Positions 1-64,000 of a stretch of 64,000 nt of DNA are shown here, piece by piece. Both the position numbers and the translations under genes were made by a program. Source of the DNA: Clostridia bacterium (GTDB lineage Bacteria > Bacillota > DSM-521 > Neomoorellales > SLTJ01); the NCBI GenBank assembly GCA_004347685.1, contig SLTJ01000032.1, positions 118,371-182,370 of the forward strand. The letters are read 5' to 3'. Position 1 is the stretch's first letter. Every line of letters starts with the position of its first letter. The notes beneath the pieces are model-generated. The model saw nothing but the letters and a program-made list of their open reading frames with translations, made no database searches and had not been told where the DNA came from.

Positions 1-779
1 TGGCTACATCGCCGACTGGCGCGGCGGTCCGGGACATGATCACCATCATGCAGCGCCGGTGCCCGCAGGTGGAGATTATTCTTTCTCCTTGCGCGGTCCA
101 GGGGCTGGAGGCCCCGGAACAGATCTGCGCGGCCATTGACCGCCTCTGCCGGTGGGGAGTGGACGTGATCATTGTCGGCCGTGGCGGCGGGTCCTGGGAG
201 GAACTGGCCGCCTTTAACGACGAGGCAGTGGTACGGACCGTGGCCGGAGCCGGCGTGCCGGTGGTGTCAGCAGTAGGGCACGAGACGGATTACACCCTGA
301 CCGATCTGGCGGCGGACGTACGGGCGCCGACCCCATCCGCGGCCGCCGAAATGGTGGTCCCGAACGTCAGTGAGGTACTGGTCGTTCTGCGGAACCTGGG
401 CGTGCGCCTGCAGGCGGCCATGGACCGGAATCTGGAGCAAAAACGGCTACGCCTGCAGCAGTTGGCCGCCTATCCGGTTCTGACCCGGCCGCAGCGTTAC
501 GTGGATGGCCTCAGGGAGGATGTGGACCGGGCCGGCCAGCAGCTTGGCGCCGCTATGCGGTTGTTTCTGGAAAGAAAACGGCAGGCCTGGACCCAAATGG
601 CCGGACAACTGGAGAGTTTAAACCCCCTGGCCGTATTGCGGCGGGGATACGCGGTATGTAAAAATGACAGGGGGGAGGTGATTACCGCCGCGGGTTCAAT
701 ACAGGAGGGCGAAGAGGTAGAGGTGCTCCTGCACCGGGGTAGGCTGGGTTGCCTGGTTCGTAGCAGGTATCAGCAGTAA
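1..779 (+). CDS. xseA: Exodeoxyribonuclease VII large subunit, 3' part (5' end upstream of window)
   Basis: Frame is open from base 3 (ATSPTGAAVRDMITIMQRR...), upstream of the first Met in the ORF track. Long helical C-terminal region, and xseB follows directly as in the conserved xseAB pair. Confidence 0.85.
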   Translation, partial: ATSPTGAAVRDMITIMQRRCPQVEIILSPCAVQGLEAPEQICAAIDRLCRWGVDVIIVGRGGGSWEELAAFNDEAVVRTVAGAGVPVVSAVGHETDYTLTDLAADVRAPTPSAAAEMVVPNVSEVLVVLRNLGVRLQAAMDRNLEQKRLRLQQLAAYPVLTRPQRYVDGLREDVDRAGQQLGAAMRLFLERKRQAWTQMAGQLESLNPLAVLRRGYAVCKNDRGEVITAAGSIQEGEEVEVLLHRGRLGCLVRSRYQQ

Positions 780-826
780 TCCGAACAAGAATGGGCATGG
801 CATACTTTTCCAAGGGAGGAAACAGA

Positions 827-1075
827 ATGGCAGGCACCTTGGGCTTTGAAAAGGCGATGGAAAGGCTGGAGTCTGTGGTTAAGACCTTAGAGGCCGGAAG
901 CCTCTCCCTGGAGGAAGCCTTGCGTTGCTATGAAGAAGGAGTCGGTCTGGTGCGTTTCTGCCATGCTCAGTTGGAGGCGGCGGAGGAGCGAGTAAAGATC
1001 TTGCTGGCTGACGAGGATAACAGCCTGAGTGTTAGCATTTTTGATTTGAAAGCGCGGGCGGAGGGCGGCGTTTGA
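827..1075 (+). CDS. xseB: Exodeoxyribonuclease VII small subunit
   Basis: MAGTLGFEKAMERLESVVKTLEAGSLSLEEALRCYEEGVGLVRFC is the typical XseB helical hairpin. GGAGGA RBS lies before the ATG at 827 (ORF track start 791 is probably too early). Confidence 0.85.
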   Translation: MAGTLGFEKAMERLESVVKTLEAGSLSLEEALRCYEEGVGLVRFCHAQLEAAEERVKILLADEDNSLSVSIFDLKARAEGGV

Positions 1076-1959
1076 GCTGGGATCTTTATCTGGCGGAAAA
1101 GGCCGCCCTGGTGGAGGCCGAACTTGACCGGCTGATCTCCCAAACAGCCTACCCGCCTGTCATTCACCAGGCCATGCGTTACAGCCTGCTGGGCGGCGGC
1201 AAGCGGTTGCGCCCGGCCCTGGCCCTGGCGGCGTCCGAGGCGGTGGCCGGCGAGGCGCATCGTGTCCTGCCCCTGGCCTGCGCCATTGAATTTATCCATA
1301 CCTATTCCCTTATTCATGATGACCTTCCGGTCATGGATAATGACGATTACCGCCGGGGCCGGTTGACGTTACATCGAGTCTATGGCGAAGGGATGGCCGT
1401 GCTGGCCGGAGATGCTCTGCTTACCGAGGCCTTCGCCATTTTGGCGGAGACGGCCGGGCAATGGCCAGATTTGCAGGCGAGGTACCTGGAGGCCATGGTC
1501 AGAGTAGCCCGGGCCAGCGGTCGTCAGGGGATGATAGGCGGGCAGGTTGTGGATCTGGAATCAGAGGAAAAGGAGTTCGGCGCCGAAACCCTGGAGTACA
1601 TCCATGCGCACAAGACCGGGGCGTTGATACAGGCGGCGGTATGGTGCGGGGCCTTGATCGGCGGCGCCAGCCGCACCCAGTTGGCCGCGATGGACGTTTA
1701 CGGCTGGCATTATGGCTTGGCGTTTCAGATAACTGATGATATACTTGACGTAGTCGGATCCCGCGACGAGATGGGAAAGGATATGGGGAGTGACAGGCGC
1801 AAACAGAAGGCCACTTACCCGGCTCTGTACGGGGTAGAACGCTCCGTGGACATGGCCGCCCGGGAAGTCGAGAAGGCGGTCGCGGCGCTGGAGGGCTGGG
1901 GTCCTCGAGCGGACCTCTTGCGGGAAGCGGCGCGATCCCTCGTGTACCGGCGGAGATAG
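1072..1959 (+). CDS. ispA: Farnesyl/geranyl diphosphate synthase (polyprenyl synthetase)
   Basis: Both Asp-rich motifs are present (LIHDDLPVMDNDDYRRG and FQITDDILD). Sits in the xseB-ispA-dxs synteny. Confidence 0.9.
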   Translation: MSWDLYLAEKAALVEAELDRLISQTAYPPVIHQAMRYSLLGGGKRLRPALALAASEAVAGEAHRVLPLACAIEFIHTYSLIHDDLPVMDNDDYRRGRLTLHRVYGEGMAVLAGDALLTEAFAILAETAGQWPDLQARYLEAMVRVARASGRQGMIGGQVVDLESEEKEFGAETLEYIHAHKTGALIQAAVWCGALIGGASRTQLAAMDVYGWHYGLAFQITDDILDVVGSRDEMGKDMGSDRRKQKATYPALYGVERSVDMAAREVEKAVAALEGWGPRADLLREAARSLVYRRR

Positions 1960-2058
1960 GCCCCCACCCTCTCACCTCTCTATGGCAGGGTCGGGGTTGA
2001 CAAGGGTCTTCAAGTGGTGAGCGCAAAGCGATGTTGACCTTAACGGGGTGAGCAAAAG

Positions 2059-2103
2059 AGCCAGGAGAACAAAGGCCGGTCGAGCTGGTTCTCGTGGCTT
2101 TTT
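2059..2103 (+). terminator. Rho-independent terminator after ispA
   Basis: AGCCAGGAGAAC ... GTTCTCGTGGCT stem (11 of 12 pairs) followed by TTTTT. Confidence 0.55.
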
Positions 2104-2130
2104 GCGTTTGTGGCCAATCTATGCTATAAT
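2102..2130 (+). promoter_or_regulatory. Sigma-A-like promoter of the OLE/oapA unit
   Basis: TTGCGT, 17 nt spacer, TATAAT (2125-2130). Confidence 0.5.
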
Positions 2131-2136
2131 AGACGT

Positions 2137-2730
2137 GTCGGGGGAGGGTGGCGCAGTATTCTAGTCAGCCAACCGGTCTTGAAGGCGGGCCTAAAAATCC
2201 GTCAAGGGCACAGCGATGAAGTTCCTGGTGCTGGCTACTGACGCCCAGTCAGGGGCTGGTGCTGGGAGTTAAGGCAGTGGGGCGATCTACAAGGGCATGT
2301 AGGCGTTGACCCTGCTGCCGTGGAGACCCGAGTGCGTGGCTTGCGCTACGGCTCGGGGCATAAACCTGCATGTCGGTACAAAGGGTGCTGGCTGCAGCGT
2401 AGCCTGCCTTGAGTGGTGCTGGTGGAAAGAGGTCCTCCGGGGCTTCACGGCCGTGAAGTCCGGGTTTGGCCTTAGAAACCAGTGCTGCAAAAGAGGCTAG
2501 GGATCGGCACAGGCTGTGGGGGAAAACCTCTAGACTGCTTGCCTGGGGCAAGACTTGCCGGGGATTAAAGTGTGGACTAAGTGGTAATCTAGCCCTGCCG
2601 GCGGCAACGCGGTAGAGTAACCTTTAAGGGGAAACCGCCTCTGCGGTGACGGGAGGTAGGTTACTGGGAAATCCTGCTAGACCTAAGCCGCAAAGTTTAC
2701 CCGGTGAGTTGCCACCCACCGTCAACATAA
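2137..2730 (+). ncRNA. ole: OLE (ornate, large, extremophilic) RNA, candidate
   Basis: About 590 nt of hairpin-rich sequence with only short, compositionally odd ORFs. It lies between ispA and a small multi-TM protein gene, followed by dxs-tlyA-nadK-argR-recN, which is the published OLE/oapA context. The ends are approximate and no covariance model was run. Confidence 0.75.
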
Positions 2731-2733
2731 AAG

Positions 2734-3333
2734 GTGATCTGTTCTTTGGCGAAAAACGGGCAACGCGCTCTGCGGCAAGGTATGCTTACGGGACTGGGGG
2801 CTTTTTTTTTAGCCCTGGTGGTAAACTTCGGCTCCCAGGGCCTTCTCAGCAGCCTGACCTCTATCATTCTGTCTTTCCTGCTTTTGTTGGTTATTATCCT
2901 GGTGGGAATCATATTCGACGTCGTGGGCGTGGCGACCACCGCGGCCAAAGAAGCGCCTTTCCATGCCCGAGCGGCCCGCAAACAGGTGGGGGCCAGGCAG
3001 GCCATCCAGCTTATCCGCCACGCCGACCGGGTAGCCAGTTTTTGTAATGATGTGGTGGGGGATGTGGCTGGTACCCTGAGCGGGGCCGTGGGAGCAGTGA
3101 TGGTAACTCGCCTGGTCGCGGGGGGAATGCCGGCCCCGGAACTGTGGTTGAGCACGGTAATGATAGCCGGAGTGGCGGCCCTGACCATCGGGGGCAAGGC
3201 TTTCGCCAAGGGGTTTGCCATTCGCGAGGCCGAGGCCATTGTTTACCGGGTGGGCTATGTGCTGGCCCTGGTTGAGGTCCACCTGGGATTGAGGTTATGG
3301 CAGGATAACCACAAGAGGGGAAGAAAGACTTGA
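2734..3333 (+). CDS. oapA: OLE-associated membrane protein
   Basis: 199 aa with about 4 predicted TM helices ([10 protein letters not shown]..., [17 protein letters not shown]..., [14 protein letters not shown]..., [15 protein letters not shown]). Lies directly downstream of the OLE-like RNA. Confidence 0.7.
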
Positions 3334-5279
3334 GCTACCTCGAACAGATCCACCAGCCAGGTGATGTCAAAGCCCTGTCAGACAAAGAATTGCAGATCCT
3401 AGCGGGGGAGATACGCGAGTTTCTGGTGAGTACCGTAAGTCGCACCGGGGGACACCTGGCGCCGAACCTGGGTGTGGTGGAGCTTACCCTGGCCCTGCAT
3501 ACGGTCCTCAACTCACCGGTAGACAAGATCATCTGGGATGTCGGCCACCAGGCCTACGTGCATAAGCTCATCACCGGACGGCGGGAGCAATTTGGCCGCC
3601 TGCGGCAGTTAAACGGGATCAGCGGCTTCCCCAAACGGGAAGAAAGTCCTCATGACGTATTTGATACCGGGCACAGCAGCACTTCGATCTCCGCCGCCCT
3701 GGGCCTGGCGGTGGCCCGGGACCTGGCGGGCGAAGATTATGAAGTGGTGGCGGTAATCGGTGACGGCGCCTTATCCGGCGGCATGGCGTACGAGGGGCTT
3801 AACCATGCTGGCCACGTGGGAACGCATTTTATTGTGGTTCTTAATGACAACGAAATGTCCATTGCCCAAAATGTGGGGGCCATGGCCAGTTACCTCAGCC
3901 GCTTGCGCACCGATCCCAAGTATTTCCGCCGCAAGGAAGAACTAGAGAGTTTCCTCCGCCGCCTGCCCAACATCGGCCCGCGGGTGGTACACCTGGCCGG
4001 CCGGATCAAGGATAGCTTCAAGTACCTGGTGCTACCCGGGGTGATTTTTGAGGAACTAGGCTTCACCTATCTGGGCCCCATTGACGGGCACAATATTACG
4101 GCCATGCAGGAGGTATTTGCGAGGTCGAAGCGCACCCCGGGGCCGGTCTTGGTCCACGTTCTCACCCGCAAGGGGAAGGGATATGAACCGGCAGAGGCCA
4201 ATCCGGATCTATTCCACGGCATCGGGCCCTTTGAAGTTACCTCAGGCCAACCCCTAGGACCGCCGGCAGGTGTGCCCAACTACACGCAGGTTTTCGGGCG
4301 GGCCCTGGCCAGGCTGGCTGAGGCTGATAGCCGGGTGGTGGCCATTACGGCGGCCATGCCGGACGGGACAGGGCTGAAGGAGTTCAGTCAGCGTTTCCCG
4401 CGCCGGTTTTTTGACGTCGGTATCGCCGAAGAACACGCGGTGACCCTGGCGGCCGGGATGGCCACCCAGGGGTTACGTCCGGTGGTGGCCATTTATTCTA
4501 CCTTTCTGCAGCGGGCCTTCGACCAGGTGCTCCACGATATCTGTCTGCAAAGGCTGCCAGTGACCCTGGCCATTGACCGGGCGGGCATTGTGGGGGATGA
4601 CGGGGAGACGCACCAGGGGCTATTTGACCTCACCTATTTGCGGTGCATTCCCAATATGACTGTCATGGTGCCCCGCGACGAAGACCGGCTGCAGCATATG
4701 CTGGCCGCCGCTTTACAAAATGAAGTCCCGGCCGCCATCCGTTACCCGCGTGGGCAGGGAGCAGGTGTCCCCTTGGCCGAGACCCCGCGACCGGTGCCCT
4801 GGGGCCAGGCGGAATTGCTGTTGGAGGGTGAGGACATAACCATTGTCGCGGTCGGGCCCCTGGTGTATGCGGCCCTGGAAGCCGCTGCCAGGCTGCGGGC
4901 GGAAGGTATCCGGGCCGCGGTGATAGATGCCTGCTTTGTCAAGCCTCTGGACCAGGAGCTGCTCCTGAGTTGGGCGGCAAAGACCGGGCGGGTACTGACC
5001 GTGGAGGAGAACGTCCTGGCCGGCGGTTTTGGCAGTGCCGTGCTGGAACTGCTGGCCCAAAACGGCTTGGCCATACCGGTCAACTGCCTCGGAGTTCCTG
5101 ATGTTTTCGTCAGGCACGGCAAGCCCGAGAGCCTGCGCCAGCAATTGGGGCTGAGCCCTGAGGGCATCGCGGCGCGAGTCAGGGCTTTGTTGGTAACCGA
5201 GCGGGAACAGCGGGTCATCGCTGCCCGGCCCGGCCGGACCGGCACCCGGGTGGCCGGCCATGCCCGCGCCAGCGGGTAG
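3330..5279 (+). CDS. dxs: 1-deoxy-D-xylulose-5-phosphate synthase
   Basis: 649 aa. N-terminus [30 protein letters not shown]...[21 protein letters not shown]-binding [15 protein letters not shown], transketolase-like C-terminal domains. Confidence 0.95.
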
Positions 5280-5288
5280 GAGACTCTG

Positions 5289-6104
5289 GTGACGGCCCGG
5301 CGCGTAAGAGTAGATAAGCTTCTGGTGCAACGGGGCCTGGTGGCCAGCCGGGAACAGGCCCAGACGGCGATCATGGCCGGTCTGGTTCGGGTCAACGGAA
5401 GCCCGGCCGTGAAAGCCGGGAGTTTGGTTGCGGAAGACGCGGAGGTGGAAGTGCGGGGAGCGGGGTGCCCCTACGTCAGCCGCGGCGGTCTCAAGCTGGC
5501 CAGGGCGATAGAGGCTTTCGGCCTGGATTTGCGGGACAAGACCGTCCTGGACGTGGGTGCATCTACCGGCGGGTTTACCGATTGTTGCCTGCAAATGGGG
5601 GCCAGGCTGGTGCTGGCGCTGGACGTGGGCTACGGGCAATTGGCCTGGAAGCTGCGACAGGACCCGCGGGTCAGGGTACTGGAACGGACCAACGCGCGTT
5701 ACCTGACGCCGGAACTCGTCGGACAAGAGGGCGATCTGGCTGTGATTGACGTTTCATTCATTTCCCTGACTCTGATTCTCCCGGCCGTAATCCCCTGTCT
5801 GAGGCAAGGCGGCCAGGTGGTGGCCCTCATCAAGCCCCAGTTTGAAGCCGGCCGGGAGAAGGTTGGGAAACGGGGCGTGGTGAAAGACCCGGACGTTCAC
5901 CGGGAGGTAATCGCCAGGGTGATGGCCTGCGGCCGGGCACAGGGCCTGGCGCCCAAGGGCCTTACCTTTTCGCCCCTTCTGGGACCGGAGGGCAATATAG
6001 AATACCTTTATTGGGGCGGGCCGGCTCCCGGGGAGGTAGATGACAGTATGGTGCCGGAGGTCGTGGCGCAGGCCCACGCTCAGCTCTTGAAGGGAGAAGC
6101 ATGA
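5289..6104 (+). CDS. tlyA: TlyA-family rRNA 2'-O-methyltransferase (S4 + FtsJ-like domains)
   Basis: RVDKLLVQRGLVASREQAQTAIMAGLVRVNG (S4 domain) and VLDVGASTGGFTDCCLQMGA (SAM-binding motif). Confidence 0.9.
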   Translation: MTARRVRVDKLLVQRGLVASREQAQTAIMAGLVRVNGSPAVKAGSLVAEDAEVEVRGAGCPYVSRGGLKLARAIEAFGLDLRDKTVLDVGASTGGFTDCCLQMGARLVLALDVGYGQLAWKLRQDPRVRVLERTNARYLTPELVGQEGDLAVIDVSFISLTLILPAVIPCLRQGGQVVALIKPQFEAGREKVGKRGVVKDPDVHREVIARVMACGRAQGLAPKGLTFSPLLGPEGNIEYLYWGGPAPGEVDDSMVPEVVAQAHAQLLKGEA

Positions 6105-6955
6105 AAGCTATCGGCATTGTGGCGAACCTCCAGAAGGAGAAATCCTATCACCTGCTCCAGGACATTGTCGGGTGGCTCCAGGCCCGGAGGGTGGAGGTAT
6201 TCTTGCCGGCCGAAAAGGCGCGGTCCGTAGGGCTGGTTTCCCTGGCAGTGGGAGAGGCTGAACTCCCGAGCCGGGTTGACTGCATCTTAGTCCTGGGCGG
6301 GGACGGGACCTTGCTGGACGCTGCCCGCCTGGCCTCAGCCGCGGGCACGCCCTTGCTGGGGGTGAATCTGGGGCAATTGGGCTTTCTGGCTGAACTGGAG
6401 CCGGATGATGTTTTTGCCGGTCTGGAGCGGTTGCTGGAGGGCCGGTACCGTTTGGAAGAACGCTCGATGCTCACCAGCGAGCTGGCGCGGCAAGGCCAGG
6501 TAAAGACCTCGGTTACCGCGCTTAACGATGTGGTCATAGCTAAGGGTGCCTTTTCCCGGATGCTGGAACTCGAGACCTTGGTCGGCGGAGTGTATGTGAC
6601 CACCTACCTGGCCGACGGCCTCATCATAGCTTCGCCTACCGGGTCCACAGCCTATTCCCTGGCCGCGGGCGGGCCCTTGGTGGCCCCGGAGGTGGAGGCC
6701 ATAATCCTCACCCCTATCTGCCCGCATACCTTTTATGTCCGCCCTCTGGTTATCCCGGCCGACGAAACCGTACAGGTTACCCTCTCCACGGCTGCCGGCG
6801 CGGAGGTGATGCTGACCGTGGACGGCCAGGTCGGCTATAACCTCTGCCAGGGCGATGTTATCCGCATTGGTCGGGCCGGGGTACCGGCCAGGCTGGTCCG
6901 GTTCGGGGAACAGGACTTTTATTCCACTTTGCGGCGGAAGTTGTTTGGAGGGTAA
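6101..6955 (+). CDS. nadK: NAD kinase
   Basis: GGDGTLL motif, NDVVI motif, TGSTAYSLAAGGP motif. Confidence 0.9.
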   Translation: MKAIGIVANLQKEKSYHLLQDIVGWLQARRVEVFLPAEKARSVGLVSLAVGEAELPSRVDCILVLGGDGTLLDAARLASAAGTPLLGVNLGQLGFLAELEPDDVFAGLERLLEGRYRLEERSMLTSELARQGQVKTSVTALNDVVIAKGAFSRMLELETLVGGVYVTTYLADGLIIASPTGSTAYSLAAGGPLVAPEVEAIILTPICPHTFYVRPLVIPADETVQVTLSTAAGAEVMLTVDGQVGYNLCQGDVIRIGRAGVPARLVRFGEQDFYSTLRRKLFGG

Positions 6956-6960
6956 ACGTT

Positions 6961-7413
6961 GTGAAGGGTGCCAGGCGGCGGGCAATTGTGGACATAATTG
7001 CAATCCAGGCCATCCAGACTCAAGCTCAACTTACGGCTGAGTTGAACAGGCGAGGTTTTGACGTTACCCAGGCCACCGTATCCCGTGATGTTAAAGATCT
7101 GGGGCTGGTCAAAGTACCGGCGGAGGGCGGCATTTACCGCTATGCCCTTCCCGAAGGCGGCCACGGCCCAGACCCCTACGACCGTCTGACCAAGCTTTTC
7201 GCCGATTCCGTAGTCAGCCTGGATTGGAGTTTGAACCTGATCGTTATCCGTACCTTGCCGGGCACAGCCCATGCGGTGGCTTCTTGCCTGGATCATGTCC
7301 GCCTCGCCGGGGTAATCGGTACGGTTGCCGGAGACGACACGATCTTGGTGGTGGTAAAGCCCAGGTCAAGGGTGCGCCTGATCCTCAATGAGTTACAGAG
7401 GCTCCTTCCGTAG
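6961..7413 (+). CDS. argR: Arginine repressor
   Basis: 150 aa. Winged-helix N-terminus ...TQAQLTAELNRRGFDVTQATVSRDVKDLGLVKVP and C-terminal GTVAGDDTILVV oligomerisation motif. Confidence 0.9.
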   Translation: MKGARRRAIVDIIAIQAIQTQAQLTAELNRRGFDVTQATVSRDVKDLGLVKVPAEGGIYRYALPEGGHGPDPYDRLTKLFADSVVSLDWSLNLIVIRTLPGTAHAVASCLDHVRLAGVIGTVAGDDTILVVVKPRSRVRLILNELQRLLP

Positions 7414-7435
7414 GAAGACCGTTTGGGGTGGGAGT

Positions 7436-9136
7436 ATGCTGGTTTCGCTGTACCTGGAAAACTTCGTTATCATTGATTGTCTGACGGTTGAGCCTTCACC
7501 GGGGTTGACGGTGCTGACCGGAGAAACCGGGGCTGGGAAATCCATCATCGTCGAGGCCGTGGGTCTGTTGCTGGGGGAGCGGGCCGCCGCCGATTACGTG
7601 CGGGCAGGGACTGATCGGGCACTCATCGAAGGCTATTTTCAGTGCCAGGCAGGGGAGCCGGTGGTAGAGGCCTGTAACGAGCTGGGGATAGCCCTGGAGG
7701 AAGATAATACCCTGCTGCTGTCGCGGGAGATTGCCGCCTCTGGTCGCAGCACCTGCCGGATCAACGGCCGGACGGTTACGCTGGGTATGTACCAGCAGGT
7801 AGGCCGGAACCTGGTGGATATTCACGGGCAGCATGAACAGCAATCCCTTTTTTCCCTGCCACGGCAGCTCCAGGTGTTGGACAGCATGGGCGGAGCCGGG
7901 TTAATGGCCGTACGCCAGCGAGTTTATGCCGCCTACCACCGGCAAAAGACCATTGCCGAACAATTGCAGGCCCGGGAGGAGACGGCTGCCGGCCGGCAGC
8001 ACGACCTGGAGGTGATGGCGGCCTGGGTGGAAGAAATAGACCGGGCGGGGGTGGCGGCCGGGGAGAAAGAGAGTTTGGAACAGGAGCGGCAGATCCTCCG
8101 GTCCATGGATAGGCTGCTGGCCCGCAGCCGGGAGGCCCTGGCTTCACTCCAGGGTGACGGCACCCGCGCGGGTGCCTGTGAGCAACTGGCCGGCGCTGTA
8201 GCTGGCCTGGAGGAAGTAGCCAGGATTGATGCCGGCCAGGCCGGTTTGGTACAGCAATTGCAGGAGGCGCTGTATCAGGTGGAAGATGCGGCCCAGGAAT
8301 TGCAGCGCCGGGTGCGCGGCCTGGATTTTGATCCCCGCCGCCTGGAACAGGTGGAAGAAAGGCTGGATCTCATCCACCGCCTGGAACGAAAGCACGGCCG
8401 GGAGTTGGACGAGATTCTCCAGTGGCGGGAGGAGGCGGTCCGGCAACTCGACGACTGGCGGGAGGAGGCTACCGGGCAGCAGGAACTGGAAAAGGAGTTG
8501 CAGCAGACCCGGGCCGTGTACCAAGAAGCAGCGGAGACTTTAACCAGCCTGCGGGACGAGACGGCCCGGCGGTTGGCAGAGGCGGTCCAGGCCAATCTGG
8601 CCGACCTGGGGATGAAGGAAGCGCAGTTTGTGATCTGGCGAAGGCCGCGCCCTGGTTTTCACCCCTTGGGGAATGAAGACGTGGAATTCATGCTGGCGGC
8701 TAATGTGGGCGAGCCGCCCCGCCCCTTGGCCCGGGTGGGCTCCGGCGGCGAGGTATCCCGGGTGATGCTGGCCTTGAAGGTGTGCCTGGCCGGAGTGGAC
8801 AATATCTCCACGCTTATTTTCGACGAAATTGACGCCGGTATCGGCGGGCAGACAGTGCAGGCGGTGGCCGCTAAACTGGCGCAGCTGGCCCGGGTGCACC
8901 AGGTTCTGTGCGTTACCCATTCGCCCCACATTGCCAGCTTCGCCCACCGCCATTATACCGTTGCCAAGCAGACCAGCAGCCAGCGAACGCTGGCGCGAGT
9001 GCAGCTTCTGGAGGGAGAGGAGAGGGTGCGAGAGGTGGCCCGGATGTTGTCCGGCACCGAGACCTCAGTATCCCTGGAGCATGCCGCGGAGTTACTGCGC
9101 CGGGCGCGGGACCTGGTACCGGGCCAGCCGGGATAA
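7436..9136 (+). CDS. recN: DNA repair protein RecN
   Basis: MLVSLYLENFVIID...LTGETGAGKSIIVEA (Walker A), long coiled coil, C-terminal LIFDEIDAGIGG. RBS lies before the ATG at 7436 (ORF track start 7388 overlaps argR). Confidence 0.9.
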   Translation: MLVSLYLENFVIIDCLTVEPSPGLTVLTGETGAGKSIIVEAVGLLLGERAAADYVRAGTDRALIEGYFQCQAGEPVVEACNELGIALEEDNTLLLSREIAASGRSTCRINGRTVTLGMYQQVGRNLVDIHGQHEQQSLFSLPRQLQVLDSMGGAGLMAVRQRVYAAYHRQKTIAEQLQAREETAAGRQHDLEVMAAWVEEIDRAGVAAGEKESLEQERQILRSMDRLLARSREALASLQGDGTRAGACEQLAGAVAGLEEVARIDAGQAGLVQQLQEALYQVEDAAQELQRRVRGLDFDPRRLEQVEERLDLIHRLERKHGRELDEILQWREEAVRQLDDWREEATGQQELEKELQQTRAVYQEAAETLTSLRDETARRLAEAVQANLADLGMKEAQFVIWRRPRPGFHPLGNEDVEFMLAANVGEPPRPLARVGSGGEVSRVMLALKVCLAGVDNISTLIFDEIDAGIGGQTVQAVAAKLAQLARVHQVLCVTHSPHIASFAHRHYTVAKQTSSQRTLARVQLLEGEERVREVARMLSGTETSVSLEHAAELLRRARDLVPGQPG

Positions 9137-9146
9137 AAACCGGCGG

Positions 9147-9413
9147 CTACGAGTCTCCGCCTCTGGAGTTCCTGCCTCGGGCTGCTGTCTTGTCCAGGTG
9201 GTAGAGGCCCCTAGAAGGGATGTTTTCGGCGGCCAGCAGACGCCTCACTGTTTCTTCCCAGGATGAATGAAATTTGATGGCCATGCCGCAGTCAGAAGTG
9301 AGGGCCCGGGGGGCCGGTACCAGGGTAAAGCTCACATGACCGGCCTGGAGAACTTTTTCTGCCTCCAGGAGATGGTGGATGGAAGCGAAGATCAGGTAGC
9401 ATCCTTCGGGCAC
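9147..9413 (-). CDS. DUF3343-like small protein
   Basis: 88 aa. LIFASIHHLLEAEKVLQ...LVPAPRALTSDCGMAI resembles the DUF3343 pattern, from memory and not searched. Confidence 0.5.
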   Translation of the reverse strand: MPEGCYLIFASIHHLLEAEKVLQAGHVSFTLVPAPRALTSDCGMAIKFHSSWEETVRRLLAAENIPSRGLYHLDKTAARGRNSRGGDS

Positions 9414-9615
9414 ACGGCAACCCTTCTTGGCTAAGAATACTTTTTCCTTCAGTAAGTATTCGTCATCCCGCCGCCCGGTCCTGGCCGGGCGGAATTAAAC
9501 TTCCTTATGAGCTCTTGGCAGTACATAAGGCGTCTTTATAGGCCACGGCGGGTTTGGCGCCCGGCCTTTTGGTGATACTAATCTCAGCCCGTTGGCTCAG
9601 GAGGGAGGAAGGTTA

Positions 9616-9777
9616 GTGGCTGAAGGAGAATGGCCGAATAACTCCGTGCGCAGTTTTAGGTGCGGCGAGTGCGGTTTCGTCTTTCCGGTAGACCAGGGAT
9701 CGCGGTGCCCGGTCTGCGGCCACGATTGCCGCACCGGTGGCTGTCGGACTATAGATGCCTCAGACGAGGACTACTAG
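9616..9777 (+). CDS. Small zinc-ribbon protein
   Basis: CGECG...CPVCGHDC double CxxC. GGAGGAAGG RBS before the GTG at 9616. Confidence 0.4.
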   Translation: MAEGEWPNNSVRSFRCGECGFVFPVDQGSRCPVCGHDCRTGGCRTIDASDEDY

Positions 9778-10409
9778 GCCCCGACTTCAGGGATGACCAG
9801 GACGATTTGCACCGGGTCGCCCTGGCGGTAACGGTGCCGTGAATCCCACTGCACCAGGTCGCGGATCAAGGGCTCCTGGGTCAGGAGTTGCCAGGCCCGT
9901 CCCAGGGCCAGGATAAAATCCTGGCGTAGGGGCCATTTGTCCTTTACCAGGGGGCAGACGTAAGGAAGAGGCATGGTCTCCCAGATAAGGGTAAGAGTGC
10001 CGCCGGGCAAATAGTGGGGAGCCAGGGGAAAGGTGCGGCACTGCATGGGACGCTGGGGCCGGGGACAGGTAGAAGTGCAGTGGACGAAGAATACCGGGCC
10101 GTGCCAGCTTGAAGGAAAATCGTAATGCTCCGCCCGCTGCTCCTCCCAGACCAGCCAGTCTTCGTGGCCGGTGAACATGGTTTCCTCGCCAGGAAGAAGG
10201 TAAATGCCCAGTTGCCGGCTCTCCGGGCTTTCCAAGGTACAGCACGCTTTGTGGCACAGTTCGCCGCAATCCCCGGCCAGGGGAGAAGCATCGGCCAGTA
10301 AGGCATAGACCTGGCGGTAAAATTCGCGCCCGGCTATTGGTTTGTGCGGTCCCATAGCTCCCTTCCCGCCTTCCTTCCAGCGAATTTTGGCTACGTTTCC
10401 CGCTTCCAT
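9774..10409 (-). CDS. YkgJ/UPF0153-like Cys-rich (Fe-S/Zn) protein
   Basis: CGELCHKACC and CTSTCPRPQRPMQC clusters. The true start is probably Met19 (10355). Confidence 0.5.
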   Translation of the reverse strand: MEAGNVAKIRWKEGGKGAMGPHKPIAGREFYRQVYALLADASPLAGDCGELCHKACCTLESPESRQLGIYLLPGEETMFTGHEDWLVWEEQRAEHYDFPSSWHGPVFFVHCTSTCPRPQRPMQCRTFPLAPHYLPGGTLTLIWETMPLPYVCPLVKDKWPLRQDFILALGRAWQLLTQEPLIRDLVQWDSRHRYRQGDPVQIVLVIPEVGA

Positions 10410-10459
10410 GTGCTATAATTGCCCTCGAAAACACCTACAGGTCGGAGGACAGGCTGGCA

Positions 10460-11473
10460 ATGTTATCTTTGTCTGGGCTGCGCCGGCTGGCGCAGCAGGC
10501 CGGACTGGAAGTAGTGGGAGCCACCAGTGCCGCCCCCCTGGTCGAAACCCGGGCCTTGTTGGCTGCCAGGCAGGCCAGGGGACTGGTTACGCCGTGGGTG
10601 ACGGCGGATCTTGAGGCCCGTTGTCATCCAGAAAGCGTGCTGCTGGGGGCCCGCAGCGTGATTATGGCCGCGCTACCTTATTACCACCCGGTCGGGTTTC
10701 CGGCAGGCGGACCGCGCGGGCGTATTGCCCGCTGCGCCTGGGGAATAGACTATCATCCGGTTTTAAGGGAACGGCTGCAGCTTTTGGCCCGACTTCTGCA
10801 GCGGGAACTGGGCCGGTTGGATTTCTCCATCCAGGTGGACAACGGTCCGCTGGTGGAGCGGGCCCTGGCGGTCCGAGCCGGCCTGGGTTTTGTTGGCAAG
10901 AACTGTTCCTTGATAGTCCCTGGGTATGGGTCCTGGGTTTTCCTGGGCGCAATGGTGATAGACGTGGAGGTAGAGGAAGCGCTACCCGGGGTACCAGCCT
11001 GCGGACAGTGTGAGCGTTGCGTCCGGGCCTGTCCCACCGGGGCCCTGGAAACGCCATACCTTGTTGACCCCGGTCGCTGTCTTTCCTATATTACCCAGAA
11101 GGGGGGAGAAGTACCGGCAGAATTCCGGGGTGCCCTGGCCGATCGGGTTTACGGCTGTGACACCTGCCAGGAGGTATGCCGGTATAACCTGGAAGCCAGC
11201 GGCAGCCAGGTGAAGGAATTCACCCCGGCAGGGGATAGCCACGCACCTTTGCTGGCCGAGGTAATCTCCCTGGACAGGGCGGCCTTTACCCGTCGCTTCG
11301 GTACCTCCTCCCTCGCCTGGCGGGGGCCAAACATCCTGGCCCGCAATGCGGTGATAGCCCTAGGCAACAGCCATCACCCGGAGGCGGTGAAGCTCCTCAG
11401 TCGCGTCGCGCAGGCGCACCCCAGCGCCATGGTCCGTTCCCACGCTACCCAGGCCCTGGCAGGCCGCCGGTAA
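10460..11473 (+). CDS. queG: Epoxyqueuosine reductase
   Basis: Two 4Fe-4S motifs (CGQCERCVRACP, CDTCQEVCRYN), cobalamin-domain-like N-terminus and a HEAT-like C-terminus (NAVIALGNSHHPEAVKLL). Confidence 0.8.
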   Translation: MLSLSGLRRLAQQAGLEVVGATSAAPLVETRALLAARQARGLVTPWVTADLEARCHPESVLLGARSVIMAALPYYHPVGFPAGGPRGRIARCAWGIDYHPVLRERLQLLARLLQRELGRLDFSIQVDNGPLVERALAVRAGLGFVGKNCSLIVPGYGSWVFLGAMVIDVEVEEALPGVPACGQCERCVRACPTGALETPYLVDPGRCLSYITQKGGEVPAEFRGALADRVYGCDTCQEVCRYNLEASGSQVKEFTPAGDSHAPLLAEVISLDRAAFTRRFGTSSLAWRGPNILARNAVIALGNSHHPEAVKLLSRVAQAHPSAMVRSHATQALAGRR

Positions 11474-11649
11474 AACTGCGCCTGGCCCAGCGTTGCTATT
11501 CACCGTAATTAATTGTGTTTTTGCGTACTTAGCCGGGCCAGAAGTCAGAAATCCATGAAAAACGAGCAGCAACTGGCGCCCTGTTCCGTATCTACCAGCC
11601 TGGCCCCTACCCCGGTACCGCCTCGGGCCCGGCCCGGTGTCCCCGGGGC

Positions 11650-12402
11650 TCAGCGGGCGCCGCCGAAACCCAGGAGGAACTTGAAGGCTTCCGGGTTTTC
11701 GACAAAGGCCTGGTACAGGCCCCTGCTCTTGACCACCTCGGTCGGCTGGGCCATACTGGGGGCCGCCATCATCTTCAGCCCTACCGAGTTGTGATAGTTG
11801 GGGTTGCGGATGAACTCGGTCTTGCCTTTCTCCCCGGCCACGCAGTAGTACGCGGCCCCCTTCTTGTCCCGGAAGGGCTCATACAGAGACTTGAACTGGC
11901 TTTCCACCAGGTTGGCCATGACCAGGCATTCTTCGCCGGGGTTCACCGTTACATGGCCGTACCCTGAGGGGACGAAAACCTTGTCCCCTTTCTTGGCGGC
12001 CACGGCAATTATTTCCTCAACGTCACCGCTGCGGGAATCTTTTTGCAGCAGGTACAGGGCTTCACCGCTCAGGACTTCGTAGTATTCGGTATAAGTATCT
12101 TCAGAATCGGGAACAGCGGGATGAAAGTGACCCACTGTCTTGGTGTACTCGCGGCCAAACAAACCCGGCAGGATGACGGTAAGGTCATAGCGGAGGCCAT
12201 GTTCGGCAAAGAGTTCCATGTCTGCGCCGTGGCCGACCCCGCGATACATATAGTATACCGGTCGTTCATCCAGGGGAATCGGCTCGTAAAGAACGGTGGC
12301 CATATCTGTCAAGCGCCGGACATCTGGCCCAGGGTGCGAGATTCCCTCGGCAAAAACCAGTTGGCCTCCCTCGCCTAACTGGATTTCTTTTCCCCAAAGC
12401 AT
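11650..12402 (-). CDS. Cupin-type glucose-6-phosphate isomerase family protein
   Basis: Cupin metal motif TVGHFHP...EYYEVLSGEA...GYGHVTVNPG. Resembles archaeal-type PGI, from memory. Confidence 0.55.
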   Translation of the reverse strand: MLWGKEIQLGEGGQLVFAEGISHPGPDVRRLTDMATVLYEPIPLDERPVYYMYRGVGHGADMELFAEHGLRYDLTVILPGLFGREYTKTVGHFHPAVPDSEDTYTEYYEVLSGEALYLLQKDSRSGDVEEIIAVAAKKGDKVFVPSGYGHVTVNPGEECLVMANLVESQFKSLYEPFRDKKGAAYYCVAGEKGKTEFIRNPNYHNSVGLKMMAAPSMAQPTEVVKSRGLYQAFVENPEAFKFLLGFGGAR

Positions 12403-12593
12403 TCCATCGGCCCCCCCTATTCTTGTCGCCCTAATTATACCTTTCCTGGCCGGAAAATCAAACCCTTTTTAGCATTGGATTTGCCAGATATATTTATACC
12501 CGGCCGCAGGTGGTGAGGGTGAGGTGGCTTCTGTTTGTCACCTGCCTGCATATAATTTAATGAAAGTCACTTACTCCTGGGGTGAGAAGACCT

Positions 12594-13462
12594 ATGGTAG
12601 ATTTCCTGAAACGGCTGGATGAGTTCCGCAGGCAGGAGGAGAGCGAGGCCTGGCAAGGCACCTTTGCCGAGTACCTGGATATGGTGGTGGAAAGGCCACG
12701 GGTCGCCAGGACGGCGCATGCTCGCATTTATGATATGATCGTGGCCGCCGGAGTGGAAGAAAAGGACGGTCAGAGAAGATACGAGTTTTTCTCCCGGGAA
12801 ATCTTTGGGTTGGAAAAGACCCTGCAGCGGCTGGTCGAGGAATATTTTCATTCCGCGGCCCGGCGCCTGGATGTACGCAAGCGCATTCTTCTGTTGATGG
12901 GGCCGGTAAGCGGAGGCAAGTCAACTATCGTGAACATGCTCAAAAGGGGGCTCGAGCGCTATTCCCGTACCGAGGAAGGGGCCATGTACGCCATCGCCGG
13001 CTGCCCCATGCATGAAGACCCCCTACACCTGATACCGCGGGAACTACGTCCGGAGTTCGCCGAGAAATACGGTATTGTCATCGAAGGCAGCCTCTGCCCG
13101 GTATGCAGGTTAATGGTGGAGGAAAAGTACCGTAACCGGGTGGAGCAGGTGCCGGTGAAACGCATCTTCCTTTCTGAGGAAAACCGGGTGGGCATTGGCA
13201 CCTTCAGCCCCTCTGATCCCAAGTCCCAGGACATCGCCGACCTGACAGGCAGCGTGGACTTCTCCACCATTGCCGAATATGGCTCGGAATCTGATCCCCG
13301 CGCCTACCGGTTTGACGGCGAGCTCAACAAGGCCAACCGGGGGCTGATGGAATTCCAAGAAATGCTCAAGTGCGACGAAAAATTTCTCTACAACCTCCTC
13401 AGCCTTTCCCAGGAAGGGAATTTTAAGGCAGGCCGCTTCGCCCTGATTTCGGCGGATGAAAT
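12594..13462 (+). CDS. prkA: PrkA serine protein kinase, 5' segment (gene interrupted by ICE)
   Basis: MVDFLKRLDEFRRQEE..., Walker A LLLMGPVSGGKST, ...EMLKCDEKFLYNLLSLSQEGNFKAGRFALISADE. After 13460 the ORF reads into unrelated element sequence and stops at 13643. Confidence 0.9.
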
Positions 13463-13632
13463 GACTGTTGCTTCATTGTGCCAAAAACCTCATGCTTGTT
13501 TTAGAGGGCTTATCTTCCTGATTATACCACACTTAGGAAGCGGTAAGGGCCATTTTTTGATGCGGGTCTTCCCCAAGGGGCCGGGTCGTGCTCCGTCCCT
13601 TCGTGCCCCCCTGCTCCGGAGAAGCAACAAGC

Positions 13633-13944
13633 AACAGCGGTAAGAACCAGGAGCAGCTCAGGCCATACCTGGTTTTTTGTGTCTGGCCCCCTACCCCTCC
13701 CCTGGGAGGGGTTTTTGGTATGGAAGCGACGCCTCGGCGTCGCCAGTCAAAGCCTGCCGGCCCCGGCCTGATTATACCGGCGCGGGCACCCCGGTCCGGC
13801 AAGGGTAAAGGCCGTGAGCATATCCTCCCTGCGGTCCGGTATCCCTCCCGGCCCCTCCCTTACGGTCGGCCCTTGCCGGCCCGCCCGCGCAAGGCCTTGC
13901 TCCCAAGGCCGGCAGGCCAAGTTCAAGAGAGGGGGAGCAAGCCA
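13633..13944 (+). repeat. Multi-hairpin module, copy A (paralog of 35879-36196)
   Basis: About 310 nt. The core is near-identical to the region upstream of radC. Contains terminator-like AACCAGG..CCTGGTT+T-run, CCCTCC/GGAGGG and GCGACGCC/GGCGTCGC hairpins, a TGaTTATAC box and a long stem. Confidence 0.8.
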
Positions 13945-14181
13945 ATGGCGCAAAGGGTACTCAATGACCACCAGTTGGCGGTGAACCGCCGGGAGGGAGC
14001 AAAAGGGGGAGGAAGCGGCGTAATGGTTCTCCAGGGCAGGCATGGAAAGATCATTATCGACGAGCCGGTGATCAAACAGCCAACGAGGGAGGACATTGAG
14101 GGTGTCTACAGGGTGCTGGTGGAGTGCTTGTTGAACCAGCACAGGAGGGAACAGATGGCGCAAGAAGTAAAGGTGAACTAG
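13945..14181 (+). CDS. Small hypothetical protein (paralog of 62632-62853)
   Basis: GAGGGGGAG RBS + ATG. The core LQGRHGKIIIDEPVIKQPTREDIEGVYRVLVECL is near-identical to the right-end ORF. Confidence 0.55.
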   Translation: MAQRVLNDHQLAVNRREGAKGGGSGVMVLQGRHGKIIIDEPVIKQPTREDIEGVYRVLVECLLNQHRREQMAQEVKVN

Positions 14182-14207
14182 TCCGGCAAACCAAGCCGGC
14201 ATAGGTC

Positions 14208-14237
14208 GTGCCAAGTCCGCAAGACGGGCTTGGCACG
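14208..14237 (+). repeat. 30-nt hairpin repeat (left copy)
   Basis: GTGCCAAGTCCGCAAGACGGGCTTGGCACG. The same sequence with 1 mismatch occurs at 15338-15367. Confidence 0.8.
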
Positions 14238-14402
14238 ATCACTATTCAAGGGCCGAGATTGGGGATGATCTGGAAAAGAGGAAAAGGAAGAAAATGGCTT
14301 TACTGAAGGCCTTCGGTTGAAGGGCCTTTTTCTTCTCTGCCCGAAATGGTATAATATGACTGAAGGAGGAGACGGGAGAGTTCATTCCATTGGAGGAACA
14401 AA

Positions 14403-14588
14403 ATGAACGATGCCAGCATTTGCCCGAGCTCTGGAGGGAATTTAGAGGATAGAAGCATCCAGATTGACTTTCGCCACCAGGGCCGCTTAATTGTGGTGGA
14501 AGGCATCCCAGCTCAAGTCTGCAAAGACTGTGGGGAGCAGGTGGTATCCGCCAGCACATCGAAGGATATTGACGCTTTGCTATGGTAA
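14403..14588 (+). CDS. YgiT-type zinc-finger protein (MqsA N-domain-like)
   Basis: CPSSGG...VCKDCGEQV zinc ribbon. TGGTATAAT extended -10 about 45 nt upstream. Confidence 0.6.
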   Translation: MNDASICPSSGGNLEDRSIQIDFRHQGRLIVVEGIPAQVCKDCGEQVVSASTSKDIDALLW

Positions 14589-14613
14589 CTTAGGAAAGGG
14601 AGGAGTGAGCAGG

Positions 14614-15009
14614 GTGACGGAAGAAAGGCTGAGAGAAAGGCTGGAAAACTATAAAAAGGCCTTGAAACGTCTTGAGGAAGCTCTGGGTAAAAAACCAGAT
14701 CCGTATATTTACGACTCAGTCATAAAAAGGTTTGAGTTCACCTACGAACTGGCGTGGAAACTAATGAAGGCATTGATCGAATACCAGGGCGGGGAGAGTG
14801 TGTCGTTTCCGAGGGGCATTTTCAAAGAGGCTTATGCCAGGGGGCTGATCAAGGACGGAGAAGTGTGGCTGGGTATGTTAGAAGACCGGAACTTGACGAG
14901 TCACACTTATGATGAGGCCAGCGCCAAGAAAATCTATCAACGCGTGAAAGACCTTTATGCTGTACACCTGGCCCTGCTGGCCCAAATTGTGGAAAGGGAA
15001 TTGGAATAG
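14614..15009 (+). CDS. HI0074-family nucleotidyltransferase substrate-binding (HEPN) protein
   Basis: LENYKKALKRLEEAL...RFEFTYELAWKLMK...RNLTSHTYDE (HEPN Rx4-6H). AAAGGGAGGAG RBS before the GTG at 14614. Confidence 0.75.
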   Translation: MTEERLRERLENYKKALKRLEEALGKKPDPYIYDSVIKRFEFTYELAWKLMKALIEYQGGESVSFPRGIFKEAYARGLIKDGEVWLGMLEDRNLTSHTYDEASAKKIYQRVKDLYAVHLALLAQIVERELE

Positions 15010-15011
15010 TG

Positions 15012-15338
15012 ATGTTTGGCCTGAAACAGGATACTTTGGCGGCAATCAGGCTGGTATTGCAGCGCTACGCGCAGGTGGAACGGGCCGTCATTTTCGGTTC
15101 CCGGGCCAGGGGGGATTTTATGCCTAATTCCGATATTGACCTTGCCGTTTACTGCGATAACGAGCTGCCCCGCGGACTATATCTCGACCTGGATGAAGCG
15201 GTGGGAATTTATAAAGTGGATGTTGTAAATCCAAACCAAGTGCGGAATCAAAAATTGCGCCGCAGAATTGCGGAGCAGGGCGTGGAGATTTACGTTCGAC
15301 CTACTGGCCAGGTACTCGAACACGAGGTGAAGCATTAG
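15012..15338 (+). CDS. Minimal nucleotidyltransferase (MNT) partner of HEPN
   Basis: IFGSRARGDFMPNSDIDLAV motif. Start overlaps the HEPN stop. Confidence 0.8.
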   Translation: MFGLKQDTLAAIRLVLQRYAQVERAVIFGSRARGDFMPNSDIDLAVYCDNELPRGLYLDLDEAVGIYKVDVVNPNQVRNQKLRRRIAEQGVEIYVRPTGQVLEHEVKH

Positions 15339-15367
15339 TGCCAAGTCCGCAAGACTGGCTTGGCACG
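15338..15367 (+). repeat. 30-nt hairpin repeat (right copy)
   Basis: GTGCCAAGTCCGCAAGACTGGCTTGGCACG, immediately after the MNT stop codon. Confidence 0.8.
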
Positions 15368-15427
15368 TTGGCTATCCAGGGGTTCCCTTGGCCGGGGGAT
15401 GGGGGCGAGAAAGTAGACAATGGCGTA

Positions 15428-17020
15428 TTATGGCAGGATCAGAGAACTAAAGCGCGGGACTACCCTTAGATCGTATCGCCCCTTGCCGGTTTTGGTAAGT
15501 TCCACCCGGTCAATGATAGACGACAGGATCTTGTTTTTTTCCGTCTTATCGGTTGCCTTCCTGTAAACCTCTAGGGCGCTTTTCACATCGGACTTGAAGG
15601 CGATGATGGCGCGCTCGACCTCCTGACTTTCCTGGTTCTTCTCCAGGGGTATGATTTTATCCAGGCTGGCCAGTTCTTGCTCTATTTCCTTCTTGCGCCT
15701 GAGAAAGTCCTCGTCACTGTAAATGCCGGCCTCGTACTTGTCAAAAATAAAGTCGAGCCTTCGTTGAAGGTCTTTTCTCTTCTTCTCGACCATCGTGGCT
15801 ACGTCCAAGGGGTTTTCCGCCTTCCTGGTGGTTTGCTGGTATTCTTTTTCGTAGATTGCTTTGAGCTCTCCGTTGTCCAGGGTTCCCAGGTGCGCCAGGG
15901 CGAGCAAAATGTCCCGTTCCACGTCGCGGTACTTGACGAAGGTACAACCGTCAGTATTGCACCACAGGAATTCTTTTTTGTAGACGCTTACCGAGCCGTC
16001 CTTTTTTCTGTAGTGCTGCGTAGAGTACTGGCGGATCATCCGGCGGCCACACTTCGTGCAAATGACCAGCCCCGCCAACTCACAGGGGGAGAAATCCAGC
16101 TTCGTATGGGGCAGGCGCCGGCTGTTTAGTTTATTCTGGGCCAAGTTCCACACCTCTCTCGTGATGATAGGTTCGTGGGCATTTTCTACCACAATCCAGT
16201 CTTCTTCCGGCCGGGGGTAGTATTTGTTGCCAATCCTTTTCCGGGTACGGTACTTGACCGTGCCGATATAGGCCACGTTCTCAATGACCCTTTGTACCGT
16301 TAAGTAGGACCAGCCACCTTTACCGTTTCTGGGGCTCGGTATGCCTAAGCGGTTCAGGTAGCCGGCGATGGCGCGGAAGGCCACGTCCTTGACGTTTCCA
16401 TCCGCCTGCTCCATGCCGTAGACGTACAGGTCAAAAATCATGCGCACGATGTTAGCTTCTTCCTCTACAATTTCTAGCCTGGTGGTCTTGCTGTTCAAGG
16501 AGTAGCCATAAGGGGTGGCACCCACCACCCAGCGCCCCTCGTGGGCCAGGTTCAGTTTGGAGGAAAGCATCCTTTCGCGGATCATCTCAAACTCTTCCCT
16601 GGCGAAGAAAAGCTCGAACCGGATTTGCCTGGCGTCGGAAGGGTTTTCTATGTCGTAAAGCTTGTAGGGCGTAATAATGTAAATCCGCTTTTCCTTGATG
16701 AGGTCGAAGATCTCCCCCATATCCGAGTAGGAACCGCGGCCCAGGCGGGCGATCTCCTTGACGGCGATGGCGTTATACCTTCCCTCCCGCAACCACTTTA
16801 GAACTTCCTGGAAGACTGGCCTGGTTTCGATCTTGTCCCCAGAACCTATTTCTTCGGCCATATCGTAAGGAATGGAAATGTCGTCAAGGACCTTGGTCAT
16901 AATCTTCTTTTGCGTGGACAGGGTATCCTCCCCTGTTCGCCGTTCCCGCTCAATATCCTGTCTAGAACGGCGAAGGTAACAGATGATCTTCTGGACATTG
17001 GCGTAATCGCTTTTGGTCAT
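15428..17020 (-). CDS. Large serine recombinase (integrase of the element)
   Basis: 530 aa. N-terminal resolvase domain (ICYLRRSRQD catalytic Ser context, GSGDKIETRP), recombinase domain, Cys-rich zinc ribbon (CTKCGRRM...CNTDGC) and coiled-coil C-terminus. Confidence 0.9.
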   Translation of the reverse strand: MTKSDYANVQKIICYLRRSRQDIERERRTGEDTLSTQKKIMTKVLDDISIPYDMAEEIGSGDKIETRPVFQEVLKWLREGRYNAIAVKEIARLGRGSYSDMGEIFDLIKEKRIYIITPYKLYDIENPSDARQIRFELFFAREEFEMIRERMLSSKLNLAHEGRWVVGATPYGYSLNSKTTRLEIVEEEANIVRMIFDLYVYGMEQADGNVKDVAFRAIAGYLNRLGIPSPRNGKGGWSYLTVQRVIENVAYIGTVKYRTRKRIGNKYYPRPEEDWIVVENAHEPIITREVWNLAQNKLNSRRLPHTKLDFSPCELAGLVICTKCGRRMIRQYSTQHYRKKDGSVSVYKKEFLWCNTDGCTFVKYRDVERDILLALAHLGTLDNGELKAIYEKEYQQTTRKAENPLDVATMVEKKRKDLQRRLDFIFDKYEAGIYSDEDFLRRKKEIEQELASLDKIIPLEKNQESQEVERAIIAFKSDVKSALEVYRKATDKTEKNKILSSIIDRVELTKTGKGRYDLRVVPRFSSLILP

Positions 17021-17060
17021 CCTGGCACCACCCTTTGGTGTGTCTATTTAGTATGGGAGT

Positions 17061-17089
17061 ATTATATTAATCCAACCCAAAACTGTCAA
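17061..17089 (-). promoter_or_regulatory. Consensus sigma-A promoter of the recombinase gene
   Basis: Minus strand reads TTGACA, 17 nt spacer, TATAAT, followed by an AAAGGGTGGTG RBS and the ATG. Confidence 0.6.
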
Positions 17090-17144
17090 GCTATTCCAGA
17101 CCCCTTTCGATGGTTTAGAATTGAAGAGTTCTGGAGGTGGGCAA

Positions 17145-17507
17145 GTGAACCACGTCTCTTTGATTGGCAGGTTGGCTGGCGATCCCTGCTTACGTTACAC
17201 CGCGAAGGGAACCGCTGTCACCGGGTTCGTGCTGGCAGTGGAGAGGCTACTTCAACCCGACGACCAAGCGGACAGGGCGGTGGAGTTTATCAAGGTGGTG
17301 ACCTTCGGCAAGGTGGGGGAGGCCTGCTCGGGGCACCTTTATAAAGGGCGCCGGGTCGCAGTTGAGGGATCCCTGCGGACCGCAAGGTGGCAGGGAGAAG
17401 ATGGACGGGTGCGGCAGCGGGTGGAGGTTGTGGCTCGGTTAGTGGAGTTCCTGGACGGGAAGCGCAAAAATGACCAGGGTAATGAAGAAAATGAGGCTGC
17501 CGGTTGA
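17145..17507 (+). CDS. ssb: Single-stranded DNA-binding protein
   Basis: VNHVSLIGRLAGDPCLRYTAKGTAVTGFVLAV...VTFGKVGEACSGHLYKGRRVAVEGSLRTARWQ OB-fold pattern. GGAGGTGG RBS. Confidence 0.85.
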   Translation: MNHVSLIGRLAGDPCLRYTAKGTAVTGFVLAVERLLQPDDQADRAVEFIKVVTFGKVGEACSGHLYKGRRVAVEGSLRTARWQGEDGRVRQRVEVVARLVEFLDGKRKNDQGNEENEAAG

Positions 17508-17649
17508 GAATGGGTATTTTCTATGGTATAATCTTACAAGACGGGCTGGTAGTGCCACGGAATCGCCATGATTCTGGGGCAAACCATAAAGATTGACCTG
17601 GAATTCCCTTCCCGGCGGCAGGGACAGCCCGTGTACTCCCGATAGGGCT

Positions 17650-18159
17650 TTGCCGGGGACCGGAGGGGGTGAGATTACGGCAAAAGCATCTATCTATCTG
17701 GAAACAACCATCCCCAGTTACTTGGCAGCCTTCCCGAGCCGCGATATTGTAGTAGCTGCCCACCAACAGATTACGCATGACTGGTGGGTACATGAGCGAC
17801 ACCGGTTCGAGCTGTTTATTTCAGAGACTGTATTGGCGGAGTGTCAATTGGGTGATCCGGAGGCTGCTCAACGCCGGTTGTCTTATTTATCCGGGTTACC
17901 GGTTCTCTCGATGGACGATAGCGTGCTTAAGTTGGCCAAAGTGTACCTGGAGGCCTTATCCATACCTGCCCGGTCCGGACTTGATGCCTTGCACCTGGCC
18001 TGTGCCGTGAGCCATGAAATAGATTACGTGCTAACCTGGAACTGTAAGCATTTGGCACACGGGGAAATTCGCCGGGCTTTACAAAAAATAAATCTCCAAA
18101 AGGGGTTGTTTATCCCCGCCATCGTTACCCCTGAGGAGCTTATGGAAAGGAGTGAGTAA
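17650..18159 (+). CDS. PIN-domain protein (VapC-like toxin candidate)
   Basis: IYLETT..., ISETVLAEC, GLDALHLACAV, VLTWNCKHL acidic/terminal motifs. The start is uncertain (TTG 17650 or nearby). Confidence 0.5.
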   Translation: MPGTGGGEITAKASIYLETTIPSYLAAFPSRDIVVAAHQQITHDWWVHERHRFELFISETVLAECQLGDPEAAQRRLSYLSGLPVLSMDDSVLKLAKVYLEALSIPARSGLDALHLACAVSHEIDYVLTWNCKHLAHGEIRRALQKINLQKGLFIPAIVTPEELMERSE

Positions 18160-18337
18160 GGTGTGGGAAGACCCTATCGTTTCCGAGGTGCGACGCCTGC
18201 GCGAGCAAATGTTAAAAGAAGCAGGGAGCCTGGAAAATCTGGTCAAGAAGTTACGAGAGAGCGAGAAGAGACATGCTAATCTACTTGTGACTAGAGGATT
18301 GGCCCGGGAGCGCAAGGTTCAACCCAGTGGTCATTGA
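18152..18337 (+). CDS. Small hypothetical protein (possible partner of the PIN protein)
   Basis: 61 aa, helical and charged. Start overlaps the PIN stop. Confidence 0.35.
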   Translation: MSKVWEDPIVSEVRRLREQMLKEAGSLENLVKKLRESEKRHANLLVTRGLARERKVQPSGH

Positions 18338-18510
18338 AAAGAAATCGCTATCAAGCCTTTAACACCCCAGAAAACAAAGGGGGTAGTTAGGGATCTTGAG
18401 GCCCTACCCCAGAAAGGTAGGCTTGTTTAGTCCGGCCCGAGGACCCTTCACTAACACGGTGGAGGGCTTTTTTATTGCCCAAAAACGTTACCTGGAGGTG
18501 CTGAAAAGAA

Positions 18511-18906
18511 GTGCGCAACCGCTACCTGCGCCTGGCCGTCTCCCTGGCGGCGGCCCTGGCGGTAAGTTTTTTCCTGGTAGCCTCCACGGGCGAAAAGCCA
18601 ACGGTGTGCCGGCCCGTGGTGGTGGTGACCAAGGTGGAGAGACTACTTCAACCCGACGACCAAGCGGACAGGGCGGTGGGGTTTATCAAGGTGGTGACCT
18701 TCGGCAAGGTGGGGGAGGCCTGCTCGGAGCACCTTTATAAAGGGCGCCGGGTCGCAGTTGAGGGATCCCTGCGGACCGCAAGGTGGCAGGGAGAAGATGG
18801 ACGGGTCCGCCAGAGGGTGGAGGTGGTGGCCCGGTCAGTGGAGTTCCTGGACGGGAAGCGCAAGGGCGACCAGAATGATGCCGAAGGAGATGAGGCAGCC
18901 GGTTGA
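18511..18906 (+). pseudogene. Chimeric cpaB'-'ssb recombination scar
   Basis: The first 41 codons are identical to cpaB (20153...). From 18634 the sequence matches the 3' two-thirds of ssb (17240-17507). The upstream 18443-18510 duplicates 20083-20152. Confidence 0.75.
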
Positions 18907-18967
18907 GGATGGGCATTTTTTATGGTATGATCTTTCTAAAGCCTGGTAGTGCCAAGGAGACAATAAA

Positions 18968-19603
18968 GTGCTGGACCAAACCATAAGGATTGATCTCGAG
19001 TTACCAAGGGAACTGTTCGTCAAAGGCCGAGAATCATCTCAACGGGCAAAAATGGAGGCACTGAAAAGGCTCGCGGCAACCTTTTACGCAGATGGGAGCT
19101 TATCCCTGGGCAAGGCGGCAGAACTGGCCAAGGTATCCAAGCAAGAAATCGCGGATTTTCTAGCAACGTGTAACATTCCCTTGAACTATGATGTCAACGA
19201 GTTGGAGGATGATTTAGCTACCATTGCTGCAATGTGGCCTACGATGTTCAATAATGTGCTGGGGGTGAACTGTGACGTGACTGCGATCAGCAGCAAGGAC
19301 CTGACAATCGCCAGGAAAGTGAAACAAAGCCTCACTGAAAAAATCCCACTGTATGAGGTTCGGCTATTCGGTTCGCGGGCGCGGGGGCAGGCCAGTGCCG
19401 ATTCGGACCTTGATCTATACCTGGAAACCGGGCCTCTCTCTCGCGAGCAAAGGCGATTGATAAGCGAGGTGGCCTGGGAAATTGGTTTCGCTAATGACGT
19501 GGTTATTTCTCCGTTGGTTGTTTCTCAGGGTGAGGCCAGTAATGGTGCGTTTTCCGTTTCCACGCTTTGTAGAGCAATTAAGGCTGAAGGGATTTCGGTA
19601 TGA
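18968..19603 (+). CDS. UPF0175 antitoxin-like domain fused to MNT nucleotidyltransferase
   Basis: N-terminal part SLSLGKAAELAKVSKQEIADFLATCNIPLNYDVNELEDDL (UPF0175-like). C-terminal part RLFGSRARGQASADSDLDLY (MNT). No stop codon between them. Confidence 0.6.
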   Translation: MLDQTIRIDLELPRELFVKGRESSQRAKMEALKRLAATFYADGSLSLGKAAELAKVSKQEIADFLATCNIPLNYDVNELEDDLATIAAMWPTMFNNVLGVNCDVTAISSKDLTIARKVKQSLTEKIPLYEVRLFGSRARGQASADSDLDLYLETGPLSREQRRLISEVAWEIGFANDVVISPLVVSQGEASNGAFSVSTLCRAIKAEGISV

Positions 19604-27956: not shown

Positions 27957-29081
27957 ATGATGATACGGCGCAAGGCCGCCAGGCCCTGGCTCTTAGTAAC
28001 GGGCCTGATGGCGCTTCTGCTCCTGGCCGTACCCCCAGGGGCCCTGGCGGCGGACACCAAGCTGGGTAACTATGAGGAAGCGCCCTACCGGGACGTGGTA
28101 AACATTTATACCGTTGACTTTGGCGAGGGCCTATCAAGGACCTATGTAGAAATACCTCGCGAATACGTTTTTTCCCCGGACAAGCTCCACCGCACCGTGA
28201 CCATCAACGGCCGCGAATGGGAGGACCTGATAATTGTTTCGCGGTATAAAAGCGGGTCTTACCTGGTCTTCGATATGTTTGAACAAAAGAGGTCACGGGC
28301 TGATTGGTTTTTTGAAAACCTGAACACCAAATGGGACCCTCAGGTTAGCGAGGAGCAGCGGGAGCGCTCCGTCCAAAATGCCTACCGGGCGGCCTTAGAA
28401 GATACAATTACCGACTTCCTGGGCAAGTATTGGGAATACCCCTTCGGTCGTGGTGGCGGTGAGCCCATCGAGCCCATCGTTTCCATCAATGGCCGGCCCT
28501 GGCAGGAAACCGCGTGGAAGGACTACATCACTACCCACATCCGGCAAAACCTGTATCCTTCTGATCCCCTTCTGACCAACAAACAATATTGGGAGGTATT
28601 CCTTAACCCAGCGTATAACGGGCGGGCAAAAGAGGTCATCGAGGCCATGGAGGAGCAACAGATCGCCATTCCAACTGCTGACCAGACCGTCGCGGCGGGG
28701 AGCCAGGTGGTCCTCACCCTGGGCAAGAAAGAGGTTATCACCTACCGGGACGGCAGGGCCGACATCCGCACCCTGGACGTGGCCCCCGAAGCCCCTGAGG
28801 GAGTAACCATGATACCCTTGCGGGGAGTGCTGGACTTCTTCGGGGCCAATTTGAACTATGACGGCCCCTCCCGGACCGTAACGGTGCTGGACGGGGACAC
28901 CAGGGTGGAACTGAGGATAGGGAAGGATATCGCTCTGGTCAACGGCCAGCAGGCGCCGCTCTTGCGGTCGGCGGAGGTCAAGGACGGCCGCACCCTCATC
29001 CCCCTCAGGTTTGTGGCGGAAGGACTCGGCTACCAGGTCACCTGGGTGGCGGAAACGCAACAGGTTATTATCAGGAAGTAG
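27957..29081 (+). CDS. Secreted protein with C-terminal copper-amine-oxidase-N-like (stalk) domain
   Basis: Signal peptide MMIRRKAARPWLLVTGLMALLLLAVPPGALA. C-terminus MIPLRGVLDFFGANLNYD...TLIPLRFVAEGLGYQVTW is typical of clostridial CuAO-N domain proteins. Confidence 0.7.
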   Translation: MMIRRKAARPWLLVTGLMALLLLAVPPGALAADTKLGNYEEAPYRDVVNIYTVDFGEGLSRTYVEIPREYVFSPDKLHRTVTINGREWEDLIIVSRYKSGSYLVFDMFEQKRSRADWFFENLNTKWDPQVSEEQRERSVQNAYRAALEDTITDFLGKYWEYPFGRGGGEPIEPIVSINGRPWQETAWKDYITTHIRQNLYPSDPLLTNKQYWEVFLNPAYNGRAKEVIEAMEEQQIAIPTADQTVAAGSQVVLTLGKKEVITYRDGRADIRTLDVAPEAPEGVTMIPLRGVLDFFGANLNYDGPSRTVTVLDGDTRVELRIGKDIALVNGQQAPLLRSAEVKDGRTLIPLRFVAEGLGYQVTWVAETQQVIIRK

Positions 29082-29184
29082 CGAAGGACAAACATACCAG
29101 GGGCTTGAACCAAGGGCTTTCCTAAGAGCAGGGCTCTTTCTGGAGGGCCCTTTTTTCATGCTTTCGTGAAGGGAGGTTTGACTG

Positions 29185-32100
29185 ATGAACAGGCGGAAAT
29201 GGGCGACTACCGTCTTATCGGTACTAATGGTGCTGTTGAACCTTTGGCCGGCCGGCACGGCTCGGGCGGCCTACCTCAATGACCCAAAAGACCTGGGGAG
29301 TCTCAGCAAAGGGCAGGCCATCACCAGAAACGACCCGGAAAAAGGTACGGAAACCGTCAAGTTTGACGCCTACTGGACCATCATCGTAGACGGCCAGACG
29401 GTGGGGGAGGATTTGACCATCACCGAGCCCGGGAAAACGGCCGGGAATATCAACTACATTGCCCGCAGCCAGGCGCAGCAGTGGGTGAACGCTTTCAATG
29501 GTTCCTGGAGCTACGCCGAAAACAAAATCCGCTGGGCCACACTGACTGCTAACGGTAAGTCTTCTTCTCGCGTTCATATCCGCCCCCTGGCCGAACTAAG
29601 CGGGGCCTACGTGGAGAAGTACGACTACACCCAGAAAAAGGTTTGGGTTCTCACCACCCCTTGGCCCTCCGGGAACATCCCGGACCTACGGGGAGTGGTG
29701 GCCGGCCAGCCCCAGACCTTCTGGGTAGAGGCCTATGCTTCGACCCCTGATGTTCAGGGGTTGAAATATAAGTTTTTAGTGGACGGTACCCCCGTCATCG
29801 ATAATGGTAGTGCACCCTCAAATTACGCCGGCTTCTACGTTTCCTACACCTTCCCTTCTGCCGGGAGCTACACCATGCGCCTGGAGGTGACGGACATGGT
29901 GGGCCGCACCACCCCCATCACCAAGACCGTGTCCGTGGCCCCGGCTCCCCAGCCTCCCCCGGCCCCACCGGCTCCACCGCCGGCGGGCCAGCCTGTGGCC
30001 GACTTCGACCTGCCGCCCTTCGGCGAGGTGGGCCAGAACGTCCAGGTGGCAAACAGGTCCCGGGCCAGCGAGGGCTTCTGGCTGGTACACAGCGAGTGGA
30101 CGGTAACTCCCCGGACCTACACGGGCAGCCTGGGCATGGCCGGCGGCACCCTGGTCTTTAACCGGCCCGGGACCTACACCGTCAAGCTCCAGGTTTGGGA
30201 CAACCAGAACAACACCTCCACCGCCACTAAGAGCATTTCCATCTCGGAAAGCGCCCCGCCGCCTCCACCACCGCCCCCGCCCCAGCCGGAGAACATTCCG
30301 CCCGTGGCCCGTTTCGACATGGTGGCTCAGGCCTCGCCGGGACTGAGCGTGCCGGTCACGAACCGCTCCTACGACCCGGACGGCGACATCGTGGCGGTGG
30401 ACTGGGACGTATCCCCTGGGGCCAACGCCAATCTGGGCGATACCGGCGGAAGCATCGTTTTCAACCAGCCAGGCACATATACCGTTGCTCTCACGGTGGA
30501 GGATGACCGGGGGGCCAGCGATTCCGTCACCCAGACCATCCGCATCACCAACGAGCCGCCAGTGGCGCGCATCTCCGCCCCCAACACCGTGTTCCAGGGG
30601 GATGAGGTGGAGATCACCAGCAACTCCTACGACCCCGACGGGGAGATCGCCGGGTACGCCTGGAGCGTCAGCCCCGCCGGCATGGTGGGCACCCTTACCG
30701 GCGAGGGCGGCAGCGTCTACTTCGACGAGCCTGGCACCTACACGGTGCGGCTTACCGTGGAGGACCGGTTTGGCCGGAGCGATACGGCGACAAAGACCGT
30801 CGAGGTCAAGCCGGCGGTACCTACGGCCTTTTTCCGCTGGAGCGGGACGCCCAAGCAGAACCGCAAGCTGGTCTTTGATGCCTCGGAAAGCTACGGCTCC
30901 GCCCGTTACCCCGTGGACTTCAGCCAGAACCGGTGGGAGTTCCTCCCGCCGGCGGGGGTGAGCCCGGAGGCGGTGAAGATCGTTTCCTCGCCAGATCTGA
31001 AGACCAGGCAGGTCCTCTTCAAGGAGCCGGGGGACTACCGGGTGCGCCTGGCGGTGAAGAACAGCAAGGGCACCAGCTCGGAGTGGTACGAGCAGGTGCT
31101 CACCGTTTACCCGGACCAGCCGCCGGTGGCCGACTTTTACACCCTCCGGACCGTCACCCGCGACCCGGACAACAACAACCGGGCGGCCATCACCCTGATG
31201 GACCGCTCCCATTCGCCCGACGGGGACGTAATTACCAAGCGGGTGTGGCAGTACCGCTACGACAGCGACAACGACGGCAGCTTCACGGACGAATCCTGGG
31301 TCGCCCTGGACAGCGGTAACAACCCCACCCCCACCCTTTACACCGGCCAGGTGGGGAAGTACGAGTTCATGCTCTCCGTGGAGGAAGGCTTCGGCCAGGA
31401 AACCATCCCGGAATTCCTCACCCCGGCGGACAAGAGGGGTGCCGACACCGTCACCAAGCCCCTGGACGAGAGATCCGTGGAGGTCATCAACGTCCCGCCG
31501 GTGGTCAACTTCGATGTCATCAAGAAGAAAAAGGCGGATATCCTTTTGGTCACCGGCGAGCTGGATAACAAGGACGCCAAGTACGGGAGCTTTCAAAACA
31601 ACCTGGCCGGCTTCCGGAACACCCTCTCCGCCAGCAGCATTGACGCCAACATGATCCAGGCGGACGCCGTGGGCAACATGGAGGTAGCGGCCCAGGAAGA
31701 CGCCAGCTACCTCTACTACTACATCGGGGGCACCGTGGAACCCAAGTACGTGGTCAAGGTAAACAAAGCGGGAAGCAACATGGGTGGGATGGTGATTTAC
31801 CGGCGCGAGGCCGCCACGGGGAACCTTGTCGAGATCCTAAACCTCGGCACCTATGATATAGACTTGCGGGAGAGTTACGGCGGCTATGTGGACGGCCACA
31901 GCTTCAGCATCGGTTCGTCTTTTGTTTCCGGCGGCGCCATCCAGACCCACTTCAGTTGCGGGCACATGGATATCTACCGCACGGTAACGGTGGCCGCGGA
32001 CGGCACCATCACCATCGCCTACAGCGGCTCTTCGGGTTACTACTCCTACCAGGACTGGACGTATTCCGGGGGAGAACTGGGGGTTATCTCCGGCAACCGG

Positions 32101-34359
32101 ACGGTGCAGGTCAACGACGGGCACCGCTTCAAGACCTGGGGTCCCGCTGGGGGGAGCTATGCCTACCAGTTCAAGCTGAACTACGCCCCAAAGCTGCAGG
32201 ACGTGGCCACCATCCTGGCGGAGAAAAGCGTTTCCTTCCGGGAAGACGCCCGCCCGTATATCGTCTACTTCGGCGACAACACCTTTGAGGACTTCGGCAA
32301 CGAGGGTGCCTTGGCTTCCTTCCAGCAGCAGGTGGTGGCCAGGGGCGGGCGGGTCATCGGCCTGGGCAGCACGCCAAACCAGCCCCAGCTTCAGACCCTC
32401 ATTTCTCAAGCCGGGGCCGGGACCTTCGTGCTGAACGGCACGGATATGGCCGCGCCCATGCAAAGCGCCGCCAACTGGATCGTCCAGGACATGGCCACCG
32501 ACGGCGGCCTCCTGGAGCAGTACGTGCTGTTGGGCGACGAGGTGGTGTACCAGACCTACTACGAGGACCCCGAAGGGGATCCCAAGTGGGCAGAAAGGTG
32601 GATTTACGACCACGACCCGTACTGGTTTAAGAACAGCCTGGGCCAGGCGAGTTTTGCCGGCCAGCACCTGCCCGGCCCGGTAACCCGGTTTGACAAGGTG
32701 GGCAAGTACCGCGTCCAGTTCCAGGCCCGCGATAATCCCAAGCCGGACAACCGTTTCGATGAGTACCGCCTGTGGTCCCACATGCCCCTGGACGACCTGG
32801 TGCTCTATATCCACCGCCGGCCCCTGGCCCTCTACGCCCTGCAGCTACGGTCCAGCGGCAGCGGTTACGATGTGACGGTGCAGGATGAGTCCTACGACCC
32901 CGACCACCAGGGGGAAGCCGGGAACGGCCTTAGGGCCAGGGAGTGGCGCTGGAAGGAAGCCACGGCCGCCACCTGGAATACCGGCCTCCCGTCCAGTCTG
33001 CCGGTGGGCAGGACCTACCTGTTCTCTCTGCAGGTACAGGACATTGACGGACCGGGCGGGGTGGGGGTGTGGTCCCTGCCCACGGTGCGGGTGGTCAGCA
33101 CCGCCTCCCTGAACATGCCGCCGGTGGCACAGTTCACTGTGAATCCCAACCCCCTGCCCTTGGGCAAGATACTCACCTACAACGACTTAAGCTACGACCC
33201 CAACGGCGACGCTATCGTCCAGCGCCAATGGCGGGTGAAGAAGCTCCCCGCGGGTTCCTGGGTGGACTACGGCGGAACCCCGCCGGTAAACTTCACCGCC
33301 CTGGGCCTGGGGGACTACCGGATCGAGCTGAAGGTCAGGGACCAGCGCGGGGCCTGGTCCGAGCCTTACTACCAGGTCCTCACGGTCATCCCGGACAACA
33401 ACGCTCCCGTGGCCCGCTTCACGGTCAGCCCTAACCCCCTGCCCCTGGACGTACCGGTGGCCTATAACGATACCTCCTGGGACCCGGACGGCGACCCCAT
33501 CGTGGCCCGGGAGTGGCAGTGGCAGAAAAACGGCGGGGCGTGGGTGAACGGCCAGCCGCTGGACTTTACGGCTCTGGGTACCGGCAGCTACACCATCCGC
33601 CTGCGGGTCAAGGACCAGCCGGCCTTGAGCCAGATGACGCCTTTGTGGTCCGAGTGGTACAGCCAGAGCCTGACGGTGGTGGCGGGGAACCAGAAGCCCG
33701 TGGCCCGGTTTACCGTCACCCCTAACCCGGCGGTCACGGACGAGCCCGTAACCTATGACGACACTTCTTACGACCCCGAGGGGGCCGGGATCGCCGAACG
33801 GGTCTGGCAGGTAACCGATACGGCCGGCCGGGTGCTGGGCGAGTACCATAACCAGCTCCCGCCGCGGGTGTTTGCCAATACCGGCTGGGGGGACGGGGGC
33901 GCCGGCACCTACCGCATCGGCCTCCGGGTGCGGGACAACTCCCCCAACGGCGTCTCGCCGGCCCTGTGGTCCGACTGGACCTGGCAGACCCTGACGGTGG
34001 TGATGCCCCTTTCCGGCTCCGGGGAGATCAGCCCCAACCCGGCCCTCTCCGGCTTCCGGGTGCGCGTCACCATTTGGACCAGCGGCTATGCGGAGGAGGT
34101 CAGGGTGAAGTTCCCCGACGATGCCTTCTTCCGGGGCGACGAGATAACCTTGGTCCCCGACCACCCCGCCAGCAGCAAGGAGAACACCTGGCGGGGCGCC
34201 TACCTGACGGACGCCAAGACCCCGGACGGGCCGTACACCGTCATGGCTACAATCCGGCGTAGGTCTGTGGCGCCGCAGACCGTGACGGTGCCCTTGACGC
34301 TGGTTATCCGGGGGGACATCTACGACCAGATCAGGGTGCGCATACGAGACAGCCGCTAG
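29185..34359 (+). CDS. Giant secreted multi-PKD-domain surface protein (putative adhesin)
   Basis: Signal peptide. At least 8 repeats of the PPVA(R/D)F...N.SYDPDG.I..W...GTYTV.L.V.D PKD pattern. Two poly-Pro linkers and a ~350-aa non-PKD central region. Confidence 0.85.
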   Translation: MNRRKWATTVLSVLMVLLNLWPAGTARAAYLNDPKDLGSLSKGQAITRNDPEKGTETVKFDAYWTIIVDGQTVGEDLTITEPGKTAGNINYIARSQAQQWVNAFNGSWSYAENKIRWATLTANGKSSSRVHIRPLAELSGAYVEKYDYTQKKVWVLTTPWPSGNIPDLRGVVAGQPQTFWVEAYASTPDVQGLKYKFLVDGTPVIDNGSAPSNYAGFYVSYTFPSAGSYTMRLEVTDMVGRTTPITKTVSVAPAPQPPPAPPAPPPAGQPVADFDLPPFGEVGQNVQVANRSRASEGFWLVHSEWTVTPRTYTGSLGMAGGTLVFNRPGTYTVKLQVWDNQNNTSTATKSISISESAPPPPPPPPPQPENIPPVARFDMVAQASPGLSVPVTNRSYDPDGDIVAVDWDVSPGANANLGDTGGSIVFNQPGTYTVALTVEDDRGASDSVTQTIRITNEPPVARISAPNTVFQGDEVEITSNSYDPDGEIAGYAWSVSPAGMVGTLTGEGGSVYFDEPGTYTVRLTVEDRFGRSDTATKTVEVKPAVPTAFFRWSGTPKQNRKLVFDASESYGSARYPVDFSQNRWEFLPPAGVSPEAVKIVSSPDLKTRQVLFKEPGDYRVRLAVKNSKGTSSEWYEQVLTVYPDQPPVADFYTLRTVTRDPDNNNRAAITLMDRSHSPDGDVITKRVWQYRYDSDNDGSFTDESWVALDSGNNPTPTLYTGQVGKYEFMLSVEEGFGQETIPEFLTPADKRGADTVTKPLDERSVEVINVPPVVNFDVIKKKKADILLVTGELDNKDAKYGSFQNNLAGFRNTLSASSIDANMIQADAVGNMEVAAQEDASYLYYYIGGTVEPKYVVKVNKAGSNMGGMVIYRREAATGNLVEILNLGTYDIDLRESYGGYVDGHSFSIGSSFVSGGAIQTHFSCGHMDIYRTVTVAADGTITIAYSGSSGYYSYQDWTYSGGELGVISGNRTVQVNDGHRFKTWGPAGGSYAYQFKLNYAPKLQDVATILAEKSVSFREDARPYIVYFGDNTFEDFGNEGALASFQQQVVARGGRVIGLGSTPNQPQLQTLISQAGAGTFVLNGTDMAAPMQSAANWIVQDMATDGGLLEQYVLLGDEVVYQTYYEDPEGDPKWAERWIYDHDPYWFKNSLGQASFAGQHLPGPVTRFDKVGKYRVQFQARDNPKPDNRFDEYRLWSHMPLDDLVLYIHRRPLALYALQLRSSGSGYDVTVQDESYDPDHQGEAGNGLRAREWRWKEATAATWNTGLPSSLPVGRTYLFSLQVQDIDGPGGVGVWSLPTVRVVSTASLNMPPVAQFTVNPNPLPLGKILTYNDLSYDPNGDAIVQRQWRVKKLPAGSWVDYGGTPPVNFTALGLGDYRIELKVRDQRGAWSEPYYQVLTVIPDNNAPVARFTVSPNPLPLDVPVAYNDTSWDPDGDPIVAREWQWQKNGGAWVNGQPLDFTALGTGSYTIRLRVKDQPALSQMTPLWSEWYSQSLTVVAGNQKPVARFTVTPNPAVTDEPVTYDDTSYDPEGAGIAERVWQVTDTAGRVLGEYHNQLPPRVFANTGWGDGGAGTYRIGLRVRDNSPNGVSPALWSDWTWQTLTVVMPLSGSGEISPNPALSGFRVRVTIWTSGYAEEVRVKFPDDAFFRGDEITLVPDHPASSKENTWRGAYLTDAKTPDGPYTVMATIRRRSVAPQTVTVPLTLVIRGDIYDQIRVRIRDSR

Positions 34360-34363
34360 AGCA

Positions 34364-34388
34364 GAAGGGGCCGGGCCACGGCCCCTTC
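34364..34388 (+). terminator. Hairpin after the PKD gene
   Basis: GAAGGGGCCG-GGCCA-CGGCCCCTTC perfect 10-bp stem. No T-run. Confidence 0.4.
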
Positions 34389-34471
34389 TCAGGCTGACAA
34401 AATCAACTGCTGCGGGTGACCCGTGTTTTTTTGGCAAAGGGCCGCCAGACCGAGAGGTGCGGTAAGGGAAA

Positions 34472-34720
34472 ATGGGACAGGAGAAGCAAGGCGGTGAGGC
34501 AGTGGAGGCGAGAGAAGGACTGCGCATTGGCGAGGCGGTCCAGCTCCATTTTGCGGGTAAGAAAAAGCCCTGCCGGCAGGGAGTGGTGGTGGGGCTTTAC
34601 GACAAGTTTTTCAACATCCACTTCGGCCACTACCAGGAGAGTTTCCTGTGGGTGGACCAGGTGTTCGGGGAGCTAAGGATAGTTCGGCTCGGAAAACGGT
34701 CAGCCTTCAGGGCCGGCTGA
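34472..34720 (+). CDS. Hypothetical protein
   Basis: 82-aa ORF in the same orientation as its neighbours. No recognisable motif. Confidence 0.3.
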   Translation: MGQEKQGGEAVEAREGLRIGEAVQLHFAGKKKPCRQGVVVGLYDKFFNIHFGHYQESFLWVDQVFGELRIVRLGKRSAFRAG

Positions 34721-34741
34721 GCCGGAAGGGAGGGATAAGCA

Positions 34742-35686
34742 TTGTCTATCATCGGGCAGGGAAGAAGCGCCGGCGGGTATGCTGTCATTCAGAACAGTAC
34801 CCTGGACGGGCTCTTGCAACACGGCGGGGTGGACCTGGCCGGCTTCTACTTAGCGCTAAAGCGCTTTATTGACCGCCGCCAGGGCCCCACCTCCAACCAG
34901 ACCATGGACTGGAGCATCAAGTATTTTTGCACCAAGTTCACCATGGGACAGCAACGCTTCTACCGGCTGGCGGAGAAGTTATGGCAGTTGGGGCTTTTGG
35001 ACGTGGAAAAGGTTATCTCCCCGGACGGGTGGCAAAACAAGTACCTGGTGCACGACTATCCCCCGTACCAGGGGCCGCTACGGCCTTTTCGCCAGGGGAG
35101 TTTTAAGTACCGGAAGGGTGAAGGGGCGACCTTTGGGGAAGATGAGGAACAGGGCAAAGAAGCCCCTGTGGCGGTAGCCGCGTTCGGGCAGGAAACCTGT
35201 GCGGAGGTGGCAGGCGCGGCGGGTGATGACGGCAGCCGGGAGGGAATAGCCGGAGCGGGTATACCCAAATCAGGTATACCCGAATCAGATATACCCAAAG
35301 CGGATATACCTGCTGCAGGTATACCCGCCGCGGATACGCTTAGAAAAGACAACGTGGCAGGAAAAGACAAGGATGAAGAAAAGGATAACGGGAAGGAGAA
35401 AGAAAAGGGTGGGAATCCGTCCGTCCGTCAGTCCGTCTATCACCACGAGCCACTTGGTCAAAGCAGAAGACCGACGGACGGACGGATTGATTTCGGCAAC
35501 CCCAGACAAGTAACGCAATACTACGCCCAAAAGTTTGGCGCCACGGAAAGGCAGGTGATGCTGGCCATATTGGCGGTGCAGGCTCAGCTCGACAAGGGGA
35601 CCGTAATCATGGACACCAAGGCCTACTTCGAGAAAACCCTGACCCAGCTCCTGCAGGAGGAGGACTTTCGCAAGCACTTTGTCTGA
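34742..35686 (+). CDS. Putative replication/organiser protein (wHTH N-terminus, DnaD-like C-terminus)
   Basis: N-terminal FYLALKRFIDRR...FYRLAEKLWQLGLLDVEKV resembles RepA_N-type wHTH. C-terminal QYYAQKFGATERQVMLAIL...AYFEKTL resembles DnaD-like repeats. The middle holds G/DIPxx pentapeptide repeats. Weak assignment. Confidence 0.4.
   Translation: MSIIGQGRSAGGYAVIQNSTLDGLLQHGGVDLAGFYLALKRFIDRRQGPTSNQTMDWSIKYFCTKFTMGQQRFYRLAEKLWQLGLLDVEKVISPDGWQNKYLVHDYPPYQGPLRPFRQGSFKYRKGEGATFGEDEEQGKEAPVAVAAFGQETCAEVAGAAGDDGSREGIAGAGIPKSGIPESDIPKADIPAAGIPAADTLRKDNVAGKDKDEEKDNGKEKEKGGNPSVRQSVYHHEPLGQSRRPTDGRIDFGNPRQVTQYYAQKFGATERQVMLAILAVQAQLDKGTVIMDTKAYFEKTLTQLLQEEDFRKHFV
35258..35340 (+). repeat. Iteron-like tandem repeats (5.5 x 15 bp)
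   Basis: GGTATACCC / GATATACCC cores at 35258, 35273, 35288, 35303, 35318 and 35333. GGTATACC is palindromic. Confidence 0.8.
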
Positions 35687-35735
35687 CGGCTTTCAGTTAG
35701 GCGTTGCTACCTCATGTTGAATACCGGAAACGGTG

Positions 35736-35769
35736 AAAACCAGTCGTAGGCAGCTACCACTGGTTTTTT
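35736..35769 (+). terminator. Rho-independent terminator
   Basis: AAAACCAGTCGTAGG-CAG-CTACCACTGGTTTTTT. Confidence 0.6.
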
Positions 35770-35878
35770 GATTAAAAGGGTGGTGGCAGCCCGTAGGGTC
35801 CCTCGTTCCCTACCGGCTGTCACCGGATCGGGCACCGTGCGGCGCAGGCAAAGCCCTGCCCCGCACCGTGCCAGCGTT

Positions 35879-36196
35879 AACAGCGGTGCGAACCAGGAGC
35901 GCCAGGAGCGCACCTGGTTCTTTTTCAGAAAGCCCCCTCCCCCGCCCCTCCCCGGGGAGGGCTGGGAAACGGAAGCGACGCCGGCGGGCGTCGCCAGTCA
36001 AAGCCTGCCGGCCCGGCCTGATTATACCGGCGCGGGCACCCCGGTCCGGCCAGGGTAAAGGCCGTGAGCATATCCTCCCTGCGGTCCGGTATCCCTCCCG
36101 GCCCCTCCCTTACGGTCGGCCCTGGCCGGCCCGCCCGCGCCAGGGCCTTGCTTCCAAGGCCGGCAGGCCAAGTTCAAAAGGGAGGGGGAGCGGGCC
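35879..36196 (+). repeat. Multi-hairpin module, copy B (upstream of radC)
   Basis: Paralog of 13633-13944. It differs from copy A by paired (compensatory) substitutions in a long stem (see findings). Confidence 0.8.
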
Positions 36197-36685
36197 ATGG
36201 TGCAAGGGACACTGTGGGGCGGGGACGAGACGGTGGAGGAAAGGAGGAAGCGGGTGCAGGTGGTCAGGGTGGAGATGGTCAAGGAGCGCACGGCCGCCTT
36301 CGTCACCAACCGGGTGCACAACTCGCGGGACGCGGCCGCCATCCTGGCCGACTTCCTGGCCGGGGCGGACCGGGAGCACCTGGTGGTGCTCTGCCTGGAC
36401 AGCAAAAACAAGGTGAACGCCCTCAACGTGGCGGCGGTGGGGGTGCTGAACATGGCGCCGGTGCATCCCCGCGAGGTGTTCAAGCCGGCCATCCTGGCCA
36501 ACGCGGCGGCCATCATCGTCGGCCACAACCACCCCAGCGGCGATCCCGCGCCCAGCCGGGAGGACGTGGAGATGGCCCGGCGCCTGGTGGAGGCCGGGCG
36601 GCTGTTGGGGATCGAGGTGCTGGACAGCCTGGTCCTCGGGGACAACGGCACGTTTGTCAGCTTCAAGGAGCAGGGGCTGCTTTAG
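36197..36685 (+). CDS. radC: RadC-like JAB-domain protein
   Basis: HNHPSGDPAPSREDVEMARRL JAMM motif. 162 aa. Confidence 0.85.
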   Translation: MVQGTLWGGDETVEERRKRVQVVRVEMVKERTAAFVTNRVHNSRDAAAILADFLAGADREHLVVLCLDSKNKVNALNVAAVGVLNMAPVHPREVFKPAILANAAAIIVGHNHPSGDPAPSREDVEMARRLVEAGRLLGIEVLDSLVLGDNGTFVSFKEQGLL

Positions 36686-36715
36686 GCAGCCCCTCCCGGA
36701 AAGGAGAGAAAGAAG

Positions 36716-37066
36716 ATGTGGTTCAAGGACGCCGAGCACGAGCGGTCTTTCGCGGAACTGCGGGAGAAGGCCGGGGCCAGGCCCGGCGAGCGGGAGTACC
36801 TGGCGGCCCTCTACGTCCTGGCCGCCCTGGACAAGCCGGTGGCCAAATACGTCCAGCCCCGCCGGGTGGCCTTCACCGCGCTTTTTAAGGCCGCCGGGCC
36901 GTGGAGCAGCGGGGAAAAGGCCCTGGTCCGCCTGGCGGCCACCCTGTTCAACGGCGAGGCCTGGAAGGTGGCGGTGCACGACGTTTTCTCCTGCCTGGAC
37001 CCGGCCAACTGCCAGGCGGCCCTGGAGGCACTGAAGATCCGCTATCAGAAGACCGCGTTGTTTTAG
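36716..37066 (+). CDS. Hypothetical protein
   Basis: 116 aa. AAGGAGAGAAAGAAG precedes the ATG. No recognisable motif. Confidence 0.4.
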   Translation: MWFKDAEHERSFAELREKAGARPGEREYLAALYVLAALDKPVAKYVQPRRVAFTALFKAAGPWSSGEKALVRLAATLFNGEAWKVAVHDVFSCLDPANCQAALEALKIRYQKTALF

Positions 37067-37122
37067 GGAGAGGGGGCCCGCTAAGCGGGCCCTTGACGCC
37101 ACCCCGGAAAGGAGGCCTGGCC

Positions 37123-38490
37123 GTGCCGCTGGTGTTATTGTTTTTCCTGTCCCTGGTGGCCTACTGGTTACTCCTGCGCTGGCTTACCCGGCGGCGGGTG
37201 CTCACCCTGCCCCGCGCCCTGGCGACCGCCGCCATTCTGGCCTTGGCCCTACTGGACTTCTTTCTCACCGCGCCCCTCTTCCTTCTGCCCAAGACCGTCT
37301 GGCCGCCGCTGGCGCCGGCGATGACCTGGCCGGAGGTGGTGGCCTACCTGGCTTCCCCGGCCCCGGGCGGGGGCAACCAGTGGTGGCAGCTTACCCTGGA
37401 CCTTTTCCGCACCCGGCCGCCGGGCTTCTGGCTGGCGCAGGTACCTTTTCTCCTGGCGGCTTTCCCCCTGGTCCGGTGGGCGTGGCGGGCCGGCTGGCCG
37501 GCTGGCGAGCCCCGTGCCGCCCGCACGGCCACCCACGGCAGCAGCCGCTGGCGCGGCCGGGCCGAACTGAAGACCACCCTGCGGGCCGTAAACTGCGGCC
37601 GGCCGCAGGAAAGCGGCGTGGTGGTGGGAGGGGCGGGGAACAGGGCCTGGCTCACCCGGCCGGAGGTGGGCAACCCCCACGTCCTCCTCATCGGGGCCAC
37701 CCGGAGCGGCAAGAGCCGGCGGGTCATCCTGCCCACCGTCTGGGTGCTGGGCCGGGCTGGAGAGTCCATGATCCTCACCGACCCCAAGGGAGAACTCTAC
37801 GCCCACGCCGCCGGCTGGCTGCAAAGTCAGGGCTACCAGGTGGTGCTCCTGGATCTCCTCGCCCCGGGCCGGGGCAACCGCTGGAACCCCCTCGCCGCCG
37901 TAGCCCAGGCCTGGACCGCCGGCGAGGGCGAGGAGGCGGCGCGCCTGGCCTGGGAGATCGGCCACATCCTGGCCTATAGCGAGGGGCCGGGCACGGACCC
38001 CATCTGGCCCCAGGCAGAGGAATCCCTTATCGCCGCCCTCTGCCTGGCGGTGGCCGTGGAGGCCCCGCCGGAGGCGCGGCACATGGCTACAGCCTTTCGC
38101 CTGCTCACGGAACTGGGCCACGGGGGCGGGGAAGCCCTGGACGCTTGGTTCGCGGGGCTACCGCCGGACCACCCGGCGCGGCTGGCCTACGGCACGGCGG
38201 CTTTAAGCGAGAGCCGCACCCGCTCCAGCATCTACACCGGCACGGCGGCCCACTTGAGGCTCTGGGGGGACCCCGGGGTGGCCTGGCTGGGCGCCGCCTC
38301 CGACCACGACCCGGCCGCAGCGGGGTTAAAGCCCACGGCCGTCTTCCTCCTGATGCCGGACGAAGCCGGGGCGAGAAGGCCCATCGCCAGCCTCTACGTC
38401 AACCAGGCTTACGGCGCCCTGGCCCGGGTGGCCAGGGCCAACGGCGGAAAACTTCCCGTGCCGGTCTGGTTCCTTTTGGACGAGTTCGGC
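37123..38490 (+). CDS. Type IV coupling protein (VirD4/TraG family), exon 1
   Basis: Two N-terminal TM helices, Walker A IGATRSGKSRRVILP, ends ...VWFLLDEFG (Walker B) exactly at the intron 5' GTGCG. GGAAAGGAGG RBS before the GTG at 37123. Confidence 0.85.
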
Positions 38491-41007
38491 GTGCGCCCGC
38501 AAGCGTGCTGAAAAGCATCGCGTGGGTCTTTCTGAAATCTGCCTTTGGCAAGGCAGTGGGCTCGATATGGAATTGCCCATCATCACCCGGCTTATCCGAA
38601 AGGGAAACCAGACGGGGAGTGCAGCATGCCGGGAAAGGCGCAAGTCAGCCAACCACCAGGCTGCGACTGAGCGTCGAGATGAAAAGTCCTGTATGAGGAT
38701 AAAGGCTTGATTGCCTGAACGATAGCCAGAGGGGTTTTATCGTCAACCACGGCGGAAAGATGGTTACAAACGCCGTGTGGCAGTGGGGTTGCGTACAGTT
38801 GCCTAAGTGCGCATACCACCATATCCCCTGCCTCCCAGCCGCAATAAGCGGAAAATGGCGAAAGTCGTATCCGACAACAGGACGCGCCGCGTTCAGACTG
38901 ACCTAAACGGGGATGACCTAAACCGGAGTGCTTGCATCCGCAAGCTATGGAAATTGTTCCCGAAAATCCGGTATGGTCACGGAGCCCTCGTAGTAGTCCG
39001 AGGTGGGGAAAGCCCGCCACATGGCGAAGGAGGGCAGTTTACTCTCCACTACAACGAAGGAAAGGTGCGTGAGGCATCATGAGAAGTCCCCAAGTTGTAC
39101 TGGAAAATCTACAGAAGCAGTCCTTGAAAAAGGACTACCGGTTCGAGCGTTTGTACCGGAATCTCTACAACCCTGACTTTTACCTGCTGGCATACCAAAA
39201 CCTGTACGCCAACAAAGGAGCCATGACCCCCGGCGTGGACGGACTAACGCTGGACGGCGTGGGTATGAAGCGCATCGAATCCCTGATTCAATCGCTCCAA
39301 GACCACAGCTACCAGCCACAACCGGCCCGCAGGCGGTACATCCCCAAGAAAAGCGGGAAAGGCCAGCGGCCACTGGGGATTCCATCGGCAAACGACAAAC
39401 TGGTGCAAGAAGTCGTGCGCATGCTGCTGGAAAGTATCTACGAGCCGACTTTCTCGAAATTCTCCCACGGGTTCAGGCCGAACAGGAGCTGTCACACGGC
39501 ACTCGCCCAGGTGCAGAACAACTTCACGGGAGTTAAATGGTTTGTGGAGGGCGACATTAAAGCCTATTTTGATACCATCGACCACCACACGCTTGTGGGC
39601 ATCCTGCGCAGGCGCATCAAGGACGAATCCTTGATCGCCTTGATCTGGAAGTTCCTCAAAGCGGGATACATGGAGGACTGGCAATACAACGCAACCTATA
39701 GCGGCACGCCGCAGGGTTCGGGAATCAGTCCCCTCCTCGCCAACCTCTACCTCCATGAGTTGGACATGTACATGGAAGAGTACAAAAAGCAGTTCGACAA
39801 GGGCGACGAGCGCGCAGTGGGTAAGGACTATGGGCGCACCCATAGGACCCATCAGTACTGGAAGGAAAAGTACGACGCCCTGTGGCACACCATGACAGAG
39901 GAAGAAAGGAAGGCGGCCCAAAGAGAAATCAAAGCCCTGCGCAAGCAGTTCCAACAATACCCTGCCAAAGACCCCATGGATGAAAACTACCGCAGAATCC
40001 AATACGTGCGGTATGCGGACGATTTTCTGATAGGAGTAATCGGCAGCAGGGCAGACGCGGAGAAAGTTAAGGCCGATATTGGCCGGTTCCTCTCCGAAAA
40101 GCTGAAGCTCGCCATGTCCCAGGAAAAGACGCTGATTACCCACGGACAGGACAAGGCACGTTTCCTGGGATACGACATCTCCATATGCCAGGACACGGCC
40201 ACAAAGCGGACATCCAGAGGGCAATCCCGCGTGTACACCTACCGTGTTAAGCTGTTCGTCCCCAAAGAAAAGTGGGTCGGAAAGCTGCTGGAATATGGTG
40301 TACTTAAAATCAAGACGGACGAGCACGGCAGGGAAAAGTGGAAACCGCTGCAAAGAGACGACTTCATGGGATTGGAGCCTCGCGAAATCGTATCCATGTA
40401 CAACGCGCAAATCCGGGGCATGTACAACTACTACCGGCTAGCAAATAACGTCTCGGTGCTGAACAAGTTTTACTACGTCATGGAGTACAGCATGTACAAG
40501 ACCTTTGCAGGCAAATTCAGCACCACTGTTGGAAAGGCCAAGACCAAGTACACGCGCGACGGCGTATTTGGCGTGGAATACATGACCAAGGCCGGCCCCC
40601 GGAAGGTCACCTTCTATAAGGGCGGATTCTCTCGTGTAACAGCGCCGCTGGGGGCTGGCGTGGACTGCAAGCCGGAGTACGTGGTCAACCACCAGCCCAA
40701 GGAGCTATTCTTCCGCATAAAGGCCGCCAAATGCGAGCTTTGCGGCAAGGAACACACGCCGGTCAATGTGCATCAGGTAGAGCGCCTGAAAGACCTGTCC
40801 GGCAACCTTCCTTGGGAATGTGTCATGCTGAAAAAGCGCCGAAAGACACTGGTCGTCTGCGAGGAATGCCACCAATCCATTCATTTAACTCTGTAGATTA
40901 CGAGTAAATGGAGAGCCGTATACATCGAGAGGTGTACGTACGGTTCGGGGGCGAGCATCCGGAAACCTGCCGCAGCAATGTGGCAAGGCGCTGGATGCTT
41001 AGCCTAC
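38491..41007 (+). mobile_element. Group II intron (2517 nt) with RT/maturase/HNH ORF
   Basis: 5' GTGCGCC. Domain V GAGCCGTATACATCGAGAGGTGTACGTACGGTTC at 40912-40945. 3' ...GCCTAC. The flanking exons join in frame (LLDEFG|NVGKLPAM). Confidence 0.9.
39079..40896 (+). CDS. Group II intron-encoded reverse transcriptase/maturase with HNH endonuclease domain
   Basis: RT motifs (GTPQGSGISPLLANLYL, RYADDFLIG), X/maturase region, C-terminal CELCG...CEECHQSIH. Confidence 0.95.
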   Translation: MRSPQVVLENLQKQSLKKDYRFERLYRNLYNPDFYLLAYQNLYANKGAMTPGVDGLTLDGVGMKRIESLIQSLQDHSYQPQPARRRYIPKKSGKGQRPLGIPSANDKLVQEVVRMLLESIYEPTFSKFSHGFRPNRSCHTALAQVQNNFTGVKWFVEGDIKAYFDTIDHHTLVGILRRRIKDESLIALIWKFLKAGYMEDWQYNATYSGTPQGSGISPLLANLYLHELDMYMEEYKKQFDKGDERAVGKDYGRTHRTHQYWKEKYDALWHTMTEEERKAAQREIKALRKQFQQYPAKDPMDENYRRIQYVRYADDFLIGVIGSRADAEKVKADIGRFLSEKLKLAMSQEKTLITHGQDKARFLGYDISICQDTATKRTSRGQSRVYTYRVKLFVPKEKWVGKLLEYGVLKIKTDEHGREKWKPLQRDDFMGLEPREIVSMYNAQIRGMYNYYRLANNVSVLNKFYYVMEYSMYKTFAGKFSTTVGKAKTKYTRDGVFGVEYMTKAGPRKVTFYKGGFSRVTAPLGAGVDCKPEYVVNHQPKELFFRIKAAKCELCGKEHTPVNVHQVERLKDLSGNLPWECVMLKKRRKTLVVCEECHQSIHLTL

Positions 41008-41583
41008 AACGTGGGGAAGCTCCCGGCCATGGCGGAAAAGCTCACCGTGGCCGCCGGCCGGAACATCCGCTTCCTCCTGGCGGTACAGTCCCTGGCCCAG
41101 GTGGCCCACGTCTACGGGGAAAAGGCGGCGGAAATCCTCCTCGGCAACTGCGACACCTGGCTCTACCTGCGGGCGGCCGACAACGAAACCGCCCGGGCCA
41201 TCAGCCAGAAGGCGGGGACGTACACGGTAAAGACGGTTTCCGTACAGCGACGGCCGGGCCTGGCCGCGGGCGGGACGGAAGGAGCGGCCGGCCGGCCGCT
41301 TTTGACGCCCGACGAGGTTTTGCGCTGGCCCGCCGGCCAGGCTTTACTCCTCCAGGCCGGTCAGTACCCGGCTCGCCTGCCTTTGCCAGACCTCTCCACT
41401 TGGCGGGAGGCCAACGCGGCCTTCGCCACCGCCCCGGCACCAGAAGGGCAGACCCCCCGCGCCGGGCCGGTCCCCACCTGGGTGCCCCGGCCGGAGTCCG
41501 GGATGGTTGTTTCTTCCGCCGGCCAGCGGCAGGCCGGGCGGGAAAGGGACGGCCAGGACATCTTCGGCCGCCGCGGGAGGTGA
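41008..41583 (+). CDS. Type IV coupling protein, exon 2
   Basis: NVGKLPAMAEKLTVAAGRNIRFLLAVQSLAQVAHVYGE...NCDTWLYLRAADNETA is the conserved VirD4/TraG C-terminal region, in frame with exon 1. Confidence 0.85.
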   Translation, partial: NVGKLPAMAEKLTVAAGRNIRFLLAVQSLAQVAHVYGEKAAEILLGNCDTWLYLRAADNETARAISQKAGTYTVKTVSVQRRPGLAAGGTEGAAGRPLLTPDEVLRWPAGQALLLQAGQYPARLPLPDLSTWREANAAFATAPAPEGQTPRAGPVPTWVPRPESGMVVSSAGQRQAGRERDGQDIFGRRGR

Positions 41584-41638
41584 GGACCAGGGAGCAATCC
41601 CCTTTTCGTGTTAACCTTTTCCGGGAGGAGGTGAACCC

Positions 41639-41878
41639 ATGCCCGCCTTCGTCAACCAACTGATCAGCTTTCTCCAGTCGGCCCTGACCTGGGTGGTGGC
41701 CCTGGCCATCCCGGCCACGGCCCTTACTGCCGGCTACCACGCCCTGATGCGGGCCACGGCCCAGGACGAGATGACGGCCCTGCAGCACTCCCGGGCGCTG
41801 AAAAACGCCCTCGTCTACGGCGTGGTGGTCATCCTGGCCGGCAGCATCACCAACGCTGTGCTGGGCGCTTTCCGCTAA
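41639..41878 (+). CDS. Small two-TM membrane protein (possible VirB2/TrbC-like or accessory T4SS component)
   Basis: 79 aa with two hydrophobic helices. Lies between the T4CP and VirB6-like genes. Confidence 0.4.
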   Translation: MPAFVNQLISFLQSALTWVVALAIPATALTAGYHALMRATAQDEMTALQHSRALKNALVYGVVVILAGSITNAVLGAFR

Positions 41879-41958
41879 GGGGAAGTCCCGGGGAAGGAGG
41901 TGGGGGCTCTTACCCCCTCCTGCCCGGGGCCGGGTTTCCACGGAAGGAGGGAGAGAGG

Positions 41959-42819
41959 ATGCTGGAAACCCTGCAGAACGCGGCCACCCAGATGCTGACC
42001 GCCTTCTTGCTCAACTACATCAGCGCCCTGCTGGCGCCCCTGGAGTGGGCGCTCAGGATGTTCGCCCAGGCGGGGGCGCTGCGGGACCTGACCTCCCAGC
42101 CCTGGGCGCAGAACCTCATCGCCGGGACGCAGGGCATCGCCGCCGCCCTCCTGGCCCTGCGGGTGGCCTGGGAGGCGCTGCAGATGGCCACACTCAGGGC
42201 GGAAGGGGCGCCCACGGACCCCGGGGCGCTCCTCAAGCGCACGGTGATGGCCGGGGCGGCCATCTTCACCGGCCCGTGGGTGGCCCGGCAGATGCTCGTC
42301 TTCGGCAACGCCCTGGCCGCCGCCGTGGCCCAGGCCGGCCTGGGCGTGGGCCTGGAGCAGTTGGACCTGGCTTCGCTCGTGGCCTACGCCGCAGACCCCT
42401 TTCGCCTGCTGGTGCTCCTTTTGCCGGCGGTGGTCCTGGGCTTACTCATCTTTTTCCAGGCCATGATCCGCACCGTGGAGATCACCCTGGCCGCCATCAT
42501 CTCGCCCCTGGCGGCCCTGGGGTATGTTTCCGGCGGCGGGATGGCCGATGTCTGGTGGCGGGAGGTGGTGGTTTTAAGCACCGCCCAGGCGGTGCAGATG
42601 CTCCTCCTCTACCTGGCCACCGTCTTTTTCGCCACGCCCACCCAGTGGGACAGCAGCCAGTTCACCCTGGGGCCCTTTCTCTTCGTGGCCACCCTCTGGG
42701 TGGCCTGGCGGACGCCGCACATCCTGCGCAACTACGCCTATTCCTCGGGGGTGAGCAGTGGTATGAGCAGCGTGGGCCAGGTGGCCATGTGGCGGGTGAT
42801 GGCCCGCCTGCCGTTTTAA
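41959..42819 (+). CDS. VirB6/TrbL-like polytopic T4SS membrane protein
   Basis: 286 aa with at least 6 TM helices. Positioned before the VirB3-like and VirB4 genes. Confidence 0.55.
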   Translation: MLETLQNAATQMLTAFLLNYISALLAPLEWALRMFAQAGALRDLTSQPWAQNLIAGTQGIAAALLALRVAWEALQMATLRAEGAPTDPGALLKRTVMAGAAIFTGPWVARQMLVFGNALAAAVAQAGLGVGLEQLDLASLVAYAADPFRLLVLLLPAVVLGLLIFFQAMIRTVEITLAAIISPLAALGYVSGGGMADVWWREVVVLSTAQAVQMLLLYLATVFFATPTQWDSSQFTLGPFLFVATLWVAWRTPHILRNYAYSSGVSSGMSSVGQVAMWRVMARLPF

Positions 42820-42831
42820 GCAAGGAGGTGC

Positions 42832-43152
42832 TTGAACATGCCCGAGTATTTGGTGCCGCGGGCGGTGCGCTCGCGTATGGAGGTCTTTCCCGGCTTCGGC
42901 CTGGTGGAGATCCTGGCGGTGGCCGCCGGCGGGGCCGTGGGCGCGGTCCTGCAGCTCATCCCGGCGGCCCTGCCCTTGACCCCGGCCCCCCAGCTCTTCG
43001 CCCGCTTCTTCGCCTTTACCCTGCCCCTGGGGGTATCCTACGTCCTGGTGCGCCAGGACCTGGGCGGCCACAGCCTCTGGGGCCAGCTCCAAGCCTTCCG
43101 CCGCTGGGCCAACCATCCGCGCATCTACTACTACCGGCGAGGTGATGTCTGA
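42832..43152 (+). CDS. PrgI/VirB3-like small membrane protein
   Basis: 106 aa. ...FPGFGLVEILAVAAGGAVGAVL hydrophobic hairpin immediately upstream of VirB4. Confidence 0.5.
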   Translation: MNMPEYLVPRAVRSRMEVFPGFGLVEILAVAAGGAVGAVLQLIPAALPLTPAPQLFARFFAFTLPLGVSYVLVRQDLGGHSLWGQLQAFRRWANHPRIYYYRRGDV

Positions 43153-43820
43153 TGCCACAGGCATGGTCCAAGGTGCGACTCCAGAAACCCTCCGGCCGTA
43201 ACCCAGCGGCCGGGCCTGGGGAAAAGAACACGGTGCAGCAGTGGCTGCCCCTGCGGGACATTGCCGGAGGCTGCCTGGTGCTGGCCGGCGGGAGCGTGGT
43301 GGCCGTGGTGCGGGTGGAGCCATCACCCTTCACCCTCCTCTCCGCGGGGGAACGGGCCAGGAGGATCGCCGCCCTGCACGAGGCCATCCAGGCCCTGCCC
43401 GGCCCGGCCCAGGTCTGCGCCATCCCCCGCCCCATCGACCTGGACGCTTACCTGGCGGAACTGGAAGCGAGGCTGGCGGAAACAGACGGCAGCCGGCGGG
43501 CGGTCCTGCGCGGCTACGCGCGCTACGTGCGCGGCCTGGTGGCCGGCGCCGCGGCCATGGAACGGCGCTTTTACGTCCTCCTGCCGGGGGACGGCCGCAA
43601 GAAGGGCGGCCGGGAGGAAACCCTGCAGCGCGCCGGGGAGCTGGTGGCGGCCCTGGCCCGGGCGGACCTGGCGGCGCACCTATGCGGCGACCAGGAAATC
43701 CTGGACCTCTTGTTCTGCTTCTTCCACCCGGCCCAGGCGGCCTTGGAGCGGGCGGAGTTCCCGGCGGCGGCACCCCTTTACCTGACGGCTGGGGAGGTGG
43801 GCGACCATGGCCCTGCTTGA
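43152..43820 (+). CDS. VirB4-like conjugation ATPase, N-terminal piece
   Basis: VQQWLPLRDIAGGCLVLAGGSVVAVVRVEPSPFTLLSAGE matches the N-terminal domain of Firmicutes VirB4 (PrgJ/CD1110-type). Ends 14 nt after the next ORF's ATG. Confidence 0.7.
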   Translation: MPQAWSKVRLQKPSGRNPAAGPGEKNTVQQWLPLRDIAGGCLVLAGGSVVAVVRVEPSPFTLLSAGERARRIAALHEAIQALPGPAQVCAIPRPIDLDAYLAELEARLAETDGSRRAVLRGYARYVRGLVAGAAAMERRFYVLLPGDGRKKGGREETLQRAGELVAALARADLAAHLCGDQEILDLLFCFFHPAQAALERAEFPAAAPLYLTAGEVGDHGPA

Positions 43821-45546
43821 CCTCCTGGCGCCGCCGGCCCTGGGCTTCCAGCCCCGCCACCTGGTATTCGGCGACCAGGTGGCCCGGGTGCTGGCCGTCC
43901 TGGACTACCCGCCCCGGGTGGGGCAGGCCTGGCTGGCGCGGCTGGCCAACCTGCCCGGGGTGTCTTTAAGCCTGCACCTGGTCCCCACCGACCCGGTGGA
44001 CCTCCTCCAGGCCCTGAACAAGAGCGTGCAGGAGTATACCAGCCGCCTGGCGGCCGGGGGCAGCGCCCTGGCCCAGTCCCGCTGGCAGCAGTCCCTGGAG
44101 GAAGGATGCCAAACTGCTCCTGAAGAGGTGGACCAGGAGGCGCAGAAGGTCTACCGGGTGGCGGTGATCCTCCTGGTGCTGGCGCCGGACGAGGAGGAGT
44201 TGAACCGCCGCTCCCGGCAGGTGGAGGCGACCTGCGCCGCCGCCGGGATGCGGGCCCGGGCGGCCGTCTACCGCCAGGAGGATGGCCTCAAGGCGGCGGG
44301 GCCGTGGGGCCTCCTGCCGCCGGAGATGGCCGGCCTGGCGGCCCGGGAGATGCCGGCGGAAACCATCGCCGCCGCCTACCCCTGGGTGGCCGGGGGTTTG
44401 AACCACGGCCGGGGCGTGGTCTGGGGCCGGGATACAGGTGGCGGCCTGCTCCTGGCCGACCGCTGGCAGCCGCCGGAGGGCTCCGGCATCACCAACCCCA
44501 ACCTGAACATCCTGGGCACCTCTGGCGGCGGCAAGTCCTTCGCCGCCAAGGTCCTGCTCCTGCGGGAATACGCCCTGGGGGCGCGGGTGCTGGTCCTGGA
44601 CCCAGAGCGGGAGTACCGGGGCCTCTGTCGGGCTTTAGGGGGGAGCTGGGTGAACGCCGCCGGCGGCAGCGGCCGCATCAACCCCCTGCAGGTGCCGGAC
44701 ACGCCGGACGCCGACGAGGAGGACGAGGAGGCCGGGGGTACGGCGCGCGGGCCTTTAAGCGCCCACCTGCAGCGGGTGAAGACCTTTTTCCAGCTCTACC
44801 TGCCGGGCCTGGATGACCTGGAGCGGGCCGTCCTGGACGAGGCGGTGCTCGCCGCCTACCGGGAATACGGCGTGGACTGGCAGACCGACCCGGCTACCGT
44901 CAAGATTTGGCCCACGGTGGCCGATGTCTACCGCCACGTGCAAGGGGCGGGGGCGGAAAGGCTGGCCATCTTGCTCAAGGGTGCGGCGGAGGGCGCGGAG
45001 AGCGCCTTGTGGGCCGGCCAGACGAGCCTGCCGCCGGCGGGGGAGTTCACGGTGCTGGACATCCGGGAGCTGACGGATGCCAGCGATGCCGTGCGCCGGG
45101 CGCAGTACTTCAACATCCTGGGCTATGCCTGGGACCTGGTGCGGGAGGGGCAGGCCAGGCAAAGGCGCACCGTGCTGGTGGTGGACGAGGCCTGGCTGTT
45201 GGCCGATCCCCAGACCCCCCAGGCCATGGGCTTTTTACGCAACGTGGCCAAGCGCATCCGCAAGTACCTGGGGAGCCTGACCATCATCACCCAGAACGTG
45301 GTGGACTTCCTGAGCCCCGAGCTGGCCCGCCTGGGCGAGCCGGTCATCAACAACGCCAGCTTCAAGCTCTTGATGCGCCAGGAATCCCGCGACCTGGAGG
45401 CTTTGCGAGAACTCTTACGGCTTTCGGAGGCGGAGGTTGACCTCCTGGCCGGGGCCAGGCGGGGCGAAGGGCTCTTGCTGGCCGGCAACCAGCGGGTGCA
45501 CCTGCGGGTGGAGGCTGCGCCCCACGAACTGGAGGTGATCGGCTGA
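43807..45546 (+). CDS. VirB4-like conjugation ATPase, C-terminal piece
   Basis: Walker A ILGTSGGGKSFAAK, Walker B VLVVDEAWLL. GGAGGTG RBS 6 nt before the ATG. Confidence 0.85.
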   Translation: MALLDLLAPPALGFQPRHLVFGDQVARVLAVLDYPPRVGQAWLARLANLPGVSLSLHLVPTDPVDLLQALNKSVQEYTSRLAAGGSALAQSRWQQSLEEGCQTAPEEVDQEAQKVYRVAVILLVLAPDEEELNRRSRQVEATCAAAGMRARAAVYRQEDGLKAAGPWGLLPPEMAGLAAREMPAETIAAAYPWVAGGLNHGRGVVWGRDTGGGLLLADRWQPPEGSGITNPNLNILGTSGGGKSFAAKVLLLREYALGARVLVLDPEREYRGLCRALGGSWVNAAGGSGRINPLQVPDTPDADEEDEEAGGTARGPLSAHLQRVKTFFQLYLPGLDDLERAVLDEAVLAAYREYGVDWQTDPATVKIWPTVADVYRHVQGAGAERLAILLKGAAEGAESALWAGQTSLPPAGEFTVLDIRELTDASDAVRRAQYFNILGYAWDLVREGQARQRRTVLVVDEAWLLADPQTPQAMGFLRNVAKRIRKYLGSLTIITQNVVDFLSPELARLGEPVINNASFKLLMRQESRDLEALRELLRLSEAEVDLLAGARRGEGLLLAGNQRVHLRVEAAPHELEVIG

Positions 45547-46493
45547 TGCCGGCCTGGCTGGTGAAGCTGGGATGGGTTGCCGGTAGATTGTTCCTGGGGG
45601 ACGACCTGGGGAAGAAGCTCCTCCAGGCCCTGGCGGTCCTGGCCGGGCTCATCCTCGCCCTGGTCTTATTCCTCCCTGCCCTGGTGACCTGGATCCCCCT
45701 GGCCACGGTGGAGAAGATCAACGACTTTTTCGCCGCCGCCGAACAGGCCTCCGCCACCACCCGTACCCCGGACGACCCGGAGGGCATTACCATCCCTTGG
45801 GAAGAGGTGACGGCGGCCTGGGCGGTGCTTTACGACCAGGACTTCAGCGCCGCCAGCGTAGGTGCCATCAGCGACCTGGCCGGGGAGTGGGCCGAGCGCC
45901 ACGAGCGGGTGGAGGTACACAGCGACGGCCAGGGGAACACTTGGACGGAAACCCACGTCTGGTATACCCGGCGGGATTTCCAGGAGGTGATGGAGCGGCT
46001 GGGGTTCACCAGGGAGCAAAGGGAGCAGGCGCGGCGCTACCTGGAGGCCCTGCGGGAAGGGGGCCTCAGGCCGCCGGCCGGCTGGCGGGCCCGCCCCGGC
46101 CCCGGCTGGGCCTGGCCCGTTCCGGGGTACGATAGCGCGGCGGCCATCAGCAGTCCCTACGGGCTGCGGGTCCATCCCATCACCAAGAGGCCGCAGCTTC
46201 ACCTGGGAGTGGACATCGCCGCGCCAGAGGGGACACCGGTGGTAGCCGCCCGGGCGGGCACGGTGATGGGCACGGGGACGGACGAGGAGCTGGGGCGTTA
46301 CGTGGTTATCGAAGGGGGTGGCTTTGAAGCCCGCTACGGCCACTTAAGCGTTATCGGTGTGCGGCAGGGGGAGAGGGTAGAGGTGGGCCAGGGTATCGGC
46401 CGGGTGGGGAACACCGGTCTTTCCACCGGGCCGCACCTGGACTTCCGGGTGCGCTTTGGCGGGTGGTGGCAGAACCCGCTGCAGTATTTCTGA
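45546..46493 (+). CDS. Membrane-anchored M23 peptidase (T4SS cell-wall hydrolase)
   Basis: N-terminal TM. C-terminal SPYGLRVHPITKRPQLHLGVDIAAPEGTPV...GNTGLSTGPHLDFRV (HxxxD / HxH M23 motifs). Confidence 0.85.
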   Translation: MPAWLVKLGWVAGRLFLGDDLGKKLLQALAVLAGLILALVLFLPALVTWIPLATVEKINDFFAAAEQASATTRTPDDPEGITIPWEEVTAAWAVLYDQDFSAASVGAISDLAGEWAERHERVEVHSDGQGNTWTETHVWYTRRDFQEVMERLGFTREQREQARRYLEALREGGLRPPAGWRARPGPGWAWPVPGYDSAAAISSPYGLRVHPITKRPQLHLGVDIAAPEGTPVVAARAGTVMGTGTDEELGRYVVIEGGGFEARYGHLSVIGVRQGERVEVGQGIGRVGNTGLSTGPHLDFRVRFGGWWQNPLQYF

Positions 46494-46587
46494 AAGTTGA
46501 GGGAAGCCTTGCCAGGGGTAGTTGTGATATAATAACGGCAGGTAGTTGTACGCGAAAATAAGGGACAAACAGGGAGACCTTGTATTA

Positions 46588-46770
46588 ATGGGTATGAACA
46601 GCAACCTGGAACGGCTCAAGGCGGAACTGGCCTCCTTGCCCAGAGAAGAGGCGGCGGAGTTACTGGCCTACATTCAAAGCAGGCTTGACCTGGAAGTGCG
46701 CGATTGGTTAGCCGCTGGGAGACGCTTCATTGAACAAAACAAGGGCGCCTTGAAGGACCTGGCCAAGTGA
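46588..46770 (+). CDS. Small hypothetical protein (addiction-module-component-like helix)
   Basis: LERLKAELASLPREEAAELLAYIQSRLD pattern. Weak assignment. Confidence 0.3.
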   Translation: MGMNSNLERLKAELASLPREEAAELLAYIQSRLDLEVRDWLAAGRRFIEQNKGALKDLAK

Positions 46771-46845
46771 AGTATCCCGGACGGAGGTCGTTATAGCCCA
46801 TACTGCCAGGCAGATCGTAATCGTATAGGAGGGAGGTGTTGAAGT

Positions 46846-47841
46846 GTGCCCAGCGGAAAGCTGTTGCGGCAAATCGTAAAGATCGGGGCGGAATCAAATA
46901 ACGAGGAGTTTTTCCGCCTGGTTGAAGCGCTAATCATGGAAGAAAGAACGAAAAAGCACCACCTGCTGGCCAATGACCTTGAGAGAATACTTTATGGAGA
47001 GCGGGCACCCGGGGTGCGGCCGCAGCGGCGTTTCTCTCACGATGTGCCGAAGGATAAGGAACGGGGTCTATCCCTATTGGAGGTTCGGGAGCCGGTCAGA
47101 GACTTGGGCGATATTGTGCTTTCCGATGAAAATCGCTCCATCTTAGAAGAAGTTCTTTTGGAGCAATCCCGCGCTGAAGTGCTGGCGTCTTATGGGTTGA
47201 GGCCAATCAGCCGCCTTCTCTTCTGCGGGCCACCAGGATGCGGCAAAACCTTGGCGGCAGAGGTCCTTGCCAGTGAGCTATGTTTAGAACTCGTAGTTAT
47301 CCGGTTTGATGCTGTCATTTCTTCGTTTCTCGGAGAAACGGCGGCCAACCTGAGGCGCGTGTTTGATTTCCTGGAGAGCGGGCACTTTGTGGCGCTTTTC
47401 GATGAGTTTGACGCCATTGGCAAAGAGAGGGAAGACACCGGGGACCACGGGGAACTCAAGAGGGTAGTTAACTCGTTTCTCCAGATGATGGATAGTTATC
47501 GCGGCAAGAGCCTTATGATAGCAGCCACCAACCATGAGCGGCTACTGGATAAAGCCTTGTGGCGGCGTTTCGATGAAGTGATGGTGTTTGAAAAACCCAA
47601 CCTGGAGCAGATCCGGAACCTTTTAACGGTTAAGCTGCGTGGAGTGCGTTATGAATTACCCATAGAAGACCCTGCTTTCCTGAACCTATTCAAGGGCTTC
47701 ACCCATGCCGATATTGAACGGATTATAATCAAAGCCATCAAAACCATGGCCCTGAAAGGCAGGGAATTCCTGACGCCCGAAATCCTAGAGGAGGCCAGGA
47801 AACGCGAGGAGAGCAGGCTTCATCTGATGGCAAGGCTCTGA
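46846..47841 (+). CDS. AAA+ ATPase (IetA-like)
   Basis: Walker A CGPPGCGKTLAAE, Walker B ALFDEFDAIG, second region of homology. AGGAGGGAGG RBS. Confidence 0.8.
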   Translation: MPSGKLLRQIVKIGAESNNEEFFRLVEALIMEERTKKHHLLANDLERILYGERAPGVRPQRRFSHDVPKDKERGLSLLEVREPVRDLGDIVLSDENRSILEEVLLEQSRAEVLASYGLRPISRLLFCGPPGCGKTLAAEVLASELCLELVVIRFDAVISSFLGETAANLRRVFDFLESGHFVALFDEFDAIGKEREDTGDHGELKRVVNSFLQMMDSYRGKSLMIAATNHERLLDKALWRRFDEVMVFEKPNLEQIRNLLTVKLRGVRYELPIEDPAFLNLFKGFTHADIERIIIKAIKTMALKGREFLTPEILEEARKREESRLHLMARL

Positions 47842-47863
47842 GTTTCAAGATGGGGGGAGCAGC

Positions 47864-50173
47864 ATGAATCTCTATGATCACTTGCCATTTTCGCGATTAG
47901 AACCGATTAATCAGCGCCGTGTACGACCTGGGTTCTCGACCACCACTCCCCCTTCTGACCCGAAGGCCTTTGCCGCAGACGTTTCCGGACAGCTCTCTCG
48001 GGCTGTCGAAGAAGCGAGAAAAGAAATTCCGGGGTTTGACCCCCGGCTGTTGTTAAAGGTTCGTGCCCTAGGAATAAGTCCGAGCGATTTGGAGGCCATC
48101 GAGGGTTTAACGGTTATCAGCCAGGAAGGCAAGGACCTGCTTGTTCTGTTTGCTAAGGAAGAAGGCCTGAACGAGTTCAAGAATAGGTTGGATCAAATAG
48201 CCCGTGGCGAAATCCCGACTCGCAAAGATGTTATGTACGCCGTTAAAGGCTGGGAAAACTGGAGCAAAGAGGATAGGATAGGGCCTGCCCTAAGGCGTCA
48301 TGGCATCCCTACCCAAGAGCCGTTCCGGGTGGATGTAGAACTGTGGGCGCTAGAAAGACGTGACGAACGAAGCTCCATGCTGGCGGCCTTTGAGGCGCGA
48401 TGCCGGGAGAATGGGCTAAAGCAACTTGACCGCCTTACTCAAGAAACGATCATCATGTACCGGCTGGAGGTGTCCCGGGCGGGACTGGAATTTCTCCTTT
48501 CTCACCGTGACGTGAGGATGGTTGACTTGCCGCCTCTTTACCAGCTCGAGGTAGGGCTTACCCATGTATCAGTACAAGACCTGCCAGAGGTACCTCCACC
48601 AGAGGCCAGCGCTCCCGGGATCACGGTGCTTGACAGCGGTTTGAACACCAATCATCCACTTTTAGGTCCCGCTGTGGGGGATGCACAGAGTTTCCTGCCC
48701 GGACTTGGACCGGAGGACGAAAACGGTCACGGGACAATGGTTGCTGGGCTGGCACTCTACGGTGATGTGGAACAGCAACTCCGCTCGGGGCGTTTTATAC
48801 CCGAGTTGCGTCTCTTTAGTGGACGAATAACCGATGCTTCAAACTATTCGCCCGGCTTTCTAGAAAACCGTCTGATCGAGGCCGTGGACTATTTTACAAA
48901 GGAATATGGCTGTAAAATATTCAACCTGTCCATTGGGGATGTCCAAAAGCCTTATACGGGAGGCCATGTCCGAGGACTTGCCGCCGTATTGGATACCCTG
49001 GTCAGGCAATATAACGTGCTTTTTGTTGTATCAGCAGGGAATTTTTGGAGAACCGAGGAATTCCCTCAGGATTGGAGGGGGCAATACCCAGACTACCTGT
49101 TTACTGACGAAGCTCGCATCATTGATCCCGCGCCCGCTCTAAATGTGTTGACGGTGGGGAGTTTGGCCAAGTATGAGCAGCCGCGTCTAGGACAGAGATT
49201 TCCCAATGACGTTAACTACCAGCCTGTTGCCAGGCGTGATCAGCCCTCACCGTTTACCCGTAGTGGTCCGGGGCCAGGTGATGCCATAAAGCCAGAGGTA
49301 GTGGAGTATGGAGGGAATTTTTCCGTAGACTTACGAACTCAGCCAAATAAACTCCTCCCTAACGACCTGTTAGGTGAACTGAGTACGTTTCATGAGTATA
49401 CCGGGGGCAGGCTTTTTGTTGTAGATGCTGGGACAAGCTTCGCTGCTCCAAAAGTGGCTCATCTTGCCGGAAGACTTTTGAAGCGTTACCCAGAGGCAGG
49501 GCCGAATTTGTTGCGGGCTCTCATTGTTGCGCATGCGGCTATTCCGGAGGCAACCCGGGAACTTCTTCAGGATGCCTCTAAGGAAATGAACCTGGTAGGG
49601 TATGGTAAACCGGATTGGGACAGTGTTATTTATTCGGTAGACTCCAGGGTGACCCTGTACTGTCAGGAGAAGATTAGTGGCCAGACGCATCACTTTTACG
49701 AGATACCCCTTCCGGAGGACTTTTTTGGAGGTAGGGCGAGGCGAAAGCGTTATATTACGGTGGCCCTGGCGCACATACCTCTGGTCCGCAGGACGCGCAT
49801 TGAATATAAGGGTAGTAGTATCAATTTTCGGGTTGTAAGGGCACGATACTTGGATGACATCTTGCCGATCTTCCGTTACACCTCTAAGGAGGAAAGGGAG
49901 GCGCTGTTGCCAGAGGCGGGAAAGTTCAAGCCGACACCGAATGTTAGAAATAAGGGCACTGTACAGGCGGCGACCTGGCAAATTAAGCAGGTAGATAGCA
50001 GATGGGAAGACGGCCGCCTTTTTATTGTAGTTACCCGCGCCGTTGAGCCCTGGGCCGAGCAAATCTTTGACGAAGAAGATTACGCTTTGGTAGTAGTGCT
50101 GAAGGACGAATCTGAGCAGGTACGTTATTACACGCAGGTTCGGCAACTACTTCGTGCTCGGATTAGGGTCTAG
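47864..50173 (+). CDS. S8 (subtilisin-family) peptidase (IetS-like)
   Basis: Catalytic triad contexts VLDSGLN (Asp), HGTMVAGLA (His), GTSFAAPKVAHLAG (Ser). 769 aa with no signal peptide. Confidence 0.85.
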   Translation: MNLYDHLPFSRLEPINQRRVRPGFSTTTPPSDPKAFAADVSGQLSRAVEEARKEIPGFDPRLLLKVRALGISPSDLEAIEGLTVISQEGKDLLVLFAKEEGLNEFKNRLDQIARGEIPTRKDVMYAVKGWENWSKEDRIGPALRRHGIPTQEPFRVDVELWALERRDERSSMLAAFEARCRENGLKQLDRLTQETIIMYRLEVSRAGLEFLLSHRDVRMVDLPPLYQLEVGLTHVSVQDLPEVPPPEASAPGITVLDSGLNTNHPLLGPAVGDAQSFLPGLGPEDENGHGTMVAGLALYGDVEQQLRSGRFIPELRLFSGRITDASNYSPGFLENRLIEAVDYFTKEYGCKIFNLSIGDVQKPYTGGHVRGLAAVLDTLVRQYNVLFVVSAGNFWRTEEFPQDWRGQYPDYLFTDEARIIDPAPALNVLTVGSLAKYEQPRLGQRFPNDVNYQPVARRDQPSPFTRSGPGPGDAIKPEVVEYGGNFSVDLRTQPNKLLPNDLLGELSTFHEYTGGRLFVVDAGTSFAAPKVAHLAGRLLKRYPEAGPNLLRALIVAHAAIPEATRELLQDASKEMNLVGYGKPDWDSVIYSVDSRVTLYCQEKISGQTHHFYEIPLPEDFFGGRARRKRYITVALAHIPLVRRTRIEYKGSSINFRVVRARYLDDILPIFRYTSKEEREALLPEAGKFKPTPNVRNKGTVQAATWQIKQVDSRWEDGRLFIVVTRAVEPWAEQIFDEEDYALVVVLKDESEQVRYYTQVRQLLRARIRV

Positions 50174-50222
50174 ATCTAGACTTATAATTACTCTAACCAA
50201 AATAAAAGCGATACCTATTCTG

Positions 50223-50256
50223 AAGGCCACTTCCTTTTTCAGGGGGTGGCCTTTTT
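50223..50256 (+). terminator. Rho-independent terminator after the protease gene
   Basis: AAGGCCAC...GTGGCCTT stem followed by a T-run. Confidence 0.6.
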
Positions 50257-50296
50257 GCGTGCCGTTACCGGAATTAAGAACCAGGAGGGTGGAAAC

Positions 50297-51499
50297 ATGA
50301 GCGCTTATGCCATTGTGGGGCGGGAAGCGGCCCAGGCCGTGGCCGCCTGCCTGCGCCAAAGGGGGATGGCCGAGGCCCCGGTGTGGCTCGCTGGCCGCGG
50401 CCAGGGGGCGACGGCCCTGGAGGAAGCCGCCCGGGTGCCGGCCGACATTCTCCTGCTGGACGTGGAAACCGGCCCCGGCCTGGGGCCGGCAGTGCTGCGT
50501 TACCGCCTGGCTCGGCCCCAGACGCGGATCGTGCTCCTGGCTGCGGGAAAGGTGCCGGGGGACGCCGAGGTGGCCGCGGTGGTGCAGGCGGGGGTCTACG
50601 ACGTGGTCACCGACCTGGAGAGCCTGGGCATGGTCCTGGACCGGCCGCCGGGCGACCTGGCGGCAGCCGCCCTCTGGCTGGACCCGTCCTTGGCCTTCGG
50701 GACCTCCCGCCGGGAACAGGTGCGGGAACGGGTCATCGAGCGCCGGGTGGCGGTGACCCAGCGGCCGGTATTAATTGTCGTGGCCGGTGTGGCCCCCGGG
50801 GTAGGCACCACCACCGTGGCCTGTACCCTGGCCGGCTACCTGGCCCGCCAGGGGCACCGGACAGTTCTGGTGGAAGCGGGAGAATGCCTCAGCCTGGGCC
50901 TCATCGCCAACATGGACCTGGGGCCGGACCCGGTGGGGTGGCTGCCCAACCTGGAGGTGTGCGCCGACCCCGCACCGCGCAACCTGGTGCGGGGGAGAAA
51001 GCACGCCTACGTGGTGGCCGACCTGGGCGCTTACCCTCGCGCCGAGCTGGCCCGCCTGGACGCCGACCTGGTGCTGGTGGTGCTGCCCCAGGCCCACCGC
51101 CTCCAGCGGGCGGTGACGTGGCTAAGGGGTGCCAACCTCCCGCCGGGCGCCCCGGCGGGGATGCGCTACGTGGTGACGGCGGCAGGGGAAGCCGGCCGCC
51201 GCGTGGCCGCGGCCTGGGAGGCCCTCTGTGCCGAAATGGCGGCGGTCCAGGGGCAAGGGGCAAAGGTGGATGTCCACCTGCTGCCGGTCACCGGCCACCA
51301 CCTGACCTGGCCGCCGGGTTACCGCCAGGGAGGCGAGGAACTGGCCAGGGCCTGCGCCGGGATCCTGGCGGAAGTCCTGCCCGACCTGCCCAGGCGGCGC
51401 GGTTGGCCCTGGCACCTGCTGGGGAAGCGGAAGGAACCAGGCCGGACGGGAGCTACTACCTCCGGGGGGAAGCGGGCGTCCGCGGGTGCGCCCCGGTAG
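50297..51499 (+). CDS. TadZ/CpaE-like protein (receiver-like N-domain + ParA/MinD ATPase)
   Basis: N-terminal receiver-like fold (ADILLLDVE...RIVLLA). P-loop VVAGVAPGVGTTTVACTLAGYLA. ATG at 50297 follows GGAGGGTGG. Confidence 0.55.
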   Translation: MSAYAIVGREAAQAVAACLRQRGMAEAPVWLAGRGQGATALEEAARVPADILLLDVETGPGLGPAVLRYRLARPQTRIVLLAAGKVPGDAEVAAVVQAGVYDVVTDLESLGMVLDRPPGDLAAAALWLDPSLAFGTSRREQVRERVIERRVAVTQRPVLIVVAGVAPGVGTTTVACTLAGYLARQGHRTVLVEAGECLSLGLIANMDLGPDPVGWLPNLEVCADPAPRNLVRGRKHAYVVADLGAYPRAELARLDADLVLVVLPQAHRLQRAVTWLRGANLPPGAPAGMRYVVTAAGEAGRRVAAAWEALCAEMAAVQGQGAKVDVHLLPVTGHHLTWPPGYRQGGEELARACAGILAEVLPDLPRRRGWPWHLLGKRKEPGRTGATTSGGKRASAGAPR

Positions 51500-51640
51500 C
51501 CATGTAATGCAGGATAAGAGAGGCACAACCCAGCGCAGGCAAAGCCTGCGCGTGCTTGATTCATAAGGGTTTCCCCGTGTGCCGAACCGTGTGCCACGGC
51601 CATTCTACCCTGAGCGCGCCACGTGGATACAGAAGTGAAG
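51500..51640 (+). promoter_or_regulatory. Candidate oriT / relaxosome region
   Basis: Inverted repeat GCGCAGGC-AAA-GCCTGCGC (51533-51551) and direct repeat CCGTGTGCC x2 (51575, 51587), just upstream of the RHH + relaxase genes. No nic site identified. Confidence 0.35.
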
Positions 51641-51665
51641 TTTGGTCAGGAAAGGCGGTGAGGTA

Positions 51666-52073
51666 ATGAGCGAAACCAGGGTAACCAAGAGACGGGTGGC
51701 GGTGATGGTGGACACGCCGGTTTTCGCCCGGCTGTGGGCCGAGGCCCAGGCCGAGGGAGTATCGGTGGCCGAGGTGGTAAGAAGGATCATTGACGAGCGC
51801 ATCCGGGGCGACTCCGCCCGCCTGGGTGTCCCGGTGGTGGAGGATGCCGTGCGGCGGGTCATGGAGCCCCATGTGGACCGGCTGGCGGGGATGCTGGCCC
51901 ACGCTGGCGTCGCCGCCGGCACTGCGGCCTGGCTGGCCCGGGCGCTGGTGAATCTCCTCACCCAGGTGGACCCCGACGAGGCCTGGGAGCAGGCGGTGGC
52001 CCGGGCCAAAACGGGTTTGCGCCGCAGCCTGAAGGCGGCGGAGGAGGACGAGGATGAAGAAGACCGGGACTAA
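51666..52073 (+). CDS. Ribbon-helix-helix relaxosome accessory protein (candidate)
   Basis: KRRVAVMVDTPVFARLWAEAQAEGVSVAEVVRRIIDE RHH pattern. Overlaps the relaxase start. Confidence 0.55.
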   Translation: MSETRVTKRRVAVMVDTPVFARLWAEAQAEGVSVAEVVRRIIDERIRGDSARLGVPVVEDAVRRVMEPHVDRLAGMLAHAGVAAGTAAWLARALVNLLTQVDPDEAWEQAVARAKTGLRRSLKAAEEDEDEEDRD

Positions 52074-53376
52074 GGCGCCACCCTTTTTGAAAATCAAGCA
52101 CAGCGAGCAGGCCCAAAAGGACGCCGCCCACGTCCGCTACATCGGTTCCCGCCCGGGGGTGGAAAAAGTCCTGGTGCAAGACGATCTGGCTGCCGACGCG
52201 GCGCACATCGAGTACGCCGGGGCGCGGCCCCGCAGCACCGGCCTGTTCGGGCCGGATCCTGAGCATCCGCCCCTTTTGGCCGCGGCTATGAAGGAAGTGG
52301 GCAACCGGTCCGGCGGCCCCTCCTGGCGGCTGGTCTTGAGCCTGCGGGAGGACGACGCCCGGGAGCTGGCGGTTAGCGGCCTGGCCGCCTGGCAGGACCT
52401 GACCAGGCGGTGCATGGCCCAGTTCGGCCAGGCCACGGGGATACGGCCGGAGCACCTGCGCTGGGTGGCCGCCCACCATCCCGAGCCCGGGCACCCCCAC
52501 GTGCACGTCATCGCCTGGCTGGCGGACGGCGCTCCCCGGCGGCGGGGCTTGCTCTCCAGCATGGAGCTGCGGGAAGTGCGCCGGGGAATGACCAGGGAGC
52601 TGTTTGGCCCCCTGCGCGCCCGCCTGGCGGCGGAGCGTACCCTGAACCGTAACACCATGCTGGACACCGTGCGCGAGGATGTGGCCCGGGCGGAGCGCCT
52701 CCTGCGGCGGGTGGAACTGGAGTTGCAGGCCCAGGAGCCGGTGGGCGAGAGGTTGCCGCCCCGCCTGGAAAGGGCGGACCTGGAGCTTCTCGCCCGCCAA
52801 CTGGAAGGCCTGGCGCAAAAGATGCCCGGGCACGGCCAGGCCAAGCTGGCCTACCTGCCGGCGGAGATCAAAGAGGAAGCCAGAGAGGTTGCCCGCTGGC
52901 TCCTGGAAAGGCCCCAGGTGGCCGGGGTGCTGGCCGGCTACGAAAAAGCCACCAGGGAACTGACCAGGCTCTATACCCGCCAGCCGGAGAAGGCTGAAGA
53001 AGCCTGGCGGAAGGCCTACGACGACCTGCGCGACCGGGTGGCCCAGGTGGTAGTCCGGTCGGCGGCGGAGCTGAACCGGACCTCCCGGCGGCCCGCTGCC
53101 ACTCAGGAGCGTAACGTGGAAGAGAGGCCAAAACCGCAGGTGCAGGACAGGGCGGAGCTGCCGGCGGGGGAAGCAGGCCGGACGCGGCAACCCCACTCAA
53201 GTAAGGGCATTGATTTAGCCCGCGTTACCTGGCGTTCCGCCTGGCGCACCCTGGAACGGGAGCGCCTGCGGGCCGAGGCCAGGGCGGAACTGGCCAGCCT
53301 GCGGGAGGTCGAGCGGGCCGAGGAACGGGCGCGGCGGGAGCGCGAGCGCCAGGGCGGGGGATTAGGAAGGTTATGA
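52054..53376 (+). CDS. Relaxase (MobL/MOBP-like)
   Basis: Repeated AHVRYIGSRPGVE / AHIEYAGARPRSTGLF motifs and the His cluster HHPEPGHPHVHV. Long helical C-terminus. Confidence 0.7.
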   Translation: MKKTGTKAPPFLKIKHSEQAQKDAAHVRYIGSRPGVEKVLVQDDLAADAAHIEYAGARPRSTGLFGPDPEHPPLLAAAMKEVGNRSGGPSWRLVLSLREDDARELAVSGLAAWQDLTRRCMAQFGQATGIRPEHLRWVAAHHPEPGHPHVHVIAWLADGAPRRRGLLSSMELREVRRGMTRELFGPLRARLAAERTLNRNTMLDTVREDVARAERLLRRVELELQAQEPVGERLPPRLERADLELLARQLEGLAQKMPGHGQAKLAYLPAEIKEEAREVARWLLERPQVAGVLAGYEKATRELTRLYTRQPEKAEEAWRKAYDDLRDRVAQVVVRSAAELNRTSRRPAATQERNVEERPKPQVQDRAELPAGEAGRTRQPHSSKGIDLARVTWRSAWRTLERERLRAEARAELASLREVERAEERARRERERQGGGLGRL

Positions 53377-53404
53377 GGCAAAAAACAAAGGAGGTTTGAT
53401 CCGG

Positions 53405-54433
53405 ATGATTATCGCGGTGGACGTGGGCTACGGTTTCACCAAGGCCCTCAACGAGTACCAGCGGAGCGTAGTCTTTCCGTCCCTGGTGGCGCCGGGCCAG
53501 GACCGCTCCCTGGAAGGCATCTTTGGTGCGGGACAGTCCGGCCTGGACTGCCTGCACGTCAGGGTGAACGGCCAGGAGTTCTTCGTGGGTGAGTTGGCCT
53601 GGAGGGGAGGGATGGGCGCCTCCTTCACCCTGGAGGCGTGGAAAATCGGTCACCAGAATACCCAGGTCTTGTTGGCCACGGCGGCGGCCCTGCTCTTGCC
53701 GGTGGGAGTTGCCACCATTCACCTGGCCACCGGGCTACCCTACGAGGACTACCGCCACCAGCGCCAGCCCATGGAAGAGATGCTCAAGGCCTTCCGGGCC
53801 GAGGTGGAATTCCTGGGTGGCCCCCTCACCGGGGAGGGTCGAACTGTGCGCTTTCATCAGATAACGGTATTCCCCCAGGCCGCCGGCGCCGTGTATGCTT
53901 CCCTGGATACCCAGACCCTGGCCCAGGTGGCCGGGAGCGGCAGGCTGATCAGCGTGGTGGACGTGGGTTACAAAACGACGGACGTGGTGACCTTTGAGGC
54001 CGGGCACACCTTCCGCCTGCGGCCGGACCTCTCCGGTACGGTGGACCAGGGGATCAGCGACCTGGAAAGGCGTTTGCTGGCTGTCTTTACCGAAAAAACA
54101 GGGCGGCGCCTGGACCCGGCCAGGGCGGGGCGGTTACTTGAGGAGGGCGGGATAGAGCTTGGGGGCAGGTTCCTGGACCTGCGCGAGGAAATCAGCCGGA
54201 CCAGGGAAGCTCTGGCGGGCTTAATCAGGGATAAGGTGCGAACTATATGGCGCGACCAGGGAGAGTTTATCTGGCGGGTGTACCTGGTGGGCGGCGGTTG
54301 CGTCTACCTGGCGGAGGCTCTACAGAACCTGCACCCGGCCATGCATTTGGTAGAGGATGCCCAATTCGCCAACGCTCGCGGTTTCCTGGCTGTGGCCCGG
54401 CGGCGGGAAAGGGGGCTGGCGGGCACAAGGTAG
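53405..54433 (+). CDS. ParM/StbA-like actin-family segregation ATPase
   Basis: IIAVDVGYGFTK (phosphate 1), VVDVGYKTTDV (phosphate 2), VYLVGGGC (adenosine). AAAGGAGG RBS. Confidence 0.8.
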   Translation: MIIAVDVGYGFTKALNEYQRSVVFPSLVAPGQDRSLEGIFGAGQSGLDCLHVRVNGQEFFVGELAWRGGMGASFTLEAWKIGHQNTQVLLATAAALLLPVGVATIHLATGLPYEDYRHQRQPMEEMLKAFRAEVEFLGGPLTGEGRTVRFHQITVFPQAAGAVYASLDTQTLAQVAGSGRLISVVDVGYKTTDVVTFEAGHTFRLRPDLSGTVDQGISDLERRLLAVFTEKTGRRLDPARAGRLLEEGGIELGGRFLDLREEISRTREALAGLIRDKVRTIWRDQGEFIWRVYLVGGGCVYLAEALQNLHPAMHLVEDAQFANARGFLAVARRRERGLAGTR

Positions 54434-54657
54434 ACCTTGATTTGTGTTGCGGCAGTAGCTCCTCAAGCCACGACCCTCCTTATAATTGGGTGTCCGGCAG
54501 GCTCACGCCTCTTACTATGCAGTCTCAGCGTCTGTTTTTCCGTTACCTGCCGGACAGTTTTTAGCGACAGAAAAAGCCGTCAGACCGGCGGCGTCCTCCA
54601 ACCCTTATCAGCTAGTGCGCTTGTTGATTCTACCCTTGTCGGACAGGAGGTGATCCC

Positions 54658-54945
54658 TTGGGGGGAAAGAAGTTTTCCCTGCGGCTTTGCCCGGAAACGG
54701 AAGCCATTCTCGCCAATGTGTCTCGGGAACGGCGGAGTGAGTACGTGCGGCAGGCCATCCTGTTTTACCATAACCAGGGTGCAGTGCTCAGGAGGATAGA
54801 GGAGAAGCTTGACCTGGTGATGGAGGGCCTGGGAGAGGGGTTTACTCTACCAGGGCCACCGGAGCGGAAACAGGGGACTATAGGAGGTGAACCAGCCATA
54901 GAGGCGTACCTCTTTTCGGGGCAGGAGGAGATATTTAATATCTAG
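54658..54945 (+). CDS. Ribbon-helix-helix protein (ParR-like adaptor candidate)
   Basis: KKFSLRLCPETEAILANVSRERRSEYVRQAILFY RHH pattern downstream of the parM-like gene. Confidence 0.5.
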   Translation: MGGKKFSLRLCPETEAILANVSRERRSEYVRQAILFYHNQGAVLRRIEEKLDLVMEGLGEGFTLPGPPERKQGTIGGEPAIEAYLFSGQEEIFNI

Positions 54946-55164
54946 GAGGAGGGGGGAGAGAAATCATGGGCACGTTACCTTTAATCCTTTGGGCCGGCCC
55001 TGGAAAAGCCCATAGTGATGATGAGGCCTTTTTGGGAGATTTTTGATGGAAACCAGCAGGAAAATCAAATAACGTGTCGAATAGCCATAACATGCTATTA
55101 ACCTTTTAGAGAAGGGCTGTATGATGAAAGGATTTCCAGGTACTAAAAGAACACTAGTTCAAAT

Positions 55165-55212
55165 GGGGGGGGGGGGGGGGTAATAATTGCTATAGATGTC
55201 ATTTAGTGGAAA
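55165..55212 (+). repeat. Poly-G tract (G16) + conserved 32-nt box, copy A
   Basis: G16 at 55165-55180, then TAATAATTGCTATAGATGTCATTTAGTGGAAA. Paralog at 59525-59569. Confidence 0.9.
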
Positions 55213-55332
55213 CAAATCCCCTCTACTTCCTCCTTCTCTTTTTTCTTCTTTTCCTTTGCCTCGCCCGAGGCAAAATCATTCTTTTCCTCCATAATTTCCC
55301 TAACACCAACAGCAAATTTACCTTCCCCGGGT

Positions 55333-55430
55333 ATCCTACGCTCAAGGCAAACCTGTCGAAAGGTAGGGACGCAGAGCCACGGGTTTTCGAGCCCCTTTTT
55401 CGGGGTATGATCGCCAGGCTGCTGCAGGAT
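55333..55430 (+). promoter_or_regulatory. c-di-GMP-I (GEMM-I) riboswitch #1
   Basis: ACGCUCAAGGCAAACCUGUCGAAAGGUAGGGACGCAGAGCCACGGGUU... matches the GEMM-I core (GGCAAACC..GAAAG..GGGACGCAAAGCC). P1 is ATCCT/AGGAT. Confidence 0.8.
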
Positions 55431-55739
55431 TCTTGCCTTTTAGCTGGTAGCTTTACCCGCTACCATGGGCAATAAGCTTTTGAAAGAAAGCTCCTGAAGG
55501 TAGCTTGCTTCAACCTGAGCGCATGGTTGGAAGTAGTCATCGAATGGCGGGCGGCCTTAAGCAACCCAGGCTTCTTATCTGTTGGGCGGTCCTATTTGTT
55601 GAGTGCATACCTGCCAGTGGATGCTACGCCCTACATCCCATAGGGGAAATGCCGAGCAGAGGTGGCAAGGCTAGTGACTGCCCATCACGAGTTCAGGAGA
55701 AAGCGCGCAGCGCTATTTGCTTGAAGGAGGAACAAAGAT

Positions 55740-55931
55740 TTGGTTGATGGTCCATTAACTCAGGAAGAGATCGAAGAACTAGTGGCTCTGATCAAGGAGG
55801 GCAAAGTTCTGGCACCCGCCGGGCGGGCTACGCTGGAAGGAGAAACTGGTGATAGCGATTCTTTGCAGGAGAAAATGGCTGACCGTTTTCCCAATAAGCT
55901 GGGTGCTGCCCAAATGTTAAAGGGCAGTTAA
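55740..55931 (+). CDS. Small hypothetical protein
   Basis: GAAGGAGG RBS before TTG. 63 aa, acidic. Confidence 0.35.
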   Translation: MVDGPLTQEEIEELVALIKEGKVLAPAGRATLEGETGDSDSLQEKMADRFPNKLGAAQMLKGS

Positions 55932-55954
55932 ATTCGACCTTATGAGGGAAGGAG

Positions 55955-56467
55955 GTGAGCAGTATGAAGAAGTGGGGGTTATTGGGCGCCTCCATAATCC
56001 TCGCTGCGGGCATGATGCTGTTCTTCTTCCAGGACAGCGAGGCGGGGGCAGCTACGGGAGGCGTCACCGCCCAGGCCAAAGTTAACCCCAACATCTCCGT
56101 GAGCGTCAGCCCCGCCAGCATAGTGCTTGAAGGGGTACCTGGTTCTACAGTTATCAGTACCAGCCCCGTAGTGGTCAACGTCAAGTCCAACGTGAACTAC
56201 AACTTGAGCGTCAAGGCGACCCAGGACCTAACGGATGCCAGTGTGAGCCCGGCCTTGACCCTCCCTATCAGCCGCTTGAGCTGGGCCCCGGCGGGAACAG
56301 GAACGTGGACGGCCTTTAGCCTGACGGACACAAGCATCGCTACCAATGAACCCAAGGCCGCTGGAACAGGGAAAGACTACAGTTTCGATTACCAGTTTGC
56401 CATTGACATCAATGACCCGGTAGGCACCTATTCCACGGATATTGTCTATACGGCCGTGGCCTACTAG
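55955..56467 (+). CDS. Secreted beta-rich protein (candidate surface/fibre subunit)
   Basis: Signal peptide MKKWGLLGASIILAAGMMLFFF...AGAA. Alternating beta-strand pattern with Ser/Thr/Val/Asn-rich composition, ends ...GTYSTDIVYTAVAY. Confidence 0.6.
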   Translation: MSSMKKWGLLGASIILAAGMMLFFFQDSEAGAATGGVTAQAKVNPNISVSVSPASIVLEGVPGSTVISTSPVVVNVKSNVNYNLSVKATQDLTDASVSPALTLPISRLSWAPAGTGTWTAFSLTDTSIATNEPKAAGTGKDYSFDYQFAIDINDPVGTYSTDIVYTAVAY

Positions 56468-56646
56468 TCCATGCAACTGGCGTACAGGGATTGCTATTCT
56501 GTCAGAGGGGCAAGCCGGGAAGCGAGGGGCAACAGTCCTGCAGCTAGTGGCTTGTGCTTCTCCGGCTTGCTTCCTTAGTCTGTCATTTGCTTGGCCGAAG
56601 GGTAACGCCTAGCTGATGTTACGGGTGGTGGGACGGAGGGCTGGCG

Positions 56647-58026
56647 TTGAAGAACCTGGAACGGAAAGCGCTTTTCTTTTTTCTCGGCTTATTTTTCGGG
56701 CTGCTGTTTACTCCAACGGCCTATGCGGAAGTAAGGCTGGGGCTTACGCCGGCCAAGGTAGAGTTGTCTTTGGCCGGAGGTGAAGGTGGCAGTGGAGAAA
56801 TAACCGTGGTCAACGAAGGCAGCGAGCCTTTGGAAGTAAGCTTCTACGTTCGTGACTATTACTTTGCCGACGACGGCAAGATCGTTTTTGCCGAGGGTCA
56901 GGAAAAAAGGTGGTCGGCCAGCAAGTGGCTTGAAGTGGGGCAAGTATCCGGCCGCATTTCCCCGGGCGCAAGTATCAGGCTTCCCTACCGGGTACGCGTG
57001 CCACTAGGTGCCGAGCCCGGCAGCCACTGGGCGGTCATCTTCGCCGAAGGCAGGGCGATAGGGAACAATACGCGCACCTCGCCCCTGGGGGTCCGGGTGG
57101 GGGCAGTGGTGCTGATCACTGTTCCCGGCGACGTGATTGCCAAGGGAGAAATACTCGACTTCCGCGTCCCTGCAGTTGGCTATAAGAAGGTTCCCGTCAC
57201 CTTCAAGTTCCGCAACAGCGGCAATGTCCATATCAACCTGCGCCCCCAGCTAGAGGTGTTCCACAAGGGTCAGGTTATTAACCGGACGCAGTTGGACGAG
57301 GTTGTTTCTTACCCGCAAACCGTCCGCGAGGTAAAGGGCTACCTGCAGCTTGGGAATATCTGGGGACTGCACGAGGCCGTGCTGAAAATCGAACAGGAGG
57401 GGGGTACTATGGTTTACCGGGCTCCATTTCTTTTGCTTCCCTGGCCGTGGATCCTGGGTGGCCTTCTTCTTCTCGCTTATCTTTTGGCCTGGCTTATCAT
57501 ACGCAGGAGAAGGAAACAGGCCAGCCCGAGACTTGACGAATACCCGGCTCCCGGCGAACTGGCCGTGGGGAGAGAAGCGGCTGCGGTCCGCCAAGCCCTG
57601 GGCATAAGCGCGGCCCTCCCGTTGCCAGCGCAGCGGCCTTCCTCCCGGTCCAGCCGGGCTGATTTTACCAAGACACTCAATATCTTGACGGAAACCGTCG
57701 AACAGCTACGGCAGGAAAACGCCCTGCTAAGGCGCAATCTGGAAGACCTCTCTAGCCAGGCGAGCAGCGAACGCTGGGAAAAGGTGGTGGCAGAAAGCCT
57801 CATTGACGCCCAGACGGAAATTGAAAACGTCCGGGCTAAAGCCGCGGCCAGCATAGAGAGGGCCAACCGTGAGGCCCACAAGCAGATGGCCGAGATCGAA
57901 AACCGGTTTAGAGAAAAGTTCAAGGTATTGCTCAATGATTACAAGGCCACGCTCTCGGACGTAGAGAGGTTTTTGGGCAGGCTTGGTAGTGCGGGAGGAG
58001 CAGTAGATGAGGGCGGAGACAGTTAA
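56647..58026 (+). CDS. Membrane protein: Ig-like ectodomains + TM + DivIVA-like coiled-coil tail
   Basis: Signal peptide. Beta-sandwich-like ectodomain (GEITVVNEGSEPLEVSFYV...). TM segment LLLPWPWILGGLLLLAYLLAWLII + RRRRK. Cytoplasmic coiled coil (VEQLRQENALLRRNLEDL...). Confidence 0.6.
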   Translation: MKNLERKALFFFLGLFFGLLFTPTAYAEVRLGLTPAKVELSLAGGEGGSGEITVVNEGSEPLEVSFYVRDYYFADDGKIVFAEGQEKRWSASKWLEVGQVSGRISPGASIRLPYRVRVPLGAEPGSHWAVIFAEGRAIGNNTRTSPLGVRVGAVVLITVPGDVIAKGEILDFRVPAVGYKKVPVTFKFRNSGNVHINLRPQLEVFHKGQVINRTQLDEVVSYPQTVREVKGYLQLGNIWGLHEAVLKIEQEGGTMVYRAPFLLLPWPWILGGLLLLAYLLAWLIIRRRRKQASPRLDEYPAPGELAVGREAAAVRQALGISAALPLPAQRPSSRSSRADFTKTLNILTETVEQLRQENALLRRNLEDLSSQASSERWEKVVAESLIDAQTEIENVRAKAAASIERANREAHKQMAEIENRFREKFKVLLNDYKATLSDVERFLGRLGSAGGAVDEGGDS

Positions 58027-58483
58027 TCCTTTCATTGAAGAGATGGTGAAGGTTTTCCAAGAGGAACTGGCCATAACCTGCCAAAAGAAAAGCGTTTCCC
58101 TCCAGCATGTCCCAGTAACCTGGCATGAGGTAAACGTGCTTATAGACATCAGGGGTGCGGCGGAAGCGGCGGTTATCTACAGTATGGAGGAAGATACGGC
58201 CTGTGCCCTGGCAGGGGCCTTTCATAAAGATAAGTCCTTCCAGGGCTACTGCTACGAAGTAGAAGATTCGGTCAAGGAGTTATTTAACATTGTCAGCGGG
58301 CAAGCCCTGAAAATACTGGAGAATAAAGGTTTAGCCTGTACCCTGCCGGGACCGCCGTCCGTCATTATAGGGCGCCTGCGCGCCGTCCCTGTAGTACGCC
58401 GCCCCCTGTTAGTGGTAATCTTGGATACGCCTGTTGGCTTGGTCCGGGTGAGCGTGTCAATGGTGGATAAGGCTGGCCGATAA
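58007..58483 (+). CDS. CheX/CheC-like domain protein
   Basis: VNPFIEEMVKVFQEEL...VNVLIDIRGAAEAAVIYSMEEDTACALAGAF...ELFNIVSGQA follows the CheX pattern. Confidence 0.65.
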   Translation: MRAETVNPFIEEMVKVFQEELAITCQKKSVSLQHVPVTWHEVNVLIDIRGAAEAAVIYSMEEDTACALAGAFHKDKSFQGYCYEVEDSVKELFNIVSGQALKILENKGLACTLPGPPSVIIGRLRAVPVVRRPLLVVILDTPVGLVRVSVSMVDKAGR

Positions 58484-58554
58484 ACTGTTTTCCTTCGCAC
58501 TTTCTGCTTACCCCCATGATCGTGGCACAATAGTAATCATTTAGGAAGGGGATC

Positions 58555-59178
58555 GTGTTGTCGAGCGTTAGTGCCTACGTGGAGGCCGATGAGAAGGAGC
58601 CACCGGTACATAGCGGAACGCCGGTAGATTTTGAAGCCATTTATTCTCATTACCTTAACCTGCTATACTGGATGACACACCGTTTCTGCAGTCCTGGATC
58701 ACCGGACTTTGAAGATTACCTTCAGGAAGCCGCTATTGCTCTGTGGGAAGCAACGCAGAGCTATGATCCCCATAAAGGTAACGCCAATGCCTTCATAGCT
58801 AACTGCGTGCGGTGCAGGCTAATAAACTATTTGAAGGCCGAGAGGCGCCGGCAGCCCACCATCTCCCTTGATGCCCAGCCGGACGATGCCAACGGACTAT
58901 ATGAAAGGTTAGGCCTTCCCAGCGCCAACGTGGAGGCCATAGTTATCGGGAGAGAAGAACGGAAAAACCTAATTGACAGCCTTACCCAACTAGAAAGGAA
59001 TTGTGCCCTTTTATTTGCCTGGGGTTTCTCCTACGATGAAGTAGCCAGGGTTTTGGGCATAACCACGAAATCCGTGGATAATGCCTTGCGTCGGGTACGG
59101 CTAAAGGGATGCCGCGCCTTTACTCCTCTAAATAAATTCCGGGGAGGGAGAAAGGATAAACTGGAGGCGAGTGTTTGA
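58555..59178 (+). CDS. Sigma-70-family (ECF-like) RNA polymerase sigma factor
   Basis: Region 2 (DYLQEAAIALWEATQSYDPHKGNANAFIANCVRCRLINYLK) and region 4 HTH (FSYDEVARVLGITTKSVDNALRRVRLK). Confidence 0.75.
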   Translation: MLSSVSAYVEADEKEPPVHSGTPVDFEAIYSHYLNLLYWMTHRFCSPGSPDFEDYLQEAAIALWEATQSYDPHKGNANAFIANCVRCRLINYLKAERRRQPTISLDAQPDDANGLYERLGLPSANVEAIVIGREERKNLIDSLTQLERNCALLFAWGFSYDEVARVLGITTKSVDNALRRVRLKGCRAFTPLNKFRGGRKDKLEASV

Positions 59179-59362
59179 CGCCCTGGAGGCGTATGACCGC
59201 TTGTTACAGGAAAACCGGGTAGTTGAGGCCCTCGAAATTCTTTACCAGGAGGCCGGAGCAGATAAGGTCACTGACGATGATTGGCGGGTAGCCCTGGCCC
59301 GTTTCCGTACCGTCTATGGCCGACCTCCCCTCTTCCCTGGGGAGCAAGACGGCGGCGAGTGA
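59171..59362 (+). CDS. Small hypothetical protein
   Basis: 63 aa. Start overlaps the sigma gene stop (possible anti-sigma or accessory protein, with no direct evidence). Confidence 0.3.
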   Translation: MFDALEAYDRLLQENRVVEALEILYQEAGADKVTDDDWRVALARFRTVYGRPPLFPGEQDGGE

Positions 59363-59524
59363 AATAACTCTTCCTTAAAACCAGGTTAGTCAACCTTTTC
59401 CCCTGGGTCTCGATAGCTTTTGGCAGGAGATTGGAATAAAATGTCGAAGAAACAAATTAAGCCATTAGAAAGGACTGGACACAGTGGCAAGGCCTGTCGA
59501 AAAGATGAACAATTGTTCAATTAT

Positions 59525-59569
59525 GGGGGGGGGGGGGTAACAATTGCTATAGATGCCATTTAGTGGAAA
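59525..59569 (+). repeat. Poly-G tract (G13) + conserved 32-nt box, copy B
   Basis: G13 at 59525-59537, then TAACAATTGCTATAGATGCCATTTAGTGGAAA (30 of 32 identical to copy A). Confidence 0.9.
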
Positions 59570-59679
59570 TATGTCTCTGCTGCTTTTTTCTCCCTCTCTG
59601 TGGCTTTGCCCGGTGTGGAAATACTCCTGCCCGCTGTCGTTCCCCTGACATTTTAACTGCAACTTCACTTTCTCCCAAT

Positions 59680-59775
59680 ATCCTACGCTCAAGGCAAACC
59701 TGTCGAAAGGCAGGGACGCAAAGCCATGGGTCTAAAGCCCCTTTTGGGGGTATGATCGCCAGGCTGCCGCAGGAT
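59680..59775 (+). promoter_or_regulatory. c-di-GMP-I (GEMM-I) riboswitch #2
   Basis: ACGCUCAAGGCAAACCUGUCGAAAGGCAGGGACGCAAAGCCAUGGGUCUAAAGCC... is a near-textbook match to the Vc2-type aptamer. Confidence 0.88.
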
Positions 59776-59791
59776 TGTTTCTGTTTGTATC

Positions 59792-59814
59792 GGCAGCTCA
59801 AGCTGCCATTTTTT
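59792..59814 (+). terminator. Expression-platform terminator of riboswitch #2
   Basis: GGCAGC-TCAA-GCTGCC + ATTTTTT. GCTGCC is also part of the aptamer 3' P1 region, allowing mutually exclusive folds. Confidence 0.65.
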
Positions 59815-59833
59815 GTTAAGAGGGAGTAAGAAG

Positions 59834-60562
59834 GTGGTAGATCTGTCAGCAGGTTTGTCAGGGGTTGAAAACCTTCGGACATTTATCGGGGCCATGCAGG
59901 AGTACGACCCCACATTACTTAGCCATAGCTTGGGGGTAACTAATATCGCTTGGCAGTTGGCTTCTTACCTAAAAGTGGAAAATGGCTTTCAAGTTCTGCT
60001 GCAGGGCGCCCTTCTCCATGATATAGGCAAGACCTTAATTGACCGGGCCATTTTACAAAAGCCTGGCCCGCTAAGCCCAGCGGAGCAAGAGATCATGAAG
60101 CGTCATCCAGTGGACGGCGCGCAAATGCTGGCCGAAAAAGGCTTTAGCAAGGAACTCCAGGTGGTAGTGCTCTATCACCACGAGCGTTGGGACGGCAAGG
60201 GTTACCTGGGCCTAGCCGGGAATGACATGCCGCTTAATGCTCAAATTGTTGCCCTGGCTGACGCCATAGACGCCATGTCCAGTGACCGCCCGTACCGGGA
60301 GGCTCTTCCGCCGCTCGCGGTTTACGATGAGATTGAGAAAGGTGCTGGCAGCCAGTTTTCTTCTGAATTGGTTGGCCGTCTTGCTCAGGCAGGCTTTTGG
60401 CCCACAGATGGTTTGGGGAAAGAAAGGGTGCTGCATCTCATTAATCGGGAGCGCCAGTGGCTCAATTTCTTGGCGGAGCAGTTTCACAGTCTGCGGCACC
60501 CCCTGGTCCAAATACAAAACAGGAGGCTGGATAAGTTGGTAACGGCATACTATGGGGAATAG
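59834..60562 (+). CDS. HD-GYP-type c-di-GMP phosphodiesterase (GYL variant)
   Basis: HSLGV...LLHDIGK...HHERWDGKGYLGL...ALADAIDAMSSDRPYR. GAGGGAG RBS before the GTG at 59834 (track start 59813 lies inside the terminator). Confidence 0.8.
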   Translation: MVDLSAGLSGVENLRTFIGAMQEYDPTLLSHSLGVTNIAWQLASYLKVENGFQVLLQGALLHDIGKTLIDRAILQKPGPLSPAEQEIMKRHPVDGAQMLAEKGFSKELQVVVLYHHERWDGKGYLGLAGNDMPLNAQIVALADAIDAMSSDRPYREALPPLAVYDEIEKGAGSQFSSELVGRLAQAGFWPTDGLGKERVLHLINRERQWLNFLAEQFHSLRHPLVQIQNRRLDKLVTAYYGE

Positions 60563-60832
60563 GATTGCGTAGTGCAGGAACCCGTCAATCACTTTTTTGA
60601 GGGGTGAGGCAGGCTGGACTACAGTCAGCCCGGCGTGACTGCGCCCTAGGCATCACTTCCCAGTCCTGGTTTAAGAGCAGTGATTAACATCTTACCCCCT
60701 GGGTCCCTACATAAGTGAATTGCCAGGGGTACAACGCCGGCCAGTTTCCAAATCATAATAGGGAGAGCAGCCGAATAGCCCTTTCCCGTGTCTGATCCAT
60801 TGTTTACTCGTGCCAGGGAGGTGGGCCAGATG

Positions 60833-60862
60833 TTGACGTATTCTTCCTAGACATGGTAAGAT
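60833..60862 (+). promoter_or_regulatory. Sigma-A-like promoter upstream of riboswitch #3
   Basis: TTGACG, 18 nt spacer, TAAGAT with TG at the extended -10 position. Confidence 0.5.
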
Positions 60863-60883
60863 ATGGTATATACGATCCAATAC

Positions 60884-60978
60884 CAGCGCTAAGGGTAAAC
60901 TTACCAAAAGGTGAGGACGCAGAGCCATAGGGTCTAAGGTGCTGGTGTGATGGCACTACGACAGCCTGGCCGCCGCTG
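60884..60978 (+). promoter_or_regulatory. c-di-GMP-I (GEMM-I) riboswitch #3
   Basis: CAGCGCUAAGGGUAAACUUACCAAAAGGUGAGGACGCAGAGCCAUAGGGUCUAAGG... P1 is CAGCG/CGCTG. More divergent than #1 and #2. Confidence 0.7.
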
Positions 60979-60989
60979 TAGGACGGTCT

Positions 60990-61019
60990 GACCTGCCCTT
61001 TCTCGCGGCAGGTCTTTTT
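60990..61019 (+). terminator. Expression-platform terminator of riboswitch #3
   Basis: GACCTGCC-(9 nt)-GGCAGGTC + TTTTT. Confidence 0.7.
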
Positions 61020-61124
61020 GTCTCTAGAAGGGCTGTTCTGTATTGCCGATAAACAGTGTCGGGGTTGGCGATAAAACTTCGGCGCTTCGCTCGGCGGCTT
61101 CCCCAAAAAGGAGGGCGGTGAGCC

Positions 61125-61370
61125 ATGCAGCGGAAGCCAAAACTGCGGGAATTGATCGTTAGAGTTAAAAACGGTGAGGAGGACGCCGTCCTTGAAGTGG
61201 TGCAGCGGTTCATTCCACTGGTCAGGAAGTACAGCCGTCGCATGGGCTATGACGAAGCCTGTTCCGACCTGGTCGTCTGGATTGTAAGCGCGGTCCACAG
61301 GTATGAACCGCGTACCACCTGGGGCCGGGACGAACTCCAGAAATATTTCGCGAGCAAACGGCATGACTAG
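61125..61370 (+). CDS. Small HTH protein (Tn916 orf8 / HTH_16-like)
   Basis: LRELIVRVKNGEEDAVLEVVQRFIPLVRKYSRR resembles the small conjugative-transposon HTH/sigma region-2-like proteins. AAAGGAGGG RBS. Confidence 0.55.
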   Translation: MQRKPKLRELIVRVKNGEEDAVLEVVQRFIPLVRKYSRRMGYDEACSDLVVWIVSAVHRYEPRTTWGRDELQKYFASKRHD

Positions 61371-61388
61371 GAAAAATTTTTTTTGGTA

Positions 61389-61424
61389 GGGGGTTGTCAA
61401 AATGCCCCCTACTTTCTCTTTATT
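61389..61424 (+). promoter_or_regulatory. Element-specific promoter-like box, copy 1
   Basis: GGGGGTTGTCAAAATGCCCCCTACTTTCTCTTTATT, part of a ~75-nt repeat shared with 62060-62135. Confidence 0.45.
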
Positions 61425-61514
61425 AAGTAGAGGGCAAGAAATGAAAACCGGGGGAGGTGAAAAAGATGGAACCCTACACCTGACGACGGTGAATACGACC
61501 TGGAAGAGGCTAGG

Positions 61515-61904
61515 GTGGTGGCCTGGTTCGTGACCGGCCTACGCCATGAAGCGCTCCGGTTGGCCAGGAAACACAGGCGACTGAAAGAGCGTGAGTTGCT
61601 CATCCTAAACGAACAATTGAAGAACGAGGCGGGAGGTGAGGCCATAGCCAGAATGCTCAGTACCGTTAACCCACCGCCGGACCTCCTTACCGAATTAGAG
61701 AACAAGCTGGTCCTCCAGGAAGCCCTCGCGTTGCTCACGCCGCTGCAGCAGAGGGTGGTCGTGGCAACGGTCCTGGAGGGTGTAACGGAACAAGAATTAG
61801 CCGGGGAAATGGGGGTGACCAAGCAGGCGGTAAACCGGATCAAAGAACGGGCTCTGGACAAGTTGCGAAAATATTTTGTCCTGGACAAGCCTCCCAGCAA
61901 GTAG
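61515..61904 (+). CDS. Small sigma-70 region-4 protein (Tn916 orf7-like)
   Basis: LTPLQQRVVVATVLEGVTEQELAGEMGVTKQAVNRIKERALDKLRKYF region 4 HTH. The start is ambiguous: the strong RBS+ATG at 61466 is in the -1 frame relative to this ORF and stops after 5 codons. Confidence 0.6.
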   Translation: MVAWFVTGLRHEALRLARKHRRLKERELLILNEQLKNEAGGEAIARMLSTVNPPPDLLTELENKLVLQEALALLTPLQQRVVVATVLEGVTEQELAGEMGVTKQAVNRIKERALDKLRKYFVLDKPPSK

Positions 61905-62077
61905 AGCCTAGTCCAGGACGGACAACCACAACCGCCCCGATCCGCAGGTAGTGGATTGCCGTTGATCATTGTACTCTATTCACGACTTGAAGTAAACCCG
62001 GAAGAGAATCCCTGTCACCGTGCCGGTAACTCTTCTCTACAAATTGCTGAACTAGCCTGGGTAAAAATTTTCCTTGA

Positions 62078-62113
62078 GGGGGTTGTCAAAATCCCCACTG
62101 CTTTCTCTTTATA
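62078..62113 (+). promoter_or_regulatory. Element-specific promoter-like box, copy 2
   Basis: GGGGGTTGTCAAAATCCCCACTGCTTTCTCTTTATA. Confidence 0.45.
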
Positions 62114-62117
62114 GGGT

Positions 62118-62551
62118 GAAGGGTCAAGAAGTGGGTCTTGTAGAACGGGTGCAACAAGTGTTCTTTGAGAATGTAACGCCGTTACCGCCCGGAGCGCCAG
62201 GCATTGCGGTGGCGGCGAGGCTTGGTGCCCGTGCTCACGCCGGTGTACCTGACCGTATCAGGCCGGAAGGTGGCACAAGGCTATAGTGCCACCACAAACG
62301 GTTGGATAAGGTTCGGGGAACCACCCTCCCTCCGGAGAGGGTCTGGGCGTGGAGTGAGCCCTGTCGGCCGCGGTAAAAAACGCGGTGGGAACCACAGGCG
62401 GGGTAGGCGCGCGCCAGCAGCGAGGCGCAAGCGGGTACCAAGGGCATTTGCCCAATAGGAGGCTGGGGGCCGGGCAACAGATCCAGCAAACTCGGAACCG
62501 GGGACTTCTTAAAGTAGAGCAAGAGCCGAGCCCCTGAAACGTTAGCAAACT
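62118..62551 (+). other. Hairpin-dense non-coding stretch (candidate ncRNA or single-strand origin)
   Basis: About 430 nt with no credible ORF. Local stems GGTGGCAC..GTGCCACC, CCCTC..GAGGG, CCGCG..CGCGG, GGGCA..TGCCC. Preceded by box copy 2. Confidence 0.35.
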
Positions 62552-62585
62552 GGGGTTGTCCAAAAATTCGACTTTATTTCATAGG
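62552..62585 (+). promoter_or_regulatory. Promoter-like box, copy 3 (divergent)
   Basis: GGGGTTGTCCAAAAATTCGACTTTATTTCATAGG, upstream of the small ORF 62632. Confidence 0.35.
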
Positions 62586-62631
62586 ACAAACCGCCGGGTG
62601 AATAGCATTAGCAGTAGAGGGGTGACGGCCC

Positions 62632-62853
62632 ATGCTCATTTTGCAAGGCAAGAACGGGCGGATCATCATAGACGAGCCGGTCATTAAAGAGCCCACGAGG
62701 GAGGATATTGAGGGCGTCTACAGGGTGCTGGTGGAGTGTTTGATTGCACAGGCACTGAGGGAACAAAATCAGGAGGCCGGTGGGAAAAAGGAGGCGGGGG
62801 AGAGGGATACAGAACCCAGTCAGCGAATTATTTCCACAGTACCATACGGGTAA
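62632..62853 (+). CDS. Small hypothetical protein (paralog of 13945-14181)
   Basis: MLILQGKNGRIIIDEPVIKEPTREDIEGVYRVLVECL... GAGGGGTG RBS. Lies 130 nt from attR. Confidence 0.55.
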   Translation: MLILQGKNGRIIIDEPVIKEPTREDIEGVYRVLVECLIAQALREQNQEAGGKKEAGERDTEPSQRIISTVPYG

Positions 62854-62986
62854 AGAGGCGGCAACTATAGCATTGGTTCTTCATATTATTACAGGTTTTA
62901 AGCGCGAGCTTTATAGTCAGGAAGAGACCACCATCGAGGTGGTTCTTTAAGCAAACGGTAATTGAACTAATGAGTATACAATCATT

Positions 62987-64000
62987 GAAATAATCGTAGC
63001 CCACACCAATGAGGCCGAGTACCGGGCCTTTATAAGCAACCCCAAAAACGAGGCCCTGCGCTCCCGCATCATCGTCATCCCGGTGCCCTACAACCTGAAG
63101 GTGAGCCAGGAAGTAAAGATCTACGAGAAGCTCATCCGCGAGGCGGATATTGACGTGCACGTGGCTCCTTACGCCCTGTGGACGGCAGCCATTTTTTCCG
63201 TGCTGACGCGCCTCAAGGAATCCAAGAAGCAGGGCATGGACTTGCTGAAGAAAATGAAGCTGTACGACGGCGAGGACGTAGAGGGGTTCAAGCAGAAGGA
63301 CGTGGCCGAGCTGCAGGCCGAGGCCGAAGGAGAGGGCATGAGCGGAATAGATCCTCGTTACGTGATAAACCGCATCTCCAGCGCCCTGATTACCAAGGAT
63401 ACGAAATGCATAAACGCCCTGGACATTCTGCGCGCCTTAAAGGATGGGCTGGACCAGCATCCCTCCATAACCAGGGAGGACCGGGAGAAATATTTTAACC
63501 TCCTGGCCTTGGCCCGCCAAGAGTACGACGAGGTGGCCAAGAAGGAAGTGCAGCGGGCCTTTGTTTACTCCTATGAGGAATCGGCCCGGACCTTGTTTGA
63601 GAATTACCTGGACAACGTGGAGGCCTTCTGCAATGGGGTGAAGGTCAAGGACCCCATCAGCGGCGAGGAACTGGAGCCGGACGAGAAACTCATGCGCTCC
63701 ATTGAGGAACAGATCGGGGTGGCGGAAAGCGCCAAGAAGGCTTTCCGCGAGGAAATCCTCATCCGCCTTTCTACCTATGCCCGCAAGGGCAAGCGTTTTG
63801 AGTACAGCTCACACGAACGGCTGCGCGAGGCCATTGAAAAAAAGCTATTTAGCGACCTGAAGGACGTGGTAAAAATAACCACTTCCAGCAAGACTCCCGA
63901 CCCCGAGCAGCTCAAGCGTCTCAATGCCGTGGTGGACCGGCTGGTATCCAGCCACGGGTATTGCCCTGTCTGTGCCAACGAACTTCTGAAATACACCGGA
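62987..64000 (+). CDS. prkA: PrkA serine protein kinase, 3' segment (continues beyond window)
   Basis: E-IIVAHTNEAEYRAFISNPKNEALRSRIIVIPVPYNLKVSQEVKIYEKLI... is open to the last base of the window. Absent from the ORF track because it has no stop codon in the window. Confidence 0.9.

Follow-up and report, generated by a model that had tools for sequence, protein, structure and literature searches.

A class-I c-di-GMP riboswitch in front of a putative split sigma factor at the end of a clostridial integrative and conjugative element

The window (the whole 64,000-nucleotide stretch of clostridial DNA that was analysed) contains an integrative and conjugative element (ICE) in which a pair of regulatory genes, encoding an HTH_16 and a Sigma70_r4 protein, is preceded by a class-I c-di-GMP aptamer and an intrinsic terminator. 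This riboswitch-regulator arrangement is kept in about 26 of 37 related loci and, since it recurs in roughly two thirds of the related elements, these elements probably read the c-di-GMP level of their host before switching on. To our knowledge, what sets the timing of ICE excision and transfer is understood for a few models only: the SOS response, quorum sensing or attenuation that responds to tetracycline. If the master regulators stood directly behind a second-messenger riboswitch, horizontal gene transfer would be coupled to the motile or sessile decision of the host without a protein sensor. The unit is compact, its promoter, aptamer, terminator and pair of small genes spanning about 1.1 kb. 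Our literature search found no published case of a c-di-GMP riboswitch on an ICE regulator pair, in agreement with the original prediction, which knew of no characterised case.

The element is 49.5 kb long and is inserted in prkA, as indicated by the split gene, the flanking att sites and the conjugation genes. Its ends and its recombinase are located as follows:

13457-13462, no strand: attL core TGAAAT, where the N-terminal half of prkA stops (...FALISADE)
15428-17020, minus strand: large serine recombinase of the ICE, with Resolvase, Recombinase and Zn_ribbon_recom domains, XisF/Ccr-like
62986-62991, no strand: attR core TGAAAT, where the C-terminal half of prkA restarts (IIVAHTNEAEY...)

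The same TGAAAT is found at both points where prkA is split, and the element encodes a recombinase, a relaxase (MobL), a coupling protein (T4SS-DNA_transf, VirD4-type) and a T4SS ATPase, as expected of an ICE; the transfer genes also include TrbL_4 and a Tad pilus. Besides the pilus, a giant PKD-domain surface protein is encoded. With a serine recombinase and non-Tn916 transfer genes in place of a tyrosine integrase, Xis and a Tn916-type transfer module, the element falls outside the Tn916 family. The HTH_16/sigma-r4 pair lies about 1.1 kb from attR, on the plus strand and facing attR, and the serine recombinase is at the opposite ICE end on the opposite strand.

The leader in front of the regulator pair contains three features, all of which had been proposed in the original prediction and are borne out here:

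60833-60862, plus strand: sigma-A-type promoter-like site, TTGACG-N18-TAAGAT with an extended -10 TG, from a sequence scan
60884-60978, plus strand: class-I c-di-GMP (GEMM-I) aptamer, RF01051 match, with P1 formed by CAGCG (60884-60888) and CGCUG (60974-60978)
60990-61019, plus strand: intrinsic terminator, from folding, with GACCTGCC (60990-60997), a 9-nt loop, GGCAGGTC (61007-61014) and T5 (61015-61019)

Promoter-like sites of sigma-A type number three in the 1.9-kb region against 0.9 expected, and the closest relative, L007, has TTGACA-N18-TAAAAT at the equivalent relative position. An independent promoter between 61020 and 61125 had been named as an observation that would speak against the prediction; the promoter scan found no sigma-70-like site in that interval. 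The covariance model RF01051 matches 60884-60977 on the plus strand at full length (1-87 of 87) with 60.1 bits, against a gathering threshold of 35, and with E-values of 3e-9 in the whole window and 1.1e-10 in a local search. This is the third match of the clan in the window, the others being at 55336-55426 and 59684-59772. The ligand-contacting nucleotides are kept in the covariance-model alignment: we take, from the crystal structures of Vc2, the equivalent of G20 to be the unpaired G that precedes the P1a 'GU', that of A47 to be the first A following GACGC, and that of C92 to be the C in 'AGC'. In cGAMP-specific variants of the c-di-GMP-I class, position 20 is A.

By its covariance-model match, the aptamer in front of the ICE regulators is genuine, with two substitutions at conserved positions. 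The loop is AAAA instead of the GAAA expected of a type-1 GEMM-I GNRA tetraloop, with the tetraloop receptor-like sequences CUAAGG/CUACGA present, and the conserved C of the P1a C-G pair is replaced by U, giving U.G. Because of these two changes, and because it scores 60 bits where most relatives score 72-89, the aptamer may have a reduced affinity for c-di-GMP. The same observations, together with MFE folds that favour the terminator regardless, could also be read as signs of an aptamer that is decaying in this ICE, in which case the leader would attenuate or insulate constitutively and the pair would have escaped c-di-GMP control. We find this quite improbable, given that the match is full length, that P1, the tetraloop-receptor sequence and the G20/A47/C92 equivalents are intact, that the aptamer of relative L024 likewise has an AAAA loop, and that promoter, terminator and both genes are undamaged.

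The terminator consists of an 8-bp stem (-14.7 kcal/mol) that starts 12 nt past the Rfam aptamer match; a consensus terminator scan missed it solely for its 8-nt loop limit. A terminator was detected in 20 of 23 distinct leaders, where its stem begins 11-21 nt past the end of the Rfam match, and in none of these leaders do terminator and aptamer share nucleotides. Since the terminator never overlaps the aptamer, a ligand-bound aptamer could not sequester it, and we infer from this architecture an OFF switch, a polarity on which the original prediction had not decided, in which high c-di-GMP would lead to termination and low c-di-GMP would allow the regulators to be made. The C. difficile riboswitch Cdi-1-3, a Clostridia OFF switch upstream of flgB, likewise combines an RF01051 aptamer with an intrinsic terminator, and in switches of this type the transcript is terminated upon c-di-GMP binding (PMC6200980). 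Unlike these, the window riboswitch has no obvious antiterminator, reads AAAA where a GNRA loop would be expected, and precedes mobile-element regulators rather than flagellar, adhesin or protease genes. The best antiterminator candidate pairs AAGGGUA from the 5' part of the aptamer (60891-60897) with UGCCCUU (60994-61000) in the 5' arm of the terminator; when the window leader is folded as growing prefixes, this pairing is predicted before the 3' arm is made, and 14 of 22 relatives have a predicted pairing of the same kind. The duplex energies and prefix folds are suggestive, but in both the two antiterminator candidates do not beat composition-matched shuffled controls, and every full-length MFE fold retains the terminator.

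A neighbouring riboswitch lies in the same ICE:

59684-59814, plus strand: riboswitch #2, a c-di-GMP-I-GGC variant, preceding an HD-GYP-type gene (59813/59834-60562)

Its expression platform is of the classical OFF type, with the aptamer tail GCUGCC competing with the terminator GGCAGC-tcaa-GCUGCC-AUUUUUU. This textbook platform, the OFF polarity of all class-I c-di-GMP riboswitches assayed in C. difficile (PMC6200980) and the position of the terminator stems beyond the aptamer in all leaders with a detected terminator argue against an ON switch in front of the regulators, in which c-di-GMP binding would suppress termination and the pair would be expressed at high c-di-GMP, in sessile or biofilm cells, when cell contact favours conjugation. 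Such a switch would be biologically plausible, as this ICE has genes for a Tad pilus and for a giant surface protein with PKD domains, and class-I aptamers can be ON elsewhere: in Bc1, one terminator unfolds with rising c-di-GMP (PMC11218506). No conserved intermediate hairpin able to act as a ligand-favoured antiterminator was found among the leaders, however, and we give the ON reading little credence. A hairpin at 60968-60988 in the window MFE fold was dropped from consideration, as it is not conserved in relatives.

The leader is followed by these genes:

61125-61370, plus strand: gene for an 81-aa HTH_16 protein, Tn916-orf8-like (PF12645, 28.4 bits against a cut-off of 22), with RBS GGAGG at 61110-61114
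61466-61483, plus strand: conserved 5-codon mini-ORF, ATG GAA CCC TAC ACC TGA, with a strong RBS, GGAGGTG, at 61454-61460
61515-61904, plus strand: gene for a Sigma70_r4 protein, Tn916-orf7-like, 129 aa from GTG (39.4 bits against a cut-off of 24.1)

The two larger genes are those predicted from the first reading, in position, domain family and orientation toward attR. The 81-aa protein, for which 31 homologues were found, is probably a sigma region-2-like subunit. Its AF2 model has a pLDDT of 74, and the top PDB matches of the model are all sigma region 2 (sigma-E, RpoS), though weak (Foldseek E ~0.6, TM 0.57-0.59); at the sequence level it gives weak matches to sigma region 2.1 (SigF, E 0.026, in PDB; NF010500, E 0.004, in NCBIfam), so that the HMM E-values behind the assignment are in the weak range of 0.004-0.03. 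The Sigma70_r4 protein covers the C-terminal (region 3-4) part of sigma models only, matching positions 54-164 of 165 in TIGR02937, as would one polypeptide of a split sigma factor that carries sigma-4 alone. Its conserved reading frame reaches upstream to about 61467, and the mini-ORF overlaps this 5' extension out of frame. Since relatives conserve this mini-ORF too, an assembly error was discarded as the source of the out-of-frame ATG at the sigma-r4 start.

By analogy with known systems, the HTH_16 and sigma-r4 proteins together are probably a split sigma factor of the SigO-RsoA or Tn916 Orf7-Orf8 kind. In SigO-RsoA of B. subtilis, the sigma-4 and sigma-2 domains reside on separate polypeptides, both of which are required (PMC7826278, PMC10028694), and adjacent genes for a sigma-4-containing and a sigma-2-like polypeptide are likewise found in the window, where the sigma-2 assignment is a predicted one. 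SigO-RsoA is a chromosomal system acting on PoxdC (PMC10028694), with no known riboswitch, whereas the window pair is on an ICE and behind one. Riboswitch control of the predicted split sigma factor would be a natural example of an AND gate.

The resemblance to Tn916 lies in the adjacent Sigma70_r4 and PF12645 genes, likened by domain families and by published descriptions of Tn916 (PMC12229494), in which small HTH and sigma-like proteins are encoded side by side, facing outward at the recombination end of the element; the proposed self-activation is a further likeness. In Tn916, Porf7 is activated by Orf7 and Orf8, which also drive transcription of xis/int and across the joint (PMC5812530). 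The order in Tn916 is Porf7-orf7-orf8 followed by xis-int, and that in the window, HTH then sigma, is reversed. The orf8/orf7-like pair of the original prediction therefore stands as regards domain families, location at the right ICE end and orientation toward attR, and does not extend to gene order or to membership of the ICE in the Tn916 family. An attenuation device upstream is common to both modules, in Tn916 the tetM leader; the input there is tetracycline-dependent attenuation via antisense orf9, whereas in the window a c-di-GMP riboswitch is placed directly in front of the pair.

Among the loci compared, an HTH_16 homologue is immediately preceded by a class-I aptamer and a terminator in 13 of 20 from genomes, in 12 of 16 from metagenomes and in one further element. 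The 13 genome loci represent at least 8 genera or MAG lineages, and the unit is spread over Peptococcaceae, Moorellaceae, Thermoanaerobacterium, Dethiobacter and other Bacillota. L001-type loci have the aptamer immediately in front of the HTH_16 homologue, and the neighbours further upstream vary among loci (a LytTR regulator, HD-GYP, a CRISPR array); by this comparison, the link between aptamer and HTH_16 gene is not a chance one. The pair is followed in relatives by a co-directional HTH_17 Xis-like gene and tyrosine integrase (as in L017 and L018) or by a large serine recombinase, and most relatives with enough flank have these genes just downstream, at the element end. In L001, a YvrJ-family gene accompanies the pair.

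Between and beyond the two regulator genes, sequence comparison reveals further conserved elements:

61371-61445, plus strand: conserved element c1, with an A/T tract, GTAGGGGG-TTGTCAAAATG-CCCCCTAC, TTTCTCTTTAT and GTAGAGGGC
62056-62135, plus strand: c2, a second copy of the conserved element
62158-62454, plus strand: conserved structured non-coding region 3' of c2, a candidate ncRNA or ssDNA origin (comparison and RNAalifold)

The c element is about 55-60 nt long, and c1, which precedes the sigma-r4 gene, is 84-95% identical in nucleotides among relatives in which the identity of the HTH_16 proteins is mostly about 50-70%. Both copies are laid out like a promoter, with an A/T tract, then TTGnnA-N17-TCTTTAT, and an RBS ~30 nt beyond, and L014, L015 and L033, loci that lack the riboswitch, have a divergent copy ~50 nt in front of a gene. 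The element also resembles a hairpin with a U-rich tract; the hairpins of c1 and c2 are terminator-like and c2 was flagged by the terminator scan. Covariation for two alternative hairpins in c1/c2 was not above that in shuffles, because the element is too conserved. Rfam finds the pemK RNA motif downstream in relatives; identity of the c1/c2 repeat with that motif was rejected, no Rfam match being obtained at E <= 5. Thus c1 is a candidate promoter for the element's own sigma factor or, alternatively, a candidate terminator or attenuator and, with such an element between the two genes, the riboswitch may directly gate the 81-aa gene only.

These features suggest the following mechanism. A housekeeping-type promoter (60833-60862) would transcribe the leader through the aptamer (60884-60978) and the terminator (60990-61019). 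At high c-di-GMP, the bound aptamer would leave the terminator free to form and transcription would end prematurely; at low c-di-GMP, an alternative pairing, for which AAGGGUA:UGCCCUU is the best candidate, would permit read-through and synthesis of the 81-aa region-2-like subunit. This subunit would combine with the region-4 protein into a sigma factor of two subunits, of which SigO-RsoA is an example and Tn916 Orf7/Orf8 a proposed one; since SigO-RsoA needs both of its subunits, gating one subunit would gate sigma activity. The split sigma factor would then activate c1 in front of the region-4 gene, a positive feedback like that of Porf7 in Tn916, and c2, which points through the ~300-nt structured region toward attR. 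We lean toward this model, from OFF riboswitch through split sigma factor and c1/c2 to ICE activation, as a somewhat probable account.

The last step admits another reading, in which the riboswitch works but the targets of the pair are confined to the pair itself and the structured RNA of the right end, or are cargo, immunity or maintenance functions, rather than excision or transfer; if c1 is a terminator, the 81-aa protein alone might be under riboswitch control. In the window there are only two copies of the c element, both local, with none near the recombinase or transfer genes, and no xis or int was found downstream of the pair. With the recombinase distant and on the opposite strand, the gene layout of this ICE shows no direct route by which the pair would act on excision or transfer. 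The terminator-like hairpins of c1 and c2 and the L036 locus, where the pair precedes a PAS-GGDEF-HD_5 gene and not a recombinase, point the same way. The recombination genes next to the pair in most relatives with enough flank, and the Tn916 precedent of xis/int control (PMC5812530), argue against so restricted a role, which we regard as doubtful but a real possibility. As for the transcription toward the element end and across the joint that the original prediction drew from Tn916, the pair does face attR; as the recombinase gene is at the far end and in the reverse orientation, a transcript that crossed the joint would be antisense to it. The proposal that host c-di-GMP gates the activation of this ICE through an RNA switch likewise holds for the riboswitch, its terminator, its context and its recurrence, and excision or transfer may be what the pair ultimately controls.

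The ~300-nt region at 62158-62454 is 76-81% identical in nucleotides in L001, L007, L009 and L034, and RNAalifold predicts a multi-stem structure with 5 compensated pairs; Rfam gave no match at E <= 5. A protein gene on the minus strand at 62.16-62.45 kb was ruled out because indels of 25-31 nt coincide with the variable hairpin. A broader, unlikely scheme would be a clostridial ICE family with one OFF riboswitch on a split-sigma subunit and another on an HD-GYP phosphodiesterase, in which low c-di-GMP turns on the phosphodiesterase and is thereby lowered further; this positive feedback would give bistable commitment, with the sigma factor firing a dedicated, highly conserved promoter from which a structured RNA of ~300 nt, of a kind not described before, is also made at the end of the element.

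Involvement of mobile elements in c-di-GMP signaling has precedents. SXT/R391 ICEs encode diguanylate cyclases (Bordeleau 2010, as cited in PMC5812530), and the window ICE carries an HD-GYP-type gene; the SXT/R391 elements alter host c-di-GMP, whereas RNA-switch sensing on their own regulators is not known for them. In the C. difficile prophages phiCD630-1 and phiCD630-2, c-di-GMP-I riboswitches control type I antitoxin RNAs (PMC11477304), so that there, too, a class-I riboswitch ties the biology of a mobile element to host c-di-GMP. The target in the prophages is the antitoxin sRNA of a maintenance module, whereas that in the window would be the activator proteins of the element.

The leader of riboswitch #3, a c-di-GMP-I clan match near the right end of the conjugative element (ICE), and the genes behind it contain the following features:

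60833-60862, + strand: promoter-like site, sigma-70 type, TTGACG-N18-TAAGAT with extended -10 TG (promoter consensus scan)
60884-60977, + strand: c-di-GMP-I aptamer (RF01051), full length (Rfam covariance model)
60990-61014, + strand: intrinsic terminator, 8-bp G+C-rich hairpin GACCTGCC/GGCAGGTC with a 9-nt loop, then TTTTT
61125-61370: HTH_16 (PF12645) ORF, 81 aa, with a GGAGG ribosome-binding site (Pfam)
61371-61445: conserved ~55-nt element, copy c1, between the paired genes
61515-61904: sigma region-4 ORF, 129 aa (Pfam Sigma70_r4 and r4_2)
62056-62135: conserved ~55-nt element, copy c2, after the sigma-r4 gene
62158-62454: conserved G+C-rich non-coding region of ~300 nt, downstream of c2

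The promoter, aptamer, terminator and HTH/sigma region-4 gene pair of the original prediction are thus all present, and the pair faces attR, 1.1 kb away, as proposed. The aptamer scores 60.1 bits, where the gathering threshold is 35 (E-values 3e-9 for the whole window and 1.1e-10 in a local search) and is the third of three clan members in the window (the others lie at 55336-55426, RF01051, and 59684-59772, the GGC variant RF03167). Two conserved positions are off consensus, AAAA replacing the GNRA loop and P1a carrying a U.G pair, and ligand sensitivity may be reduced as a result. The terminator hairpin (-14.7 kcal/mol) begins 12 nt beyond the Rfam match; its loop exceeds the 8-nt maximum of the consensus scan, the sole reason why that scan missed it. 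An independent promoter at 61020-61125 had been considered as an alternative, but the promoter scan predicts no sigma-70-like site between the terminator and the 81-aa gene. While anatomy and conservation are solid, activation of the ICE as the functional output is what we infer.

In all leaders with a detected terminator, aptamer and terminator are separate, so the ligand-bound fold should be unable to block termination, which implies that riboswitch #3 would be an OFF switch. In modelled folds of the growing transcript, AAGGGUA (60891-97), in the conserved aptamer 5' segment, pairs with UGCCCUU (60994-61000), which spans the terminator 5' arm and loop, before the terminator 3' arm exists. 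GCCCUU-like stretches complementary to AAGGGC are found again in many relatives, and prediction gives comparable pairings for 14 of 22 leaders. A second antiterminator candidate joins the aptamer tail CCUG-GCCGC with GCGGCAGG in the terminator 3' arm. Neither candidate is better than shuffled controls and the full-length MFE fold retains the terminator every time; polarity is therefore read from the architecture. The OFF assignment is further supported by C. difficile, in which every class-I c-di-GMP switch tested acts as an OFF switch (PMC6200980), and by the design of the neighboring riboswitch #2 (c-di-GMP-I-GGC, 73 bits, 59684-59814). The latter is a textbook OFF platform, in which tail (GCUGCC) and terminator (GGCAGC-tcaa-GCUGCC-AUUUUUU) compete, and it precedes an ICE-borne HD-GYP-type (HD_5) gene (59813-60562), an arrangement that, with OFF logic, would constitute positive feedback on c-di-GMP.

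The two proteins encoded behind riboswitch #3 are probably the halves of a split sigma factor of the Orf8/Orf7 type. For the 81-aa protein an all-helical fold is predicted, and the best PDB matches of the model are all to sigma region 2 (sigma-E 2map/2mao/5or5 and RpoS), at weak scores (E ~0.6, TM 0.57-0.59); sequence searches likewise give weak matches to SigF region 2.1 and a sigma-E model. Sigma models align with the r4 protein through their C-terminal half only. This division matches SigO-RsoA of B. subtilis, in which sigma-4 and sigma-2 reside on separate polypeptides that are both required (PMC7826278; PMC10028694), and a YvrJ-family gene lies beside the pair in one metagenomic relative (L001). 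In the Tn916 family, orf7 (sigma factor) and orf8 (HTH protein) activate Porf7, xis/int via read-through and, once the element is circularised, the transfer genes (PMC12229494; PMC5812530). The pair shares both domain families with orf7/orf8, although the gene order is reversed and the ICE as a whole does not belong to the Tn916 family.

At the start of the sigma-r4 gene, within 61454-61530, a strong RBS and ATG (61466) begin a conserved 5-codon mini-ORF, M-x-P-Y/D-T-stop, whose stop is retained across relatives as TGA, TAA or TAG. Relative to this mini-ORF the sigma-r4 frame is +1; it codes for a conserved W-x-PTPD...DLEEAR segment that varies synonymously (Arg AGG/CGT/CGG), and 10 of 13 distinct loci lack a canonical start 5' of the segment. 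A +1 frameshift, or translational coupling of an unusual kind, may explain this.

Relatives of the 81-aa protein were aligned as 31 clusters and their loci fetched. An RF01051 or RF03167 match lies directly upstream of the HTH_16 gene, on the same strand, in 13 of 20 species-representative genome loci, including Dethiobacter, Thermoanaerobacterium, Desulfotruncus, Thermincola, Peptococcaceae, Clostridiales PH28_bin88 and several Bacillota MAGs; the gap is ~70-160 nt in 12 of these and 380 nt in the other (L013). Metagenome loci show the same arrangement in 12 of 16 cases, one further locus being too short to judge, and one metagenomic element (L001-L006) carries a class-I aptamer of 79 bits 160 nt 5' of the gene. 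A terminator was found in 20 of 23 distinct leaders, its stem beginning 11-21 nt past the end of the aptamer match. What lies further 5' of the aptamer varies from locus to locus (LytTR regulator, HD-GYP gene or CRISPR array), so the aptamer goes together with the pair. The association is real. Downstream of the pair and co-directional with it are an HTH_17 Xis-like gene and a tyrosine integrase (L017, L018) or a large serine recombinase (L001, L021, L024), which supports a putative role at the element's recombination end.

Two relatives show further features. In L036, a PAS-GGDEF-HD_5 protein (4206-5690) follows the pair in the same direction, another tie of this module to c-di-GMP turnover. 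In L001, a second class-I riboswitch (1913-2005) precedes an agr-like quorum-sensing operon (2203-5098; histidine kinase, AgrB, 42-aa peptide and LytTR regulator) directly 5' of the riboswitch-regulator unit.

The ~55-nt element, present in the window only as c1 and c2, consists of an A/T tract and GTAGGGGG-TTGTCAAAATG-CCCCCTAC-TTTCTCTTTAT-N3-GTAGAGGGC. Across at least 17 relatives its nucleotide identity is 84-95%, against mostly ~50-70% identity for their HTH_16 proteins; it is better conserved than the flanking genes, with TTTCTCTTTAT invariant and a GGGGG/CCCCC inverted repeat. In many related elements it stands 5' of genes on either strand. The RBS of the r4 gene is ~30 nt beyond c1, and in the riboswitch-less L014, L015 and L033 an opposite-strand copy is ~50 nt 5' of a divergent membrane-protein gene. 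This placement, the A/T tract and the TTGnnA-N17-TCTTTAT geometry fit a dedicated promoter, analogous to the self-activated Porf7 of Tn916. The element also forms a hairpin with a U-rich tract behind it and could instead be a terminator or attenuator; covariation tests on the hairpin were uninformative. Should c1 terminate transcription or serve as a promoter in its own right, riboswitch #3 would directly gate the 81-aa gene alone, which for a two-subunit factor would still gate activity.

Four other elements share the ~300-nt region beyond c2 at 76-81% identity (L001 6665-6953; L007 4037-4305; L009 3965-4232; L034 4008-4294), with 25-31-nt indels that fall solely within a single variable hairpin. 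The region lacks an Rfam match and folds into multiple stems with a long-range closing helix, for which five compensated base pairs and many G-U pairs on the + strand provide modest evidence from five sequences. At this end of the ICE it is a candidate for a new ncRNA or for a single-strand origin. In another branch of elements, the corresponding position, between the pair and xis/int or the serine recombinase, is occupied by the pemK RNA motif (RF02913; L017 4915-5009, L018 4897-4974, L019 4922-4999, L021 4437-4514, L024 4671-4748, L042 4915-5009).

The aptamer of riboswitch #3 belongs, as an ordinary member, to a known class, and its terminator platform is ordinary too. In C. difficile prophages, c-di-GMP riboswitches control antitoxin RNAs (PMC11477304), and ICEs encoding diguanylate cyclases are cited in PMC5812530; our full-text literature search found no description of a riboswitch on ICE regulators. 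What is new is the target, namely Orf8/Orf7-type regulators of a conjugative element, within a conserved unit.

The ICE (~49.5 kb), in a Clostridia MAG, sits within prkA, a sporulation-associated protein kinase gene. The PrkA AAA domain stops after ...FALISADE (~13460) and picks up at IIVAHTNEAEY... (~62990), TGAAAT being common to both junctions (13457-13462; 62986-62991). Between them are a large serine recombinase (15428-17020, minus strand), SSB, toxin-antitoxin pairs, a Tad/Flp pilus cluster and a PKD-domain surface protein of 1724 aa, together with a VirD4-type coupling protein, TrbL, a VirB4-like ATPase, an M23 peptidase, a MobL relaxase and a ParM-like protein. A regulatory block takes up the final 8 kb; it contains all three riboswitches, the HD-GYP-type gene and genes for a CheX-like protein and a full-length sigma factor. 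Recombinase-excised elements are known to interrupt sporulation genes, and the insertion, TGAAAT and recombinase resemble these.

Riboswitches #1 and #2 lie within a ~290-nt duplicated leader (55149-55441 and 59507-59786; 85-95% identity), each copy following a run of 13-15 G (55166-55180, 59526-59538) that is possibly a slippage-prone tract. The coupling-protein gene (36901-41007) appears split by a group II intron (RT/maturase/HNH ORF, 39079-40896; Intron_gpII, RF00029, 40911-41007). An OLE RNA (RF01071, 511.6 bits) is located at 2132-2731, upstream of the ICE in the flanking chromosome.
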